A stretch of 64,000 nt of DNA from Dictyostelium discoideum (Eukaryota): positions 96,001 through 160,000 of the forward strand of contig CM000154.2 of the NCBI GenBank assembly GCA_000004695.1, written 5' to 3'. Below the pieces are notes generated by a model. That model did not search any database. It saw nothing but the letters and a program-made list of their open reading frames with translations, and was not told the DNA's origin. Positions 1 to 64,000 of the stretch are shown piece after piece. A program made the translations under genes and the position numbers. Each line of letters opens with the position of its first letter. Within the stretch, counting starts at the first letter, position 1.

Positions 1-73
1 TAGATAGTGATAATTTACAAAAGAGTGAATTGTTTTTTTTAAAACATTTTTTTTTTTTATTAATTTAATTATT

Positions 74-1686
74 TTATGAACCCATTTGATCTAACATATT
101 TTTTAAATAATCTTTTTTATAAAAGTGTAAATATAAAGTAATGAAAACACCAATTAATAAAAATGAACCTAAACCAATTAAAAAATATTGTAAAGGATAA
201 ATTTTTGCATTTGATAAAAAATTTATAACCAAAACTAAAATAAAAATAATTGAACTTAAAATGGGTAATATTAAATGTCTAATGATTTGAAAGTCTTGAA
301 ATTGATTTAATCTAACATATCTAATCACTGCAATATTTGTAATAATAAAAATGATAATTATTGGAATTGTACCTGTAAAACTTAAATAATTATAAACTTC
401 CCAACAAGATTTTGCATAAATATTTTTAGTTGAACCAACAATTAATCCAATCATTAATATTATAAATCCAATTAAACTAATTATTGCGAAATGTGGTGTT
501 TTAAATCTTTTATTAGTTTTACCTAAATAAGAGATTACACCACTCTCTTTAGTTTTACCAAACGAATAAATTATTCTAAAAACAATATTAAACCAACTAC
601 TAACTACACCAAATCCAGATACTACACCTGCAATATCAACAATTATAGAGAACCAATACCCAACAAATCTATTTGCATATAGTTGAATGGGTGATTGATT
701 AACATTTATTGAAAATATATTTGAAGGTCCAACAGCAACAACCAATGAATACATTGCCCATATAAACCAAGTTGCAGCAAATGCAATTGAACCATAAACT
801 GCAATTGGTATATTCTTTTTTGGATTTCTAGTTTCTTGACCTAACGTAGCTGCACCTTCAAATCCAACAAATAAAAAACAACAATAAACCAAACCAGTTG
901 CAATACCTGAAATTCCACCTGAATTTTCACCAACTGGTGTGAATGCCAACGGATAATTACCTTGATCACCACCTTTAATAACAATAGAAAATGATAGTAC
1001 CAACATTACTAAAGTTTCTAAAATCATCGCAACTATACTAGTTTTCAAAACAACATCAATACCAATATACGCCAATGTTGGTACAATTGTTAATACTAAA
1101 AATGTACTAAGAATCCACGGACAATGAAAACCACAATACCTTGAAATTAAATCTGAAAACCCTCCTGAAAATTGTAAAATAACACTTGAAAGAATTAATA
1201 AATATCCAGTAATTAAAATCCAAAAACTTAAAAACCCCATTTCATTTCCTAATCCTTTTGTAATATAAACAAAGAAAGATGCACTACTACTAATATACTA
1301 AATATTATTTGTTTATTTTTTTTTTTATTTTTATTTTTTTTTTTAAATAATTTTATTTTATTTTCATATTAATTTTTAAAAATAATACTACATACAGTTC
1401 CAAATATACTAATTGTATTTGCAATTGATAAACAACATAATGTACCAATAAAAACTGTAAATGGTACACTCGTACCTGCTGATGCTGCAATATTTGGAAA
1501 AACAAAAAAAGTTGCTGCACTTAATCCAATACCACCAACTGATAATGCAATACATTCAATTACACCAATAGTATTTTTTTTTAATGTATTAAATTCATCA
1601 TCAACTGTTATTCCACTAGTACAACTATCAAAACTTGAATTTGTACTTAAATCACTACTTTTACAATTTATTTTTTTTAATTCCAT
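74..1686 (-). CDS. APC-superfamily amino-acid permease, tandem paralog 1 (exon 1 1396-1686, exon 2 74-1297)
   Basis: Exon 1 (MELKKINCKSSD...LKKNTIGVIECIALSVGGIGLSAATFFVFPNIAASAGTSVPFTVF...ISIFGT) ends at a GTATGT donor. Acceptor ...tttag precedes YISSSASFFVYITKGLGNEMGFLS..., which continues into ORF 74-1240. APC signature F.GFEGAATLGQETRNPKKNIP is present. The N-terminal MFFFLF part of track ORF 1369-1755 is just poly-A translation; the real ATG is at 1686 by paralog comparison. Confidence 0.8.
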
Positions 1687-2174
1687 ACTGGATCCATAAT
1701 TAAAAAAAAAAAAAAAAAAAGGAAAAAAAAAAAAATGGAATAAAAAAAAAAACAATCACATTTATATTTAAATATAATATTAAATTAAATATATAATAAA
1801 AATAGTTATTTTTATTTTTATTTTTTTTAATCCAATTTTGTTATCTCTTTTTCAATATATCACTAATTATAAAGTTGCTGATGTATCATTTTTTTTTTTA
1901 AGTTGAAATTATTAAGGAAATTTGTTTTTTTTTTTTTTATAAATATAATCTTTTAAAAAAAAAATAACAATAACATTAAATTAAACTTAACCCATTTTAC
2001 AAGTGTAAAAAATAAATAAATTAAAAAAAGATATAATATCTTTTGTGGGTGTGTGTGTTTTTAATTATGTTTTAATTTTAATTTTTATAATTTATTATTT
2101 TAATTGTAATATACAATAAAATAATTATAAATAAATATTATAACCTAATATTTAATTTTTTTTTTTACCAATAA

Positions 2175-3777
2175 TTATAAACTCATTTGATATAGCATAT
2201 TTTTTAAATATTCCTTATTGAAACGGTATAAAAAAAACATTACACACACACCCATTAATAATAAAATTCCTAACCCAATTAAAAAATAAGGAATTGGATA
2301 TTTTGGTGATGGATAAAAATTACCACCCAAAATTACAGTGAACAGAATTGCACTAAATATTGGTAAAATCATATGTCTGAAAAGTTGGAAATCTTTTGAT
2401 TGATAAACTTTAACATATCTAATCACTGCAATATTTGAAATTATAAATATTAAAATAATTGGAATTGTACCAGTAAAACTAATATAATTGTAAACTTCCC
2501 AACTCGATTCTGTATAAATACTTTTAGTTGAACCAACAATAATTGACGACATTAAAATTATAAAACCAGTTAAACTAATGATTGCATTATGTGGAGTTTT
2601 AAATTTTTGATTTGTTCTACCAAACCATGAAATAATTCCTTTCTCTTTAGTTTTACCAATTGAATAAATTATTCTAAAAACTATATTAAACCAACTACTA
2701 ATTACACCAAAAGTTGAAACTACACCAGCAATATCAATAATAACAGAATACCAAAATCCAATATATCTCTTTGCATAAATTCCAACAGGAAACTCATTTG
2801 TATCAATTGAAAATATATTTGAAGGCCCAGCAGCAACAACCAACGCATACATTGCCCATATAAACCAAGTTGCAGCAAATGCAATTGAGCCAAATACTGC
2901 AATTGGTATATTCTTTTTTGGATTTCTAGTTTCTTGACCTAATGTAGCGGCACCTTCAAATCCAACGAAAATGAATGTACAATAAACCAAACCAGTGGCA
3001 ATACCCGAAACTCCTCCGGAATATTCGCCAACTGGTGTGAATGCCAACGGATAATTACCTTGATCACCACCTTTAATTACAATTGTAAATGATAATCCTA
3101 AAATTACCAATGTCTCTAAAATCATTGCAATTATACTAGTTTTCAAAACAACATCAATACCAATATATGCCAACGTTGGAATTATCGTTACCACTATTAA
3201 TAAACTTAATATCCATGGACAATGAAAATCAGAATGCCTTGTTATTACATCTGAAAGCGAACCAACAAACATAAACATTGCGGACATCATAATTGCTAAA
3301 TATCCAATCATTAAAATCCAAACACTTAAAAATCCCATTTCATTTCCTAATCCTTTTGTAATATAAACAAAAAATGATGAACTACTACTAATATACTATA
3401 GATTTTTTTTTTTTTTTTTAAAAATTTTATTTTAATATTTTTATTTTAATTATTATAATTTTTAAAAATAAACTTACTTTACCAAATATACTAATTGTAT
3501 TTGCTACTGTTAAACAACATAATGCACCAAAAAAAATTGTAAATGGTACACTTGTACCTGCTGATGCTGCAATATTTGGATAAACAAAAAATGTTGCTGC
3601 ACTCAATCCAATACCACCAACTGATAATGCAATACATTCAATTACACCGATAGTATTTTTTTTTAATCCATCATAATGTGAATGATTATCTTCTTCATGT
3701 GATGAATTTATTCCTTCATTTTCAATTATTGCTCCCTCTTTTTGGAAATTTACTATATTACTATTTTCTAAACTCAT
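2175..3777 (-). CDS. APC-superfamily amino-acid permease, tandem paralog 2 (exon 1 3478-3777, exon 2 2175-3395)
   Basis: ORFs 3427-3777 and 2175-3338 are joined by a GTAAGT donor after ...SIFGK (phase 0) and a ctatag acceptor before YISSSSSFFVYITKGLGNEMGFL. Intron position and phase are identical to paralogs 1, 3 and 4. The product is about 506 aa with multiple TM segments. Confidence 0.85.
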
Positions 3778-4039
3778 TTTTAGATAATAAAAAAAAAAAA
3801 AACAAAAATAATAAAAAAAAAAAAATATTTAAACACGTATGTCATTTTTTACTTATTTTTATTTTTTTATTTTTGTTTTTTTAATATATCTCCCCACAAC
3901 ACACACCCACACTCCAATAATAATAGTTTTTTTTCAGAATTATTTAATATTAATTATTTATTCTCTATTTGCTTTAATAAAAAAATAAATAAAAATTAAT
4001 TATAACCAAATAATTAGTTGGTTTTTTTTTTTTTTTTTA

Positions 4040-4097
4040 AGATATAAAGTAATTAAAAGATATCCAATTATTTTGACTAAACTAATTTTAACTAATT
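4040..4097. promoter_or_regulatory. Conserved CCAAT-containing upstream block of permease paralog 2
   Basis: agatataaagtaattaaaagATATCCAATTATTTtgactaaactaatt lies about 260-320 bp 5' of the copy-2 ATG (3777, minus strand). A near-identical block recurs at the same relative position upstream of copies 3 and 4. Confidence 0.45.
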
Positions 4098-4159
4098 ATT
4101 TAATAAATAAATAAATAAATAAATATATAAATAAATAAATAAATAAATAAATTAATTAG

Positions 4160-4560
4160 TTTTTTTTTTTTCAAAGACCAATAATTTATATTATACTTTT
4201 ATAGAAGAAATTTTCATCATAAAAATTATTTCTTTGATTACAAATATTAATTAGGATACTAAAATCACCATAGTTTCGCCAATAACTAACATCAATGATA
4301 ATTTCAATGCTGGATTAATACCCACATAGGCTTATGCTGATATTAAAAGGTATGAATCTAGCATTTAAATTCTTTTACAAATGCTGCTATTATCCATGGG
4401 CAATGAAAATCAGTATCCCTCGATATTACATTGACTGTCGTTGAACTAAATTGAATCACCGTTTGCACTGATAATATTAAATAACCAATGATCATTAACC
4501 AAGCCGTTAAAAATCCCATCTCTTTTCCTAATCCTTCTGAAATAATACATATTATATATA
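4160..4560 (-). pseudogene. Internally deleted remnant of a divergent (copy-5 type) permease paralog
   Basis: Positions 4262-4560 are about 85% identical to copy-5 segment 9958-10210 (encoding ...EGLGKEMGFLTGWLMIIGYL...FHCPWI...). Positions 4190-4250 match the copy-5 3' end/stop region (8846-8900, gaaattttcatcataaa...aattatttctt). The two ends are joined with about 1.05 kb of ORF missing. There is no intact reading frame. Confidence 0.6.
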
Positions 4561-4674
4561 GTATCTTTTTATGTGTTTTTTTTATTGTTCTAATTTAATA
4601 TTTTAATTGTATTATTTAATAAAATAATAAATAAATATTAAAACCCTATATTTGTTTTTTATTTTTATCACCAA

Positions 4675-6275
4675 CTACAAACTCATTTGATAGAGCATAT
4701 TTTTTAAATATTCCTTATTGAAACGGTATAAATAAAACATTACACACACACCCATTAATAATAAAATTCCTAATCCAATTAAAAAATAAGGAATTGGATA
4801 ATTTGGTGATGGATAAAAATTACTACCCAAAATTACAGTGAAAAGAATTGCACTAAATATTGGTAAAATCATATGTCTGAAAAGTTGGAAATCTTTCGGA
4901 TGGTAAACTTTAACAAATCTAATTACGGCAATATTTGTAATTATGAATATTAAAATAACAGGGATTGTACTAGTGAAACTAATATAATCATAAACTTCCC
5001 AACTCGATTCTGTATAAATATTTTTAGTTGAACCAACAATAATTGACGACATTAAAATTATAAAACCAGTTAAACTAATGATTGCATTATGTGGAGTATT
5101 AAATTTTTGATTTGTTCTACCAAACCATGAAATAATTCCTTTCTCTTTAGTTTTACCAACTGAATAAATTATTCTAAAAACTATATTAAACCAACTACTG
5201 ATTACACAAAATCCAGAAACAACAGAAGTAATATCAATAATAACAGAATACCAAAATCCAATATATCTCTCTGCATAAACTCCAACTGTAAATTGAGATG
5301 TATCAATTGAAAATATATTTGAAGGTCCAACAGCAACAACCAATGAATACATTGCCAATATAAACCAAGTTGAAGCAAATGCAATTGAACCAAATACTGC
5401 AATTGGTATATTCTTTTTTGGATTTCTAGTTTCTTGACCTAATGTAGCGGCGCCTTCAAATCCAATAAAAATGAATGTGCAATAAACCAGACCAGTGGCA
5501 ATACCTGAAAAACCACCTGAATATTCACCAAACGGTGTGAGTGCTAATGGATAATTACCTTCATCACCACCTTTAATTACAATTGTAAATGATAGTACCA
5601 ACATTACCAAAGTTTCTAAAATCATTGTAATTATACTAGTTTTCAAAACAACATCAATGCCAATATATGCCAACGTTGGAATTATTGTAACAACAATTAT
5701 TAAACTTAATATCCATGGACAATGAAAATCAGAATATCTTGTTATTACATCTGAAAGTGGATTAACAAACATAAACATTGAACCCATCATATTTGCTAAA
5801 TATCCAATCATTAAAATCCAAACACTTAAAAATCCCATTTCATTTCCTAACCCTTTTGTAATATAAACAAAAAATGAAGCACTACTACTAATATACTATT
5901 TTTTTTTCAAAAATTTTATTGTTTTATTATCACTATTATTATTTTAATTTTACAATTTTTAAAAAATAAACATACTTTACCAAATATACTAATTGTATTA
6001 GCAAGTGTTAAACAACATAATGCACCAATAAAAATTGTAAATGGTACACTTGTACCTGCTGATGCTGCAATATTTGGAAAAACAAAAAATGTTGAAGCAC
6101 TCAATCCAATACCACCAACTGATAATGCAATACATTCAATTACACCAATAGTATTTTTTTTTAATCCATTATATAATAAATCATTTTCTTCTTTATTTGA
6201 CGAATTTATACCTTTATTTTCAATTATTACTCCTTCTTTTTGGAAATTTAGTATATTACTATTTTCTATACCCAT
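4675..6275 (-). CDS. APC-superfamily amino-acid permease, tandem paralog 3 (exon 1 5976-6275, exon 2 4675-5895)
   Basis: MGIENSNILNFQKEG...LKKNTIGVIECIALSVGGIGLSASTFFVFPNIAASAGTSVPF...ISIFGK is followed by a GTATGT donor. Acceptor ...aaatag precedes YISSSASFFVYITKGLGNEMGFLSVW. The exon structure is identical to copies 1, 2 and 4. Confidence 0.85.
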
Positions 6276-6524
6276 TTTTCGACAAAAAAAAAAAAATAAA
6301 TAAAAAATAAAATAGTTTACGCACTGTGAACCTTATTTTTATTTATTTTGTTTTTTTTCATATCCTAACTACAAACCCCGTACTCCAATAATAATAATTT
6401 TTTTTAGTATTGTTTATTATAAATTATTTGTTCATTATTTACTTTTTTATTTTATCTGAAAAAAAAAAAAAAAATTAATTAAACGGGTGCCGAAATAATT
6501 TTTTTTTTTTTTCTTTTTGTTTTT

Positions 6525-6585
6525 AGAGATAAAAAATAATTAAAATATATCCAATTATTTATAGTTAACTAATTTAAACCAATTG
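6525..6585. promoter_or_regulatory. Conserved CCAAT-containing upstream block of permease paralog 3
   Basis: agagataaaaaataattaaaatATATCCAATTATTTatagttaactaatttaaaccaattg lies about 250-310 bp 5' of the ATG at 6275. Confidence 0.45.
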
Positions 6586-6941
6586 ATCGATTAATTTTTT
6601 TTTTGTTGATAATTTCCAAATAATTTTTAAGTTTAGAAGCCGAAAAAAATACTTTTTTTTGGGTAATAATAAAATTGGCAAACTGTATTTTAGCTTTTTT
6701 GGTAAAATATTAAATAAAAAATTATAAAAATAATAAAAATACTCTTTTTTTCTACTTTATTTTATAATTTTTTTTTTTTTTTTTTTAATATCTTGTGTTT
6801 GAGAAGTAGATTTATTAAAGTAATTATATACAGTATCTTTTTTTAAGGATTTTTTTTCTAATTTAAATTTTAATTGTAATATACAATAAAATAATAATAA
6901 AAAAAATTTTAAACCTTATATTTTATTAATTTTATCAATAA

Positions 6942-8539
6942 TTACAAACTCATTTGACAGAGCATATTTTTTAAATATTCTTTATTGAAACGGTATAAAA
7001 AAAACATTACACACACACCCATTAATAATAAAATTCCTAATCCAATTAAAAAATAAGGAATTGGATAATATGGTGGTGGATAAAAATTACCTCCCAAAAT
7101 TACAGTGAATAGAATTGCACTAAATATTGGTAAAATCATATGTCTAAAAAGTTGGAAATCTTTTGATTGATAAACTTTAACATATCTAATCACTGCAATA
7201 TTTGAAATTATAAATATTAAAATAATTGGAATTGTACCAGTAAAACTAATATAATCATAAACTTCCCAACTCGATTCTGTATAAATATTTTTAGTTGAGC
7301 CAATAATAATTGCCGATATTAAAATTATAAAACCAGTTAAACTAATGATTGCATTATGGGGAGTCTTAAATTTTTGATTTGTTCTACCAAACCATGAAAT
7401 AATTCCTTTCTCTTTAGTTTTACCAATTGAATAAATTATTCTAAAAACTATATTAAACCAACTACTGATTACACTATATCCAGATACAACAGAAGTAATA
7501 TCAATAATAACAGAATACCAAAATCCAATATATCTCTCTGCATAAACTCCAACTGTAAATTGAGATGTATTAATTGAAAATATATTTGAAGGTCCAACAG
7601 CAACAACCAATGAATACATTGACATAGTAAACCAAGCTGCAGCAAATGCAATTGAGCCAAAAACTGCAATTGGTATATTCTTTTTTGGATTTCTAGTTTC
7701 TTGACCTAATGTAGCGGCGCCTTCAAATCCAATGAAAATGAATGTACAATAAACCAAACCAGTGGCAATACCTGAAATACCACCTGAATATTCCCCAACT
7801 GGTGTGAATGCCAGCGGATAATTACCTTGATCACCACCTTTAATTACAATTGCTAAAGATAGTACCAACATTACCAAAGTTTCTAAAATCATTGCAATTA
7901 TACTAGTTTTCAAAACAACATCAATACCAATATATGCCAACGTTGGAATTATTGTTACAACAATTAATAAGCATAATATCCATGGACAATTAAAATCAGA
8001 ATGCCTTGTTATTACATCTGAAAGTGAACCGACAAACATTAACATTCCTGAAATCAAATTTGTTAAATATCCAATTATTAAAACCCAAACACTTAAAAAT
8101 CCCATTTCATTTCCTAATCCTTTTGTAATATAAACAAAAAATGATGAACTACTACTTATATACTATTTTTTTTTTTCAAAAATTTTATAGTTTTAATATT
8201 ATTAATATTTTAATTTATAATTTTAAAAAATAAACTTACTTTACCAAATATACTAATTGTATTAGCAAGTGTTAAACAACATAATGCACCAATAAAAATT
8301 GTAAATGGTACACTTGTACCTGCTGATGCTGCAATATTTGGAAAAACAAAAAATGTTGAAGCACTTAATCCAATACCACCAACTGATAATGCAATACATT
8401 CAATTACACCGATAGTATTTTTTTTTAATCCATTATTTAATAAATCACCATCTTCTTCATGAGATAAATGTATACCTTTATTTTCAATTATTACTCCTTC
8501 TTTTTGGAAATTTACTATATTACTATTTTCTATACCCAT
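6942..8539 (-). CDS. APC-superfamily amino-acid permease, tandem paralog 4 (exon 1 8240-8539, exon 2 6942-8162)
   Basis: The start MGIENSNIVNFQKEG is assigned by alignment to paralog 3. The track ORF's upstream MRMDMKKTKNK... extension is probably 5' UTR. A GTAAGT donor follows ...SIFGK, and a ...ag acceptor precedes YISSSSSFFVYITKGLGNEMGFL. Confidence 0.8.
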
Positions 8540-8750
8540 TTTTTGATAATTAAAATAAAATAATAAAAAAAAAAAAAAAAATGCAAGCACTGTGTAAACC
8601 TTATTTTTTGTTTTTTTCATATCCATCCTCACCTCAAACCGATTGTTTATTATTAATTATTTGTTCACTATTTACTTGACCATTTTATATCTCATAAAAA
8701 AAAAAAAAAAAAAATTAAACCCTAATCCAAATAATTAATTTTTTTTTTTA

Positions 8751-8810
8751 AGATATAAAATAATTAAAAATATATCCAATTATTTATAGTAGACTAATTT
8801 AAACTAATTG
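8751..8810. promoter_or_regulatory. Conserved CCAAT-containing upstream block of permease paralog 4
   Basis: agatataaaataattaaaaatATATCCAATTATTTatagtagactaatttaaactaattgg lies about 210-270 bp 5' of the ATG at 8539. Confidence 0.45.
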
Positions 8811-8845
8811 GTTAATTTTTTTTTTTTTTTCCCAAAATAAATAAT

Positions 8846-10553
8846 TTATTTAATACTTTTATCAATGAAATTTTCATCATAAATAAAATTATTTCTTGGT
8901 GTATTAATTGAAGAAGTTGTTGGAATATATTCAGTGATATCATCATGATTATAATGTTTATTAAAATCAATAGGACCACTACCATTACCATTTGAATTGG
9001 AAGAAGTTGAAGAAGTTGTACCATCATGAGCAATCATAAAGCTCATTTTCTCTAATAAACCTTTCTTTGAACGTAAAATAAACATAATTATAACACCAAT
9101 TAAAATTAAAGCGCCTAAAGCAATTAAAAGATAAGAATAAGGTTTTTGAGGAACATCAGGATAAAAATTACCAACTAAAACTGCACTGAATAATATGGCA
9201 CTAATGAGTGGTAATATTAAATGATAGAATACATGATAATCTTGAGGTTGTTTCAATTTAACGTATGGTATAACGGCAATGTTTGTAATGATGAAAATTA
9301 AAATTAATGGAATTGTACCAATATAACTTAGATAACCATAAATTCTCCAAGAATTGTCAGTGTAAATACCCCAAATCGAAGCTACAATTACCAAACTTAG
9401 AGTGACAAAGGTTGAAAAGGCAATGATTGCTGCCATTGGAGTTTGAAATCTTTTACTTGTAATTGCCAATTTATTTACCACTGAATTACAATCACTCTTT
9501 CCAATTGAATATAAAATTCTAAATAAATTATTGAAAGCACTTGTACAAACATTAAAAGTTGATGAAATACCCGCTAAATCCACTAAAATCGAAAACCAAT
9601 AAGATACATATTTTCTTGCAAAAGTTTCCGCTGGTGAATTGATTGAAGAGATAATGAAAATATTTGAAACACCAACAGCAACAACCATTGCATACATTGC
9701 CCAAACCATCCATGCCGATGTTAATACTACTGAACCAACCACCGCAACCGGTATATTCTTTTTTGGATTTCTAGTTTCTGCACCCAATGTTGCAGCAACT
9801 TCAAAACCAATGAAAACAAGTACACAATAAACCAAACCTCTTGCAATACCTGAAACTCCACCTGAATAATCACCAGCTGGTGTGAATGCTAATGGATAAT
9901 TACCTTGATCACCACCTTTGATTACAACTATCAATGTGAAAACTAAAATCACCAAAGTTTCACCAATTACCAATATCAATGATAATTTCAATGCTGGATT
10001 AATACCCACATAGGCTAATACTGATATGAATAGTATAACAAATGCTGCTGCCATAATCCATGGACAATGAAAATCAGTATTCCTCGATATTACATCGGCT
10101 GTCGTTGAACTAAATTGAATCACCGTTTGTACTGATAATGTTAAATAACCAATGATCATTAACCAACCCGTTAAAAATCCCATCTCTTTTCCTAATCCTT
10201 CTGAAACATAACTATAGAATGATGATGATGTACTAATATATCTACCAAATGTACTAATCGTTGATGACATTGATAAACAACATAATGTAGCTATCATCAA
10301 TGTAAATGGTACACTACTACCTGCAACCATAGCAATTTGTGGGAATACAAATAAAATACCTGTTGTTGGTCCAACCCCTCCAATTGAAAATGCTATACAG
10401 TGAATTAATCCTAATGTATTCTTTTTTAATTCTTTACCATTACCATTACCATTATTATTATTATTATTATTATTATTTTTATCTTCGTTTGTTGATGCAA
10501 ATATATCGGAATGATCTTCTTCTTCAATTTTAAATACCATTTTACTATTATTA

Positions 10554-10635
<82 letters not shown>

Positions 10636-10843
10636 TTATGAATGATGATAATAATGGTACTTTTATATTTTCATTATCATTATCATTATAATTATTATTA
10701 TCATTTATATTATTATGGTTATCAATATTATTTTTATTATTATTATTATTATAATTATTATTATTATTACCACTATTTAAAGTGGTGGTTCTTTTTCCAT
10801 TATTGGATTTTACTGCATCTTTTGAAACAATACGACCACTCAT
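8846..10843 (-). CDS. Divergent intron-less APC-superfamily amino-acid permease paralog 5 with an Asn-rich N-terminal extension
   Basis: A single 665-aa ORF holds the same APC core (LKKNTLGLIHCIAFSIGGVGPTTGILFVFPQIAMVAGSSVPF...GFEVAATLGAETRNPKKNIP) at about 55% identity to copies 1-4. The position where copies 1-4 carry their intron is read through (FGRYISTSSSFYSYVSEGLGKEMGFL). (AAT)n tracts encode poly-N stretches. Confidence 0.85.
10537..10640. repeat. (ATT/AAT)n microsatellite inside the CDS (encodes poly-Asn on the minus strand)
   Basis: A perfect trinucleotide array of about 34 units lies inside paralog 5. Confidence 0.9.
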
Positions 10844-11316
10844 TATATTATGGGCGTTGTAAATAATTTATATATTTGTGTGTTTGAGGTGGGTAATCAA
10901 TTTAAATGGTAATTATATTTTTAAATACATATTATATACAATTTATAAGTAGGTTTTTTTTTTTTATTATTTTTTGTAAAATTAAAAAAAGAATTATGCG
11001 TGTGGTTAAACAATAAGGTGGTTAATATGTTGTCATAATAAAAAAAAAAAAAATTATGAATATAAAATTATTTTTTTTTTTTTTTTTTTTTTTTTTTATT
11101 TTTTTTTTTTTTTTTTTTTTGTTTTCCTGGTTGGTTTGGGAAATCAAAAAGAGATATTTTGAGTGTGGGAAAATAAAAAAAATAATAAAAATAAAAAAAT
11201 AAAAATTATTTTATATTCCTTTTTTTTTTCATTGAACCTTCAGTTCAAATATTATTTTTCACTTTACATTTTATAAATTCATTTTTAAATTATTTTTTAT
11301 TTCTATAATTTCCAAA

Positions 11317-11357
<41 letters not shown>

Positions 11358-11639
11358 GTTTATATATCACAAATAATAACTAATAAAATTTATTATCTTT
11401 TTTTTTTTTTTTTTTTTTAAAAAATTAAAGTTTTTTAAAACTATGTTTTTAAATAAAAATTCTCACTAAACAAAGAGTGTATTTGTAATAATGAATAAAT
11501 TTATTCCTAAAAAAAGAAGAATTTTTAATATAAAATGAATTTTTTTTTTTTTTTCCATATTCTTCCAAAACTTTAAATTTAAACAAAAAAAATAAAAAAA
11601 ATAATAATTTAAAACAAAAACCAAAGAAAATTTAAAACA

Positions 11640-12752
11640 ATGAAACTTTTAATGTCATTAATTTTGACAATTACATTATTATCAACAATTAATGTTAATG
11701 CAACAGAAACATGGAGATGTATTAAAAGTGGTCAAGGATGTTTTATTGAAGGTGATGATATCTGTCCAAAAGGAGAATATTGCAATCCAAATCAAGAAAC
11801 CTCAAAAAATGATAGTAGTACTAGTAGAACTGGTAATCCATTACCAAGTGGAACATGTTTACCATTAATTAAAGAAGGACAACCATGTTATTTATATCAA
11901 AGATGTGATTTTGGTTTACATTGTAAAATTCCACCAACTCAATTTCCAGGAGATCAATATAGTGTTGAAGGAATATGTGTTTCATCAAAGTTTTTAATGG
12001 TTGGTGAAAATTGTTCAAATGATTCAGAATGTTTAGGTCGTTTAGAATGTAAAAATCAAAAATGTACACCACAAGATTCTGAATATGGATATGAATGTTA
12101 TATGGATGAAGATTGCCCTTCTGGGAACTTCTGTTACTGGGGATCAAATAAAAATCTATGTAAACCTTTAAATAAAATTGGTTCAAATTGTACCTATGGA
12201 AATGATTTCACATTAGGTTCAATTTGTAGAAATAATAAGTGTATTGAAAAATTCTCTTTAAAAAATGGTGAAATTTGTTTAGAAAGAGAAGATTGTGAAT
12301 CATATACTGTAATTATTTAAATTATTAATATATATATATATAGATATATATATATATATTTATATATATTAACCTTAAAACAATATTATTTTTAAAAGTG
12401 TGATTATAATTTATTAGAAAATGGTGATAGAAATATTTCAATATTTAATAATTATTATTGTCAAAAAAAAGAATTTAATTCAAATGATTGTAAAAAAGAT
12501 GGTTGCAAAAATAATGGTGAAATTTGTGATTTTAATTCAAATAAATGTTTGGATTCTTATCCAATAGGTTCTGAAAAATGTAAATCAGCAACTAAACTTA
12601 GAGATTATTGTTTCATTAAAAATAAATGTCCCCTTAGAACTAATTTCAATGTTGAACAAAGAAATAAAAAATCATGCAATATAAAATATTGTGAATTTGA
12701 AATTAATAATTATTTAGAAAATTGCATTTTAGAATCAACTTATTGTAAATAA
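11640..12752 (+). CDS. Secreted cysteine-rich protein (signal peptide plus multiple Cys-rich repeat modules), 2 exons 11640-12308 and 12399-12752
   Basis: The N-terminal signal peptide is MKLLMSLILTITLLSTINVNA. Cys is spaced in C..C...C......C modules. A GTAATT donor after ...ESYT (phase 0) and an aaaag acceptor before CDYNLLENGDRNIS... are in phase and join onto track ORF 12549-12752. The intron is a (TA)n tract. Confidence 0.6.
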
Positions 12753-12881
12753 TTTTTCTTTACAAAAATCAATATAAAAAATATCTAGGTTATTTTTTCA
12801 ATTTATATTTTATTTTTAAAATTAAAAAAATAAAAATTATATTTAGTATTTTTAATAATAATGGCTTGTAATTAGATCTAA

Positions 12882-12919
<38 letters not shown>

Positions 12920-13022
12920 GAATTTTTTATTTTTATTAATTGCAAATAAAGGTAATAATTACTTTTAAATCTATTGCAATTCTTTTAAACTACAACACCC
13001 CCTTTCATTGTATTTTTTTTAT

Positions 13023-13053
<31 letters not shown>

Positions 13054-13481
13054 TGAAATATGAATTAAGTGTGGGTAGAAATTCTAATTTTTAATTATTT
13101 AATTATTTAATTATATAAAAAAAAAAAACAATAATAATAATAAAATTAAAAAAAACAATTAATGTTATTATTTTTTTTTATAATACTAGTATACACATAA
13201 ATAAATAAAACTAAATTTTTAATATTAAATAAATCAAAACAATGAAAAGTGATTTAATATCACCAACACAAACCAATAAGTAATATATTTAATAGGAAAA
13301 AAAAATAAAAAATAAAAAATAAAATCAATAAATACTATACTTATACACTCTTTTTTTTTTTTTTTTTTTTTTAAGATATTTATTTAAAAGAGTTTTATTT
13401 CAAGAATATGAATTCATTATAAAGGATTTTAGAAACAATTCATTTAATGATGAATTTGAAGAAGATAATCAATGTGAAATT

Positions 13482-14242
13482 ATGATTGATGAATTTATGA
13501 CACAGTATGAAAATATACCACAATTAGAAACCACTGAATTAATGGGTGAATATTTAAAAAGTAAAAATTTAAATGGATTAAATATTTTAGATATTGAATC
13601 TGGTAATCAAGGTTTATGTGGCTTATTAGCAAGTAAATGTGGTGCTTCAAATGTTATTTTCACATGTGGTTCACCATCCCCACAACCATCAACAACAATT
13701 AATTCAACAACATCCACCACCACTACTACCAATTACATTGAATCAATAAATGATATTGAAGAATTAATAAAAATTAATGAAACATCATTATCATCAAGAG
13801 TGGTTTCATTTCATTTCGGTTTAGAAAATTTAAATTCATTTTTTAATAAAATTTCAATTCCCTTTGATTTTATACTTTTAAATAATTTGTATGTATTTTT
13901 AATTTATTAAATAAATAAATTAATTAATTAAAAAAAAAGAAGATAATAATAATAATTATTAATATTAATTCTATTGAAAATAGGTTATTAAAGGATGAAT
14001 ATAAATCAATTGAAAAAATATTATTACTTTTTGGTACAATTGCATCAATTTTAATGATTCAAAAATATCATAACCCAAATCATCCAATTTGTAAATGTTT
14101 ATTTAGTATAGATTCAAATTCAATCAATATTCCAATAATAAAAATATTAGACATTGCAAATAGATTTAATTTAAATAATGAATTTATAAATATTGGAAAT
14201 TTTAATGATAATTTTAAATTAATAGAATTTACTTTAAAATAA
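13482..14242 (+). CDS. Class-I SAM-dependent methyltransferase, Methyltransf_16 / METTL21-FAM86-like (exons 13482-13888 and 13984-14242; possible further 5' exon)
   Basis: Motif I/post-I is LNILDIESGNQGLCGLLASKCGASNVIFT and motif II is FDFILLNNL. A canonical GTATGT donor (phase 2) and an aaaatag acceptor join onto LLLKDEYKSIEKILLLFGTIASILMIQKYHNPNHP..., which is track ORF 14054-14242. An in-frame open stretch upstream of 13482 suggests an additional 5' exon. Confidence 0.5.
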
Positions 14243-14291
14243 AATAAAAAAAAATAAAATAGTTGTATAAAAATAATAATAAACTATAGTT

Positions 14292-14831
14292 TTATTTTAA
14301 ATTTGATAAACTACCAATTAATTTATAATAAATAGTTGTACCAGAGTATTCACCTTGATTTGAAACGTGGGATGCAAAGAAAGGGATTGAACCAACTTCA
14401 ACATACCCAATTGATTTATAAAGAGTACGAGTTACTGGATCAGTTGAACTTGTATCTAAAATTAATAATTCTTTACCAATTGATAATGAATATTTTTCAA
14501 TTTCACTTAATAGCAATTTTGCAATTCCTTTTTTTCTATGAGTTGAATGTACAATTAATTTTTGAATTTCACAACGATGTTTTGCATTTGAATATGTATT
14601 ACTCCATGAACTTTGAATTGTTGCAACAATTGAACCTTCAATTAATGTTACTAATAATATTCTAGATTTACTTTTTAATTCATCATTTACTTTATCCCAA
14701 AATTCAATTGCTTTTTCTCTACTTAATGGAAAATTAAATCCAATTGCTGCTTTATTTTCAACACCATCAATTAAAAGATTAACTAATTGTTCTTTAATAC
14801 TATCATTAATTAATTCAATTGATATAATTTC

Positions 14832-14834
<3 letters not shown>
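14292..14834 (-). CDS. GNAT-family N-acetyltransferase
   Basis: The 180-aa product has a GNAT motif A/B region ...CEIQKLIVHSTHRKKGIAKLLLSEIEKYSLSIGKELLILDTSSTDPVTRTLYKSIGYVEVGSIPFF. It is paralogous to 16586-17185. Confidence 0.75.
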
Positions 14835-14862
<28 letters not shown>

Positions 14863-15161
14863 TTGTTTTTTCGAATTTATAAATTATATTATTACAAGCA
14901 AAAGTGATCGTTTTTAAATACACTCCGAATAAAAAAAAATAAAAATAAAAAAATAAAAAAATAAAAAAAAAAAAAAAAATAAAAAAAAATCTAAAGCGAT
15001 CGTGGTAACCAGTGTTTAAAAAAAAAAAAATAAAAATAATAAAAAAAAAAAAATAAAAAAACTTTTACTAAAAATCCCAATGGGAAAATACCACCTAAAA
15101 ATAAGTTTTTAAAAACTTATTTTTAAAAATAAAAAAATATTTATGTACAAATTTTATTATC

Positions 15162-15191
<30 letters not shown>

Positions 15192-15198
<7 letters not shown>

Positions 15199-16022
15199 GG
15201 TTTAGAACCTAATTGAGGTACATCATCATTTGGATTAAAGTTTTCAATATGAGTGTTTGTAACTTTTGTAATTCTTTTCTTTCTTTCTTTCTTAAGTTTA
15301 GTAGATTTAGTTTGACGAGCAGATTCAACAGATTCTACAACTGATAAACCAGCATCTTTCATTTCTTTTTCTAAATCAGCTTCATTTGGTAATTTAATTG
15401 ATTTCCACATGTCTACCAACTCTGAGGATAATGGAACACGAAGACGTTCATCATTTGGAAAGATGATATCACAAGCACTCTCTGCTGCTTTAATTGCAAA
15501 GATTTGTTTTGTCTCTTTGAGTTTCTTTACATCACTCTCTGCATTGTTGTATGATTCTGCCAATTCTGATACTAATATACCACCTGGATAATTTGGTAAG
15601 AGATCCAAGATATCACGTTGAGTACGTACATTGAATTTTGGTTTGAATGAGAAACGATCATTTCCATGGTCAATGATTTTTTCATTATTTCTTAAAAGTT
15701 CCAAAATTTCAGGTTTATCGTCGATCATGTGATTGGTTGAATGCATGATCTCTTTAGTATCTGCTGGTATACCTTCTAATGTTTTCAAATAGTTTACAAT
15801 ATCATAAACAATTCTATTACTTGGTTTCTCTTTAACCTGTTTATCACGTAATGTATTAGCTGTATAGATTGATGATTGTCTATTTGCTGAACTACTACCA
15901 CCACCACCTGATATCTTTGGTATATATTTGAATGCACTATTTGTTGAACTTGATGGCTTTTTGATACTATTTAAAGTTTCAATTGCCTTCATTTGTGTTT
16001 CTTTAAAACCTGCCATATTCAT
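15192..16022 (-). CDS. gtf2e2: General transcription factor TFIIE beta subunit
   Basis: The 276-aa product matches TFIIE-beta winged-helix and C-terminal regions ([86 protein letters not shown]... and a basic [19 protein letters not shown] tail). These are collinear with human GTF2E2 ([49 protein letters not shown]...). Confidence 0.85.
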
Positions 16023-16585
16023 TTTTTAGTTCTATATATATATATAAATTTTATATAATGATTAATCAATATATAAATAATATTAAAAAAAAATTAAAAA
16101 AATAAAAATAAAAAAAAATGATGTTATAAAATTAAAAAAATAAAAATAAAAAAAAATAAAAAAAAAAGTTTATTTGTTTAATTATTATTTGTTTGTTTGC
16201 TAGACAACACAAATTTTAAAAAGTGAGAAAATTTTAAAATTTTTTTTTTTTACCCTATTTTTTTTTTTTTTTTTTTAATTTTATTTTTATTTTATTTTAT
16301 TTTATTTTTAATTTATTTTTAATTAAAATTTTATTTTTATTTTTTTATTTAAATAAAACTTTTTTCTAAAAAATAAAAAAATAAAAAAATAAAAAAACAA
16401 TTTAGTTATGGTAACGAATTATACTATTATGATTTAATTAATTAATTTATTTTAAATTAATTTTTTTTTTTTTTTCAGAATAAGTTTTTTTTTAAAAAAA
16501 AAAAAAAAACAAAAAAAAAAAAATCGGAAACAATGATTCAAACATAAAGCAAAAGTCAAAATTAAACAATAACACTCACTTAAAA

Positions 16586-17180
16586 ATGAATGATAATACT
16601 AAAGATAATAATAATAATAATAATATAGAATTTAAATTAATTAAATCAATTGAAGGTGATATTAAAAAACAATTGGTAGAATTATTAATTACAGGTGTTA
16701 AAGATGGTGATTTAGGATTCACAAATCCATTAAGTGAATTAGAAGCAGAGAAATATTGGGAAAAGGTAGATGGTGATTTAAAAGTTGAAAAAGATTGTAG
16801 ACTATTATTAATTGCAATTTCAAATAATAACAATAATAATAATAGAATAGCAGGTACAGTTCAATTATCATGGGATACCTATTACAACAATTCTTTCCAC
16901 CGTGCTGAAGTTCAAAAATTAATGGTAAATAAAGAATTTAGGGGTATGGGTATTTCAAAGAAATTAATGTCATCAATTGAATCTCATGCAATCTCAATTA
17001 AAAAGAAACTATTACTGCTCGATACTCGTTCAGATCATCCAATTTCACCATCACTCTATAGATCATTAGGTTACACTGAATTTGGTTCAGTACCTTTCTT
17101 TTCATTCGATTCTGATGGTTATACATCAACAACTTATTTTTATAAAGTAATTGATAAGAATTTATTATCAATTGGTTCAA

Positions 17181-17185
<5 letters not shown>
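16586..17185 (+). CDS. GNAT-family N-acetyltransferase (paralog of 14292-14834)
   Basis: The 199-aa product has the same architecture as its paralog (LIKSIEGDIKKQLVELLITGV...RAEVQKLMVNKEFRGMGISKKLMSSIESHAISIKKKLLLLDTRSDHPISPSLYRSLGYTEFGSVPFF) plus an N-rich insert. Confidence 0.75.
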
Positions 17186-17253
<68 letters not shown>

Positions 17254-17385
17254 TTCCAATCATAAAATAAAATAAAATAAAATAAAATAAAATAAAATAA
17301 AATAAAATAAAATAAAAAAATTTAAAATTGTAATGGACCTTATGATTTTATTGTTGTTGTTGTTGTTGTTGTTGTTGTTTTGTTT
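17184..17385. repeat. Compound microsatellite (AAT)n - (AAAAT)n - (GTT)n
   Basis: About 23 AAT units (17184-17251) are followed by about 11 aaaat units (17265-17322) and about 10 gtt units (17353-17385). Confidence 0.9.
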
Positions 17386-17870
17386 ATTTAAATTCATTGT
17401 ATAAACTTAAATTTGATAAATAATTTCTATAGATTTTATTTGAACTATTTAAATGTGATGTATTTCTTCCAAACTCATAATCTCTATCAGCTAATCTGAG
17501 AGCTTCAAGATATTCATTATTATTAGATATTGGTACTGGAAATGGGAAACCATATTGAAACATTACCAAATTACCTAATAAACGAGACATTCTACAATTA
17601 CCATCTTCAAATGGACGAATACTAACAAGTGCATGAGAAAGCCATGCTGCAATTGCATATGGAGATGGTTTAATTAGAGAATTCCTTAATTGATTATATT
17701 TTCCAACTAATTTCTCCATTGATTCTTTAATTAATGAACTTTAGATAAAAACTTTTTGACCTTCAAAAACTTCATATGTTCTATAAGTAATAGGTGTAGC
17801 GATGATATTTTTCAGTAATATTGAGGCCCATTTCATTATATTGTCTACAGTTAGTGATTGATCTTTTTTT
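17384..17870 (-). pseudogene. Fic/Doc (Fido) domain remnant with a degenerate catalytic motif and an in-frame stop
   Basis: The minus frame reads ...TYRTYEVFEGQKVFI*SSLIKESMEKLVGKYNQLRNSLIKPSPYAIAAWLSHALVSIRPFEDGNCRMSRLLGNLVMFQYGFP.... The Fic signature HPFx[DE]GNGRxxR is present as RPFEDGNCRMSR, with H replaced by R and G replaced by C. An in-frame TAA at 17741-17743 sits 8 codons upstream of the only Met. A further TGA lies near 17860. Confidence 0.55.
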
Positions 17871-18375
17871 CAAATATATCTTAGGTTACATAAAAATGTT
17901 TTAAAAGTATTCTTTTTTTCGGATAATGAGAAGGTTTATAAATCAAATTCATCCTCCAAATCATTTTATGTATTTTTAAACGCTATACTAAATCCATATT
18001 AAGAATAAATAAAATTAAATCATTTTTAAAAAAAATAAGAAATAAAACCAAAATATATTTTTTTTTAAAGTTTTTAATTTTCCTCAACAAACTCCCACTT
18101 TTTTTTTTTAAAAAAACAATTCTTTTTTTTTTCTCATTTTTTTGACACCACTGACTCACATGATGTCAATACACCAAAAATAAATGACTACACTAACACT
18201 CAATATTAATATTAATAATAATAAAAAATCAATTTCACAATTTAAAACTAAAATAAATAAATTTTTTTTATTTTTTTTATTTTTTTTTTTTTAATAATCA
18301 AAATAAAAATATAACAAAGAAACCAATAAAAATAATAATAAAAATAAAAATAATAAAAATAAAATTAAAATTAAA

Positions 18376-20400
18376 ATGGTATCAGATAATAATAAAATTT
18401 TAAACCAATTACCAATTGTTATAATAAAGAAAATATTTAGAGAATTAGAACATGAAAAACCTAAACTCTCAGCTAAAACATGGTGTACTCATATGTTAAT
18501 GCATGGTATTCATCATTGTAATTCCACAAGTGTTAATGTTGTAATGTTATCACTAGTATGTAAAGATTGGGCATATCAAATTATACCAAGAATTGAATTA
18601 CCATGGTTCATTTCAAATGAAAAAGAGTATACATTCTTTAAGAGATGGAATGAATTTGGTATACTTTCAAATGGTATTACCAAATATCCTAAAATTTTAT
18701 TTGATCTTGACAGAGTTGAATTAAATTTTCCAGATGATTCTTTCAAGTATCCAACAATACCAATTTTAGAAAATATTAAATTAATTTCAAATTTTACAAT
18801 TGATGAATTAAATAGAATTCAAGAAAATAATAATAATAATAATAATAATATTGATAATAATATAAAATCATTAAAATCATTAAAAATTGAATTAAATAAT
18901 GATATAACCCAATCAGAATTAAATAAACCAAAAAATCAACAAATTAAAACATTATTAAAAAATAATCAACAATTAGAAACAATTGAATTTAAAGGAATTA
19001 GAGATTTTAATATAAAGATTGATTTTAATTTATTAATTAATGATTTCTTAATGAATTGTAATGATGAAAATAGAATAACAACAATAAAATCATTATCAAT
19101 TTCAAATTGTACATTAATAAATTATTCAATAAATAATAACAATAATAATGATGATATTAATAATAATAATAATAATAATAATCAATTATTATTATTGAAA
19201 TCATTAACAACATTAAAATTAATTGGAGTAGAATTTAAAGAAGATGGTAAAAGTTCATTAAGATTGTTGATTTCAGAATTGGAAAATTTAGAATATTTAA
19301 AATTAATAAATAATGATATTACATTTATTGATTCAATAATTGAAAAACTTTATTTTAATAATAAATTAAAGTGTTTAACTATAAAAGAACCAAAAGTAAT
19401 TCAAAATAATATTAATTGTTTAACAATTCAAACATTAATTCAATATAATACTCAATTGGAGAAAATTTCATTACAATTAAAAAAACTTGGTCAATCATAT
19501 CTTGAAAGTCCATCAATAATTAATTCAAATATAAATTATAAAATTTATACTGAAACTTTGGATTTACAAATTAATGGTAGTGAAAAACTTAAAGTTTTAA
19601 AAATTAATTCAAATTTCAATGTTATAATTAATCATTGTCCTTCATTAGAAAGATTATCAATAATTCAACATAGAGATTCAACATTACCATTCCTTTTAAA
19701 TAATATATCATTACCAACTTCACCATTTAAATCTTTACCAAATTTAAATTCTCTAACTTTTATTGGTGCAATTTTCAATTATTCAACAAAAGAATTCTTT
19801 AATGAATTATTTAATAATAATAATAATAATAATAACAACAATAATAAATTAAAAGAAATTGGTATAATTGATATAATAAATCAAGAAAACTGTTTAAATA
19901 ATTTATTAATATCAAGTTTTAATAATAATAATAATTTACAATATTTAAAAGTAAAAGTTAGTAAAAATATTTACATAAAAGATTTATTGAATTTATTAGA
20001 AAATTTGGTTTTAGAAAATTCACCACATTTAAAATCAGTTGAAATTATTATTTCAAGTGATTCTATTTATAGTAAACAAATTAATAAATGTTCAAATTTA
20101 ATTTTTCTTGAATTATTATCTGTACTTTGCTGCTCATCAAACTCAATGATTAAAAAAAATAATAAGAATTCAAATTTAAAATCAATAATATTAGTAAACA
20201 ATAATTATGTAAAAAGGTGTCTATGTAATTCTAGAAATGGTGCAAATGAAAATTGTACTTCTTTTATTGACTCAACAAATTTAATTACTTCATTAAATTC
20301 TTCTATTAATATTTTCTTACCTCAATGTTTAAAACCATTATTTAAACCCTATATAACCTCAATAAATCACTTAAATAATATCTGTTTTGATAGATGGTGA
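18376..20400 (+). CDS. F-box-like / leucine-rich-repeat-like protein with Asn-rich low-complexity inserts
   Basis: The single 674-aa ORF has an N-terminal LPIVIIKKIFRELEH (F-box-like LPxxIIxKIF) motif, followed by repeated L..L..L.N segments. The Cys-rich C-terminus is ...CLCNSRNGANENCTSF. Confidence 0.6.
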   Translation: MVSDNNKILNQLPIVIIKKIFRELEHEKPKLSAKTWCTHMLMHGIHHCNSTSVNVVMLSLVCKDWAYQIIPRIELPWFISNEKEYTFFKRWNEFGILSNGITKYPKILFDLDRVELNFPDDSFKYPTIPILENIKLISNFTIDELNRIQENNNNNNNNIDNNIKSLKSLKIELNNDITQSELNKPKNQQIKTLLKNNQQLETIEFKGIRDFNIKIDFNLLINDFLMNCNDENRITTIKSLSISNCTLINYSINNNNNNDDINNNNNNNNQLLLLKSLTTLKLIGVEFKEDGKSSLRLLISELENLEYLKLINNDITFIDSIIEKLYFNNKLKCLTIKEPKVIQNNINCLTIQTLIQYNTQLEKISLQLKKLGQSYLESPSIINSNINYKIYTETLDLQINGSEKLKVLKINSNFNVIINHCPSLERLSIIQHRDSTLPFLLNNISLPTSPFKSLPNLNSLTFIGAIFNYSTKEFFNELFNNNNNNNNNNNKLKEIGIIDIINQENCLNNLLISSFNNNNNLQYLKVKVSKNIYIKDLLNLLENLVLENSPHLKSVEIIISSDSIYSKQINKCSNLIFLELLSVLCCSSNSMIKKNNKNSNLKSIILVNNNYVKRCLCNSRNGANENCTSFIDSTNLITSLNSSINIFLPQCLKPLFKPYITSINHLNNICFDRW

Positions 20401-20787
20401 TTAAAAAAAAAATAAAAAATTTAATAATAAAAAAAAGATTTTCAAACTAAAGAGGAAAATAGATTTTCTTTTTTTGTTTTTTTTTTTATTGGACTATATC
20501 CTTCTTTTTAATTCTATTACCACAAACAACATTTTTACGCATACTGGGGAATAACCATCAATAAATTTATTTGATTTAGAAATCAATACCGTATAATAAA
20601 TTTTTTTGATTATTTGCAATTAATAAATAATAATTTGTACTTTTAACAATTGAAACTATAAAACTTTCTTTTTAATTGATTTAACTATTTAACTATTTAA
20701 CTATTTAACTATAAAAATTCATCTTTGAAACCAATTAACTACTTTTTCTAAGATTACCATCTTCATCAACTCTAACATCTTTTTTTA

Positions 20788-21348
20788 CTAATATTTGTTT
20801 ATCTTTTTTGATTGGTTGACTCTTTTCTTTGATTTTTCATTTTCATCTTTATCTTCATCATCTGCTGTTGATAATCCAGTTGGTGCTGCCCTTTTTTTAT
20901 TTACAATTGTTGGTTCAGTGGCAGTGGTAGTGGTTGCTTTTTTTGGTCTTCCTCTTGATCTTGGTGGTGCAACTTTTTCTTTTTCTTTTTCTTCTTCTTC
21001 TTTTTCTTCTTCTTTTTCCTCTTCTTCTTGAGAGTGTGATATTTGTGTTTTAAATGTATTGTATAAATTAAAATTTGTTTCTTTTTCTTTTTCTTTTTCT
21101 TTTTCTTTTTCTTTTTCTTTTTCTTTTTCTTTTTCTTTTTCTTTTTCTTTTTCTTTTTCTTTTTCTTCTTTTTCTTTTTCTATCTCTTCTTTTTCTTTCT
21201 CATATCTTTTAATATTTTCAATTCTTTTAATTACCTTTTTGTACATTTTTTTTGAAGCTTCTATTTTATCTTCAATTGGTTCGACCATGCCTAAATCAAA
21301 AAACATTAATTTCTCTTCATGTAACATTAATTTCTCTTCATGTAACAT
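20788..21348 (-). CDS. Acidic KEKE-repeat protein with an AT-hook (PRSRGRPKK)
   Basis: The ORF encodes (EKEK)n from a (ctttt/cttttt)n array, then an AT-hook GRP core and a basic tail. Its 5' end is a 22-bp x3 tandem repeat giving MLHEEKLMLHEEKL. The true start is possibly MFFDLGMVEP... or MVEPIEDK. Confidence 0.4.
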   Translation of the reverse strand: MLHEEKLMLHEEKLMFFDLGMVEPIEDKIEASKKMYKKVIKRIENIKRYEKEKEEIEKEKEEKEKEKEKEKEKEKEKEKEKEKEKEKEKETNFNLYNTFKTQISHSQEEEEKEEEKEEEEKEKEKVAPPRSRGRPKKATTTTATEPTIVNKKRAAPTGLSTADDEDKDENEKSKKRVNQSKKINKY

Positions 21349-21360
21349 TAATTTCTATAT
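21300..21360. repeat. 22-bp tandem repeat (catgtaacattaatttctcttc) x ~2.7
   Basis: Direct repeat copies are visible at the 5' end of ORF 20788-21348, immediately 3' of the kinase-like reading frame. Confidence 0.8.
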
Positions 21361-22631
21361 ATTTGCCAATATGTCTTAAAGATAAATCCAAATGTATATT
21401 TTGATTCTGAAAATTGATCACATGCATTTGATAATTTATTAACAAAAACATCTTTATTATAATCGATAGAGGTAATAGGTTTAAAAAATGGCATCAATAA
21501 ACAATACTCATTATTAAACATTGAAACCAATGTTTTGATACCCCAAATATTCAACCAATTTGTTTGTTCTGTGATAGCACTATCTCGACTTTTATTTTTA
21601 AAAAACTTGATTACAAATGCTTTAGCTTGATTGTTTATTGCTAACCATGCTTTACCCTCAGCACCTGAACCCAAGAGTGAAATTAAATAAATTACTTGGT
21701 AGTCTTCTTCTTTATTGAATTCCTCAATTGTATAAACTATTTAAATGGTATCGCTACCTTTGTCTTTGCATTCATCGCTAAAACTAATTTTACCTAAAGT
21801 TACCCATTTAAAAGAATTTTGATCAAATTTCATAAATGTATGATTTAATAGTAATCTTTGATCAACGTGAGAAAGCATCATCTTTTTAACTACAGTGCAA
21901 AGTGATTTAACCAATACGGATTCACCATTTTCAAAATCATTATATTTTATTACTGGTGATACGTATAAGAATCTCTCAACATCTTGAGTATGAGCATTTT
22001 GAAGTGAAACTAATAATTTTGGATCCAATTGAAGTTTTTCTGGAACTTGAATTTGGTGTAGTAGTATATTTAATTTTGGTATATTCTCCTCTGAAAATAG
22101 TTCAACATTTTCTTCTGAAGCGAGTTTGTTATCTTTCAACAATACGATTCTAGTTATATTGTAGCAGCTTAAAATACCAAAAAGATTTGTTACACCGTGT
22201 ATATTTTAGAGTAAGACCATATAATCAAAGAGTTGATGATATGATTTATTTGAAAAATTATCACATGGTCTTTTCAGTTTTATTACTCCTTTCGGAATAC
22301 CATGGTGAGTGATAATCAAAATATCTTCTTTAAAACTTGTAATTGAAATTTCAGTTTTAATTTTAAGATCTTCTTCAAGACCACATAATGCCAAGATATC
22401 TTTTATCAGCAAATTAAAACAAAGCAAAACATTGGCCCCACTTGAAATTTCATCTTGTTTTGAATCCATGCAATTCCATAATTTAGAGATTTTATAATCT
22501 AAATTGCTACAATATGGACTATATAAATTTTTAAATTCACTTTCTTGAATGTTACATTTTGTATGTTTGCTTGAAGCTGATCTATATGCTGATTTACTTA
22601 TTGAAAAGTTTGGTACACCTTTGGTTTTCAT
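21351..22631 (-). pseudogene. Protein-kinase-like reading frame interrupted by two in-frame TAA stops
   Basis: Track ORFs 22206-22631, 21741-22142 and 21348-21674 are all in the same minus frame. The 21- and 22-codon gaps between them are stop-free apart from single TAA codons at 22206-22208 and 21741-21743. The C-terminal segment encodes a kinase subdomain I/II: DYQVIYLISLLGSGAEGKAWLAINNQAKAFVIKFFK (Gly loop plus VAIK-like), then EQTNWLNIWG and LLMPFF (hinge-like). No intron of compatible length or phase explains the stops. Confidence 0.5.
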
Positions 22632-22636
22632 ATCTA

Positions 22637-22640
22637 ATAA

Positions 22641-22723
<83 letters not shown>

Positions 22724-22732
22724 ATATACAAC

Positions 22733-22772
<40 letters not shown>

Positions 22773-22782
22773 TAGTTAGTAT
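22637..22782. repeat. (AAAT)n then (AAT)n microsatellites
   Basis: (aaataaat)n spans 22637-22726 and (aat)n spans 22737-22782. Confidence 0.9.
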
Positions 22783-23149
22783 TAGTTAAAAATTATATTA
22801 ATAATTGACATAAATTTAATATAACCAACTTTCAATAAAACAACAACCGATTCCAATTGATAAAGTTCAAGTTTACCACGAGCCAATTTAAGTTGAACAT
22901 AAGGTTTTATTTTCTTTTCATATTTCTTTTTATCTTCATCTGTGGCATTCTTTAATTTTTCTGAATATTTACTAATTATTTCTTCAATATCTTTATTGTT
23001 CATTTTTAATTTAAACTACATAATATTATATTATTGCATTGAGCAACTGAATAATAAAATTAAAAAAAAAAAACTTTTAAAAAAAAAGTTTTAAAAAAAA
23101 ATATGGCGCCAGATTTCAGAAAACTCAATGACTAAAAATAAAAAATAAT

Positions 23150-23650
23150 AATCCAAATTTAAAATCAATAATATTAGTAAACAATAATTATGTAAAAAAG
23201 TGTCTATGTAATTCTAGAAATGGCACAAATGAAAATTGTACTTCTTTTATTGACTCAACAAATTTTATTACTTCATTAAATTCTTCTATTAATATTTTCT
23301 TACTTCAATGTTTATTATTTAAACCCTATATAACCTCAATAAATCATTTAAATAATATCTGTTTTGATAGATGGTGATTTTTTTTATAAAAAATAAAAAA
23401 TAAAAAAAAAATATAAATAAAAATAGATAGAATTAAAATTATCGAGATTGTGTTAACTTTTTTTTTTTTTTTTTTTTTTTCTAAACACCTTTTTCCCCTC
23501 TATTAATAAATGAATTTAAAAAATAAAAATAAAAATTTAAAAAATAAAAAAAAGATTTTTAACCATAAGAAGGAAATAGATTTTTTTTTTTTTTTTTTAA
23601 TTTTTTTTTTATTGTTTTTTGTTTGTTAGACTAGATCCTTCTTTTTAATT
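23150..23650 (+). repeat. Segmental duplicate of the 3' end plus 3' flank of gene 18376-20400
   Basis: Positions 23160-23380 are about 95% identical to 20170-20400 (...NLKSIILVNNNYVKRCLCNSRNGANENCTSFIDSTN...ICFDRW*), with a 9-bp deletion and a few substitutions. Positions 23560-23650 match the downstream flank 20435-20520 (aaaaaagattt..aaggaaatagatttt..ctagatccttctttttaattc). There is no upstream coding portion. Confidence 0.7.
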
Positions 23651-23706
23651 CTTTAACAAATACAGAACTTTTTGTTTTTTTTTCTTTTCAACTTTTTTTT
23701 TTTTTT

Positions 23707-23744
<38 letters not shown>

Positions 23745-24469
23745 AGAAAAAATACACACCAAAATATTTGGGAGTCAAAAAATTAAAAAAAATAATATCT
23801 TTCGAGAGAACCCTTGCGACGAAATAATTATGTTCATGGCACGCCTCGAGTTATTTGAAAGAACACTATTTTTTTTTATTTTTTTTATTTTATTTTTTCA
23901 TTTATTAAAATTGACATTCATATTGCCCTAAAAGTTTTCATTGATTTTTTGAAAAAAAAAAAAAAAAATAAAAATAAAAATAAAAAAAAATAAAATAAAA
24001 ACGTCCAATCAAGATTTTTTTTTTTTTATAATTAGCACAGCGGAAGCTCAATTTTTTTTTTTTTTTTTTTTTTTTAACTTTGTAACTTTTCAATTGACAC
24101 AAACCATATTAAAAATTATTTAATAGATAATTATTTATCTTTATATATATTTTTTTTATGTGTTTGATTTCAAATATACTCTTTAAAATTTAATTATTAT
24201 TAAATTTATTTATTTTTAGATTTTATTTCTTACGTTTTTGGAAAAGATAAAAATAAAAAAAAAAAATAAAAAAAAAAGATAAAAATAGATTCGGTAATTT
24301 TTTTTTTTTTTTGTGTGTGTGTAAAAAATAAATAAAATAAAAACTGTATAAAAAAAAAAAAATAAATAAATAAATAAATTAAAATAAATAAATAAATATA
24401 AAACATAAAATTAAATATAAAAAAAAAAAAAAAACCATAAAAATAAAAATTAAAAATAAATAAAATAAA

Positions 24470-27400
24470 ATGGAACCAAAAAAAGAGAAATCATTTAATG
24501 ATGTTATGTCCTATTGGGCAGTCAAAGATACAAAAGAAAAAGATTTAAATATAAGTAAAAGTGGAAATAAATTACCAAATATTTCGCCCTTACAACAACA
24601 AATAATTAATAAAGAAAATAATAATAATAATAAAAATAATAATGAAAATTTACCAGATGAAAATCAAATTGAACAAAAAGAAATTGAGCACCAAGTAGAA
24701 CAAATTGAAAAAGAAATTAAAGAAAACTTAGAAATTAAAGAGGAATTAGTAGGTGAGGAAAATATACAAGAAGAAAAACAATCAATTAAACCACAATCAC
24801 CAGAAATAAAAAGAGAATCATTAAATTTCTATAGTTCCACTGATATTCTTGAAAAAGAAAGAGAAATTCATGAAGCAGCAGAAACTGTTATTGAAACAGC
24901 TACAACTCCGTCAAGAACACCAGCAACCAACTATGATATATTCACATATAAAGCTCAAGAAGATGAAAAATTAGTAGTAGGTAGTGAACAGCCACCACAA
25001 AATGAAGAAGAAATGATATGTAGTAATCATTCTTTCTATAGAGCAACAAATTCAGATTCATCATCAACAGGTTATTCCGGTGTATATTCAGCTCAACAAG
25101 AGCAACAAAAACAACAACAACATAGACAACCACAACAAAAACAATCAACTCAAACTGATTCATATGGATCACCAATGTATTCTAGTGATTCATATAAAAG
25201 TAATGTTGATTCAAGTTCAACAGGTGGTTCATCTTCATATAATCCATATGGTATTGCACATTATAGTGGTAGTGATAATGGTAATGGATTCTATAGTAGT
25301 GAAAGTGGTGAGAGTTCAACAAGTGGTGGATCAAATTATTTACCAGGTGAAGAAGAAGATGAAGAATTCTTTGTTTCAACAAATGATAATATTCATAGAG
25401 TTAATGTATTACCAGTAGAAGCAACATCTGGTTGTTCTTGGACAAACTCTGGTGAAGAGAATAATTGGAATTCAACTTTTCAACATTTTATGGATTTACC
25501 ATGTTCTGAAGAAAAATATAAAAATTTATCAAATATTGCAAATGATTTCGTTTATTGTGCAGATTCATTTGGTAAAATTATTATTTCAGAACTTCATTTA
25601 CCAATTGATCAAAAAACAATTAAACCATTAGATTTGGGTGGTGTTGCTGGTGGTTATAAATATAAGTAAGTAAATAATATTTATTATTATCATTATTATT
25701 ATTATTATTATTTTTTTTTTTATATTTATTAATTTAATTTAAATTTTTTAGATGTCAAGATATTATATTTAAATTTGTAGTTGATACAGAATTAATACCA
25801 GGATTATGGATGTATGGTGAACATAAAAGAAGTGATGAAAGAGCCCAAAAATCAGCAGGACATGAAATTAAAGGTTTAAATCATTTTATGGAACTTTCAA
25901 CATTAATTAGATTCCCATTGATGGCAATTATTGATTATCGTGGTTATAGATTATTGGCAATTTCATCATTACCAATCAATAAGGGTACAATTGTTTATGG
26001 TTCATGTGATGGCGGTAAAACAGTTCATAAATCGGATCCAGCAGTAAATGAAGAGATGGAACGTATGGCAAAATTAATGAATCTAAGAGGTCATGTTGTT
26101 GGTGCAAATAAAGTATTCATCTATGGTCCAGGTGATATTGAAATTCATGCAGGTCTCGATGGTAGAAAGTATATGTTAGATTTTGCAAGAGTTTTCCCAC
26201 CAGAATTCCCAAAGATTCTAAGTACAAACAAAAGAATTGGTAGAGAAATTTTCTATTCAATGGTTAGACCTGAACTTTTATCAAAATCTGATCTTCCAAT
26301 TAGTTCTGATGCTTTCTCTGGTTGGCAAACTGATAATGCAGATATTGTTAAAGAATTAAATGATGATACTAAAAGATTATCAGAAAGATTACATTATGAA
26401 ATTATACCAGATTGTATTAAAATTATTGAAAGCTCAAAACAAAACAAAAAAGGTAACAACAACCATAACAACAATAATAATAATAATAGTAATAAAGATT
26501 TAACATCTTTAATTGGTACATCATCAAATTCAGCATTTTCAAGTAATAGTACAAGAACAGTTATTTCTCATAGTGGATCAGGTGAATTTTCAACTTATTC
26601 ACCATCAGTTTTAACCTCTGATGAATTGGAAGAAGTTTCATTAAATTTTGTAAATGTTGGTGGTAAAATTAAAAAGACAGAAAAAGATTTCTCTGAAAAA
26701 TCATTGGAAGTTTTAAAAATGATAGATTTCTTACATTCTCGTGGTGTAAATCTTCGTTATCTTGGTATCATTAGTAAGAGTGTTAGTGATAGAGAAATTA
26801 AAAATCTTCTCCTTACTGAAGTGGTCGCAAGAGTTTGGAAAAAGATTATTAGATCTAGAATTAGAGAGAAAATGGATTCAAGTAAACGTCCATCCGAAGG
26901 TCCATATAAACATATTATGTCTGATGTTTTCGAAGTTATTCTCACAACTAATAAAGCAAAACATCGTGAATTTTGGACTGAAACTTCTAAAGGTACATTC
27001 AAATATGTAGCCCAACGTGTTTTCCCAAAATGTTTATCAAAAACTGATCGTCAAAGTTCAGTTGATATTCGTTCAATCATTGATACTCGTTTCTTAGCCT
27101 ATAGAATCATTCAAATGATGAATATTAGAATTAATAATACAGCATTTGGTCAATTCTTATCCAATCCAAAATATGTAATCTCCTATAAAGATATCGAAGA
27201 GGTTGGTTCAGTTGTCAAGCATCCAAATATCATCGATTTCTCTGCTGGTTCTTTCCTTTTCTATGAATCTCAAAGAATTATCAATGAAACCGATCATTCA
27301 GAAGGTACAACACCAGTTGAAATCAATCGTTGGATTGAAAATTCTCAAATTAAACTTAGAGCTGCTGCACGTTCAATGCCATTATCATTTAAAGTATTGT

Positions 27401-29232
27401 ATAGATCATCAATGACCAATATTTTATTAGCAAATATTTCAACCAATTTCAAAGAATCCATTGAAATTTGCAAGACAACATTGGATAGTATTCGTCGTAC
27501 TCGTTCAAAACATAAAGGTATACCAGTACTATTGGCATTGGAAGGTATTATTCGTTTAAAACTTGGTAATTATTATTTATTCTGTTCTCATAGTTATCCA
27601 GATTTTAAGAGAGAAATTGATCAAGCACGTGAAAAACTCGAAGAAGCACTATCGGTCGATCCAAATGCGATGAATGATTTCATAGCACAATCAATACCAC
27701 TCGAAAGATTAACATTTAAAACCGAAGTTAGAGATAAAGCATTATCGTTTAGTGAGCGTCGTAGAAACAATGAATTATTCTCAATGGTATTAATGATGAA
27801 TGACAGTAGTGAACAATCAATCCTTCGTACTATCTTACCAAATTATTTCAAAAGAATCATTCAAATTAAAGATTTCTCAATTCCAATTGCATTGAGTCGT
27901 ATTTTAGGTTCAAATGAAATCAATCTACTCACAAGTCAATTACCAAATTTACATTGTTTCAATGTTAATAATATTACCTTTACACCAGAGATTGGTAAAA
28001 ACATTTTGGTGATGAAAGATTTAAAGAATTTGAAATTGGAGAAAACTTTCTTTAGTAATTCAAAATCAACTTCAACTGAAATCACAAGCTTAAATCATTT
28101 CATTAAATTGTTATTAACTGAATCAAAAGCATTGGTCTCCTTACAATTGAATTCACGTGCTATTGATGATGATGTATTCGAGGGTAATTATCATTTGTTT
28201 TCAAATTTATTAAAGTTAACATTGGTAGATACCTACATTACCGATAAAACTTTAATTGGCTTAGCTCCATATTTGGGTAAATTAGTATCACTCTCTTTAA
28301 CTGCAAGTCGTGATTATAAAGATGAGGGTTTAATTTCAGTGTTAGAGTCTGCTCAAAAATTAAAAAGCCTTTGTGTTTCTTATAATTCTAATATCACTGA
28401 TAAATCTGCACAAGTTATTTCAAAATATTCCTCTGAACTTACTGAACTTTATTTGAGTCGTTCTAAAATTTCAGCTGCTATGATTGCTGAAATCGTATCA
28501 AAAACTCCAAAAATTCGTATTCTCGATTTATCAAGTTCTTTTGCCGATGTTTCTATGGTCTATAGTTTAAATCATCATGGTTCTAAACATTTGGAACAAC
28601 TTTACCTCTCAAACACTGAAAAGATTGGTGATGATTATTTGGATTTACTCTTAAATTTAAGTTCAACTTCAACATTAAAAACTATTCATATGGCTGAAAC
28701 TGATGCATCTGATGAATTGGTTTGGAAACTCTTTAGTAAGATGGAAAATATTCAAGAGTTAAAACTTCCTGCTCATTTCCATTTACCATCATTCATGGAA
28801 TGGTTCGATGAAAACACCAACGTTAATAGCGATGATATGATGATGATCAATTCAGTTTCGGATCAACCACTTTATAATCTTAAAACTCTTGATTTAACAA
28901 TGGCAGTTGTTTCATTACAAAGTATTCAACAAATTTTCCAACTTTGTCCTCAACTTGAAAATTTCACTTTCTCAGCCGTTACCTTTGTTAATGATCAATC
29001 CATAGTTATTGATTGGTGTGCCGATGAATTACTCTTATTCTCATTCTTTGGTCTCTTTTCAAATTTAAGAGAAATTAATTTATCAAATTCAAATATTGAA
29101 CCTCGTAATATTAGAACTTTAATTTGTAAATGTCCTTCTCTTAGAATTATTCATTTATGGAATTGTAAAAATATTTCATCTCAACAAATTTATGATTTAT
29201 CAGTTCAATATCCTTATATTCATTTCGATTAA
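24470..29232 (+). CDS. CLU (clustered-mitochondria) domain protein with C-terminal leucine-rich repeats; 2 exons 24470-25665 and 25752-29232
   Basis: Exon 1 ends ...GGYKYK/ at a GTAAGT donor (phase 2). The 86-nt intron ends ttttag. Exon 2 begins (K)CQDIIFKFVVDTELIPGLWMYGEHKRSDERAQKSAGHEIKGL..., in frame with track ORF 25810. The CLU-domain signature is IDYRGYRLLAISSLPINKGTIVYGSCDGGKTVHKSD...IYGPGDIEIHAGLDGRKYMLDFARVFPPE (compare CLUH GNDGRHYILDLLRTFPPD). The N-terminus is a low-complexity Q/N/S region. The C-terminus holds LRRs (LDLSSSFADVSMVYSLNHHGSKHLEQLYLSNTEKIGDDYLDLL...). Confidence 0.75.
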
Positions 29233-29237
29233 ATATT

Positions 29238-29278
<41 letters not shown>

Positions 29279-29369
29279 AAATAATTTATGTATTTATAAA
29301 AAATAATTAATTTATTTTATATTACTTTTTTATTAATGTTTTAATTTTATAATTTTTAATTTTTATTAA

Positions 29370-31208
29370 TTAAATTGTTACAACAGTATTATTATTTGTA
29401 TTATTTGTATTATTTGTATTATTTGTATTATTTGAAGATTTAATTGCAGGTGAAGGGAAACAAATTACAGGAGATAATAACATAAATTGTTCAGCTTGTT
29501 GTTTATATGGACAAGTTTCACAATTACAATCTTCACAATGATCATTATTATCTAATGATTTTACTTGAGAGGATTCATCAAAAGTAAAAGATTCTAATAG
29601 ATCAACCAATATATTTTTTTCATCATTATCTAAACTACTTATGAATTTTGAAAGTTCAAAAGATTTCTTTCCATAATGTTCTTTATAAACTTTAATTACT
29701 CTATTAAAGCATTCTAAAAATCTTTCAGCAGTATTTTTATTATCTCCATATCCTGATGATCCAGATGGTTTTTTATGTTTTTTAATTATACCACTTTGAG
29801 ATGGAATACCACCACTGCCGCCACCACCACTAATTGAAAATGGTGAAGAAGGTGGTGAAGTTGAAAATGCACATGATATTAATTCAGGTTCAGAATATTC
29901 AGAAAATGAATATTCAGATTCGGGTATACCTCTTTCTTTTAACATATTTGATAACAATGCAGATTGTGTTAAATGTAAGTTTTCTAAAGATGATAAACGG
30001 TCGGTAAGGATATCGATAAAGGTTTGTTTCTTTTCACAAACACCATTTGGATCCTTTTTAATATGATCAACTTTTGAAACAACACGAATTGGAAATGATA
30101 AAATTGAATTACCACCATTAATACATCCCATTGTTGATCCTGGTGTAGATGAATTGGATGTTGAAGAAGTGGTAGTAGTTGATGATGTTGAAGAAGAGGT
30201 AGTAGAAGTTGCTGATGATGAAGTTGATGTTGAAGAGGTAGTTGGGACAATTGCCTCTTTACCATCTTTTGTTATTGATTTTTGATTTTCTGGTGAAACA
30301 TGTACCATTATATAGAATAAATTACCTTGATGCTGACTACTAAGTATTGAAATTTTAATATCTATTGCAAATTGTTCACCATTTTTACAACTACTTCCAA
30401 CATAGGTTATTGGTGGATTTTGAATGAAACTAACCTCTTTTAATGGTTCATTAACATAATATAAACCGGCTTTAACACAAGAAGAACTAAAATTAATTTT
30501 ATTTAAATCTAATGAACGAATTTTTAAAACGAATGACGTATTCTTTACAACTATATGAACATTTGAATTTCTATTATTTATTATAACATTTTCAACTGAA
30601 ATTGATTCTTGTTCAATTACTTCTAAATATGGTGAATTAATTGTTGCTGATGAATAAGTTGGTGTTGGTGCTGAATTATTACCACCTTTAGTTTTTGGAC
30701 TTATTGTATTTGTATTGTTATTGTTGTTGTTGTTGTTGTTAATATTATTTGGTGTAGTTGATAATGATGATTTTTTAATTATTGGTGATGGTGGTTGTAA
30801 TTGTGAATTTGGTTGATATTGTTGTAATGGAGTATTAACACTTGATAATTGTAATGGAGTCGATATAATTGGTGTTACCATTCCAGAGGTTGGTTTATTA
30901 CCATTGCTTGGTGTTGTTTTTGATTTTTTAGAATTTGATGTTGGGGCTGTAGTAGTAGAAGTGGTAGTGGTAGTAGTTGTGGTGGTTGAAGAGGTTGAAT
31001 TTGGTGTTGATTGTGTAGAAATTGGAATTTGTTGATGTTGTGGTGGTGGAGGTGGTGCAAGTTGTGGTTGTTGTGGTACCAATTGTTGTTGTTGCATTAA
31101 ACCAAAATTATGATTAACACTATTCATATTTGTTAAATTGGTTAAATTTGTAAAATTATTCATTTGCTGTTGTTGTGTTAAATATTGTTGTTGTTCATAA
31201 CTCATCAT
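29370..31208 (-). CDS. Gln/Ser/Thr-rich low-complexity protein with a C-terminal Cys cluster (CEDCNCETCPYKQ); unknown function
   Basis: The single 612-aa ORF uses typical codons. It has poly-Q, poly-T and poly-N tracts and a structured central region (VIINNRNSNVHIVVKNTSFVLKIRSLDLNKINFSSSCVKAGLYYVNEPLKEVSFIQNPPITYVGSSCKNGEQFAIDIKI). Confidence 0.55.
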   Translation of the reverse strand: MMSYEQQQYLTQQQQMNNFTNLTNLTNMNSVNHNFGLMQQQQLVPQQPQLAPPPPPQHQQIPISTQSTPNSTSSTTTTTTTTTSTTTAPTSNSKKSKTTPSNGNKPTSGMVTPIISTPLQLSSVNTPLQQYQPNSQLQPPSPIIKKSSLSTTPNNINNNNNNNNNTNTISPKTKGGNNSAPTPTYSSATINSPYLEVIEQESISVENVIINNRNSNVHIVVKNTSFVLKIRSLDLNKINFSSSCVKAGLYYVNEPLKEVSFIQNPPITYVGSSCKNGEQFAIDIKISILSSQHQGNLFYIMVHVSPENQKSITKDGKEAIVPTTSSTSTSSSATSTTSSSTSSTTTTSSTSNSSTPGSTMGCINGGNSILSFPIRVVSKVDHIKKDPNGVCEKKQTFIDILTDRLSSLENLHLTQSALLSNMLKERGIPESEYSFSEYSEPELISCAFSTSPPSSPFSISGGGGSGGIPSQSGIIKKHKKPSGSSGYGDNKNTAERFLECFNRVIKVYKEHYGKKSFELSKFISSLDNDEKNILVDLLESFTFDESSQVKSLDNNDHCEDCNCETCPYKQQAEQFMLLSPVICFPSPAIKSSNNTNNTNNTNNTNNNTVVTI

Positions 31209-33876
31209 TTTTTTTAGATATATTTATTTAATTATTTAATTATTATTAATTTTTTAATATAAGCGAATGAATGAATGAGGAATGTGGTTTGGGTGTGAAT
31301 TTTTGTGTGTGTGTGTGTGTGTGTGTTTTTGTGTGTGTGTTTGTGTTTAAAAATAAATAAATAAATAAATAAAATAATTATTTTAAAGATTTAAAAATAA
31401 ATTTATTTTTGGTTTAAGATTTAATTATGATGAATTAAATTTAAAAAAACAAATTAAAATTAAAAAAAATATATATAAAGTGTTTTGAAATAAAATAAAA
31501 TAAAAAAAATAAAAAAATTTAAAATTATTTAAATTAAATAAAGGTTTCTGATTTGATTGTTTTTTTTATTATTATTATTATAATTTATTGTTTTTTATTT
31601 TTTATTTTTTTTATTTTTGGTATATTGTTTATTTGTTGTTAAAAATCACACAGGTGCGCTTCTCCTCCTCAAAGGATTGATTACTATTATCGATATCAAT
31701 ATTTATTTATTACACGATACGAAAAATAAAAGTCTTTTTGATTATTTTTTATTTTTTTTATTATTTATTTTTTTATTTTTTTATTGATAAATTGTAAATA
31801 GTGTAGTTCCTACAAAGAAATAATTACTACTATTTAAAGTCACTAGATTAGATGATATGTGATAGTGGTACGACACTTTAATGTAAATAAAAATAATGGA
31901 ATAATAAAAAATTAATAAATAATTTGGAAATCATGAATATATTTAATAAAATTACATAAAATATTCCAAAAATAATTAATAATTTATTTAAATTATTTTA
32001 ATTTTTTTTTTTTTTTTTTAGTGGTCAGTTTTGTTTTATTTTATTGTTTGTTGTTTTTGGTGGTGGTTGGGTGTGTTGGTTTTCATTCCCCCACTCCCAT
32101 TTAAACCCACCCTGCTATAAATTCTTTCCCCTAAAAAAAAAAAAAAAAAATTAAAATAAAAAAAAAAAAACCAATTAACTATCCCATTATTTTTGTGTGT
32201 TTGTGTTATTTGAATTTCCAAAAAAAAAAAAAAAAAAAAACTAGCATTTTTTTTTTTTTTTTTTATATATCTATTTACATACTAACAGTATTGAAAAAAA
32301 AAAATTTATTATTTAAACTACAAATAAAATTTTTATATACTAATAAAAACAAAAAAAAAAAAAAAATAAAAAAAAAACAATAATGATAAAAATAGTAACC
32401 CCTACCATTTTATTCAAAATAAATTAAATGCTCCAATGCATTCAAAAAAATTTTATCTTGCCAAACAATACAAATGGGGTGAAAAAATACTCTATTTAAT
32501 TGAAAGATTTCCAAAACAACCGATACTAAAACACTCATACTATTAATTTGAAAGCAATTAAAAAAAAAAAAAAAAAAAAAAAGAGTGAGCCACACATAGA
32601 ACTGCAAATATCTGACAAAAAAAAAAAAAAAAAGAATGTGCATCATAACAACAATAAATAGATTTATTCATAGAGACCATTCCAATTTCAAAAGTTAACC
32701 TTCCTTATTCATAATATGATGTGTTGGTGTACGAATTATAAACGCTATAAAAACGCATGTATAACCGTATAAAAACAAACATACATTTATATACCAATTA
32801 TATTATTTCATTCATATATATAAATAAGAGAGGAACTGTTAAGAAAAAAAAAAAAAAAAAAAAATTAAAAAAAAAAAAAAAAATGAATTGAAAAAAAAAG
32901 ATTAAATTTATTTTTAAATATTGGTATATTTTTTTTAAAAAATAACAATTATTATAATAATAATATAAATATGCTTTGAAATATAAATAAATAAAATTTT
33001 ATTGCAATTTACAAAAAAAAAATAAAAAATAAAAAAAAATAAAAAATAAAAAAAAATAAAAAAAATAAAAAATAAAAAATAAAAAATAAATACCACAAAC
33101 TTTAATAATGAGAGTAATAATTATTACAATAATTATTATTTTAAGATTGAAAAACTATGAGTTGAGCGAAAATATTTGAAAGCTCGTTTTTGGAAAAAGC
33201 AAAAGAAAAAAAAATAAAAAAAAAAATAACGGTTTTGGCCAAAACCACGAAAAAAAAAAAAAAAAAAAAAATTTAACCTATTCATCATTTTAAAACATAA
33301 ACTTTAAAAACCATCAAAAAAAATATTTCAAACACAAATATAAATTCATCTAACCAATTATTTTGATCTATTTTTAATTTTTTAAACAAATTAAACAATT
33401 TTTTTATTTATTTATTTATATTTTCTAAACTACCCCCCCCCCCCCCACACACCACACACCTCAAAAGTAAACTCATTTCAATAAATAATATCAAAAAAAA
33501 AAAAAAAAAAAAAAACAAAAACAACAATAATAATAATAATAATAAATTCACATGCTATGGGATATAAAAAAAAACAATTACTTTACAAATTTATAAATTT
33601 TCCAACCCCTTAACAAACAAATAATTAATTTGTAAAAAAAAGAATATAGAAATAATTAATAATATTTTTAATTTTCATTATAATAATTAAAATAATAATA
33701 ACAATAAATAAAAGTATTATCAATTGATAATATTAGGCGCACTCTTATTATACATTTTCACAGTACGATATTACACTAGGTATAGATAGAGATAATCATA
33801 TATTCATTCGATCTCTTAATATATATTTTCAAAATAACATAAAATAAAAATAAAAATAAAAATAAAAATAAAAATA

Positions 33877-34923
33877 ATGAAATCAATAATATCAAATATA
33901 AATAATATAGATAATAATCATTTAGCAGGAGGTGCATTAGCATTATGGTTTATATTAAATATTAGTACATTAATATTAAATAAATATATTTATTCATCAT
34001 TGTATTTCTATTATCCTATAACATTGACGGCGATACATATGTTTGTATGTTGGATTGGAAGTGTGGCAGTATTGCGAGTATATAAATTGATACCATTGAT
34101 AACGGTACAATGGAGTGGTAAACAATTTATAAATATAATGATTCTATCGATTTTATTTTGTTCAAATATTGTATTTGGAAATGTTTCATTACGTTGGGTT
34201 CCAGTATCGTTTATGCAAACTGTAAAGAGTTCAGTACCATTGTTTACTGTTATCTTGACTACATTATTCTTTAGTAATATTGGTGGAAAGAAAACAACAT
34301 TCACTCGTGGCACTTATTTATCGATGATTCCAATCGTTGGTGGTGTTTGCGTTGCCTCGCTATCAGAGGTGAATTTCAATCAAGCAGGTTTCATCGCTGC
34401 TTTAGCCTCAAGTATTTTATCAGCTGTTTTTGCAATCGTTTCAGGTTTGATTCTAACTCAACAAATGAATGCCGTCAATTTACTCTATTATATGTCCCCA
34501 ATATCTTGTTGTCTCCTCTTCCCTTTGAGCGCTTTCATGGAATGGAATGCTATCGCAAATGAATGGCCACTCTATGGCGAGAGTAAACCAATCGTCATTC
34601 TATTACTATCGGGTTTAATTGCTTTCCTTTTAAATACTTTCACCTTTTTAGTCATTAAATTAACTTCACCTTTAACCTACACCGTATCTGGTAATCTTAA
34701 AGTGGTCCTAAGTATTTCAATCTCAATTTTAGTCTTTAAAAATGAAACAAACTTTTTCAATGTTTTAGGTTGTGCCATAGCTATCATGGGTGTAGTTTGT
34801 TATAGTAACATTAAATATGAAGAATCAAAAGCAAAATTAGAACAACAACAACAACAATCTTTAAAACAATTAGAATCAATTTATGAAGAGAAATTAGATA
34901 AAGAATCTTTATTATCTAAATAA
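33877..34923 (+). CDS. SLC35 / TPT-family (drug-metabolite transporter superfamily) nucleotide-sugar or triose-phosphate-type transporter
   Basis: The 348-aa product has about 10 predicted TM helices. Duplicated EamA-like halves and TPT-like motifs are present (LTAIHMFVCWIGSV...KSSVPLFTVILT...SPLTYTVSGNLKVVLSISISILVF). Confidence 0.75.
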   Translation: MKSIISNINNIDNNHLAGGALALWFILNISTLILNKYIYSSLYFYYPITLTAIHMFVCWIGSVAVLRVYKLIPLITVQWSGKQFINIMILSILFCSNIVFGNVSLRWVPVSFMQTVKSSVPLFTVILTTLFFSNIGGKKTTFTRGTYLSMIPIVGGVCVASLSEVNFNQAGFIAALASSILSAVFAIVSGLILTQQMNAVNLLYYMSPISCCLLFPLSAFMEWNAIANEWPLYGESKPIVILLLSGLIAFLLNTFTFLVIKLTSPLTYTVSGNLKVVLSISISILVFKNETNFFNVLGCAIAIMGVVCYSNIKYEESKAKLEQQQQQSLKQLESIYEEKLDKESLLSK

Positions 34924-34950
34924 ATAAATAAAATTAAAAATAAAAGATTG

Positions 34951-34989
<39 letters not shown>

Positions 34990-35269
34990 ATTTTTTTATT
35001 TACTAAATATTGAAGGGATTTGCATTAAGCTTTTATTTTGATTTTAAAATTGGAATAATATTATTATTATATATAAACAAAAAGCAAAAAATAAAATAAA
35101 GATCTTTTTTTTTTTTTTTTTATAAGATAGTCCAAACCAATTTATTGGTAATACAGGTGTTGTTGGTTTTAACCCCATCCATGAAGTTAAATTTTCATTT
35201 TATTTTTTTATTTTTTTTTGAAAATACATTATATTGTTATATTCTTTATCATTTAGGAGATTTTGAATT

Positions 35270-35945
35270 TTAATTTATATTATTTGTCATTTTTAAAATT
35301 TCATCAATTATTAAATTTGTATTAAAAGATTGATAATGAATTAAAGTTGGATCTATGTTGAATTGAGTTGTTTTTTTAATTTGATCTTTTTCAATAGGTG
35401 AAAACTCGACTATAATTGTTTTTTGTTTACCAAAGTGACTAATTAAATAACCCATTTCAAGTAATAAACTTAAATTTGGTTGTACCATTTCTTGATAGGC
35501 CTCAAAAAAATTATTAGTCTTTTTAAAAAATCTATTTTCATATGTAATTAAAATAATGCAAAAATCACATTTCTTAACTTCTTTTTCAATGGTATCTATT
35601 GATTTAGTAAATTCGCTATTATCATTTTGTGGTACTATTATCATATCGATTTTTAATTTAATTAACATTTCTTTTATAAAATTATTTGATTTTTCATTAT
35701 CACTATGTGCAATATACGCTCTTGCATTTCTCTTTGTAGTAATAATTGAATTTGTTGTATTAATAGTATTTGTAGTTGTGGTTGTTTTCTTTAATTGATT
35801 AAAGTTTGGTGGTATATATAAATTACTATTTCTAAATTCTAAATCTAAATCAACAACCTTATTATTATTTTTATTAAAATGGTATATGATTGGTTGATCT
35901 AAATCTGGATCTCTCCTCTTCTAAATTTGTAATATTATAATTATA

Positions 35946-36028
<83 letters not shown>

Positions 36029-36648
36029 CTAATAAAGGTATATTGTGGGATAAACTAGTTCTTAAAGGTGGGGTTGTTATATTAATAGATTCTTTATAAT
36101 TGGTGGGTGAAGTTTTTAATTTTTTAAATGGTGTCTCTGGATGTGATTGTTCTGTTGGTGGTTCTTCATTTTTTATTAATGAGGAAGATGTATTTAAAGG
36201 TGAACCTATTGTTTCAATGGGTGGTGATGGTATATTATCCTTATCATTTTTAAAAAAATCCCAAATATTTTTTTTTCTTTCAATTTCCTTTTTACTTCCA
36301 ATACCCCCTTCACTATTGTTCTATATTTAATTAATTAGTGTTTTAGTTGGATTTTGATTTTAATTTTGTTTTTTTGTTTTTTTTTTTCTCCATACAATTA
36401 ATTTATAAATAAATAATTTGTTTAAAACATACTAAACCTTCTAATATTTTTTCAATTTCAATATTTTTAGGTTGTGTTTGAATGGTACCAGTGGATAAAT
36501 AAAGAGTAATTGTAATTTTTTGGTAATCAATTAAAATTTTAAAAAAGATTTTATTTGGTTGTTCATTTGAGTTTAAAAATATGACCTGACTAAAAATAGT
36601 TTTCAAATGTTCATATGCCGATTCTGGTGTGATAAAAATTTTTTTCAT
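35270..36648 (-). CDS. Gene carrying a bacterial-type TIR-like nucleotide-binding domain (COG4271 / 'TIR-like' family). Exon 1 is 36433-36648, a candidate middle exon is about 35878-36320, and the TIR-like domain ORF is 35270-35920
   Basis: The frame 35270-35920 encodes ...KRNARAYIAHSDNEKSNNFIKEMLIKLKIDMIIVPQNDN...EKEVKKCDFCIILITYENRFF...QPNLSLLLEMGYLISHFGKQKTIIVEFSPIE.... This matches the family hallmarks: a [VA][FY]I[VA]HG.D.E strand, an acidic DFxIxLLT segment, and the NVxFExG[YF]FIGxLGRxR motif. The track ORF (Met at 35668) truncates the domain. Exon 1 (MKKIFITPESAYEHL...EKILEGL) ends at a GTATGT donor in phase 0. Two acceptors are both in phase 0: one at 36321 (start of a stop-free 147-codon low-complexity plus poly-N stretch) and one at 35921 (start of the TIR-like frame). 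The middle stretch is in the -1 frame relative to the TIR-like ORF. So the model is either exon 1 plus exon 3 across a 512-nt intron, or a three-exon gene carrying a frameshift next to the (ATT)n microsatellite. Confidence 0.5.
35945..36027. repeat. (ATT)n microsatellite (~28 units)
   Basis: A perfect trinucleotide array sits between the TIR-like ORF and the upstream low-complexity exon. It reads as poly-N in the upstream frame and poly-I in the TIR frame. Confidence 0.9.
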
Positions 36649-37012
36649 GTTGATGTGGCATTTTTGTTTTTACAAACAAATAAAAAAAAAAATTAAAAAA
36701 AATTAAAAAAAAAAAAAAAAAAAAAAATCCAAATCTATTTTGACATTATTTTTATTTACCACACTTGCATTGGTGGTGTTTCTTTGTTAGCAAAATGACT
36801 CATCTTTATTTCCAGTCAATTTTTAAATATATTTGGTAGTGACTAAACAAAGATATTTTTATTTTATTTTCATTTTTAAACACAAATAAATTTCTTTTAT
36901 TTTATTTTTTTTTTTTTAATGTTTTTTTTTATTGTTTTTTTTAATTGTATTCAATTATCTATCTTTTAACATTTTTAAAAAGATTTAAACTATTAATACT
37001 AAATATAATAAA

Positions 37013-38305
37013 ATGGAAAATGAAATTGAAAATGAAGAAAAGAAATTTGATAATGATAAAATTGTAAAACTAATTATAATTGGGTGTGGTCAAAGAGGAT
37101 TTGTTTATAGTAGATATGCTATCGAAAGACCAAATAGATTAAAGATTGTTGCAGTTTGTGATCCAATTAAATTTAGAAGAGATAAATTTGGTTTAGAATT
37201 TGGATTAAACTCTAATATGATATTTGAAAATTGGAATGAAATTATTTCAATAGATAAATTTGCTGATGCAGTATTGATAGCAACACCTGATCAATTACAT
37301 TGTGAACCTGCAATTGCATTCGCCAGTAAAAAGTATCATTTATTAGTTGAGAAACCATTGGCAATAACTCTAGAAGATTGTGAAAAAATTACAGCAGCCT
37401 GCAAAGCCAACAATGTAATGTTATCAGTATGTCATGTATTAAGATATGCACCAGTGAATATAAAAATTAAACATTTAATTGATAGTGGTTTAATTGGTGA
37501 AGTATTAAATATTCAACATTTAGAACCAGTTGGATATTATCATCAAGCTCATTCATATGTTAGAGGTAATTGGAGAAACCTTTCAGGTTCAACCTTTATG
37601 TTATTATCAAAATCATGTCATGATCTTGATTTAATTCATTATTTTATGGGAGGCAGGAAATGTAAAAAAGTTTCATCATTTGGTAGTTTAACATACTTTA
37701 AAAAGGAAAATAAACCAATTGAAGCTGGTAATGCAATGAAATGTTTTGAATGTCCAATTAGTAATAAATGTCCATATAGTGCTCAAAAGATTTATTTAGA
37801 ACGTTATCCTTGGAAAAATCATGTACTAGTACCAGATAGAGAACCAACCAAAGAGAATGTTCAATTTGCCATTGAAAATGGTCCATATGGTAGATGCGTC
37901 TATGAGAGTGATAATGATGTGGTTGATCAACAAATTGTAAATTTAGAGTTTGAAGGTGGTGCACTATCTTCTTTTAGTATGGTAGCATTCACTGAGAGCA
38001 TGTGTGTACGTAAAATTAGAATCTTTGGTTCAATGGGTCAATTAGAATGTAACAATGGATATGATATCATCTATGATGACTTTAAATTTGGTCAAAAGGA
38101 AATCTTTAAACCACCTGTAATTCAAAAAACTAAAATGTCAAATCATGGTTCCTCAGATTATTATCTCATGAGATCATTTATTTATGCTATATCTGAAAAT
38201 GATCCAACTCAAATATTATCTGGTCCTGATGATACTCTAGCTTCCCATAAATTAGTATTTGATTCTGAAAATTCAAGATTAAATAATACAATTTTAAATT
38301 TTTAA
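37013..38305 (+). CDS. Gfo/Idh/MocA-family NAD(P)-dependent oxidoreductase
   Basis: The 430-aa product has an N-terminal Rossmann motif (KLIIIGCGQRGFVYSRYAIERPNRLKIVAVCDP) and the family EKP motif (HLLVEKPLAITLEDCEKI). The C-terminal alpha/beta dimerisation domain is present. It is a single exon with a bacterial-like sequence. Confidence 0.85.
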   Translation: MENEIENEEKKFDNDKIVKLIIIGCGQRGFVYSRYAIERPNRLKIVAVCDPIKFRRDKFGLEFGLNSNMIFENWNEIISIDKFADAVLIATPDQLHCEPAIAFASKKYHLLVEKPLAITLEDCEKITAACKANNVMLSVCHVLRYAPVNIKIKHLIDSGLIGEVLNIQHLEPVGYYHQAHSYVRGNWRNLSGSTFMLLSKSCHDLDLIHYFMGGRKCKKVSSFGSLTYFKKENKPIEAGNAMKCFECPISNKCPYSAQKIYLERYPWKNHVLVPDREPTKENVQFAIENGPYGRCVYESDNDVVDQQIVNLEFEGGALSSFSMVAFTESMCVRKIRIFGSMGQLECNNGYDIIYDDFKFGQKEIFKPPVIQKTKMSNHGSSDYYLMRSFIYAISENDPTQILSGPDDTLASHKLVFDSENSRLNNTILNF

Positions 38306-38439
38306 ATAAAATTAAATAAATAAATTTAAAAAAAAACCAAATGTTTTTTTTTTTTTTTTTTTTTTTAAGTGTTCAATGTAATTAGTTACATTGATATTTA
38401 TTTATTTTTTTAACTTGTCAATCGAAAAAATAAGGGGAT

Positions 38440-38630
38440 TAATAATATTATGGAAGAGGAATAAAAAGAATGAAGAGAAGAAAGAAGTATAGAAGAAAAG
38501 GAGTATAGAAGTAGAGGAGAGGGAGGAAAAGTGGAGAGGAAGGAAGGAAAGAAGGGGTGAAGAGGTATAAAGGAAGGAGGTATAAAGGAAGGAGGTATAA
38601 AGGGAGGGAAGTTGAAAAGTATGGGGGTTG
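38440..38630 (+). repeat. Polypurine (GA-rich) tract with 3x tandem ggtataaaggaaggag
   Basis: About 190 bp are almost exclusively A/G on the plus strand, in a 78% AT genome. The tract lies in the convergent 3' region between the Gfo/Idh/MocA and p80 genes. Track ORFs 38402-38661 are its antisense translations. Confidence 0.8.
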
Positions 38631-38721
38631 AGACACATAAAATTACTGATCCACCTTCCATATTTTCTTTTGGTTTTTTTTTTGTTTTTGATTTTGATTT
38701 TGATTTGGTGTATATATAAAT

Positions 38722-38760
<39 letters not shown>

Positions 38761-38805
38761 TACTTATCATTTATATTTCTTTAAGGTGTCAAGATCTTCG
38801 GAAGT

Positions 38806-40581
38806 TCACTCGCAACAAGTAACTCTTGGAGTATAGTTACGATATCTACCAAAGAGAATATTACCAACTAAAACTCCTGCAATTACTGCAAAAAAGAGTG
38901 CAACATTAAATGTCATTCTGTAAATTAATTGGTAATAATAAAAAAAAAACATTAATATTTCATTATGTATAAAAAAAATTAATAAAATTAAAAAAAAGGT
39001 TCAACTTACGCAACAAGCATTAAAGCATAACTACATGTTAGTTCGATAGCATGTAAACATCCTCTCTGTTTTAATAAAAAAAAAAAAAAAAACAAAAAAA
39101 AATTATTATTAGTATGAATAAATTAAATAAAAAAAATAAAAAGAATTTATACATACAATTATATCTCTATAAGAGAATTTTGGATAAGAACCACTTAAGA
39201 AAGATGAATTAATTAAATTATTATCTTCTGAATCTTTTTTGTTTGGAGTCCATCTTTTTTCTAAAATACTTCTAAGGGTTTTTTCGAGTTCAAAAAAGAT
39301 AGCAAAGAAAAAGATGGCAAACCATGAACCAGCAAATTGACGGTCAGTTCTTGGTACCCAAGATTTAAAGAGGATATAGTCCAAGATACCAGTGTGAAAG
39401 TACATTCTCATGATTGGAACGGCGTCAGCAACAGAGGCGACACAATAGTCTGATGTGATTTGAGAGTTGTAGAGTTGACCAGAGGAGGAACACATCTTGG
39501 TCCAATTGGCACATTGTGACATATCAGGCATAGCCATACAAAGGGAGGAGTAAACTGGCAAAACATCACAGGTGGTAGTTGGTGAATTTCCTGAACATTT
39601 CTCACAACCATCCATTGCCATCTCTGTGCAAATACTTTTAATACCAGCGAATAATTGCATTGTGGTTGGTAAATTACTAATTGAATCGACTGATGAACAT
39701 TGTTCAACAACTGAACCTGATGCGCAGAGTTTCTTAAAGTTTGAACAACCATTCATACCTGGCATATCATGGAGACAGCTATCACCAAGAATTGAAAATG
39801 GAGCACAAATACCACTTGTTGATGATTCTTGATTACATGATTTTTGAATGGAGCATACTGTCATGTATGGCATACTCTTACAAAGGTTAAGGATATCGGC
39901 ATTTGCATTGGCAGCAGTATAAACATAGTCTGCACAACTTGGATCGGATGGATTGGTGAAACAATCTGTTGCAGGTGTTGGCTCATCAGTACAAATTCCC
40001 GAGGAGATTGGTGAACTTGCCATGTTACCAGAAGAAGCACACATTTGGGTCCAGTTGGCACATTGACCCATCTCTGGCATTGCAAGACAAAGAGTGGAAT
40101 AAACTGTTAATACATCACAAGTGGCATTTAATATTGTGCATTTTTCACAACCTGTCATTGTCATTTCATTACAAATACTTTTAATATTTGCCCACATTTT
40201 CATTGTAGTTGGAAGATCGGTAACAGAGTCAACGGTTGAACATTGTTCAACGACTGAACCGGATGCACATAATTTCTTAAAGTTATTACAACCACTCATG
40301 CCTGGCATATCGTGAAGACAACTATCACCAAGAATTGAGAATGGATCACAAATACCACTTGTTGAGGATTCTTGATTACATGATTGTTGAATGGTACAAA
40401 CTGGCATATAAGGCATGCTACCACATAAATTATTGATATCTGCTGTTATATTTGCCAATGGATATTGAAAATTGGTACAACTAGCATCACTTGAATTTGT
40501 GACACAATCAACTTGTCCTTGAACTAAAAATAAAGAACAACTAATTAAAATGAAAAATAATAAGCCTGATATTACTTTCAT
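38806..40581 (-). CDS. p80: p80-like endosomal membrane protein with a C-terminal Ctr copper-transporter domain. There are 3 exons (39157-40581, 39010-39065 and 38806-38917) giving a 530-aa product
   Basis: A signal peptide is followed by two tandem ~150-aa Cys-rich modules (internal duplication ...NLCGSMPYMPVCTIQQSCNQESSTSGICDPFSILGDSCLHDMPGMSGCNNFKKLCASGSVVEQCS... repeated as ...NLCKSMPYMTVCSIQKSCNQESSTSGICAPFSILGDSCLHDMPGMNGCSNFKKLCASGSVVEQCS...). Then come the Ctr motifs (MRMYFHTGILDYILFKSWVP...). The track ORF reads through the GTATGT donor after ...SYRDII. The 56-nt micro-exon RGCLHAIELTCSYALMLVA (GTAAGT donor) and the final exon AMTFNVALFFAVIAGVLVGNILFGRYRNYTPRVTCCE* restore the canonical Ctr C-terminal TM with its GxxxG-like packing motif. 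Confidence 0.75.
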
Positions 40582-41311
40582 TTTTTTCTATATATATATT
40601 ATATTGCTTGTATGTTTGGGTGTGTGAGTGTGTGTTTTTATTATTTTTTTTTTTTTTTCTATTTTATTTTTTATTTTTATTTTTTTTTTAATTGATTTTT
40701 AATTATTAATAATTTATTATTATTTATTACTATTATTTATTAAAAAAAAAATAATAAAATAAAGAAAAAAAAATAAATAAATTTAGACAATTAGAATTTT
40801 AATTTACCCAATAATTGTATTTGAACGAATGAAACTCAAAAATAAAAAAAATAAAAAAATAAAAAAAAAAATAAAAAAAATTAAAAAAATTAAAATGAAA
40901 AAAAAAAAAAAAAAAAAAAAAATCTTGTGGGGACAAATGTTTTTCAATTAAAATTGAACTTGGGTATTTTTGTAAAAACACAATTAAATAATAAAGAAAT
41001 AATAAAAAAAAAATAAAAACTATATATTCTTTTTTTTTTTTATTTTTTATTTTTCCTTTTTCAATTTATTCAATCATTTCTTTTAATTTATTTTTTTCCC
41101 AATTTATTTAATCATTTTTTTTTTTATTATTTTTTTTTCCCATTTAAAATTTATTTTTTTTAATTTTTTTTTTTTATTTTTTTTTTTTTTTTTTTTTACT
41201 TTTATAATTTTTTTTTTTAATTTATTTTTTTTTTTAATTTTTTTTTTTTACTTTTATTTTTTTTTTCAATTTTTTTATTAATTGTGATTTATATATTTGT
41301 TTATTCAATAA

Positions 41312-44300
41312 ATGAGGAGCGAAGCACAAGTTCCTCCAGCACAAAAAGTTTATTATGAAGAACTTTTTCAAATTGCTGATGTGGACAAAGATGGAGTAAT
41401 TGGTTTAAACGATGCATCATTTTTTAGAAATTCAATGTTATCAAATGATATTTTAAGAGATGTAATTACTTTTTTTTAATTTATAATAATAAATAAGTAA
41501 ATAAAAAAAAATAAAAAAAACAAACCAATAGTTTTACTAAATTTTTTTTATTATTATTTTATTCATTAATAATTTTAGATTTGGCAATTATCAGATGTGA
41601 ATAATGGATATTTAAATATTGACGATTTTTTTGTAGCATTAAAATTAGTTTCATTGGCACAAATGGGAGCACCAGTTACTTTGGATAGTATTAAATTAAT
41701 ACCAGTTATTCCACCACCAAAATTAAATGATATTCCCCCATTAAAAAATGATGTAGGTTTTAATTCAAAAAAAAAAAAAAAAAAAAAAAAAAACCATTTA
41801 TAAACACTCATATTTCTAATAATAACATAATAATAATAATAATAATAATAATTAATAAAAGTGGATAATAAGTAATGGTGAAAAACAAAATTATATAGAT
41901 TTATTTAATAAATATGATGAGGATGGTGATGGATTTATTTTAGGATCACAAGCTAAAACTATATTTGGTACAAGTGGATTGCCAACAAAAATGTTGAGCC
42001 ATATTTGGAATTTATCAGATGTTAGTAAGGATCAAAAATTGGATTGTCAAGAGTTTATAATGGCAACATTTCTCATTAGATCAGTATTAAAAGGTTATGA
42101 ACTACCAAATAAATTACCAGAATCATTGATTACATCTTCACATTATATTAGTTCGGCTGGTGTACCATCACCAAAGATTCCAGAATGGTTAATACCACCA
42201 CCCGAGAGAATAATATATGAAGATTTATTCAATAAGAACCAACAGGGAGGTATATTCACAGGTTCTCAAGCAAAAGTTCTCTTTGAGAAATCTGGTCTCT
42301 CCAATCAAGATTTGAAATTGATTTGGGATTTAGCTGACCACAATCAAGAACAAGTTTTAGATAAACATAAATTTGTAATTGCAATGTTTTTAATCTCTCA
42401 AAGAAAAAAAGGTAAAGAATTACCTCAATCACTTCCTCAACTATTATTAGAATCTTCAAAGAGTACATTCAATCCTTCTTCAATAACTTCACCACCACCA
42501 CAATCTTCACCACAATCTTCTCAACTACAACAACAACCACCACAACAGCAACAACAAACTGGTGATTCAAAATATAATATAAATTTAAATGATTTAGTTT
42601 CAAATACCACACCAATTGGCCAACCAAATATACAACCAACTACTACTACTACTACAACACCTGCAACTGCTTCAGGTGGCTTGAATGTTAGTGGTTTACT
42701 TTCACCACCACCTCAACAGCAATCACCTTCAATTGTAGGTACACCACCTTCTACTATAACAAGAGAAGGATCATTTACATTTGATAATAGTGGTGGTGGT
42801 AATAATTTATTAGCAAAACCACCAAGAAGTAATAGTATTACACGTATGAATTCATTCCAACATCAATTACCACAACAACAACAACAACAAGTTTCACCAC
42901 AATCGACCATTTCAAATACTAGTATTGGTAGTGGTAGTAGTAGTTTCTTATCAACTAATGCTACAACATCATCACCACCACCAATACCATCAACATCTTC
43001 ACAACCAACTTCATCAAATAATAGTTCTATAACTAGTAATAATAACAATCCAATTAGTCCAACATCCACCAATATTACTCAATTATTTGAAAACATTGAA
43101 AAAGTTAAACAACAAGTATTTGAACAAGAGAGAATTAGACAAGAGGAAATTCAAGTTAAATTGAACCAAGAATTACAATTGGAAGCAGAGTTAAAACAAC
43201 AACTCGCACAAGAACAACAACAATTAGATGAGGTTAGGGAAAATGTAAAAGAAGAGGAAATCAAACTATCCTCTATTAAAGCTGATAATCAATCATTGAA
43301 AGAACAAATTTCAACCGCTAGAGTCGATATTAAATCATTAAAATCACAGTTGGAACAACAATCATCACTACTCAGAGAAAAGAGTGAATTGTTTGACGAA
43401 CAAAATGAAGCACTCTCACACTTGAATGATGATCTTAAAGAAAAACAACAAGAGTTACAAAAGAATAAACAACAAATCGAACAATTATTGTCATCAATTG
43501 AATCGATTAAACAAAATCGTACCGATGTAAAGAATCAAATTTCAACTGTAACCAAACAATTGAATGACTCTAAATTAGAATTAAAACAATTAGCTGAGGA
43601 ACAAAAACAACAAAAACAAAAATTAGCAGAAGAACAAAAACAATTACAACAATTACAACAACAACAACAACAACAAGCAACTTCAAAATCTTTAACCTCT
43701 GTTAAATCTGATGATAATATAACTTTCCTTAGTGGTATTAATACAAATACCACCTCTACAAACACAGCAACTTCAATTCCAACTGCAAGTGTAAGTGGAA
43801 ATGATAATTGGGACTTTTTTAATTCACCACCAGTTAAATCATCATCATCCTTACCAACTTCACCATTTGATGATGATAAAACTTTTGTACCAACATTTAC
43901 AACTACCACCACCACAACTAATAATAATAATAATAATAACACTATAAATACTAGTAATGGTAATTTAACATTTACATCACCAGTTAAATCAACTGTTAAT
44001 CAATTGAAATCATCAAATTCATCAGTTGGTGGAACAGGTGGTAGTGTTTCAACTAGAAAATTAAGTGGTGCAAGTGTCAGTAGTAACAATAGTTTCAATG
44101 ATAATACTAGTATAGATACATTAAATAATCATTTTGGTTCCGATCAATTTTCATTCAACTCATTTGGAAGTAATAATTTAACAGCACCACCAACAACCTC
44201 ATCTTCAACAAATAAAGTTCAATCAGATTTCTTTGGTGTCGGTGGAGGAAATAAAGATCCATTTGGTGGTGATTCAAATAATAATCCATTTGGTGAGGAA

Positions 44301-44604
44301 AGTACATCATCAATTAGGGATGGTGGTTCTGAAACTTTATCAGAAGCTCATACTCTCTTTGATAAAGATCCACTTTTTGAAACAAATGATGCATTTCAAT
44401 CCAGTAAAGATCCATTTGGTCAAATTTTATTCTCAAACTTTACAAAAGATTCATTTGGTGGTGAAAGTGTATCAAACAATAGTAATAATAGTAGTATAAT
44501 TTCTTCAAATACAATACCTTCATCAAATTTTACTTTTAATACAAATTCAACAACAACCAATAATCGCCAATCACCAATTGATTCTGATTTATTTAGTGAC
44601 AATC

Positions 44605-44672
<68 letters not shown>

Positions 44673-45128
44673 CCAACTCAGTCAAATCAAAATAATCAAA
44701 GTTTTACAAGTAATGATTCTTTTGATGATTTCCAAACTACACCAACACCAACCAATAACAACAACAACACTACAACAACAGAGTTTGGTGTAAAGTTTAG
44801 TGATACAACTTTTGGTGATAGTTCAAATGGTGATTTTGATTTTGGAAGTAATGTATTTGGTCAACCAAGTGCAAATGATCCATTTTCATCATCAATTGAA
44901 CCTCAACATCAACCTGATACAAACAATGTATCCTCTGATCCATTTAAAGGTGGTTTTGATGATTTTGGAAGTGCACCATTCTCTTTTGATAATAAATTCA
45001 ATGAAGTAGTTGGCGATGATTCACCATCATTAACAACAGCAACAACAACAACAACAAATGATAATGATAATGGCACTTTTGTTTTTAATGACAATAATAA
45101 TAATACACCTTCACCATTTGATTCTTAA
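41312..45128 (+). CDS. Eps15-like endocytic adaptor with three EH domains, a coiled coil and DPF/NPF-rich tail. Exons are 41312-41461, 41579-41752 and ~41861-45128
   Basis: EH domain 1 spans exons 1-2 (KVYYEELFQIADVDKDGVIGLNDASFF... / IWQLSDVNNGYLNIDDFFVALKLVSLAQ). The donor is GTAATT and the acceptor ttttag. A GTAGGT donor after ...PLKND and an aaaag acceptor lead into WIISNGEKQNYIDLFNKYDEDGDGFILGSQAKTIFGTSGLPTKMLSHIWNLSDV... (EH domains 2-3, in frame with track ORF 41979). The rest is a long coiled coil (EQQQLDEVRENVKEEEIKLSSIKADNQSLKEQ...), many DPF/NPFG motifs and a (CAA)n poly-Q run. Confidence 0.8.
44607..44672 (+). repeat. (CAA)n microsatellite encoding poly-Q inside the Eps15-like CDS
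   Basis: About 22 caa units give QQQQ... Confidence 0.9.
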
Positions 45129-45256
45129 GAATTATATTAAAAAAAAAAAAACATCAATTATTATTGTATTTTAAAAGTAAAAATAAATAAAAAAAATAAA
45201 AATAAAAATATTAAAAATAAAAGGAAAACTTAAAATAAATTTATTTAAATCTTTCT

Positions 45257-47280
45257 TTAAAGACCAATATAATATGATCTACCACCAACATTTTGAATTG
45301 GAGTAATTGTTGGTGATAATAAACACCATTCATACCAAACTTTACTCTTTGAAACATTTCTCCAAAATGCACATTTAGCTTTTATATTATTATTATTATT
45401 ATTATTTAAATTTCCATTTGAGAAATAAACTGGTTGTTTTAATGGGAAATAAATTGGAAACCAACTAAACATACCAGTTGAAAAATTACTTGGATTAATA
45501 CTTATATGAACATCTTTATATAGACAACAATCGAAATAACCAATGAAACCATGACAAGTGGTTGATGGAATTGTTAATTCAAATTCTAATGATTCATATC
45601 TAGAGTTATCAATGATTTCATCTCTATTTGGATGTGAGAATGTAAATAATGGTTTTGATTCTGCTAATTGATGGAAATTATGAGGTTTAACAACGTATGG
45701 TGTTTCTGAATGTTTTAAATCACCATAGGCAGTAACTTCATTAAAAAGTTTTGATGAACTAATTGGTGCAATATAAGAGGTATACCAAGTTGGAATACTA
45801 ATACCTGTATCTTTTTTTAAATATCTTTGTGCTCCATCTAAACATTCTGGACTTAATTCATTATCACCAAATGATCCTAATAATTCACTAACCATAATAT
45901 CTGCTCTATATTCTGTATTCCAATCTCTCATATCACTATCAATAACTGTAACAATTTCTTCCCATCCTTCCATTATAATTCTATTTCTTAATCTATTTAT
46001 TTAAAAAGAAATAATGATTAGATAATTTAATTTTTTTTTTTTTTTTTTTTTTTTTTTCAGTTTTTATTTAATATAGTAAATACTTACGTAACGATAGCGT
46101 TTGGATTTTTTTCAACAGCAAAAACTTTAACAAATTTATTAGCTTCAATTGAAGCTTGAATTGAAGAATTTACTAAAGGACCTCTACCAGCACCAACTAC
46201 CATAATAATGATTGGATCATCTTTTGAATCTTTTTTATCCAAATCCAATAAAGCCAATCTAACAGCATTTTGATATTGTTTATATTTGATTGGATCTTTT
46301 TCAAAGACTTCATAAGTTTGTGATTCTAAATTATCCATTAATGGTTGAAGTGGTGCTTGAAGGAAATCTAAATATGGCATTTCAAAGTATTCCTCTTGAG
46401 TTAATGGATTTTGATTTGTATGTAAAAATTTCAAATAGGTTTTGTAGTCTTTTAAAGTATCCATAGATGCACCACTAACAACAAATTGAATATTATAGTT
46501 GAATAGCTGTAAAAGAAATTGTTGATGTGCTTTTGATAATGTTGGAAAACCCGCTTTATTAGTTAAGAAAACTGATGTTGGTATAATTACACATTTCACT
46601 GGTTCACCTAACCATTGTTGTAATTGTTCTTTTGATGGTAAATCTGATGTCATCTCTAAAACTGCTGATAAATTTGGATGTTGATTACAAAGTAATCTAA
46701 AATTGTTCCACCATTCCCATGGATTATCATTATCAACTAAATTATTACCACTACCACCACTAGTATTATGATCTTGATAATAATCAAATTTATTCAATAA
46801 TTGTGATTTTGGTGAAACTAATGGTATTCTAATCCAAACTTTCATATAGGAAAGTGATTGGAGTGATTGATTTACAACTTGTGCATAATTTGTACTATTG
46901 AATGATGGTGTTGGTAAGAGAATTGATGGTAATGATAAATGTGCTGCCCATGATATCTCTTGTTTTAATGTTTTAACACTATTACTACGAATTGTTGGAT
47001 CAATTGAATCTAAATCTATACCATTGGTACTGGTTTTACCAACGATTGATGATCTCCAATAATTTGATTGTAATAATGTATCTGATCTTGTAAATGCTAC
47101 TTTGTTACTAAAACTATTACCAATTGATGCTTTGGTAAAATCACGATTAAATCTTGGATGTGAAATTGAGGTCATTATAAATTGATATTCCAAATCATAT
47201 GCACGCTCGATATCAAGTTGAATATCAACCGATTCTAATTCAACCCCACATGAAAATTCATATTGTGCACTATTTATCAT
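45257..47280 (-). CDS. prmt5: Protein arginine N-methyltransferase 5 (PRMT5); 2 exons 46088-47280 and 45257-45992
   Basis: The N-terminal TIM-barrel region (...[18 protein letters not shown]...[21 protein letters not shown]...) and the Rossmann region ([42 protein letters not shown]) are collinear with human PRMT5. A GTAAGT donor (phase 2) and an aaataaatag acceptor join to [86 protein letters not shown] (compare human [46 protein letters not shown]). The product is about 642 aa. Confidence 0.9.
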
Positions 47281-47312
47281 TTTTATCTAAAAAATTTAAA
47301 AATAAATAATTG

Positions 47313-47351
<39 letters not shown>

Positions 47352-47365
47352 ATGGGGCGAGCGAG

Positions 47366-47400
<35 letters not shown>

Positions 47401-47458
47401 GTCGTTTTGGAAAATGGTTGTTTAGGAGAAAGAAAAAAAAAAAAAGTGATTATTGGGT

Positions 47459-47484
47459 CATTACCATAAATATTTATGGTAATG
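47459..47484. promoter_or_regulatory. Perfect 26-bp palindrome CATTACCATAAATATTTATGGTAATG in the prmt5 upstream region
   Basis: It is self-complementary over all 26 nt and lies about 180-200 bp 5' of the prmt5 ATG (47280, minus strand), flanked by poly(A) tracts. It is a candidate dimeric transcription-factor site or hairpin. Confidence 0.4.
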
Positions 47485-47680
47485 GCACCCAGTCCAACTT
47501 TATTTGGTTTACAAATTTTTTTTTCTTTGTCATTTATTTTATTCTTTTAAAAAATTAAGTTAAATAAAAAATAATAAAAAAAAAAAAATAAAAAAAAGTT
47601 GAGGTAGTTTTACTGTTTAATAAATCCTTTTTTTTTTTTTTTTTTTTTTGAGTTACATATATATATTCTTTTTTTTTTTT

Positions 47681-48010
47681 TTAACAAGAGACTGAATGAT
47701 ATGGTAAAAGTGAAAAGATTGCACGTGGAGCAAAGTTTTGAGCTAATCTTGAAAAAATGGCAAATGCAAAGGCAGCAACAATTGCACCACCAAACATAGG
47801 CATACTTGATGATGTCATTGATGAACTTCCACTAGCTAAAAACAAAAATAAAAAAAATTATTGAATATTTTATTTTATTTCATTTTATTTAATTTAATTT
47901 TATTTAATTTTATTTTATTTAATTTTATTTTATTAATAAAACTTACCATATGTGAATGTTAAAAGACTAAGTAAAACTAATAAAGTGGCAAAGATGAAAT
48001 TTGATTGCAT
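47681..48010 (-). CDS. Small (72-aa) signal-peptide / hydrophobic-tail protein; 2 exons 47947-48010 and 47681-47835; not in the ORF track
   Basis: ATG(48010) MQSNFIFATLLVLLSLLTFTY is followed by a GTAAGT donor (phase 1). An ...ttttag acceptor leads into ASGSSSMTSSSMPMFGGAIVAAFAFAIFSRLAQNFAPRAIFSLLPYHSVSC*. The splice is in phase, the donor is canonical, and the signal peptide has an AxA-like cleavage site (TYA/SG). Confidence 0.5.
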
Positions 48011-48606
48011 TGTAATTGTTATAGTGTTTGATAAAATTTAAAAATAAAAATTTAAACTGTTTTTTTATAAAATTTAAAAAATGAAAAAAAAAAAAAAAAA
48101 AAAAAAAAATTTAAAAAATTTAATCCAGTCGTTTCAAGAAAAAATGGAGAAAGATAGATGATGTGGATTATTGTCCTTTAAAAAATATTTTCTTTGAATT
48201 GTCGAATAATTTTAAATAAAAATTTGTCATCAAAAAAAATAAAAAAAAAATAAAAAAAACAAAATAATTATTATCAATTATTTAAAAATATAATATTAAA
48301 ATATAACATTTTTTTTTTTTTTTTTTTTCAATCAAAATTATGATTTTCCGTTAACCAATCAATTTCATTCGAAATTTAATTATTTGGACAAATTGATTAA
48401 GTTGGCAATTACTTTAAATGTTTCAATATTTAATTTGGACTTTACTAAAATAAAAAAAAGATTCCACTTTCAAAAAAAAATTAAAAATTAAAAATTAAAA
48501 ATTAAAAATTAAAATAAAATATATATAATTAAAACAATACCCCTTTTAAATTATTTTTTCAAACAAAACCCACACACTAATTACAACAATAGATTCATCG
48601 AAAAAG

Positions 48607-48645
<39 letters not shown>

Positions 48646-48714
48646 AAATTTTTTTTTTATTTGAAGTCTCATTTTAATTTTTCAAATTATTTTTTTTTAT
48701 TTTTTTATTAAAAA

Positions 48715-50939
48715 ATGACAATAGTTAGATCAATAGCAAATTCACAAATAATTTCAACACTAAGTAATCATAGTAATAAATTAGTATTAAATACATTTTT
48801 ACCACTATGCTATGGTTATAAAAAAAATTATTATTACCAAAATGCTAAAAAGTACTATTCAACCACCAATACAAATACACAATTTGTGAATGAAGAGGTA
48901 CCTGTTATTTATCTATTTATTTAATAATAATTTTATTATTATTTATTAACTTTTTATTTTATTTTATTTTATTTCATCTTATAAAGTTTAATAAAGCTAG
49001 AAAAATGATTGCAAAAGATTTACATAAGAAAACATTAGCATCAATGGAGAAAGCATATGGTATAATGACAGAATATGATAGAACTACATATAATAAATCA
49101 CCATTAGCATCATCATTAGGATCATTTAAAGATAGTATTGATCAATTAAAGGATAACTCATTTTTATTGGTAGTTGTTGGAGAATTCAATAGTGGTAAAT
49201 CATCATTTTTAAATGCATTATTAGGTGATAGATATTTGAAAGAAGGTATAACACCAACAACTCATAGAATCAATAGAATTGAATTTGGTGAAACGATATC
49301 ACAACATACGATTCCATCAAGATTAAGCAATACAGAACATGAAATCATTCAATTACCAGTGGAATGGTTAAAAGAGTTTTCATTAGTAGATACACCAGGT
49401 ACAAACGCAGTGATTGAAGGTCATCAAGAGATCACTGAACATTTCATACCAAAGAGTGATTTAGTATTATTTGTAACTTCAATCGATCGTGCATTCAGTG
49501 AAAGTGAAAAAATATTCTTAGAAAAAGTTAAAAAATGGGGTAAAAAGATCGTAGTAATCATTTCAAAGACTGATCTCATTGAAAATAATCCACTCTCTTC
49601 GAATGCACAATCTGAATTAAATGAAGTCATTAATTTTGTAAAAGATAATTTTAAATCACAATTAAATGTTGAACCAATGATTTTCCCATTAAGTTCAAAA
49701 TTAGCATTAAAAGCAAAATTAGAATTATCTTCATCAATTAATAATTTAAATAATAATTTAAATAATAATAATAATTCATCAAATATAAATTATAATAATT
49801 TACTATCATCAACATCAGTTGAACCAAATAATATCAATAATAATAATAAATATACACAAAAGTTTTATCAAGAATTAGAAAATAATATTAATTGGAAAAA
49901 GAGTAAATTTTTAGATTTAGAGAAATATATTTTACAATCATTGGATAGTAATGAACGTGTGAAATTAAAATTATTAAATCCATTGGGTGTTGCAGATAAA
50001 TTGTATTCAGAATTTGATGAAGAATATCGTTCTCAACAAAGTGTTTTAGATTTTGATTTTGAAAATATTAATTTAGCCGTGGCACAAATTAATGAACATC
50101 AAATCGATTTGAATAAGGATTTACGTCACCAATTGGAAAGAATTGATACTATACTCTTGAGAATGGAGAATAGAGCCAATACATTTTTAGATAATGAAAT
50201 TCAGTTTAGTAATCTTTTGAAATTGTTAAGAGGTGAAGAAATTAGAAACCAATTTGAAAAACACGTTATCGATGGCACCAATCAAGAGATTGAACAATTG
50301 GTTAGAAATTTAGTTGATAACATTGTCGATAAGAATACGAAAAGATGGAAATCGATCATTGATTTAATCAATCAGAAATCATCAAATAAATCTCAAAAAG
50401 TGGTTGGTTTCATTAGAGACACTCATGACTCTAGTGATTTCTCTTCGAATAGACAACAAACTATAAATGATATGGGTGAAAGAACCACTAAAACTTTATC
50501 ATCCTATGATAGAGATAACGAATCTTTATTGGTTAGTCGAGATATTAAAAATGCAATCTATCAAGCGATTCTATTCGAAGCTGGTACCGTTGGTGTTGCA
50601 ACCATCCTTTCAACAGCATTCTTTGATTTAACTGGTGTTTTAGGTATTGGTGCTTTAGCCATCACTGGTTTAGCTTGGGTACCATTTAAAAAAGCTCAAT
50701 TAAAACGTTCCATCTCTTCAAAGATTACAAATCTTCGTCTTCAATTACATGATACCATTCAAGATCATATTGGTGAAGAAATTAGGATTAGTTCAAATAA
50801 AATTCAATTAGGTATTCAACCTTATATCGATTTTACAAATAATGAAAGTAAAAAAATTAATGATTTATCAATTAAATTAGGTGAATGTAAAGATGAAAGA
50901 CAAACTTTAATTTATGATATTGAAAAATATTTTAAATAA
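48715..50939 (+). CDS. Dynamin-superfamily (Dynamin_N / BDLP-mitofusin-like) large GTPase with a C-terminal TM hairpin; possible 5' presequence exon 48715-48897
   Basis: The G1 motif is VVGEFNSGKSSFLNALLG, G2 is ITPTTH, G3 is LVDTPGT and G4 is ISKTD. Coiled-coil regions follow. A hydrophobic hairpin AILFEAGTVGVATILSTAFFDLTGVLGIGALAITGLAWVPF sits near the C-terminus. The upstream ORF MTIVRSIANSQIISTLSNHSNKLV...KKYYSTT looks like a mitochondrial presequence. The proposed splice uses a non-canonical GTACCT donor and a ttataaag acceptor (phase 0), so it is low confidence. Confidence 0.65.
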
Positions 50940-51099
50940 ATAAATAATAAATAACAATAACAATAACAATAACAATAACAATAACAAAAACAATAACAAT
51001 AAATAAATATATATATATAATGTATAAATAAAATAATGAATAATTATTTATTTTTTTATTATTTTTTATTATTTATTTATTTATTAATTAATTTACTAT

Positions 51100-51337
51100 T
51101 TACATAAAATCATCATCATCAAAATCATCATAGTTTTGTAATTCATTTCCCATGTGAATCTTTTTTGGTGCAACCTTTGTTTTTGTTTTATTACCACCTT
51201 TACCAGATTTTTCATTCTTTAATTTTTCATTAATTAAAACTGTTAAAGTTTTTGAAATATCATTCATATCTGATGATGATACATTAACTAAAACTTTTTT
51301 CATTAATGATTTAAAGAAAGTAGCATAATGAATTGAT

Positions 51338-51368
<31 letters not shown>

Positions 51369-51856
51369 CAAAAAATAATAATTAGTACATATAATCATAA
51401 ATCTTTTTTTTTTAAAAAAAAAATTAATATATTAAATATTTAATATTTACATCATATTTTAATAAATAATCAGAAACGATTTGAGAATATTGTTCAAAAT
51501 CTTTTTCAGTTTTTGGAATAAAAGTTGAAATTGGTTCACCTGATGATGATTCTTTAACGGATAAACCAGAGAATAAATTTTTACTGTTTTCTAAATCAGA
51601 TGCTTCTTGTAATTCTTTCTTTCTTTTCTCTTCTAAATAAATATCAAAGTCACCTTGTGGTTCTTTTAATTCTTTTTCTTTTAATTCAATTGCTCTTTGC
51701 AATGCTTGTTTCTTTGTTAATTGTTTAACAACTGGTTTTGGTGGTTCTTTAATTTCTTCTTCAACTTTTTCTACTTCATCTTCTGATGATGCATCCCATG
51801 CATCAACTTCTTCAACTTCTCTATTTTCATTAATCCATTTATCTTTTTGAAGGTCA

Positions 51857-51890
<34 letters not shown>

Positions 51891-52019
51891 AATATTTATT
51901 AATAATCAAATCTTTTTTTTTTTTTTAAAAAGAAATAATAAATAATAATAAAAAAAAAAAAAAAAAATAGAAAAAAAAAAAAAAAACTATTTTTGTCATA
52001 ACTTACTCCAATCTGACAT
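51100..52019 (-). CDS. eif3J: Translation initiation factor eIF3 subunit J; 3 exons (~52007-52019, ~51451-51857 and 51100-51339)
   Basis: A 13-nt first exon ATGTCAGATTGGA is followed by a GTAAGT donor. An aaag acceptor gives MSDW-SDLQKDKWINENREVEEVDAWDASSEDE... (acidic W-rich N-terminus). A GTAAAT donor follows ...LLKYD. A poly-A...aag acceptor leads into SSIHYATFFKSLMKKVLVNV...KVAPKKIHMGNELQNYDDFDDDDFM*, which matches the eIF3j C-terminal ...DYEDFM motif. The track ORFs contain poly-K from intronic poly-A. Confidence 0.75.
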
Positions 52020-52114
52020 TTTCTATACGTTTTATTTCTATTTAAAAAAAAAAATTAATCAAAATTAAAGTTTTTTTTTTTTTTTTTTTTTTATAAAAAA
52101 CGATAAAAAAAAAC

Positions 52115-52152
<38 letters not shown>

Positions 52153-52218
52153 AATAAATTTTTTTTTTTATGCCAAAAGTTTTAAAACCAAAACACTCAA
52201 AACATATAAAACTTCAGA

Positions 52219-52494
52219 ATGAATAATAAAATTTTTGTCTCCCAATTACCATGGTCCGTTTGCAGAGAAGCACTCAAACAACATTTTTCAAAATATGGTT
52301 CAATCAATCATTCCTATGTTGTAGTCGATAAAGTTACTAAACGTTCAAGAGGTTTTGGTTTTGTCACTTTCGATCAATCAGACTCCGTTCAAAAGGCCAT
52401 GGAAGCTGAAAATGAAATGGGTGGTAGAAAATTAGTTGTCTCCTTTGCTCAAGAGAAAACCGAAAATAATCAACAAAAACCAACAGACAATTAA
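52219..52494 (+). CDS. Small single-RRM RNA-binding protein (91 aa)
   Basis: RNP2 is IFVSQL and RNP1 is SRGFGFVTF. The C-terminus is short. Confidence 0.75.
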   Translation: MNNKIFVSQLPWSVCREALKQHFSKYGSINHSYVVVDKVTKRSRGFGFVTFDQSDSVQKAMEAENEMGGRKLVVSFAQEKTENNQQKPTDN

Positions 52495-52728
52495 AAAAAT
52501 AAAAAAAAAAGGAAAAATAAAAAATAATTTTAAAAAAAGCACCAAATATTTAAACTTTTTTTTTTTTTTATTATTTTTTTTTTAGTAAAATACCTTGAAA
52601 TTCCAAAAAAAAAAAATTTTAAATTTAATTTATAGACATAGCATCATTTATCATATCATAAATTAAATTCCCAAAAAAAAAAAAAAAAAAAAAAATCTTA
52701 TTTTAGTACTTTTTATTTTTTTTTAAAT

Positions 52729-53720
52729 TTAGTTAAAAATGAAATAACCAATGAAACCTGATAAAATACTTGTACAAAGACAAGATAAGAAATTGACTTG
52801 ATGATTATCTAAAATATTTGCGCCACTGATATGTTTGGTTTTTTCATTTGGTAATAATTTATCAACATTATTTATAACCACTTTTCTATCGATTGAAAAC
52901 AATGAGAGTTGTAATGTTGAACCCATTAATGAATCAATTAATGATCCTAATAAACCAGAGATAGTTGATAATAACAATATTGATATTATTTGTTGTTGTT
53001 GATGATAGAATGGTAAATTGAAAAAGTAACTTGATATATAAAACATTAAACCAATGAAAAAACCACCTGCAATACTCGCACCAATACCTAAAGGACTAAG
53101 TCCACCATTTGTACCTTTTGGTACTTTTTTAAAAGTTGTTATTAAAATTGGTTCACCCTTGCTTAGTATACCCAATTCACTTGCCCATGTATCGCCATTA
53201 CAACATGAATAATGTCTATTTTTATTTTTATTTTTATTTTTATTAAAAATTAATATTTTATTATTATTATAGTTTTTTATTTTATTTTTTTTTTATTTTT
53301 TTTTTATTTATTTATTTACCCTATAAAACAACATATAATAAAACTTGAAAAGAAGTCATTATTAAAATTAATTAAAGTATTTGAACTTTTTGAAAAGAAA
53401 TAAAAGATAGCAGCAAAAATTGTACCAGGTAAACTATTGGATAATACTTGTATATAATTTCTTTGACCACCTGCTGTATGACCATCTTCTATAGTTTTCT
53501 TTATTGATGATTTATATTTTGTAAGATAAGAAGATGAAAAATAAAATGATAATAATAAAGTTGCAAATGTTGATCCAAATATACAAGTTGATACACCAGT
53601 TAGCCATGCTGTTATTGTTCCTGATTGATTCAATGATTTCTTTCTATATCCATGAATTGCAAATAAAGTCACTATACCAATAATAGTTGGTAATTTATTC
53701 ATTAGTTCATTAGAACTCAT
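52729..53720 (-). CDS. TMEM19 / DUF92-family multi-pass membrane protein; 2 exons 53320-53720 and 52729-53215
   Basis: A GTAAAT donor follows ...FIICCFIG (phase 2). An aaaatag acceptor precedes HYSCCNGDTWASELGILSKGEPILITTFKKVPKGTNGGLSPLGIGASIAGGFFIG.... DUF92 motifs DTWASELG and GT.GG.S..G are present. Confidence 0.75.
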
Positions 53721-54254
53721 TCTTTTATTTTTATTTTTTTATTTATTTATTTATCTGTTTATTTATTTATTTAATTATTTATTATTTTTTTTTTTTTTTT
53801 GAGAATAGAAAAAATAAAAAAATAAAAAAAAGTTTTTTTTATAAAATTAATTAAAAAAATAAAAAAATAAAAAAAAAAAATAAAATTTTCAAATATTTTA
53901 AAATCTTAAAACCAAAAAAGATATATCTTTTGATTGGGGTGGGGGTCATAGTTGCCATTTGTTTTTTTATTTTTTTTATTAAGAATTAATTAATTTTTGT
54001 AAAAAATGGTTTATTTTTAAAATTTTTTAAAAAAATAAAAAACATTTGGAAAACCTCTCTGTTTAATCTTCATCTAATTATTTTAATTTGTTTTTTTTTT
54101 TTTTTTTTTTTGATAATTTACTTCATTTGATAAAGATTCGATATTTTAATATAAAATTTATTTATAACTAATTTTTGATTTTATTTTTTTTTTTTTTTTT
54201 AATTTTTAATTTCATTTTTTTTTTTTTTTTTTTTTTTTTTTCATTTTTTATTTT

Positions 54255-54287
<33 letters not shown>

Positions 54288-54446
54288 TGTGAATTATTAT
54301 TATTCATTGTTATACAGATAACAAAAGTTAAATAATATATAATATATATTATTAAAATAAAACCGAAAAATATATGTAAATTAAATAAAAACATACCAAC
54401 TTGTACAGATTTCATCTTTTAAACATAAATATTAATATAATATAAA

Positions 54447-57588
<3,142 letters not shown>

Positions 57589-58136
57589 ATAAAAAAAAAA
57601 TAAAAATAAAAATAAAAAATAAAATTAAAAAAATAATAAAATAAATTTTTAAAATCAGATAATATAAAAGTAATAGATTTAACAACAACAACAACAATAA
57701 CAACCACAACAAAAACAAAAATAAAATAAAAAATTCATTTTTTTTTTTTTTTTTTATAATTTTGAAAGAATATTAATATTAGATTATATTTTTTTTAAAA
57801 TAAAAAATTAAATCATATAAATTTTTATTTTTTTATAATTAAAATTAAATCAAATCGAAAAAATGTAAATTTAATGAACACACAAAAAAACACACTAACA
57901 TACACACACTCGATCCCAAAAAATACAAAAACACTAAAAAGTGTTTATTTTTATTATTATTTATTTATTTAAAAATAATTTGTGTAGTTTTAATTTTTTT
58001 TTTTTTTTATTTTTTTTTTTTTTAATTTAGATTATTTTAAATAATTTTTTTTATTTAAATACAAATATTAACAATTATAAATTAACCATATTAATTGAAT
58101 AACAAAATTAAAAAAATTCGAGATATTTTTTATTTA

Positions 58137-58167
<31 letters not shown>

Positions 58168-58224
58168 AAGATTAAAAAAAAAATTAAAATATAAAACTAT
58201 ATATCAATTACATTTTTAAAAAAA

Positions 58225-58823
58225 ATGAATTATAAAATATCAACTATTTTAATTTATCTAATTTTATATATAAATAAAAGTATACTTTCTTTTTCCAGAT
58301 TAAAATAATATTTTTTTTTTCTTTTTTTTTTTTTTCTCTAAACATAATTTTTTTTTATTTTTTTTTTTTTATTTTCCTTTTAGATTATGGACATAAAAAA
58401 ATAGAAGTGTTTATATCACCACATGAATATATAATAAAGAATGAAGAAGGATCAAATGTTCCAATAGTGTTATCACCAATTTGTAATATTTCATATTATC
58501 CAATTTTATTAATGGGTAAAAACTTATTAAAATCAAATAATAATAATATAAATAATAATAAAAATTCAATTTATATTGGAAAGATACCATGTACAGATGT
58601 TATTCAATTTAAAAATGATAGTAGTATACTTGAATACTATGGTGATATAAATAACGATTTAGATAGTTTTGATAATTATTCACTCGATAAACAATATATA
58701 AATATTTTATTAAATTATACAAACAAACATTCAGATATTGAAATATTGAAATGTAATTTACAAACTAAATTTATATCACCTCCTGATCTTTTAGAACAAG
58801 ATATCTATATTGCTATAAACAAC

Positions 58824-58866
<43 letters not shown>

Positions 58867-59045
58867 GTAATAATGAAGATATGCATGAATCACAAAATTA
58901 TATTCTTTATAAAGGAGTATCAAAATATCAAAGTAACACAGATATTTGTAATAGTCATAGTCAATGTTTATTAACTATTTGTTTATGTGACTCATTTTCT
59001 TTGGATGGTCCATTGTGTAATCTTAAAACTGATAATAGTGATAAT

Positions 59046-59125
<80 letters not shown>

Positions 59126-60434
59126 TAGTAAAAGAAAATTTTTAAAAGAAAATAATTATAAAATAAATAAGAAACAACCATTGTATAATCAAAAATTACC
59201 AGAAATAATTTATTCAAATTCAAATAGTAGTTGGACAATAAGATTTACAGAGATTAGAATAGCTGGTGTAGATAATAGAGATATTAAATCAATTTATTAT
59301 AACCAATTCATTCAATTCTTTCATCATGATTGGTCAATTAAAAAACTTTATAAATTAAATGATAATAATTATTATGAAAAAGATAATTCTAGTGACAGTA
59401 ATATTAATGAAGAAGAGTCAGAAGAAGAAGAAGAAGATAATAATAATAATAATGATGATGATGATGATCAAGTTTATAGATATAAATTAATAACATCAGA
59501 TATTAGTATAAATATCGAAGTTTATACTATTAATAATAATAATTCAAATATTTTATTAAATGATAGATTTAAATATTATAAAATTGGTGATATTTTAATA
59601 TCAATAACATTATCAAATGTTTCAACACCATTAAAAACTGGTTATAGATTTAAAATGGTATTTGAAGTTCAAACTAATATTCAACAAAAACCAATTTGTG
59701 GTATCAATAGTGATCTTGATCCATTCGAATTTGAATATGGTAAAAATTTCAATGGTGATCTTAAATGGCTTTCAACTACAAGTAATTTCTCAACATTATA
59801 TACAAGATTTAATGTTGATAATTTAAATAATAAAAATAATAATAATAATAATAATAATAATAAACTACAATATTATAATGAAATAGATAATGGTGTATCA
59901 TTTGATATTATTAAAGATCCATATAATCAAATTAAGGGTAATTCAGAAGTTTTCATTTTTTTTGAACCTTTTAATGATAGTATTACAATTTATTCAGATT
60001 TTAAAATTTTAGGATTTATTGAATTTCCAAATATTTCTCATCATCCATGTAAAGAAGTTTTACCAATTGCTGATGCTACTGTTTATTTAATACCAACAAT
60101 TATTCCTGTAATATCACTAGCTTTAATTTGTTTAGTTAGTGTTGTTGTTAATTTAGTTAAAACTAATAATGCTTCACTACAGTTTAATAGGTTTGGTAGT
60201 AATTTTAAATCAATAGATGATACTGATAATAATTCAAATAATATTTCAAATAATAATAATAATTCAAATAGTAATAATTCAAATAATAAATATAATAATA
60301 ATAAATTAAAAAGTTATAATGAACCACTTTTTAAAACCAATTTCCAAGATATAGATGAATATTTTAATACAAGTATTAGTAATATACATTCAATTGGTTG
60401 TAATGGTGCTTTAACTGATGAGAATTTTATTTAA
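58225..60434 (+). CDS. Asn-rich type-I membrane protein (signal peptide, large N-rich ectodomain, single C-terminal TM); exons 58225-58279 and 58384-60434
   Basis: The signal-peptide exon ATG MNYKISTILIYLILYINK is followed by a GTATAC donor (phase 1). A ttttag acceptor leads into (N)YGHKKIEVFISPHEYIIKNEEG..., in frame with track ORF 58407. The TM is LIPTIIPVISLALICLVSVVVNLV. Multiple (AAT)n tracts encode poly-N. Confidence 0.5.
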
Positions 60435-60868
60435 CAAGGTTAAATCTTAAACATATGGAATTTAAAAAAATAAATATAATCATTCATTCATTTACCAATA
60501 AAATAAAATTTAATCGATATTTGTTTTAGAAAATTGGGTTGTATTTTCATCTTTTTTTTTTTTTTTTTTTTTTTTTTTTCTATTAAATAATATTATTGAA
60601 AGAAGGAAATCAAAATTTCACAAATTTTTCCTATTCATATTTTAAAATATAATAATCAAAAGAATTTATTTTAACTTTCAAAAGCAAATAAAAATACCTA
60701 TAGGGATTTATTTATTATTCCAATTAAAAAAAAATGTTAAAAAAAAAAAAAAAATAATTATTTAAATAAAAAAAAAAATTATATAAAAAAATAGGATTTA
60801 AATTTGGGGTGTTTTTTATAACACTGTTATAATTTATTAAAAAATTTCCAAAAAAAATTTTTAATTTT

Positions 60869-60918
<50 letters not shown>

Positions 60919-61066
60919 ACACACTACCGAAGCAAAAAAACAAATTAATAATATAAATATATAAATAGAGTTTTATTAATGATGAGATAATTAATTATAA
61001 AAAGCTTTATAAAAAAATAAAAACAACAAGAAAAATATAAAATACTTATAAATAAAAATAAAAAAA

Positions 61067-61192
61067 ATGAATAGTTTAAAATTTAAACTAACATTTTATA
61101 CACTTTTTGGATTAATTTGGTCATTATTAGTTTTTTTCTTTTTATGTAAGAATTTTATTATTAAAAAACAAAACAAAAAAAAATACATTTCC

Positions 61193-61227
<35 letters not shown>

Positions 61228-62037
61228 TTTTTTAACCCAAATAAATAAAATAGCACCATGGTATGAAGAAACATTAAAAAAAGATATATTTGAATTAAAA
61301 CAATATAAATTTAGTAATTTTTTAATTTTATATGATAAAATAGAATATAATAAATTTGATTATGTTGATGGAGCAGAAACTTATTTTAGAGATGCATTTG
61401 GTTTTGAAACTAAAACGTTAGAAGGGATTATGACATCGATTAAAGTATTATCAACATTAGCTTTTCTCAGTACAACATTTTTAATTTATTTTACAATTAT
61501 ATTCTATGTTCATATAAAATTTATATTCGATACAGAGAATCATAGAAGATTAGGTAAAAAAGTATGGTGTTATGTTTTAATTGGTTCACCATTAGTTTCT
61601 TTCTTTTTATCATTTATTACTCTATTCTTAATAATTGGTATACCAAGTGCTGTTAGAAATGTAAATTATAAAAAAATTTATTACATATTTATAATTATAG
61701 TATAATTTCATTTCTTCATTTTACTAATTTTATTAAATATTAATTTTATTTTTTATTTTTTTTTTTGAAAAAAAAAAAAAAAAAGGATTGTTATAAAGAA
61801 TATGGTAAAAAATTTTGTAATTCACAACTTAGATATCATACATCATTTATTGGAGAGAATCAAGTTTGGTTATGGGGACCATCAAGAGGTTGGATAATAT
61901 TAATGGTTGATACAATTTTAACATTTTTTGCAACAATTTATTGTTGGAGAAATGCTCATAAATTTGATGAAGTTAAAATGAAAAAAAAGAAAAAAAATTA
62001 CTTGAATAATAATAATAATAAAAATAACATATTATAA
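61067..62037 (+). CDS. Multi-pass membrane protein of unknown family, probably 3 exons (61067-61145, 61254-61699 and ~61786-62037)
   Basis: MNSLKFKLTFYTLFGLIWSLLVFFFL is followed by a GTAAGA donor and an aaaatag acceptor, then SPWYEETLKK...VWCYVLIGSPLVSFFLSFITLFLIIGIPSAVRNVNYKKIYYIFIII. A GTATAA donor and a poly-A...aag acceptor lead into DCYKEYGKKFCNSQLRYHTSFIGENQVWLWGPSRGWIILMVDTILTFFATIYCWRNAHKFDE. Phases are consistent. The donors are AT-rich variants. Confidence 0.35.
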
Positions 62038-62258
62038 TTATATAATAATAATAATTAATAATAATAATAAAGGTTCGATCAAAATGTACCACTATAGAGA
62101 TTTTAATTTAAAATAAAATTTTATTTTTCTTTCTTTTATTATTACTATATGTATTAATACTTTTTATCATGATATTGTTAAGTAATAAAGGAAAAAAAAA
62201 AAAAAAATTATTATTATTATTATTTTTATTATTTTTATTATTATTATTATTATTATTA

Positions 62259-63262
62259 TTAAGCACCATATTTTGGTACTTTACCTAATTTGAAAGCTAA
62301 TTCTCTAAAATGTTGAAATAATAAAATTTTACCATTTGATCCATTAATAAATTCAGATTCACAAAATGATTTAGTATTATCTTTTCTTGTAAAAATTGAA
62401 TTATAATGAATTGTGAATAATGGAGATGTTAATCTAAATAAATAAATTAATTAAATAATCATATTAGTAATTATATATATATATATATATTTAAATAATT
62501 ATTAATTAATTTACCTTGGATCATATGGTAAACTATTTGAGAGTGTATAACTTTGTTTTGGTAAATTAAACCAATTTGGTATGTTTGTAGATTGTTGTTG
62601 TTGTTGAGCAGTTAATGGTATTTCTATATTTGTTTGACTATAACCAATTACAATATTAATATAATAATTTTTATTATTATTACCATCATTTTGATTTTTT
62701 TTTAATAAATTTGATAAAATTAAATCAATATTAAATAATGTTTTTCTTCTCTCTTCTAATGAATTATTAATAGTTTGATAATGAATCATTATTAATTGTT
62801 CATTTGATTCAGAAATTGTATCTAATAATTCTTGATTTGTTTGTTTTTGAGTATCTAATTTTACACTATCACTAAATATACATAATTCTTTTTCTATATT
62901 ACTTATTAATTTAATCTTTAAATCCATATATCTATATAAAAACATAAAAATTATGTATTAGTGTGTGTGTATTATTATTATTATTATTTTAAATTATATT
63001 ATTTCTAATAATATTACTTCTCTTTGAAAGATTGTTCCGTTAATTTTTCATCATGTTTAAAACCTAATAATTCTTGAAATTCTCCAAATGTATCTTTATT
63101 GGTTGTTGTATCTTTTTGAGAATATAAAAGTTGACCAACACAACCATCATTAACTATTGAATTTAATGTATTTAATTCCAAATCTTTATATAATTCTTTT
63201 TCTTCAAATTCTTTATCAAAGACTCCATCAATCCAAATTAGTATGCTTTGTAAGTTGTTCAT
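62259..63262 (-). CDS. Conserved-hypothetical protein of ~278 aa, 3 exons (63018-63262, 62515-62931 and 62259-62433)
   Basis: Exon A is MNNLQSILIWIDGVFDKEFEEK...TEQSFKE, ending at a GTAATA donor (phase 2). A tatag acceptor leads into exon B KYMDLKIKLISNIEKELCIFSDSV...LPYDP, ending at a GTAAAT donor (phase 2). A tttatttag acceptor leads into exon C RLTSPLFTIHYNSIFTRKDNTKSFCESEFINGSNGKILLFQHFRELAFKLGKVPKYGA*. All junctions are phase-compatible. Confidence 0.45.
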
Positions 63263-63444
63263 TGTATTGTGTTGTTGTAAAAGTGAAATTTTAAAAAAAA
63301 AAAATAAAAAAAATGAAAAATGGAGTCAAAAAAAAAAAAAAAAAAAAACATGAAAATAAGAATCCATCTGGATTTTAAAAAAAAGTTTATTAAATTAAAA
63401 AAAAAAAAAATTTCTTTACATATACATATTTAAAATTCTTTATT

Positions 63445-63977
63445 TTACTTTAACAATTGAATAGGTTTCATTTTATTTTTATCTAAAATATTAGGATCAG
63501 CACCAAATTGTAATAATAAATTAACTATTTCCATATTACCTTGTTGGTAAGCTTTATGAAGTGGTGTCATACCATCTGAATCTATTAAATCAACTTTGGT
63601 TATACCTTTTTTTAATAATAATTTTGTATTCTTTAAAAATAAAATAAAATAAAAAATTAATTTTTAATAAAAATAATAACAAAAAATAAAAATAAAAAAA
63701 AAACACAACTTACATTTATAGAATTACAAAAACATGATCTATGAAGAGGTGTTGCACCACCACTAGTTTGACAATTAATGTTTGCACCATTATCTAATAA
63801 CAATTGAACTATGTCATTATTTTTATCATTTCTAACTGCATAGTGCAATGGATAATAACCTGATGAATCCATAGTATTTGAAAGTGATGAATTTTTATAT
63901 AACAATTGTTCAACCTTTTTAAAATCTGAATTTATAATTGAACCCCATATTCCTCTTTCAAAATTTAATTCATCCAA
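63445..63977 (-). CDS. Small ankyrin-repeat protein (~149 aa), 2 exons 63714-63977 and 63445-63630
   Basis: Exon 1 is [88 protein letters not shown], ending at a GTAAGT donor (phase 0). A ...tttaaag acceptor leads into [61 protein letters not shown]. Canonical ANK motifs (TPLH, LLL..GA) are present. Confidence 0.7.
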
Positions 63978-64000
63978 TGATTGTGTAACTGAGTCAACTT

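Follow-up and report, generated by a model that had tools for sequence, protein, structure and literature searches.

Within the window analyzed here, a 64,000-nucleotide stretch of Dictyostelium discoideum DNA, a two-exon gene occupies positions 48715–50939 (positions are those of the window, and all features described below lie on the + strand). The main open reading frame (49005–50939) codes for 644 amino acids, and an upstream open reading frame begins at position 48715. Joining exon 1 (48715–48897, codons 1–61, with the ATG at 48715) to exon 2 (48987–50939, codons 62–711 followed by a TAA stop) keeps the frame and removes an 89-nt intron (48898–48986, 10% G+C, as read from the sequence). 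Exon 1 thereby contributes an N-terminal extension, a putative mitochondrial presequence. Since the intron starts with GT and finishes with AG, the splice is canonical, and not non-canonical as had been suggested in an earlier note on this DNA; every other feature of the gene was found where that note had placed it. The spliced 711-amino acid product matches DDB_G0287331 of D. discoideum AX4 (P0001; 100% identity over 100% of the length), the product of an annotated but uncharacterized gene. In a full-text literature search, the sole match to DDB_G0287331 was a 2021 review, where the entry reads "Similar to Fzo-1, function unknown" (PMC8565484). The mere existence of the gene is therefore not new.

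The flanking genes (PRMT5, eIF3j-like, and TAF5-like) are ordinary nuclear genes, which excludes contamination. In the D. purpureum orthologue (locus L081), an intron is present at the same codon position (…VNED-gtaggt…tttctag-FKTKK). Orthologues from other Dictyostelium species are 70–93% identical to the D. discoideum protein and thousands of homologues were found elsewhere, so that the gene is far beyond what could be expected by chance; Dictyostelia, Myxogastria, and Variosea have all retained it. A pseudogene, a contaminant, or a mis-annotated locus can be ruled out, given that the motifs are intact and conserved, that the intron is conserved as well, that the composition resembles that of the host, and that the neighbors are ordinary nuclear genes.

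DDB_G0287331 is a dynamin-superfamily GTPase of the BDLP/mitofusin structural class that contains neither a PH nor a GED domain. Its dynamin-type GTPase domain (49158–49703, about aa 119–300) matched the Pfam Dynamin_N model at 2.4e-24 and scored 86.7 bits, where the cutoff is 27. The four motifs of the domain, G1 (GEFNSGKS, 49179–49202, aa 126–133), G2 (PTT, 49254–49262, aa 151–153), G3 (DTPG, 49389–49400, aa 196–199), and G4 (SKTD, 49563–49574, aa 254–257), are intact and are invariant or nearly invariant in an alignment of 39 homologues. No match to PH, GED, or Fzo_mitofusin was returned by the Pfam scan at E ≤ 1. The GTPase domain is followed by an Asn-rich low-complexity insert (49728–49886, aa 309–361, 41% Asn), which is Dictyostelium-specific: homologues from outside the dictyostelids and from bacteria lack it (about columns 434–500 of the alignment), and the confidence of the AlphaFold model is low at its residues 323–345. 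Further downstream lies a helical bundle region (49887–50501, aa 362–566) that is collinear with the bacterial homologues and corresponds to the neck/trunk, or HB1/HB2, of BDLP-type proteins; long helices are modeled here at residues 382–465, 477–523, and 544–566.

A hydrophobic helical hairpin (50556–50684, aa 585–627), composed of helix 1, a turn formed by D608-L-T, and helix 2, is the predicted membrane anchor. Residues 584–630 make up the sole strongly hydrophobic stretch of the protein, with a Kyte-Doolittle 19-aa mean of up to 1.73 and a next best value elsewhere of 0.93. The mean exceeds 1.2 in the hairpin region only, and the scan revealed no second hydrophobic segment anywhere in the protein and no signal-peptide-like hydrophobic N-terminus. 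In the AlphaFold model, the hairpin appears as a helix-turn-helix with the turn at 606–610, while the confidence over residues 592–618 is low. Residues D608, G611, A619, G622, and P627 are invariant in the alignment, and E592 is nearly so. The turn carries a net charge of −1 and the 16 residues downstream of the hairpin a mean charge of +4.05 (39 sequences), and the combination of an acidic turn with a positive downstream flank thus fits the positive-inside rule. The hairpin is Gly/Ala-rich, its hydrophobicity is borderline (about 1.7), and it contains the nearly invariant Glu; judged by this composition, it could be a monotopic paddle instead of two true transmembrane spans. The remainder of the protein is a C-terminal amphipathic helix (50685–50936, aa 628–711) at the position of mitofusin HR2. 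It is conserved among the homologues, with E659, P673, and E681 invariant, and is modeled as part of a single continuous helix spanning residues 611–710 (pLDDT about 80–90).

The N-terminal extension of the D. discoideum protein is essentially exon 1, whose product contains seven K+R and two D+E residues. Over residues 1–67, there are 9 K+R, 2 D+E, and 13 S+T residues, the first acidic one being residue 60. Residues 1–48 (48715–48858) form a putative cleavable presequence, with the presumed cleavage site at an R-3-like processing motif, K46-Y-Y/S49-T. Most homologues from Amoebozoa, and several from other eukaryotes, carry a motif of the form [RK]-x-[FYLMI]-[ST]-[T..] close to where the extension ends (KYYST, RSFTT, RVMST, RRLST, RQFSD, and RLIST are examples). 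The D. discoideum extension is Asn/Tyr-rich and has a modest helical hydrophobic moment (0.36); AlphaFold places a short helix at aa 2–12, and the confidence of the model is low over aa 1–55. An N-terminal extension of 33–128 aa was present in every eukaryotic homologue examined, and the eukaryotic extensions in the alignment (A1) are basic, rich in Ser/Thr, and poor in acidic residues. In contrast, all bacterial homologues lack the extension and start at about residue 65 of the D. discoideum protein. Extension-bearing homologues occur in plastid-less eukaryotes, namely, in Amoebozoa, Naegleria, Percolomonas, and Syssomonas. The earlier note had proposed that a Ser/Thr- and basic-rich upstream reading frame supplies a targeting peptide, and exon 1 indeed resembles an organelle-targeting presequence, which we regard as putative. 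Its further observations on the protein, i.e., G1–G4 motifs that fit Dynamin_N, no PH/GED domains, long coiled coils (seen as long helical bundles in the AlphaFold model), and a C-terminal hydrophobic hairpin, also agree with the results above.

Sequence comparisons indicate that DDB_G0287331 is an FZL-type (bacterial/chloroplast) dynamin-like GTPase, and not a true mitofusin. In a database of 5.8 billion sequences, bacterial proteins from Caldilineaceae and further Chloroflexota, labeled "dynamin family proteins" and about 585 aa long, matched over the full length at 36–39% identity and about 1e-124. Arabidopsis FZL (P0121) matched the D. discoideum protein with 30% identity (2e-54) over aa 42–462, and could be aligned full-length, hairpin included, with the Physarum orthologue (2e-72) and a Caldilineaceae protein (2e-81). 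The signatures GEFNSGKS, LKEG.xPTT, VDTPGTN, and ER.RLKL..P are common to the D. discoideum protein, bacterial DLPs, and FZL, and plant and green-algal FZL-like proteins (P0344, P0352, P0367, P0377, and P0384) were within the top 150 matches to the amoebozoan profile. MFN1 was matched at ~4e-3 in a single-sequence phmmer search and at 1.8e-9 with the family profile, and Fzo1 was matched at 1.4e-6 with the profile. Among solved structures, the best family-profile matches were Cj-DLP1 (4.6e-20) and BDLP (7.8e-17), and the full-length Foldseek matches were headed by Nostoc BDLP (3e-16), followed by SynDLP, Campylobacter DLP1/2, IniA, and MFN1/2. Of the mitofusin/BDLP-like architecture put forward in the earlier note, the structural class, the hairpin, and the lack of PH/GED domains stand, while the identity as a mitofusin does not, since the similarity to MFN1/Fzo1 is weak and the Fzo_mitofusin domain is absent. 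Bacterial DLPs and FZL came far ahead of MFN1/Fzo1 by score, so that mitofusins are not the closest relatives by sequence.

A neighbor-joining tree was built from 120 sequences (564 trimmed columns, 100 bootstraps). Dictyostelia, green FZL, a Heterolobosea-like group, and Caldilineaceae were each recovered with 100% support. A 14-sequence amoebozoan core was recovered at 46%, and a single eukaryotic clade in 0 of 100 replicates. Because the tree lacks support at this level, we claim neither an ancestral eukaryotic origin nor a specific horizontal transfer. Over the trimmed columns, the similarity to Caldilineaceae DLPs was 0.39 for the D. discoideum protein and 0.48 for the Physarum protein, and the similarity to other eukaryotic versions was 0.28–0.36.

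We propose, at a probability of roughly 60%, that DDB_G0287331 is an FZL-type GTPase that is imported into mitochondria, anchored in the inner membrane, and faces the matrix, where it may remodel membranes from inside. The presequence specified by exon 1 would carry the protein through the inner membrane and, since no hydrophobic stop-transfer segment follows it, the ~500-residue part comprising the GTPase and the helical bundles should reach the matrix. The C-proximal hairpin would then hold the protein in the inner membrane; its acidic turn of three residues would point to the intermembrane space, and the positively charged C-terminal helix would lie back in the matrix. This topology is predicted from a presequence without an N-proximal transmembrane segment, the C-proximal hairpin, and the +4 downstream flank; the first of these features would be incompatible with mitofusin-style insertion into the outer membrane and argues for a location at the inner membrane, on its matrix side. 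GTP-dependent dimerization of G domains, along with movement of the helical bundles about their hinges, could lead to membrane tethering and remodeling, as in other BDLP/mitofusin-class proteins. The protein would act on those surfaces of the inner membrane or cristae that face the matrix, and the outcome might be fusion, branching, or repair. Parallels are provided by chloroplast FZL, which acts on thylakoids from the stroma, and by the trypanosome protein TbMfnL, which acts on the inner membrane from the matrix. We infer import and topology from the features listed, and the cellular function of DDB_G0287331 purely by analogy.

The most notable reading in the earlier note was that of a genuine functional orthologue of mitofusin/Fzo1, i.e., a protein anchored by its hairpin in the outer membrane, with a cytosolic GTPase, that fuses outer membranes. 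We consider this very unlikely, as the Fzo_mitofusin domain is missing, the similarity to MFN1 and Fzo1 (see values above) is far below that to bacterial DLPs and FZL, and the protein has a conserved presequence-like extension that mitofusins do not have. Moreover, of the closest characterized proteins built in this way, FZL faces the stroma and TbMfnL the matrix.

Other explanations concern the site of action or the process involved. The protein could be a horizontally acquired bacterial DLP that functions outside mitochondria, in repair or defense at the plasma membrane, contractile vacuole, ER, or phagosome, with an extension that is mere low-complexity sequence. The higher similarity of the amoebozoan proteins to Caldilineaceae DLPs than to eukaryotic versions, the 0/100 bootstrap value for eukaryote monophyly, and the weak amphipathicity of the D. 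discoideum extension are in line with such a scenario, as is the role of bacterial DynA and IniA in membrane repair (bioRxiv 10.1101/2023.06.28.546890). We nevertheless regard it as improbable, for compositionally biased extensions, often with an R-3-like motif, are found in essentially all eukaryotic homologues of several supergroups and in no bacterial ones, and the N-terminus is not of the signal-peptide type. Furthermore, the conserved intron, host-like composition, and conservation across three amoebozoan groups imply that any transfer was ancient and that its product is host-integrated. Alternatively, the protein may be mitochondrial yet take part in division at the inner membrane or in the matrix together with the FtsZ homologues FszA and FszB, in the manner of bacterial DynA at the septum. 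Dictyostelium mitochondria retain bacterial-type FtsZ division proteins (PMC7016976; PMC13585573), some bacterial DLPs are tied to cytokinesis and septal membrane curvature (bioRxiv 10.1101/2023.06.28.546890), and a matrix-side protein is topologically inside the constriction neck. However, the characterized relatives FZL and TbMfnL favor fusion or interconnection over division, which makes a role in division unlikely as well.

A matrix-facing, FZL-type GTPase would be of interest in Dictyostelium, whose mitochondria undergo fusion and division about once a minute, with the classical dynamins DymA and DymB being dispensable (PMC3492061). Work on mitochondrial dynamics in this organism up to 2026 centers on the FtsZ homologues. 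DDB_G0287331, which is intact, conserved, and accessible to genetics, is a candidate for a component of the Dictyostelium mitochondrial fusion/shaping machinery, and the papers on mitochondrial dynamics covered here make no reference to it. Compared with the "Fzo1-like" label, the FZL-type assignment shifts the predicted site of action from the outer membrane to the matrix face of the inner membrane, and the expected phenotype to crista or inner-membrane connectivity. It also links chloroplast FZL, matrix-side TbMfnL/MidX, and a large uncharacterized Chloroflexota DLP family, which have so far been treated apart. Judging by the sequences of presequence-type homologues from Naegleria, Percolomonas, Syssomonas, and many amoebae, our analysis suggests that matrix-side dynamin-like remodeling is more widespread than current reviews imply. 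A more far-reaching idea, which we put forward as a doubtful possibility, is that the FZL-type family is not confined to plants and chloroplasts but is eukaryote-wide (Amoebozoa, Heterolobosea, the holozoan Syssomonas, red algae, glaucophytes, cryptophytes, haptophytes, and Rhizaria), and mitochondrial and matrix-facing in plastid-less lineages. In Dictyostelium, which has no Mfn, Opa1, or Mgm1 and does not need DymA/DymB for mitochondrial dynamics, the missing GTPase would then be DDB_G0287331, and it would fuse or interconnect cristae and inner membranes from inside. If so, chloroplast FZL and mitochondrial "FZL-like" proteins would represent two uses of one bacterial machine.

Solved bacterial DLPs (Nostoc BDLP, 2J68/2J69; Campylobacter DLP1/DLP2, 5OWV; IniA, 6J72; and SynDLP, 7ZW6) share with the D. 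discoideum protein a G domain, a helical neck/trunk, and a membrane-inserting hairpin or paddle, but are just 13–20% identical to it and belong to other bacterial subfamilies. Its true bacterial orthologues are uncharacterized single-gene Chloroflexota proteins, and not tandem pairs. In bacteria, the DLP is a lone gene; at 8 out of 19 loci, the ORF that follows it is GNAT-like and about 177 aa long, and no operon partner informative on function was found at the 19 bacterial DLP loci. Mitofusins MFN1/MFN2 and yeast Fzo1 reside in the outer membrane, face the cytosol, and lack a presequence, whereas the D. discoideum protein has a presequence-like extension; the Fzo_mitofusin (HR2) domain of mitofusins is undetected in it (Pfam, E ≤ 1). 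MidX, encoded by protists and giant viruses, is a predicted or demonstrated matrix-side inner-membrane remodeler in eukaryotes without Opa1/Mgm1 (PMC10280142). It belongs to the core DRP clade as a sister to Mgm1, and not to the family described here, and the identity of the gene as MidX was ruled out; D. discoideum does not appear in the MidX study, from which mitofusins and BDLPs were left out (PMC10280142). Dynamins are not mentioned in the Acanthamoeba mitochondrial proteome paper.

TbMfnL (Tb927.7.2410) of Trypanosoma brucei is an integral protein of the inner membrane that faces the matrix, as was shown by means of protease protection and carbonate extraction; cells that overexpress it display GTPase-dependent hyperbranching, and the knock-outs have no visible phenotype (bioRxiv 10.1101/2023.06.28.546890). 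By description, its layout is that of the D. discoideum protein: a cleavable MTS (putative in D. discoideum), a GTPase, a helical region, and two adjacent C-proximal transmembrane segments, with no N-proximal one. Bacterial homologues of TbMfnL lack only the MTS, and the topological argument is the same as the one we make for the D. discoideum protein, with TbMfnL being the one for which it is confirmed experimentally. According to its authors, the TbMfnL family is absent from plants, is represented in Amoebozoa by just Acanthamoeba and Dracoamoeba, and has bacterial kin in the PVC group and Proteobacteria; Dictyostelium is not mentioned in that paper (bioRxiv 10.1101/2023.06.28.546890). The relatives of the D. 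discoideum protein are, in contrast, FZL and Chloroflexota DLPs, and because of this difference it may form a sister or a separate family to TbMfnL. A homologue search seeded with a divergent eukaryotic protein (P0273) returned eukaryote-like proteins and Caldilineaceae DLPs only, and did not reach named kinetoplastid or stramenopile proteins.

A further close parallel is FZL of plants and green algae (for example, Arabidopsis At1g03160). Both FZL and the D. discoideum protein have a helical region, a C-terminal helix, and an N-terminal organelle-targeting peptide (putative in D. discoideum), and both contain the G-motif signature LKEGV.PTT and a hydrophobic hairpin that ends with P-[YF]-[KR]-[KR]. 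FZL is chloroplast-targeted, with the stromal face of the inner envelope or thylakoid as its location, works from the stromal side (PMC6436760; PMC10280142), and contains an extra N-terminal TMP/TenI-like domain (PF02581) that the D. discoideum protein lacks by Pfam. The homologues from red algae, glaucophytes, and heterotrophs are not long enough to accommodate the TMP/TenI domain, which looks like a green-lineage addition. The amoebozoan proteins are nearer to Chloroflexota DLPs than to FZL. Dictyostelium has no plastid, and the position topologically equivalent to the stromal face of FZL would be the inner membrane of its mitochondria, on the side of the matrix.

Within the AT-rich D. discoideum nuclear DNA of the window, DDB_G0287331 occupies two forward-strand exons: exon 1 (48715-48897, 61 codons, ATG at 48715) and exon 2 (48987-50939), in which the frame continues to a TAA stop at 50937-50939. 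The 89-nt intron between them (48898-48986, 10% G+C) is a canonical GT..AG intron, and the non-canonical splice suggested in the earlier note is not needed. The spliced product of 711 amino acids matched the annotated AX4 protein, recorded as [quoted passage not shown], over its full length with 100% identity. The D. purpureum orthologue has an intron at the identical codon position; the intron sequences of the two species are unrelated, while the adjoining coding sequence is conserved. Four other Dictyostelium species carry orthologues (70-93% identity).

The surrounding genes are ordinary nuclear ones, and include those for PRMT5, an EH-domain protein, and a Ctr copper transporter. The PRMT5 arginine methyltransferase (45257-47280, reverse strand) appears as two adjacent ORFs of 398 and 238 amino acids that jointly cover the TIM-barrel, catalytic, and oligomerisation domains, and is evidently a single gene interrupted by a short intron. 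A convergent downstream gene (51100-51909, reverse strand) encodes an eIF3 subunit (eIF3j-like) domain (1.1e-15) and apparently comprises two or more ORFs (51424-51909 and 51100-51303), separated by an AT-rich intron with a long T tract. Forward-strand ORFs at 54447-57588, with a TFIID NTD2 domain and a WD40 propeller, resemble a multi-exon TAF5-like gene; GC skew is strongly negative (to -0.86) and G+C is raised at 54350-55100. A 675-aa ORF (58407-60434, forward strand) had no Pfam match at E<=0.001. Long poly(A)/poly(T) tracts and a (AAATTAAA)n-like repeat lie upstream of DDB_G0287331 (48085-48110, 48310-48330, 48480-48515, and 48605-48645), and a hexanucleotide microsatellite, (AACAAT)n, directly follows its stop codon (50940-51000).

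Pfam identified Dynamin_N in the protein (2.4e-24), plus generic GTPase families, and, at E<=1, no PH, GED, or Fzo_mitofusin domain. Both the fit of the G1-G4 motifs to Dynamin_N and the absence of PH and GED, as noted earlier, were thus borne out. The motifs GEFNSGKS (G1, residues 126-133), PTT (G2, 151-153), DTPG (G3, 196-199), and SKTD (G4, 254-257) are intact, and an alignment of 39 homologues shows little or no variation in them. Residues 309-361 form a Dictyostelium-specific, 53-residue insert containing 41% Asn. An AlphaFold2 model built on the same alignment (mean pLDDT 71.4) has very long helices after the G domain and then a helix-turn-helix (570-605/611-710), whose second arm continues into the C-terminal helix; confidence was low for residues 1-55, parts of the Asn insert, and the hairpin core (592-618). 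The C-terminal hydrophobic hairpin described earlier corresponds to residues 585-627 of this helix-turn-helix, the only hydrophobic segment of the protein (19-residue Kyte-Doolittle mean up to 1.73, versus at best 0.93 elsewhere). Its three-residue turn contains an invariant Asp (residue 608, 50625-50627), and the first hydrophobic helix has a nearly invariant Glu (residue 592, 50577-50579) at its midpoint; conservation of the two residues extends from Chloroflexota to amoebae. A conserved buried acidic residue is unusual in a simple membrane anchor, and may have a role in lipid interaction or fusion.

A single-sequence search of solved structures returned IniA (6.7e-7), Nostoc BDLP (8e-7), and MFN1 (~4e-3). 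With a family profile, the matches were Campylobacter DLP1 (4.6e-20), BDLP (7.8e-17), DLP2 (8.1e-11), MFN1 (1.8e-9), and Fzo1 (1.4e-6), while Foldseek placed BDLP on top (3e-16), followed by SynDLP, Cj-DLP1/2, IniA, mitofusins, LeoA, and Fzo1. These structure-profile matches and the Foldseek ranking show that the mitofusin/BDLP-like architecture proposed earlier is correct as a fold class. In protein searches, amoebozoan orthologues (Tieghemostelium, Polysphondylium, Cavenderia, Acytostelium, Filamoeba, and Physarum; 38-49% identity) were followed by several hundred bacterial "dynamin family proteins" of ~585 residues (35-39% identity over ~85% of the query, E ~1e-124). In a scan of one genome per prokaryotic species, the bacterial proteins came mostly from Chloroflexota (Caldilineaceae, Anaerolineae, Thermoflexales, and Ktedonobacteraceae), with some from Acidobacteriota. 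Collinearity extends from the N-terminus of the bacterial proteins (D. discoideum residue ~65) to the C-terminus, hairpin included. At 8 of 19 Chloroflexota loci (L003, L008, L012, L016, L020, L028, L035, and L060), the homologue is followed by a same-strand, GNAT-acetyltransferase-like ORF of ~175-200 codons, at about 5500-6350. No second dynamin gene adjoins the homologue, unlike the DLP1/DLP2 and LeoABC arrangements.

The G1-region signature of DDB_G0287331 resembles that of plant FZL. An FZL fragment, used only as a probe, matched the Arabidopsis "Probable transmembrane GTPase FZO-like, chloroplastic" (912 residues) with 100% identity, and the BLASTP comparisons used database sequences. 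In BLASTP, Arabidopsis FZL aligned with the D. discoideum protein (2e-54, 30% identity), with that of Physarum (2e-72, 30% identity, full length with the hairpin and C-terminal helix), and with a Caldilineaceae protein (2e-81, 32% identity, full length). Searching 1.84 billion cluster representatives with a profile of 16 eukaryote-like sequences gave 1,214 matches at E<=1e-30. The best 150 of these included proteins from further Amoebozoa (Planoprotostelium, Vermistella, Clastostelium, and Paramoeba), Heterolobosea (Naegleria lovaniensis, N. fowleri, and Percolomonas), the holozoan Syssomonas, the red algae Eucheuma and Galdieria, the glaucophyte Cyanophora, the cryptophyte Hanusia, the haptophyte Calcidiscus, and the rhizarian Mataza, as well as proteins of ~870-1020 residues with a long N-terminal region that group with plant FZL (neighbour-joining, 100% bootstrap). 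Judged from these alignments and from membership in the profile search, DDB_G0287331 belongs to the FZL-type branch of bacterial DLPs, and not to the mitofusin family. The earlier observation is confirmed, and its interpretation holds in part: it was right on fold class and on a presequence-like first exon, and wrong on mitofusin identity, as close relatives are bacterial DLPs (~1e-124) and FZL (2e-54), and MFN1 reaches only ~4e-3. Five metagenomic proteins from eukaryote-like contigs of up to 87 kb (P0273, P0292, P0312, P0385, and P0423) form a distinct group of presequence-bearing homologues, 680-860 residues long, with large low-complexity inserts.

The eukaryotic homologues all begin with 33-128 extra residues, an N-terminal extension absent from the bacterial proteins. 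In the alignment, the extensions contain many Lys/Arg and Ser/Thr and few acidic residues. That of D. discoideum is encoded essentially by exon 1, a putative presequence exon, as the earlier note had it; the extension contains 7 K+R versus 2 D+E, with the first acidic residue at position 60, and its helical hydrophobic moment is only moderate (0.36). Near the end of the extensions, a motif [RK]-x-[FYLMI]-[ST]-T recurs (KYY/ST in D. discoideum, RSF/TT in D. purpureum, RVM/ST in Filamoeba, RQF/SD in Planoprotostelium, and RLI/ST in Syssomonas; the slash marks the putative cleavage), resembling R-3-class sites of the matrix processing peptidase. The equivalent peptide of photosynthetic lineages sends FZL to the chloroplast. 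Since Amoebozoa, Heterolobosea, and Syssomonas are not known to have a plastid, the obvious destination there is the mitochondrion, to which the extension probably targets the protein.

In a crude neighbour-joining analysis (120 sequences, 564 trimmed columns), subgroups were robust and a single eukaryotic clade was recovered in 0/100 replicates. Identity over trimmed columns was 0.39-0.48 between amoebozoan and Caldilineaceae proteins, versus 0.28-0.36 between amoebozoan and other eukaryotic versions. Both an old eukaryotic gene with fast evolution in some lineages and one or several ancient transfers from Chloroflexota-like bacteria are compatible with these results. P0296, labelled "MAG: dynamin family protein [archaeon]", grouped with sequences from the amoebozoans Paramoeba and Vermistella (P0307 and P0244 are in this part of the tree) and not with bacterial proteins; either mis-binning of a eukaryotic contig or a genuine transfer may explain this.

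DDB_G0287331 was annotated before this analysis and has been pointed out in a review. Matrix-facing members of the dynamin superfamily have also been described, as has FZL. The literature search returned a single paper naming DDB_G0287331, with the BLAST-based entry "Similar to Fzo-1, function unknown" (PMC8565484), and no paper that treats FZL as a dynamin and also names Dictyostelium, the sole co-occurrence being an unrelated WNT-signalling review. The present analysis corrects the assignment from Fzo1-like to FZL-type, finds FZL-type proteins with putative presequences to be widespread among plastid-less protists, and makes DDB_G0287331 a tractable candidate for the mitochondrial membrane-dynamics machinery of Dictyostelium (PMC3492061).

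In the model that we propose, the putative presequence is followed by no hydrophobic stop-transfer segment, and the GTPase and helical bundles would therefore reach the matrix. The acidic three-residue turn and the strongly positive downstream flank (mean net charge +4.05 over the 16 residues past the second hairpin helix, 39 sequences) predict, by the positive-inside rule, that both ends lie on the matrix side, which should equal the orientation of the bacterial homologues relative to the cytoplasm. By analogy, G domains would dimerise, and GTP-driven hinge movements would bring about tethering, fusion, or interconnection of inner-membrane or crista surfaces on the matrix side, or, alternatively, the protein would repair them. 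This cellular role is the weakest step of the model, and a division-related or a non-mitochondrial role is possible.

The proposed matrix-facing arrangement has a counterpart in Trypanosoma brucei TbMfnL, for which the same topology argument was confirmed experimentally: this protein, built of an MTS that is cleaved off, a GTPase domain, and two C-proximal TM segments, resists carbonate extraction and is shielded from proteinase K in mitoplasts, and its overexpression causes GTPase- and TM-dependent mitochondrial hyperbranching (bioRxiv 10.1101/2023.06.28.546890). TbMfnL homologues were reported mainly from Euglenozoa, SAR, haptophytes, and cryptophytes, with PVC and proteobacterial relatives, none in plants, and, among Amoebozoa, only in Acanthamoeba and Dracoamoeba; Dictyostelium is not named in that paper (bioRxiv 10.1101/2023.06.28.546890). 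Because of this taxon range, DDB_G0287331 may belong to a sister family of the same design. The predicted matrix-side action can likewise be compared with that of FZL, which works on the stromal face and promotes the fusion of thylakoids (PMC6436760; PMC10280142).
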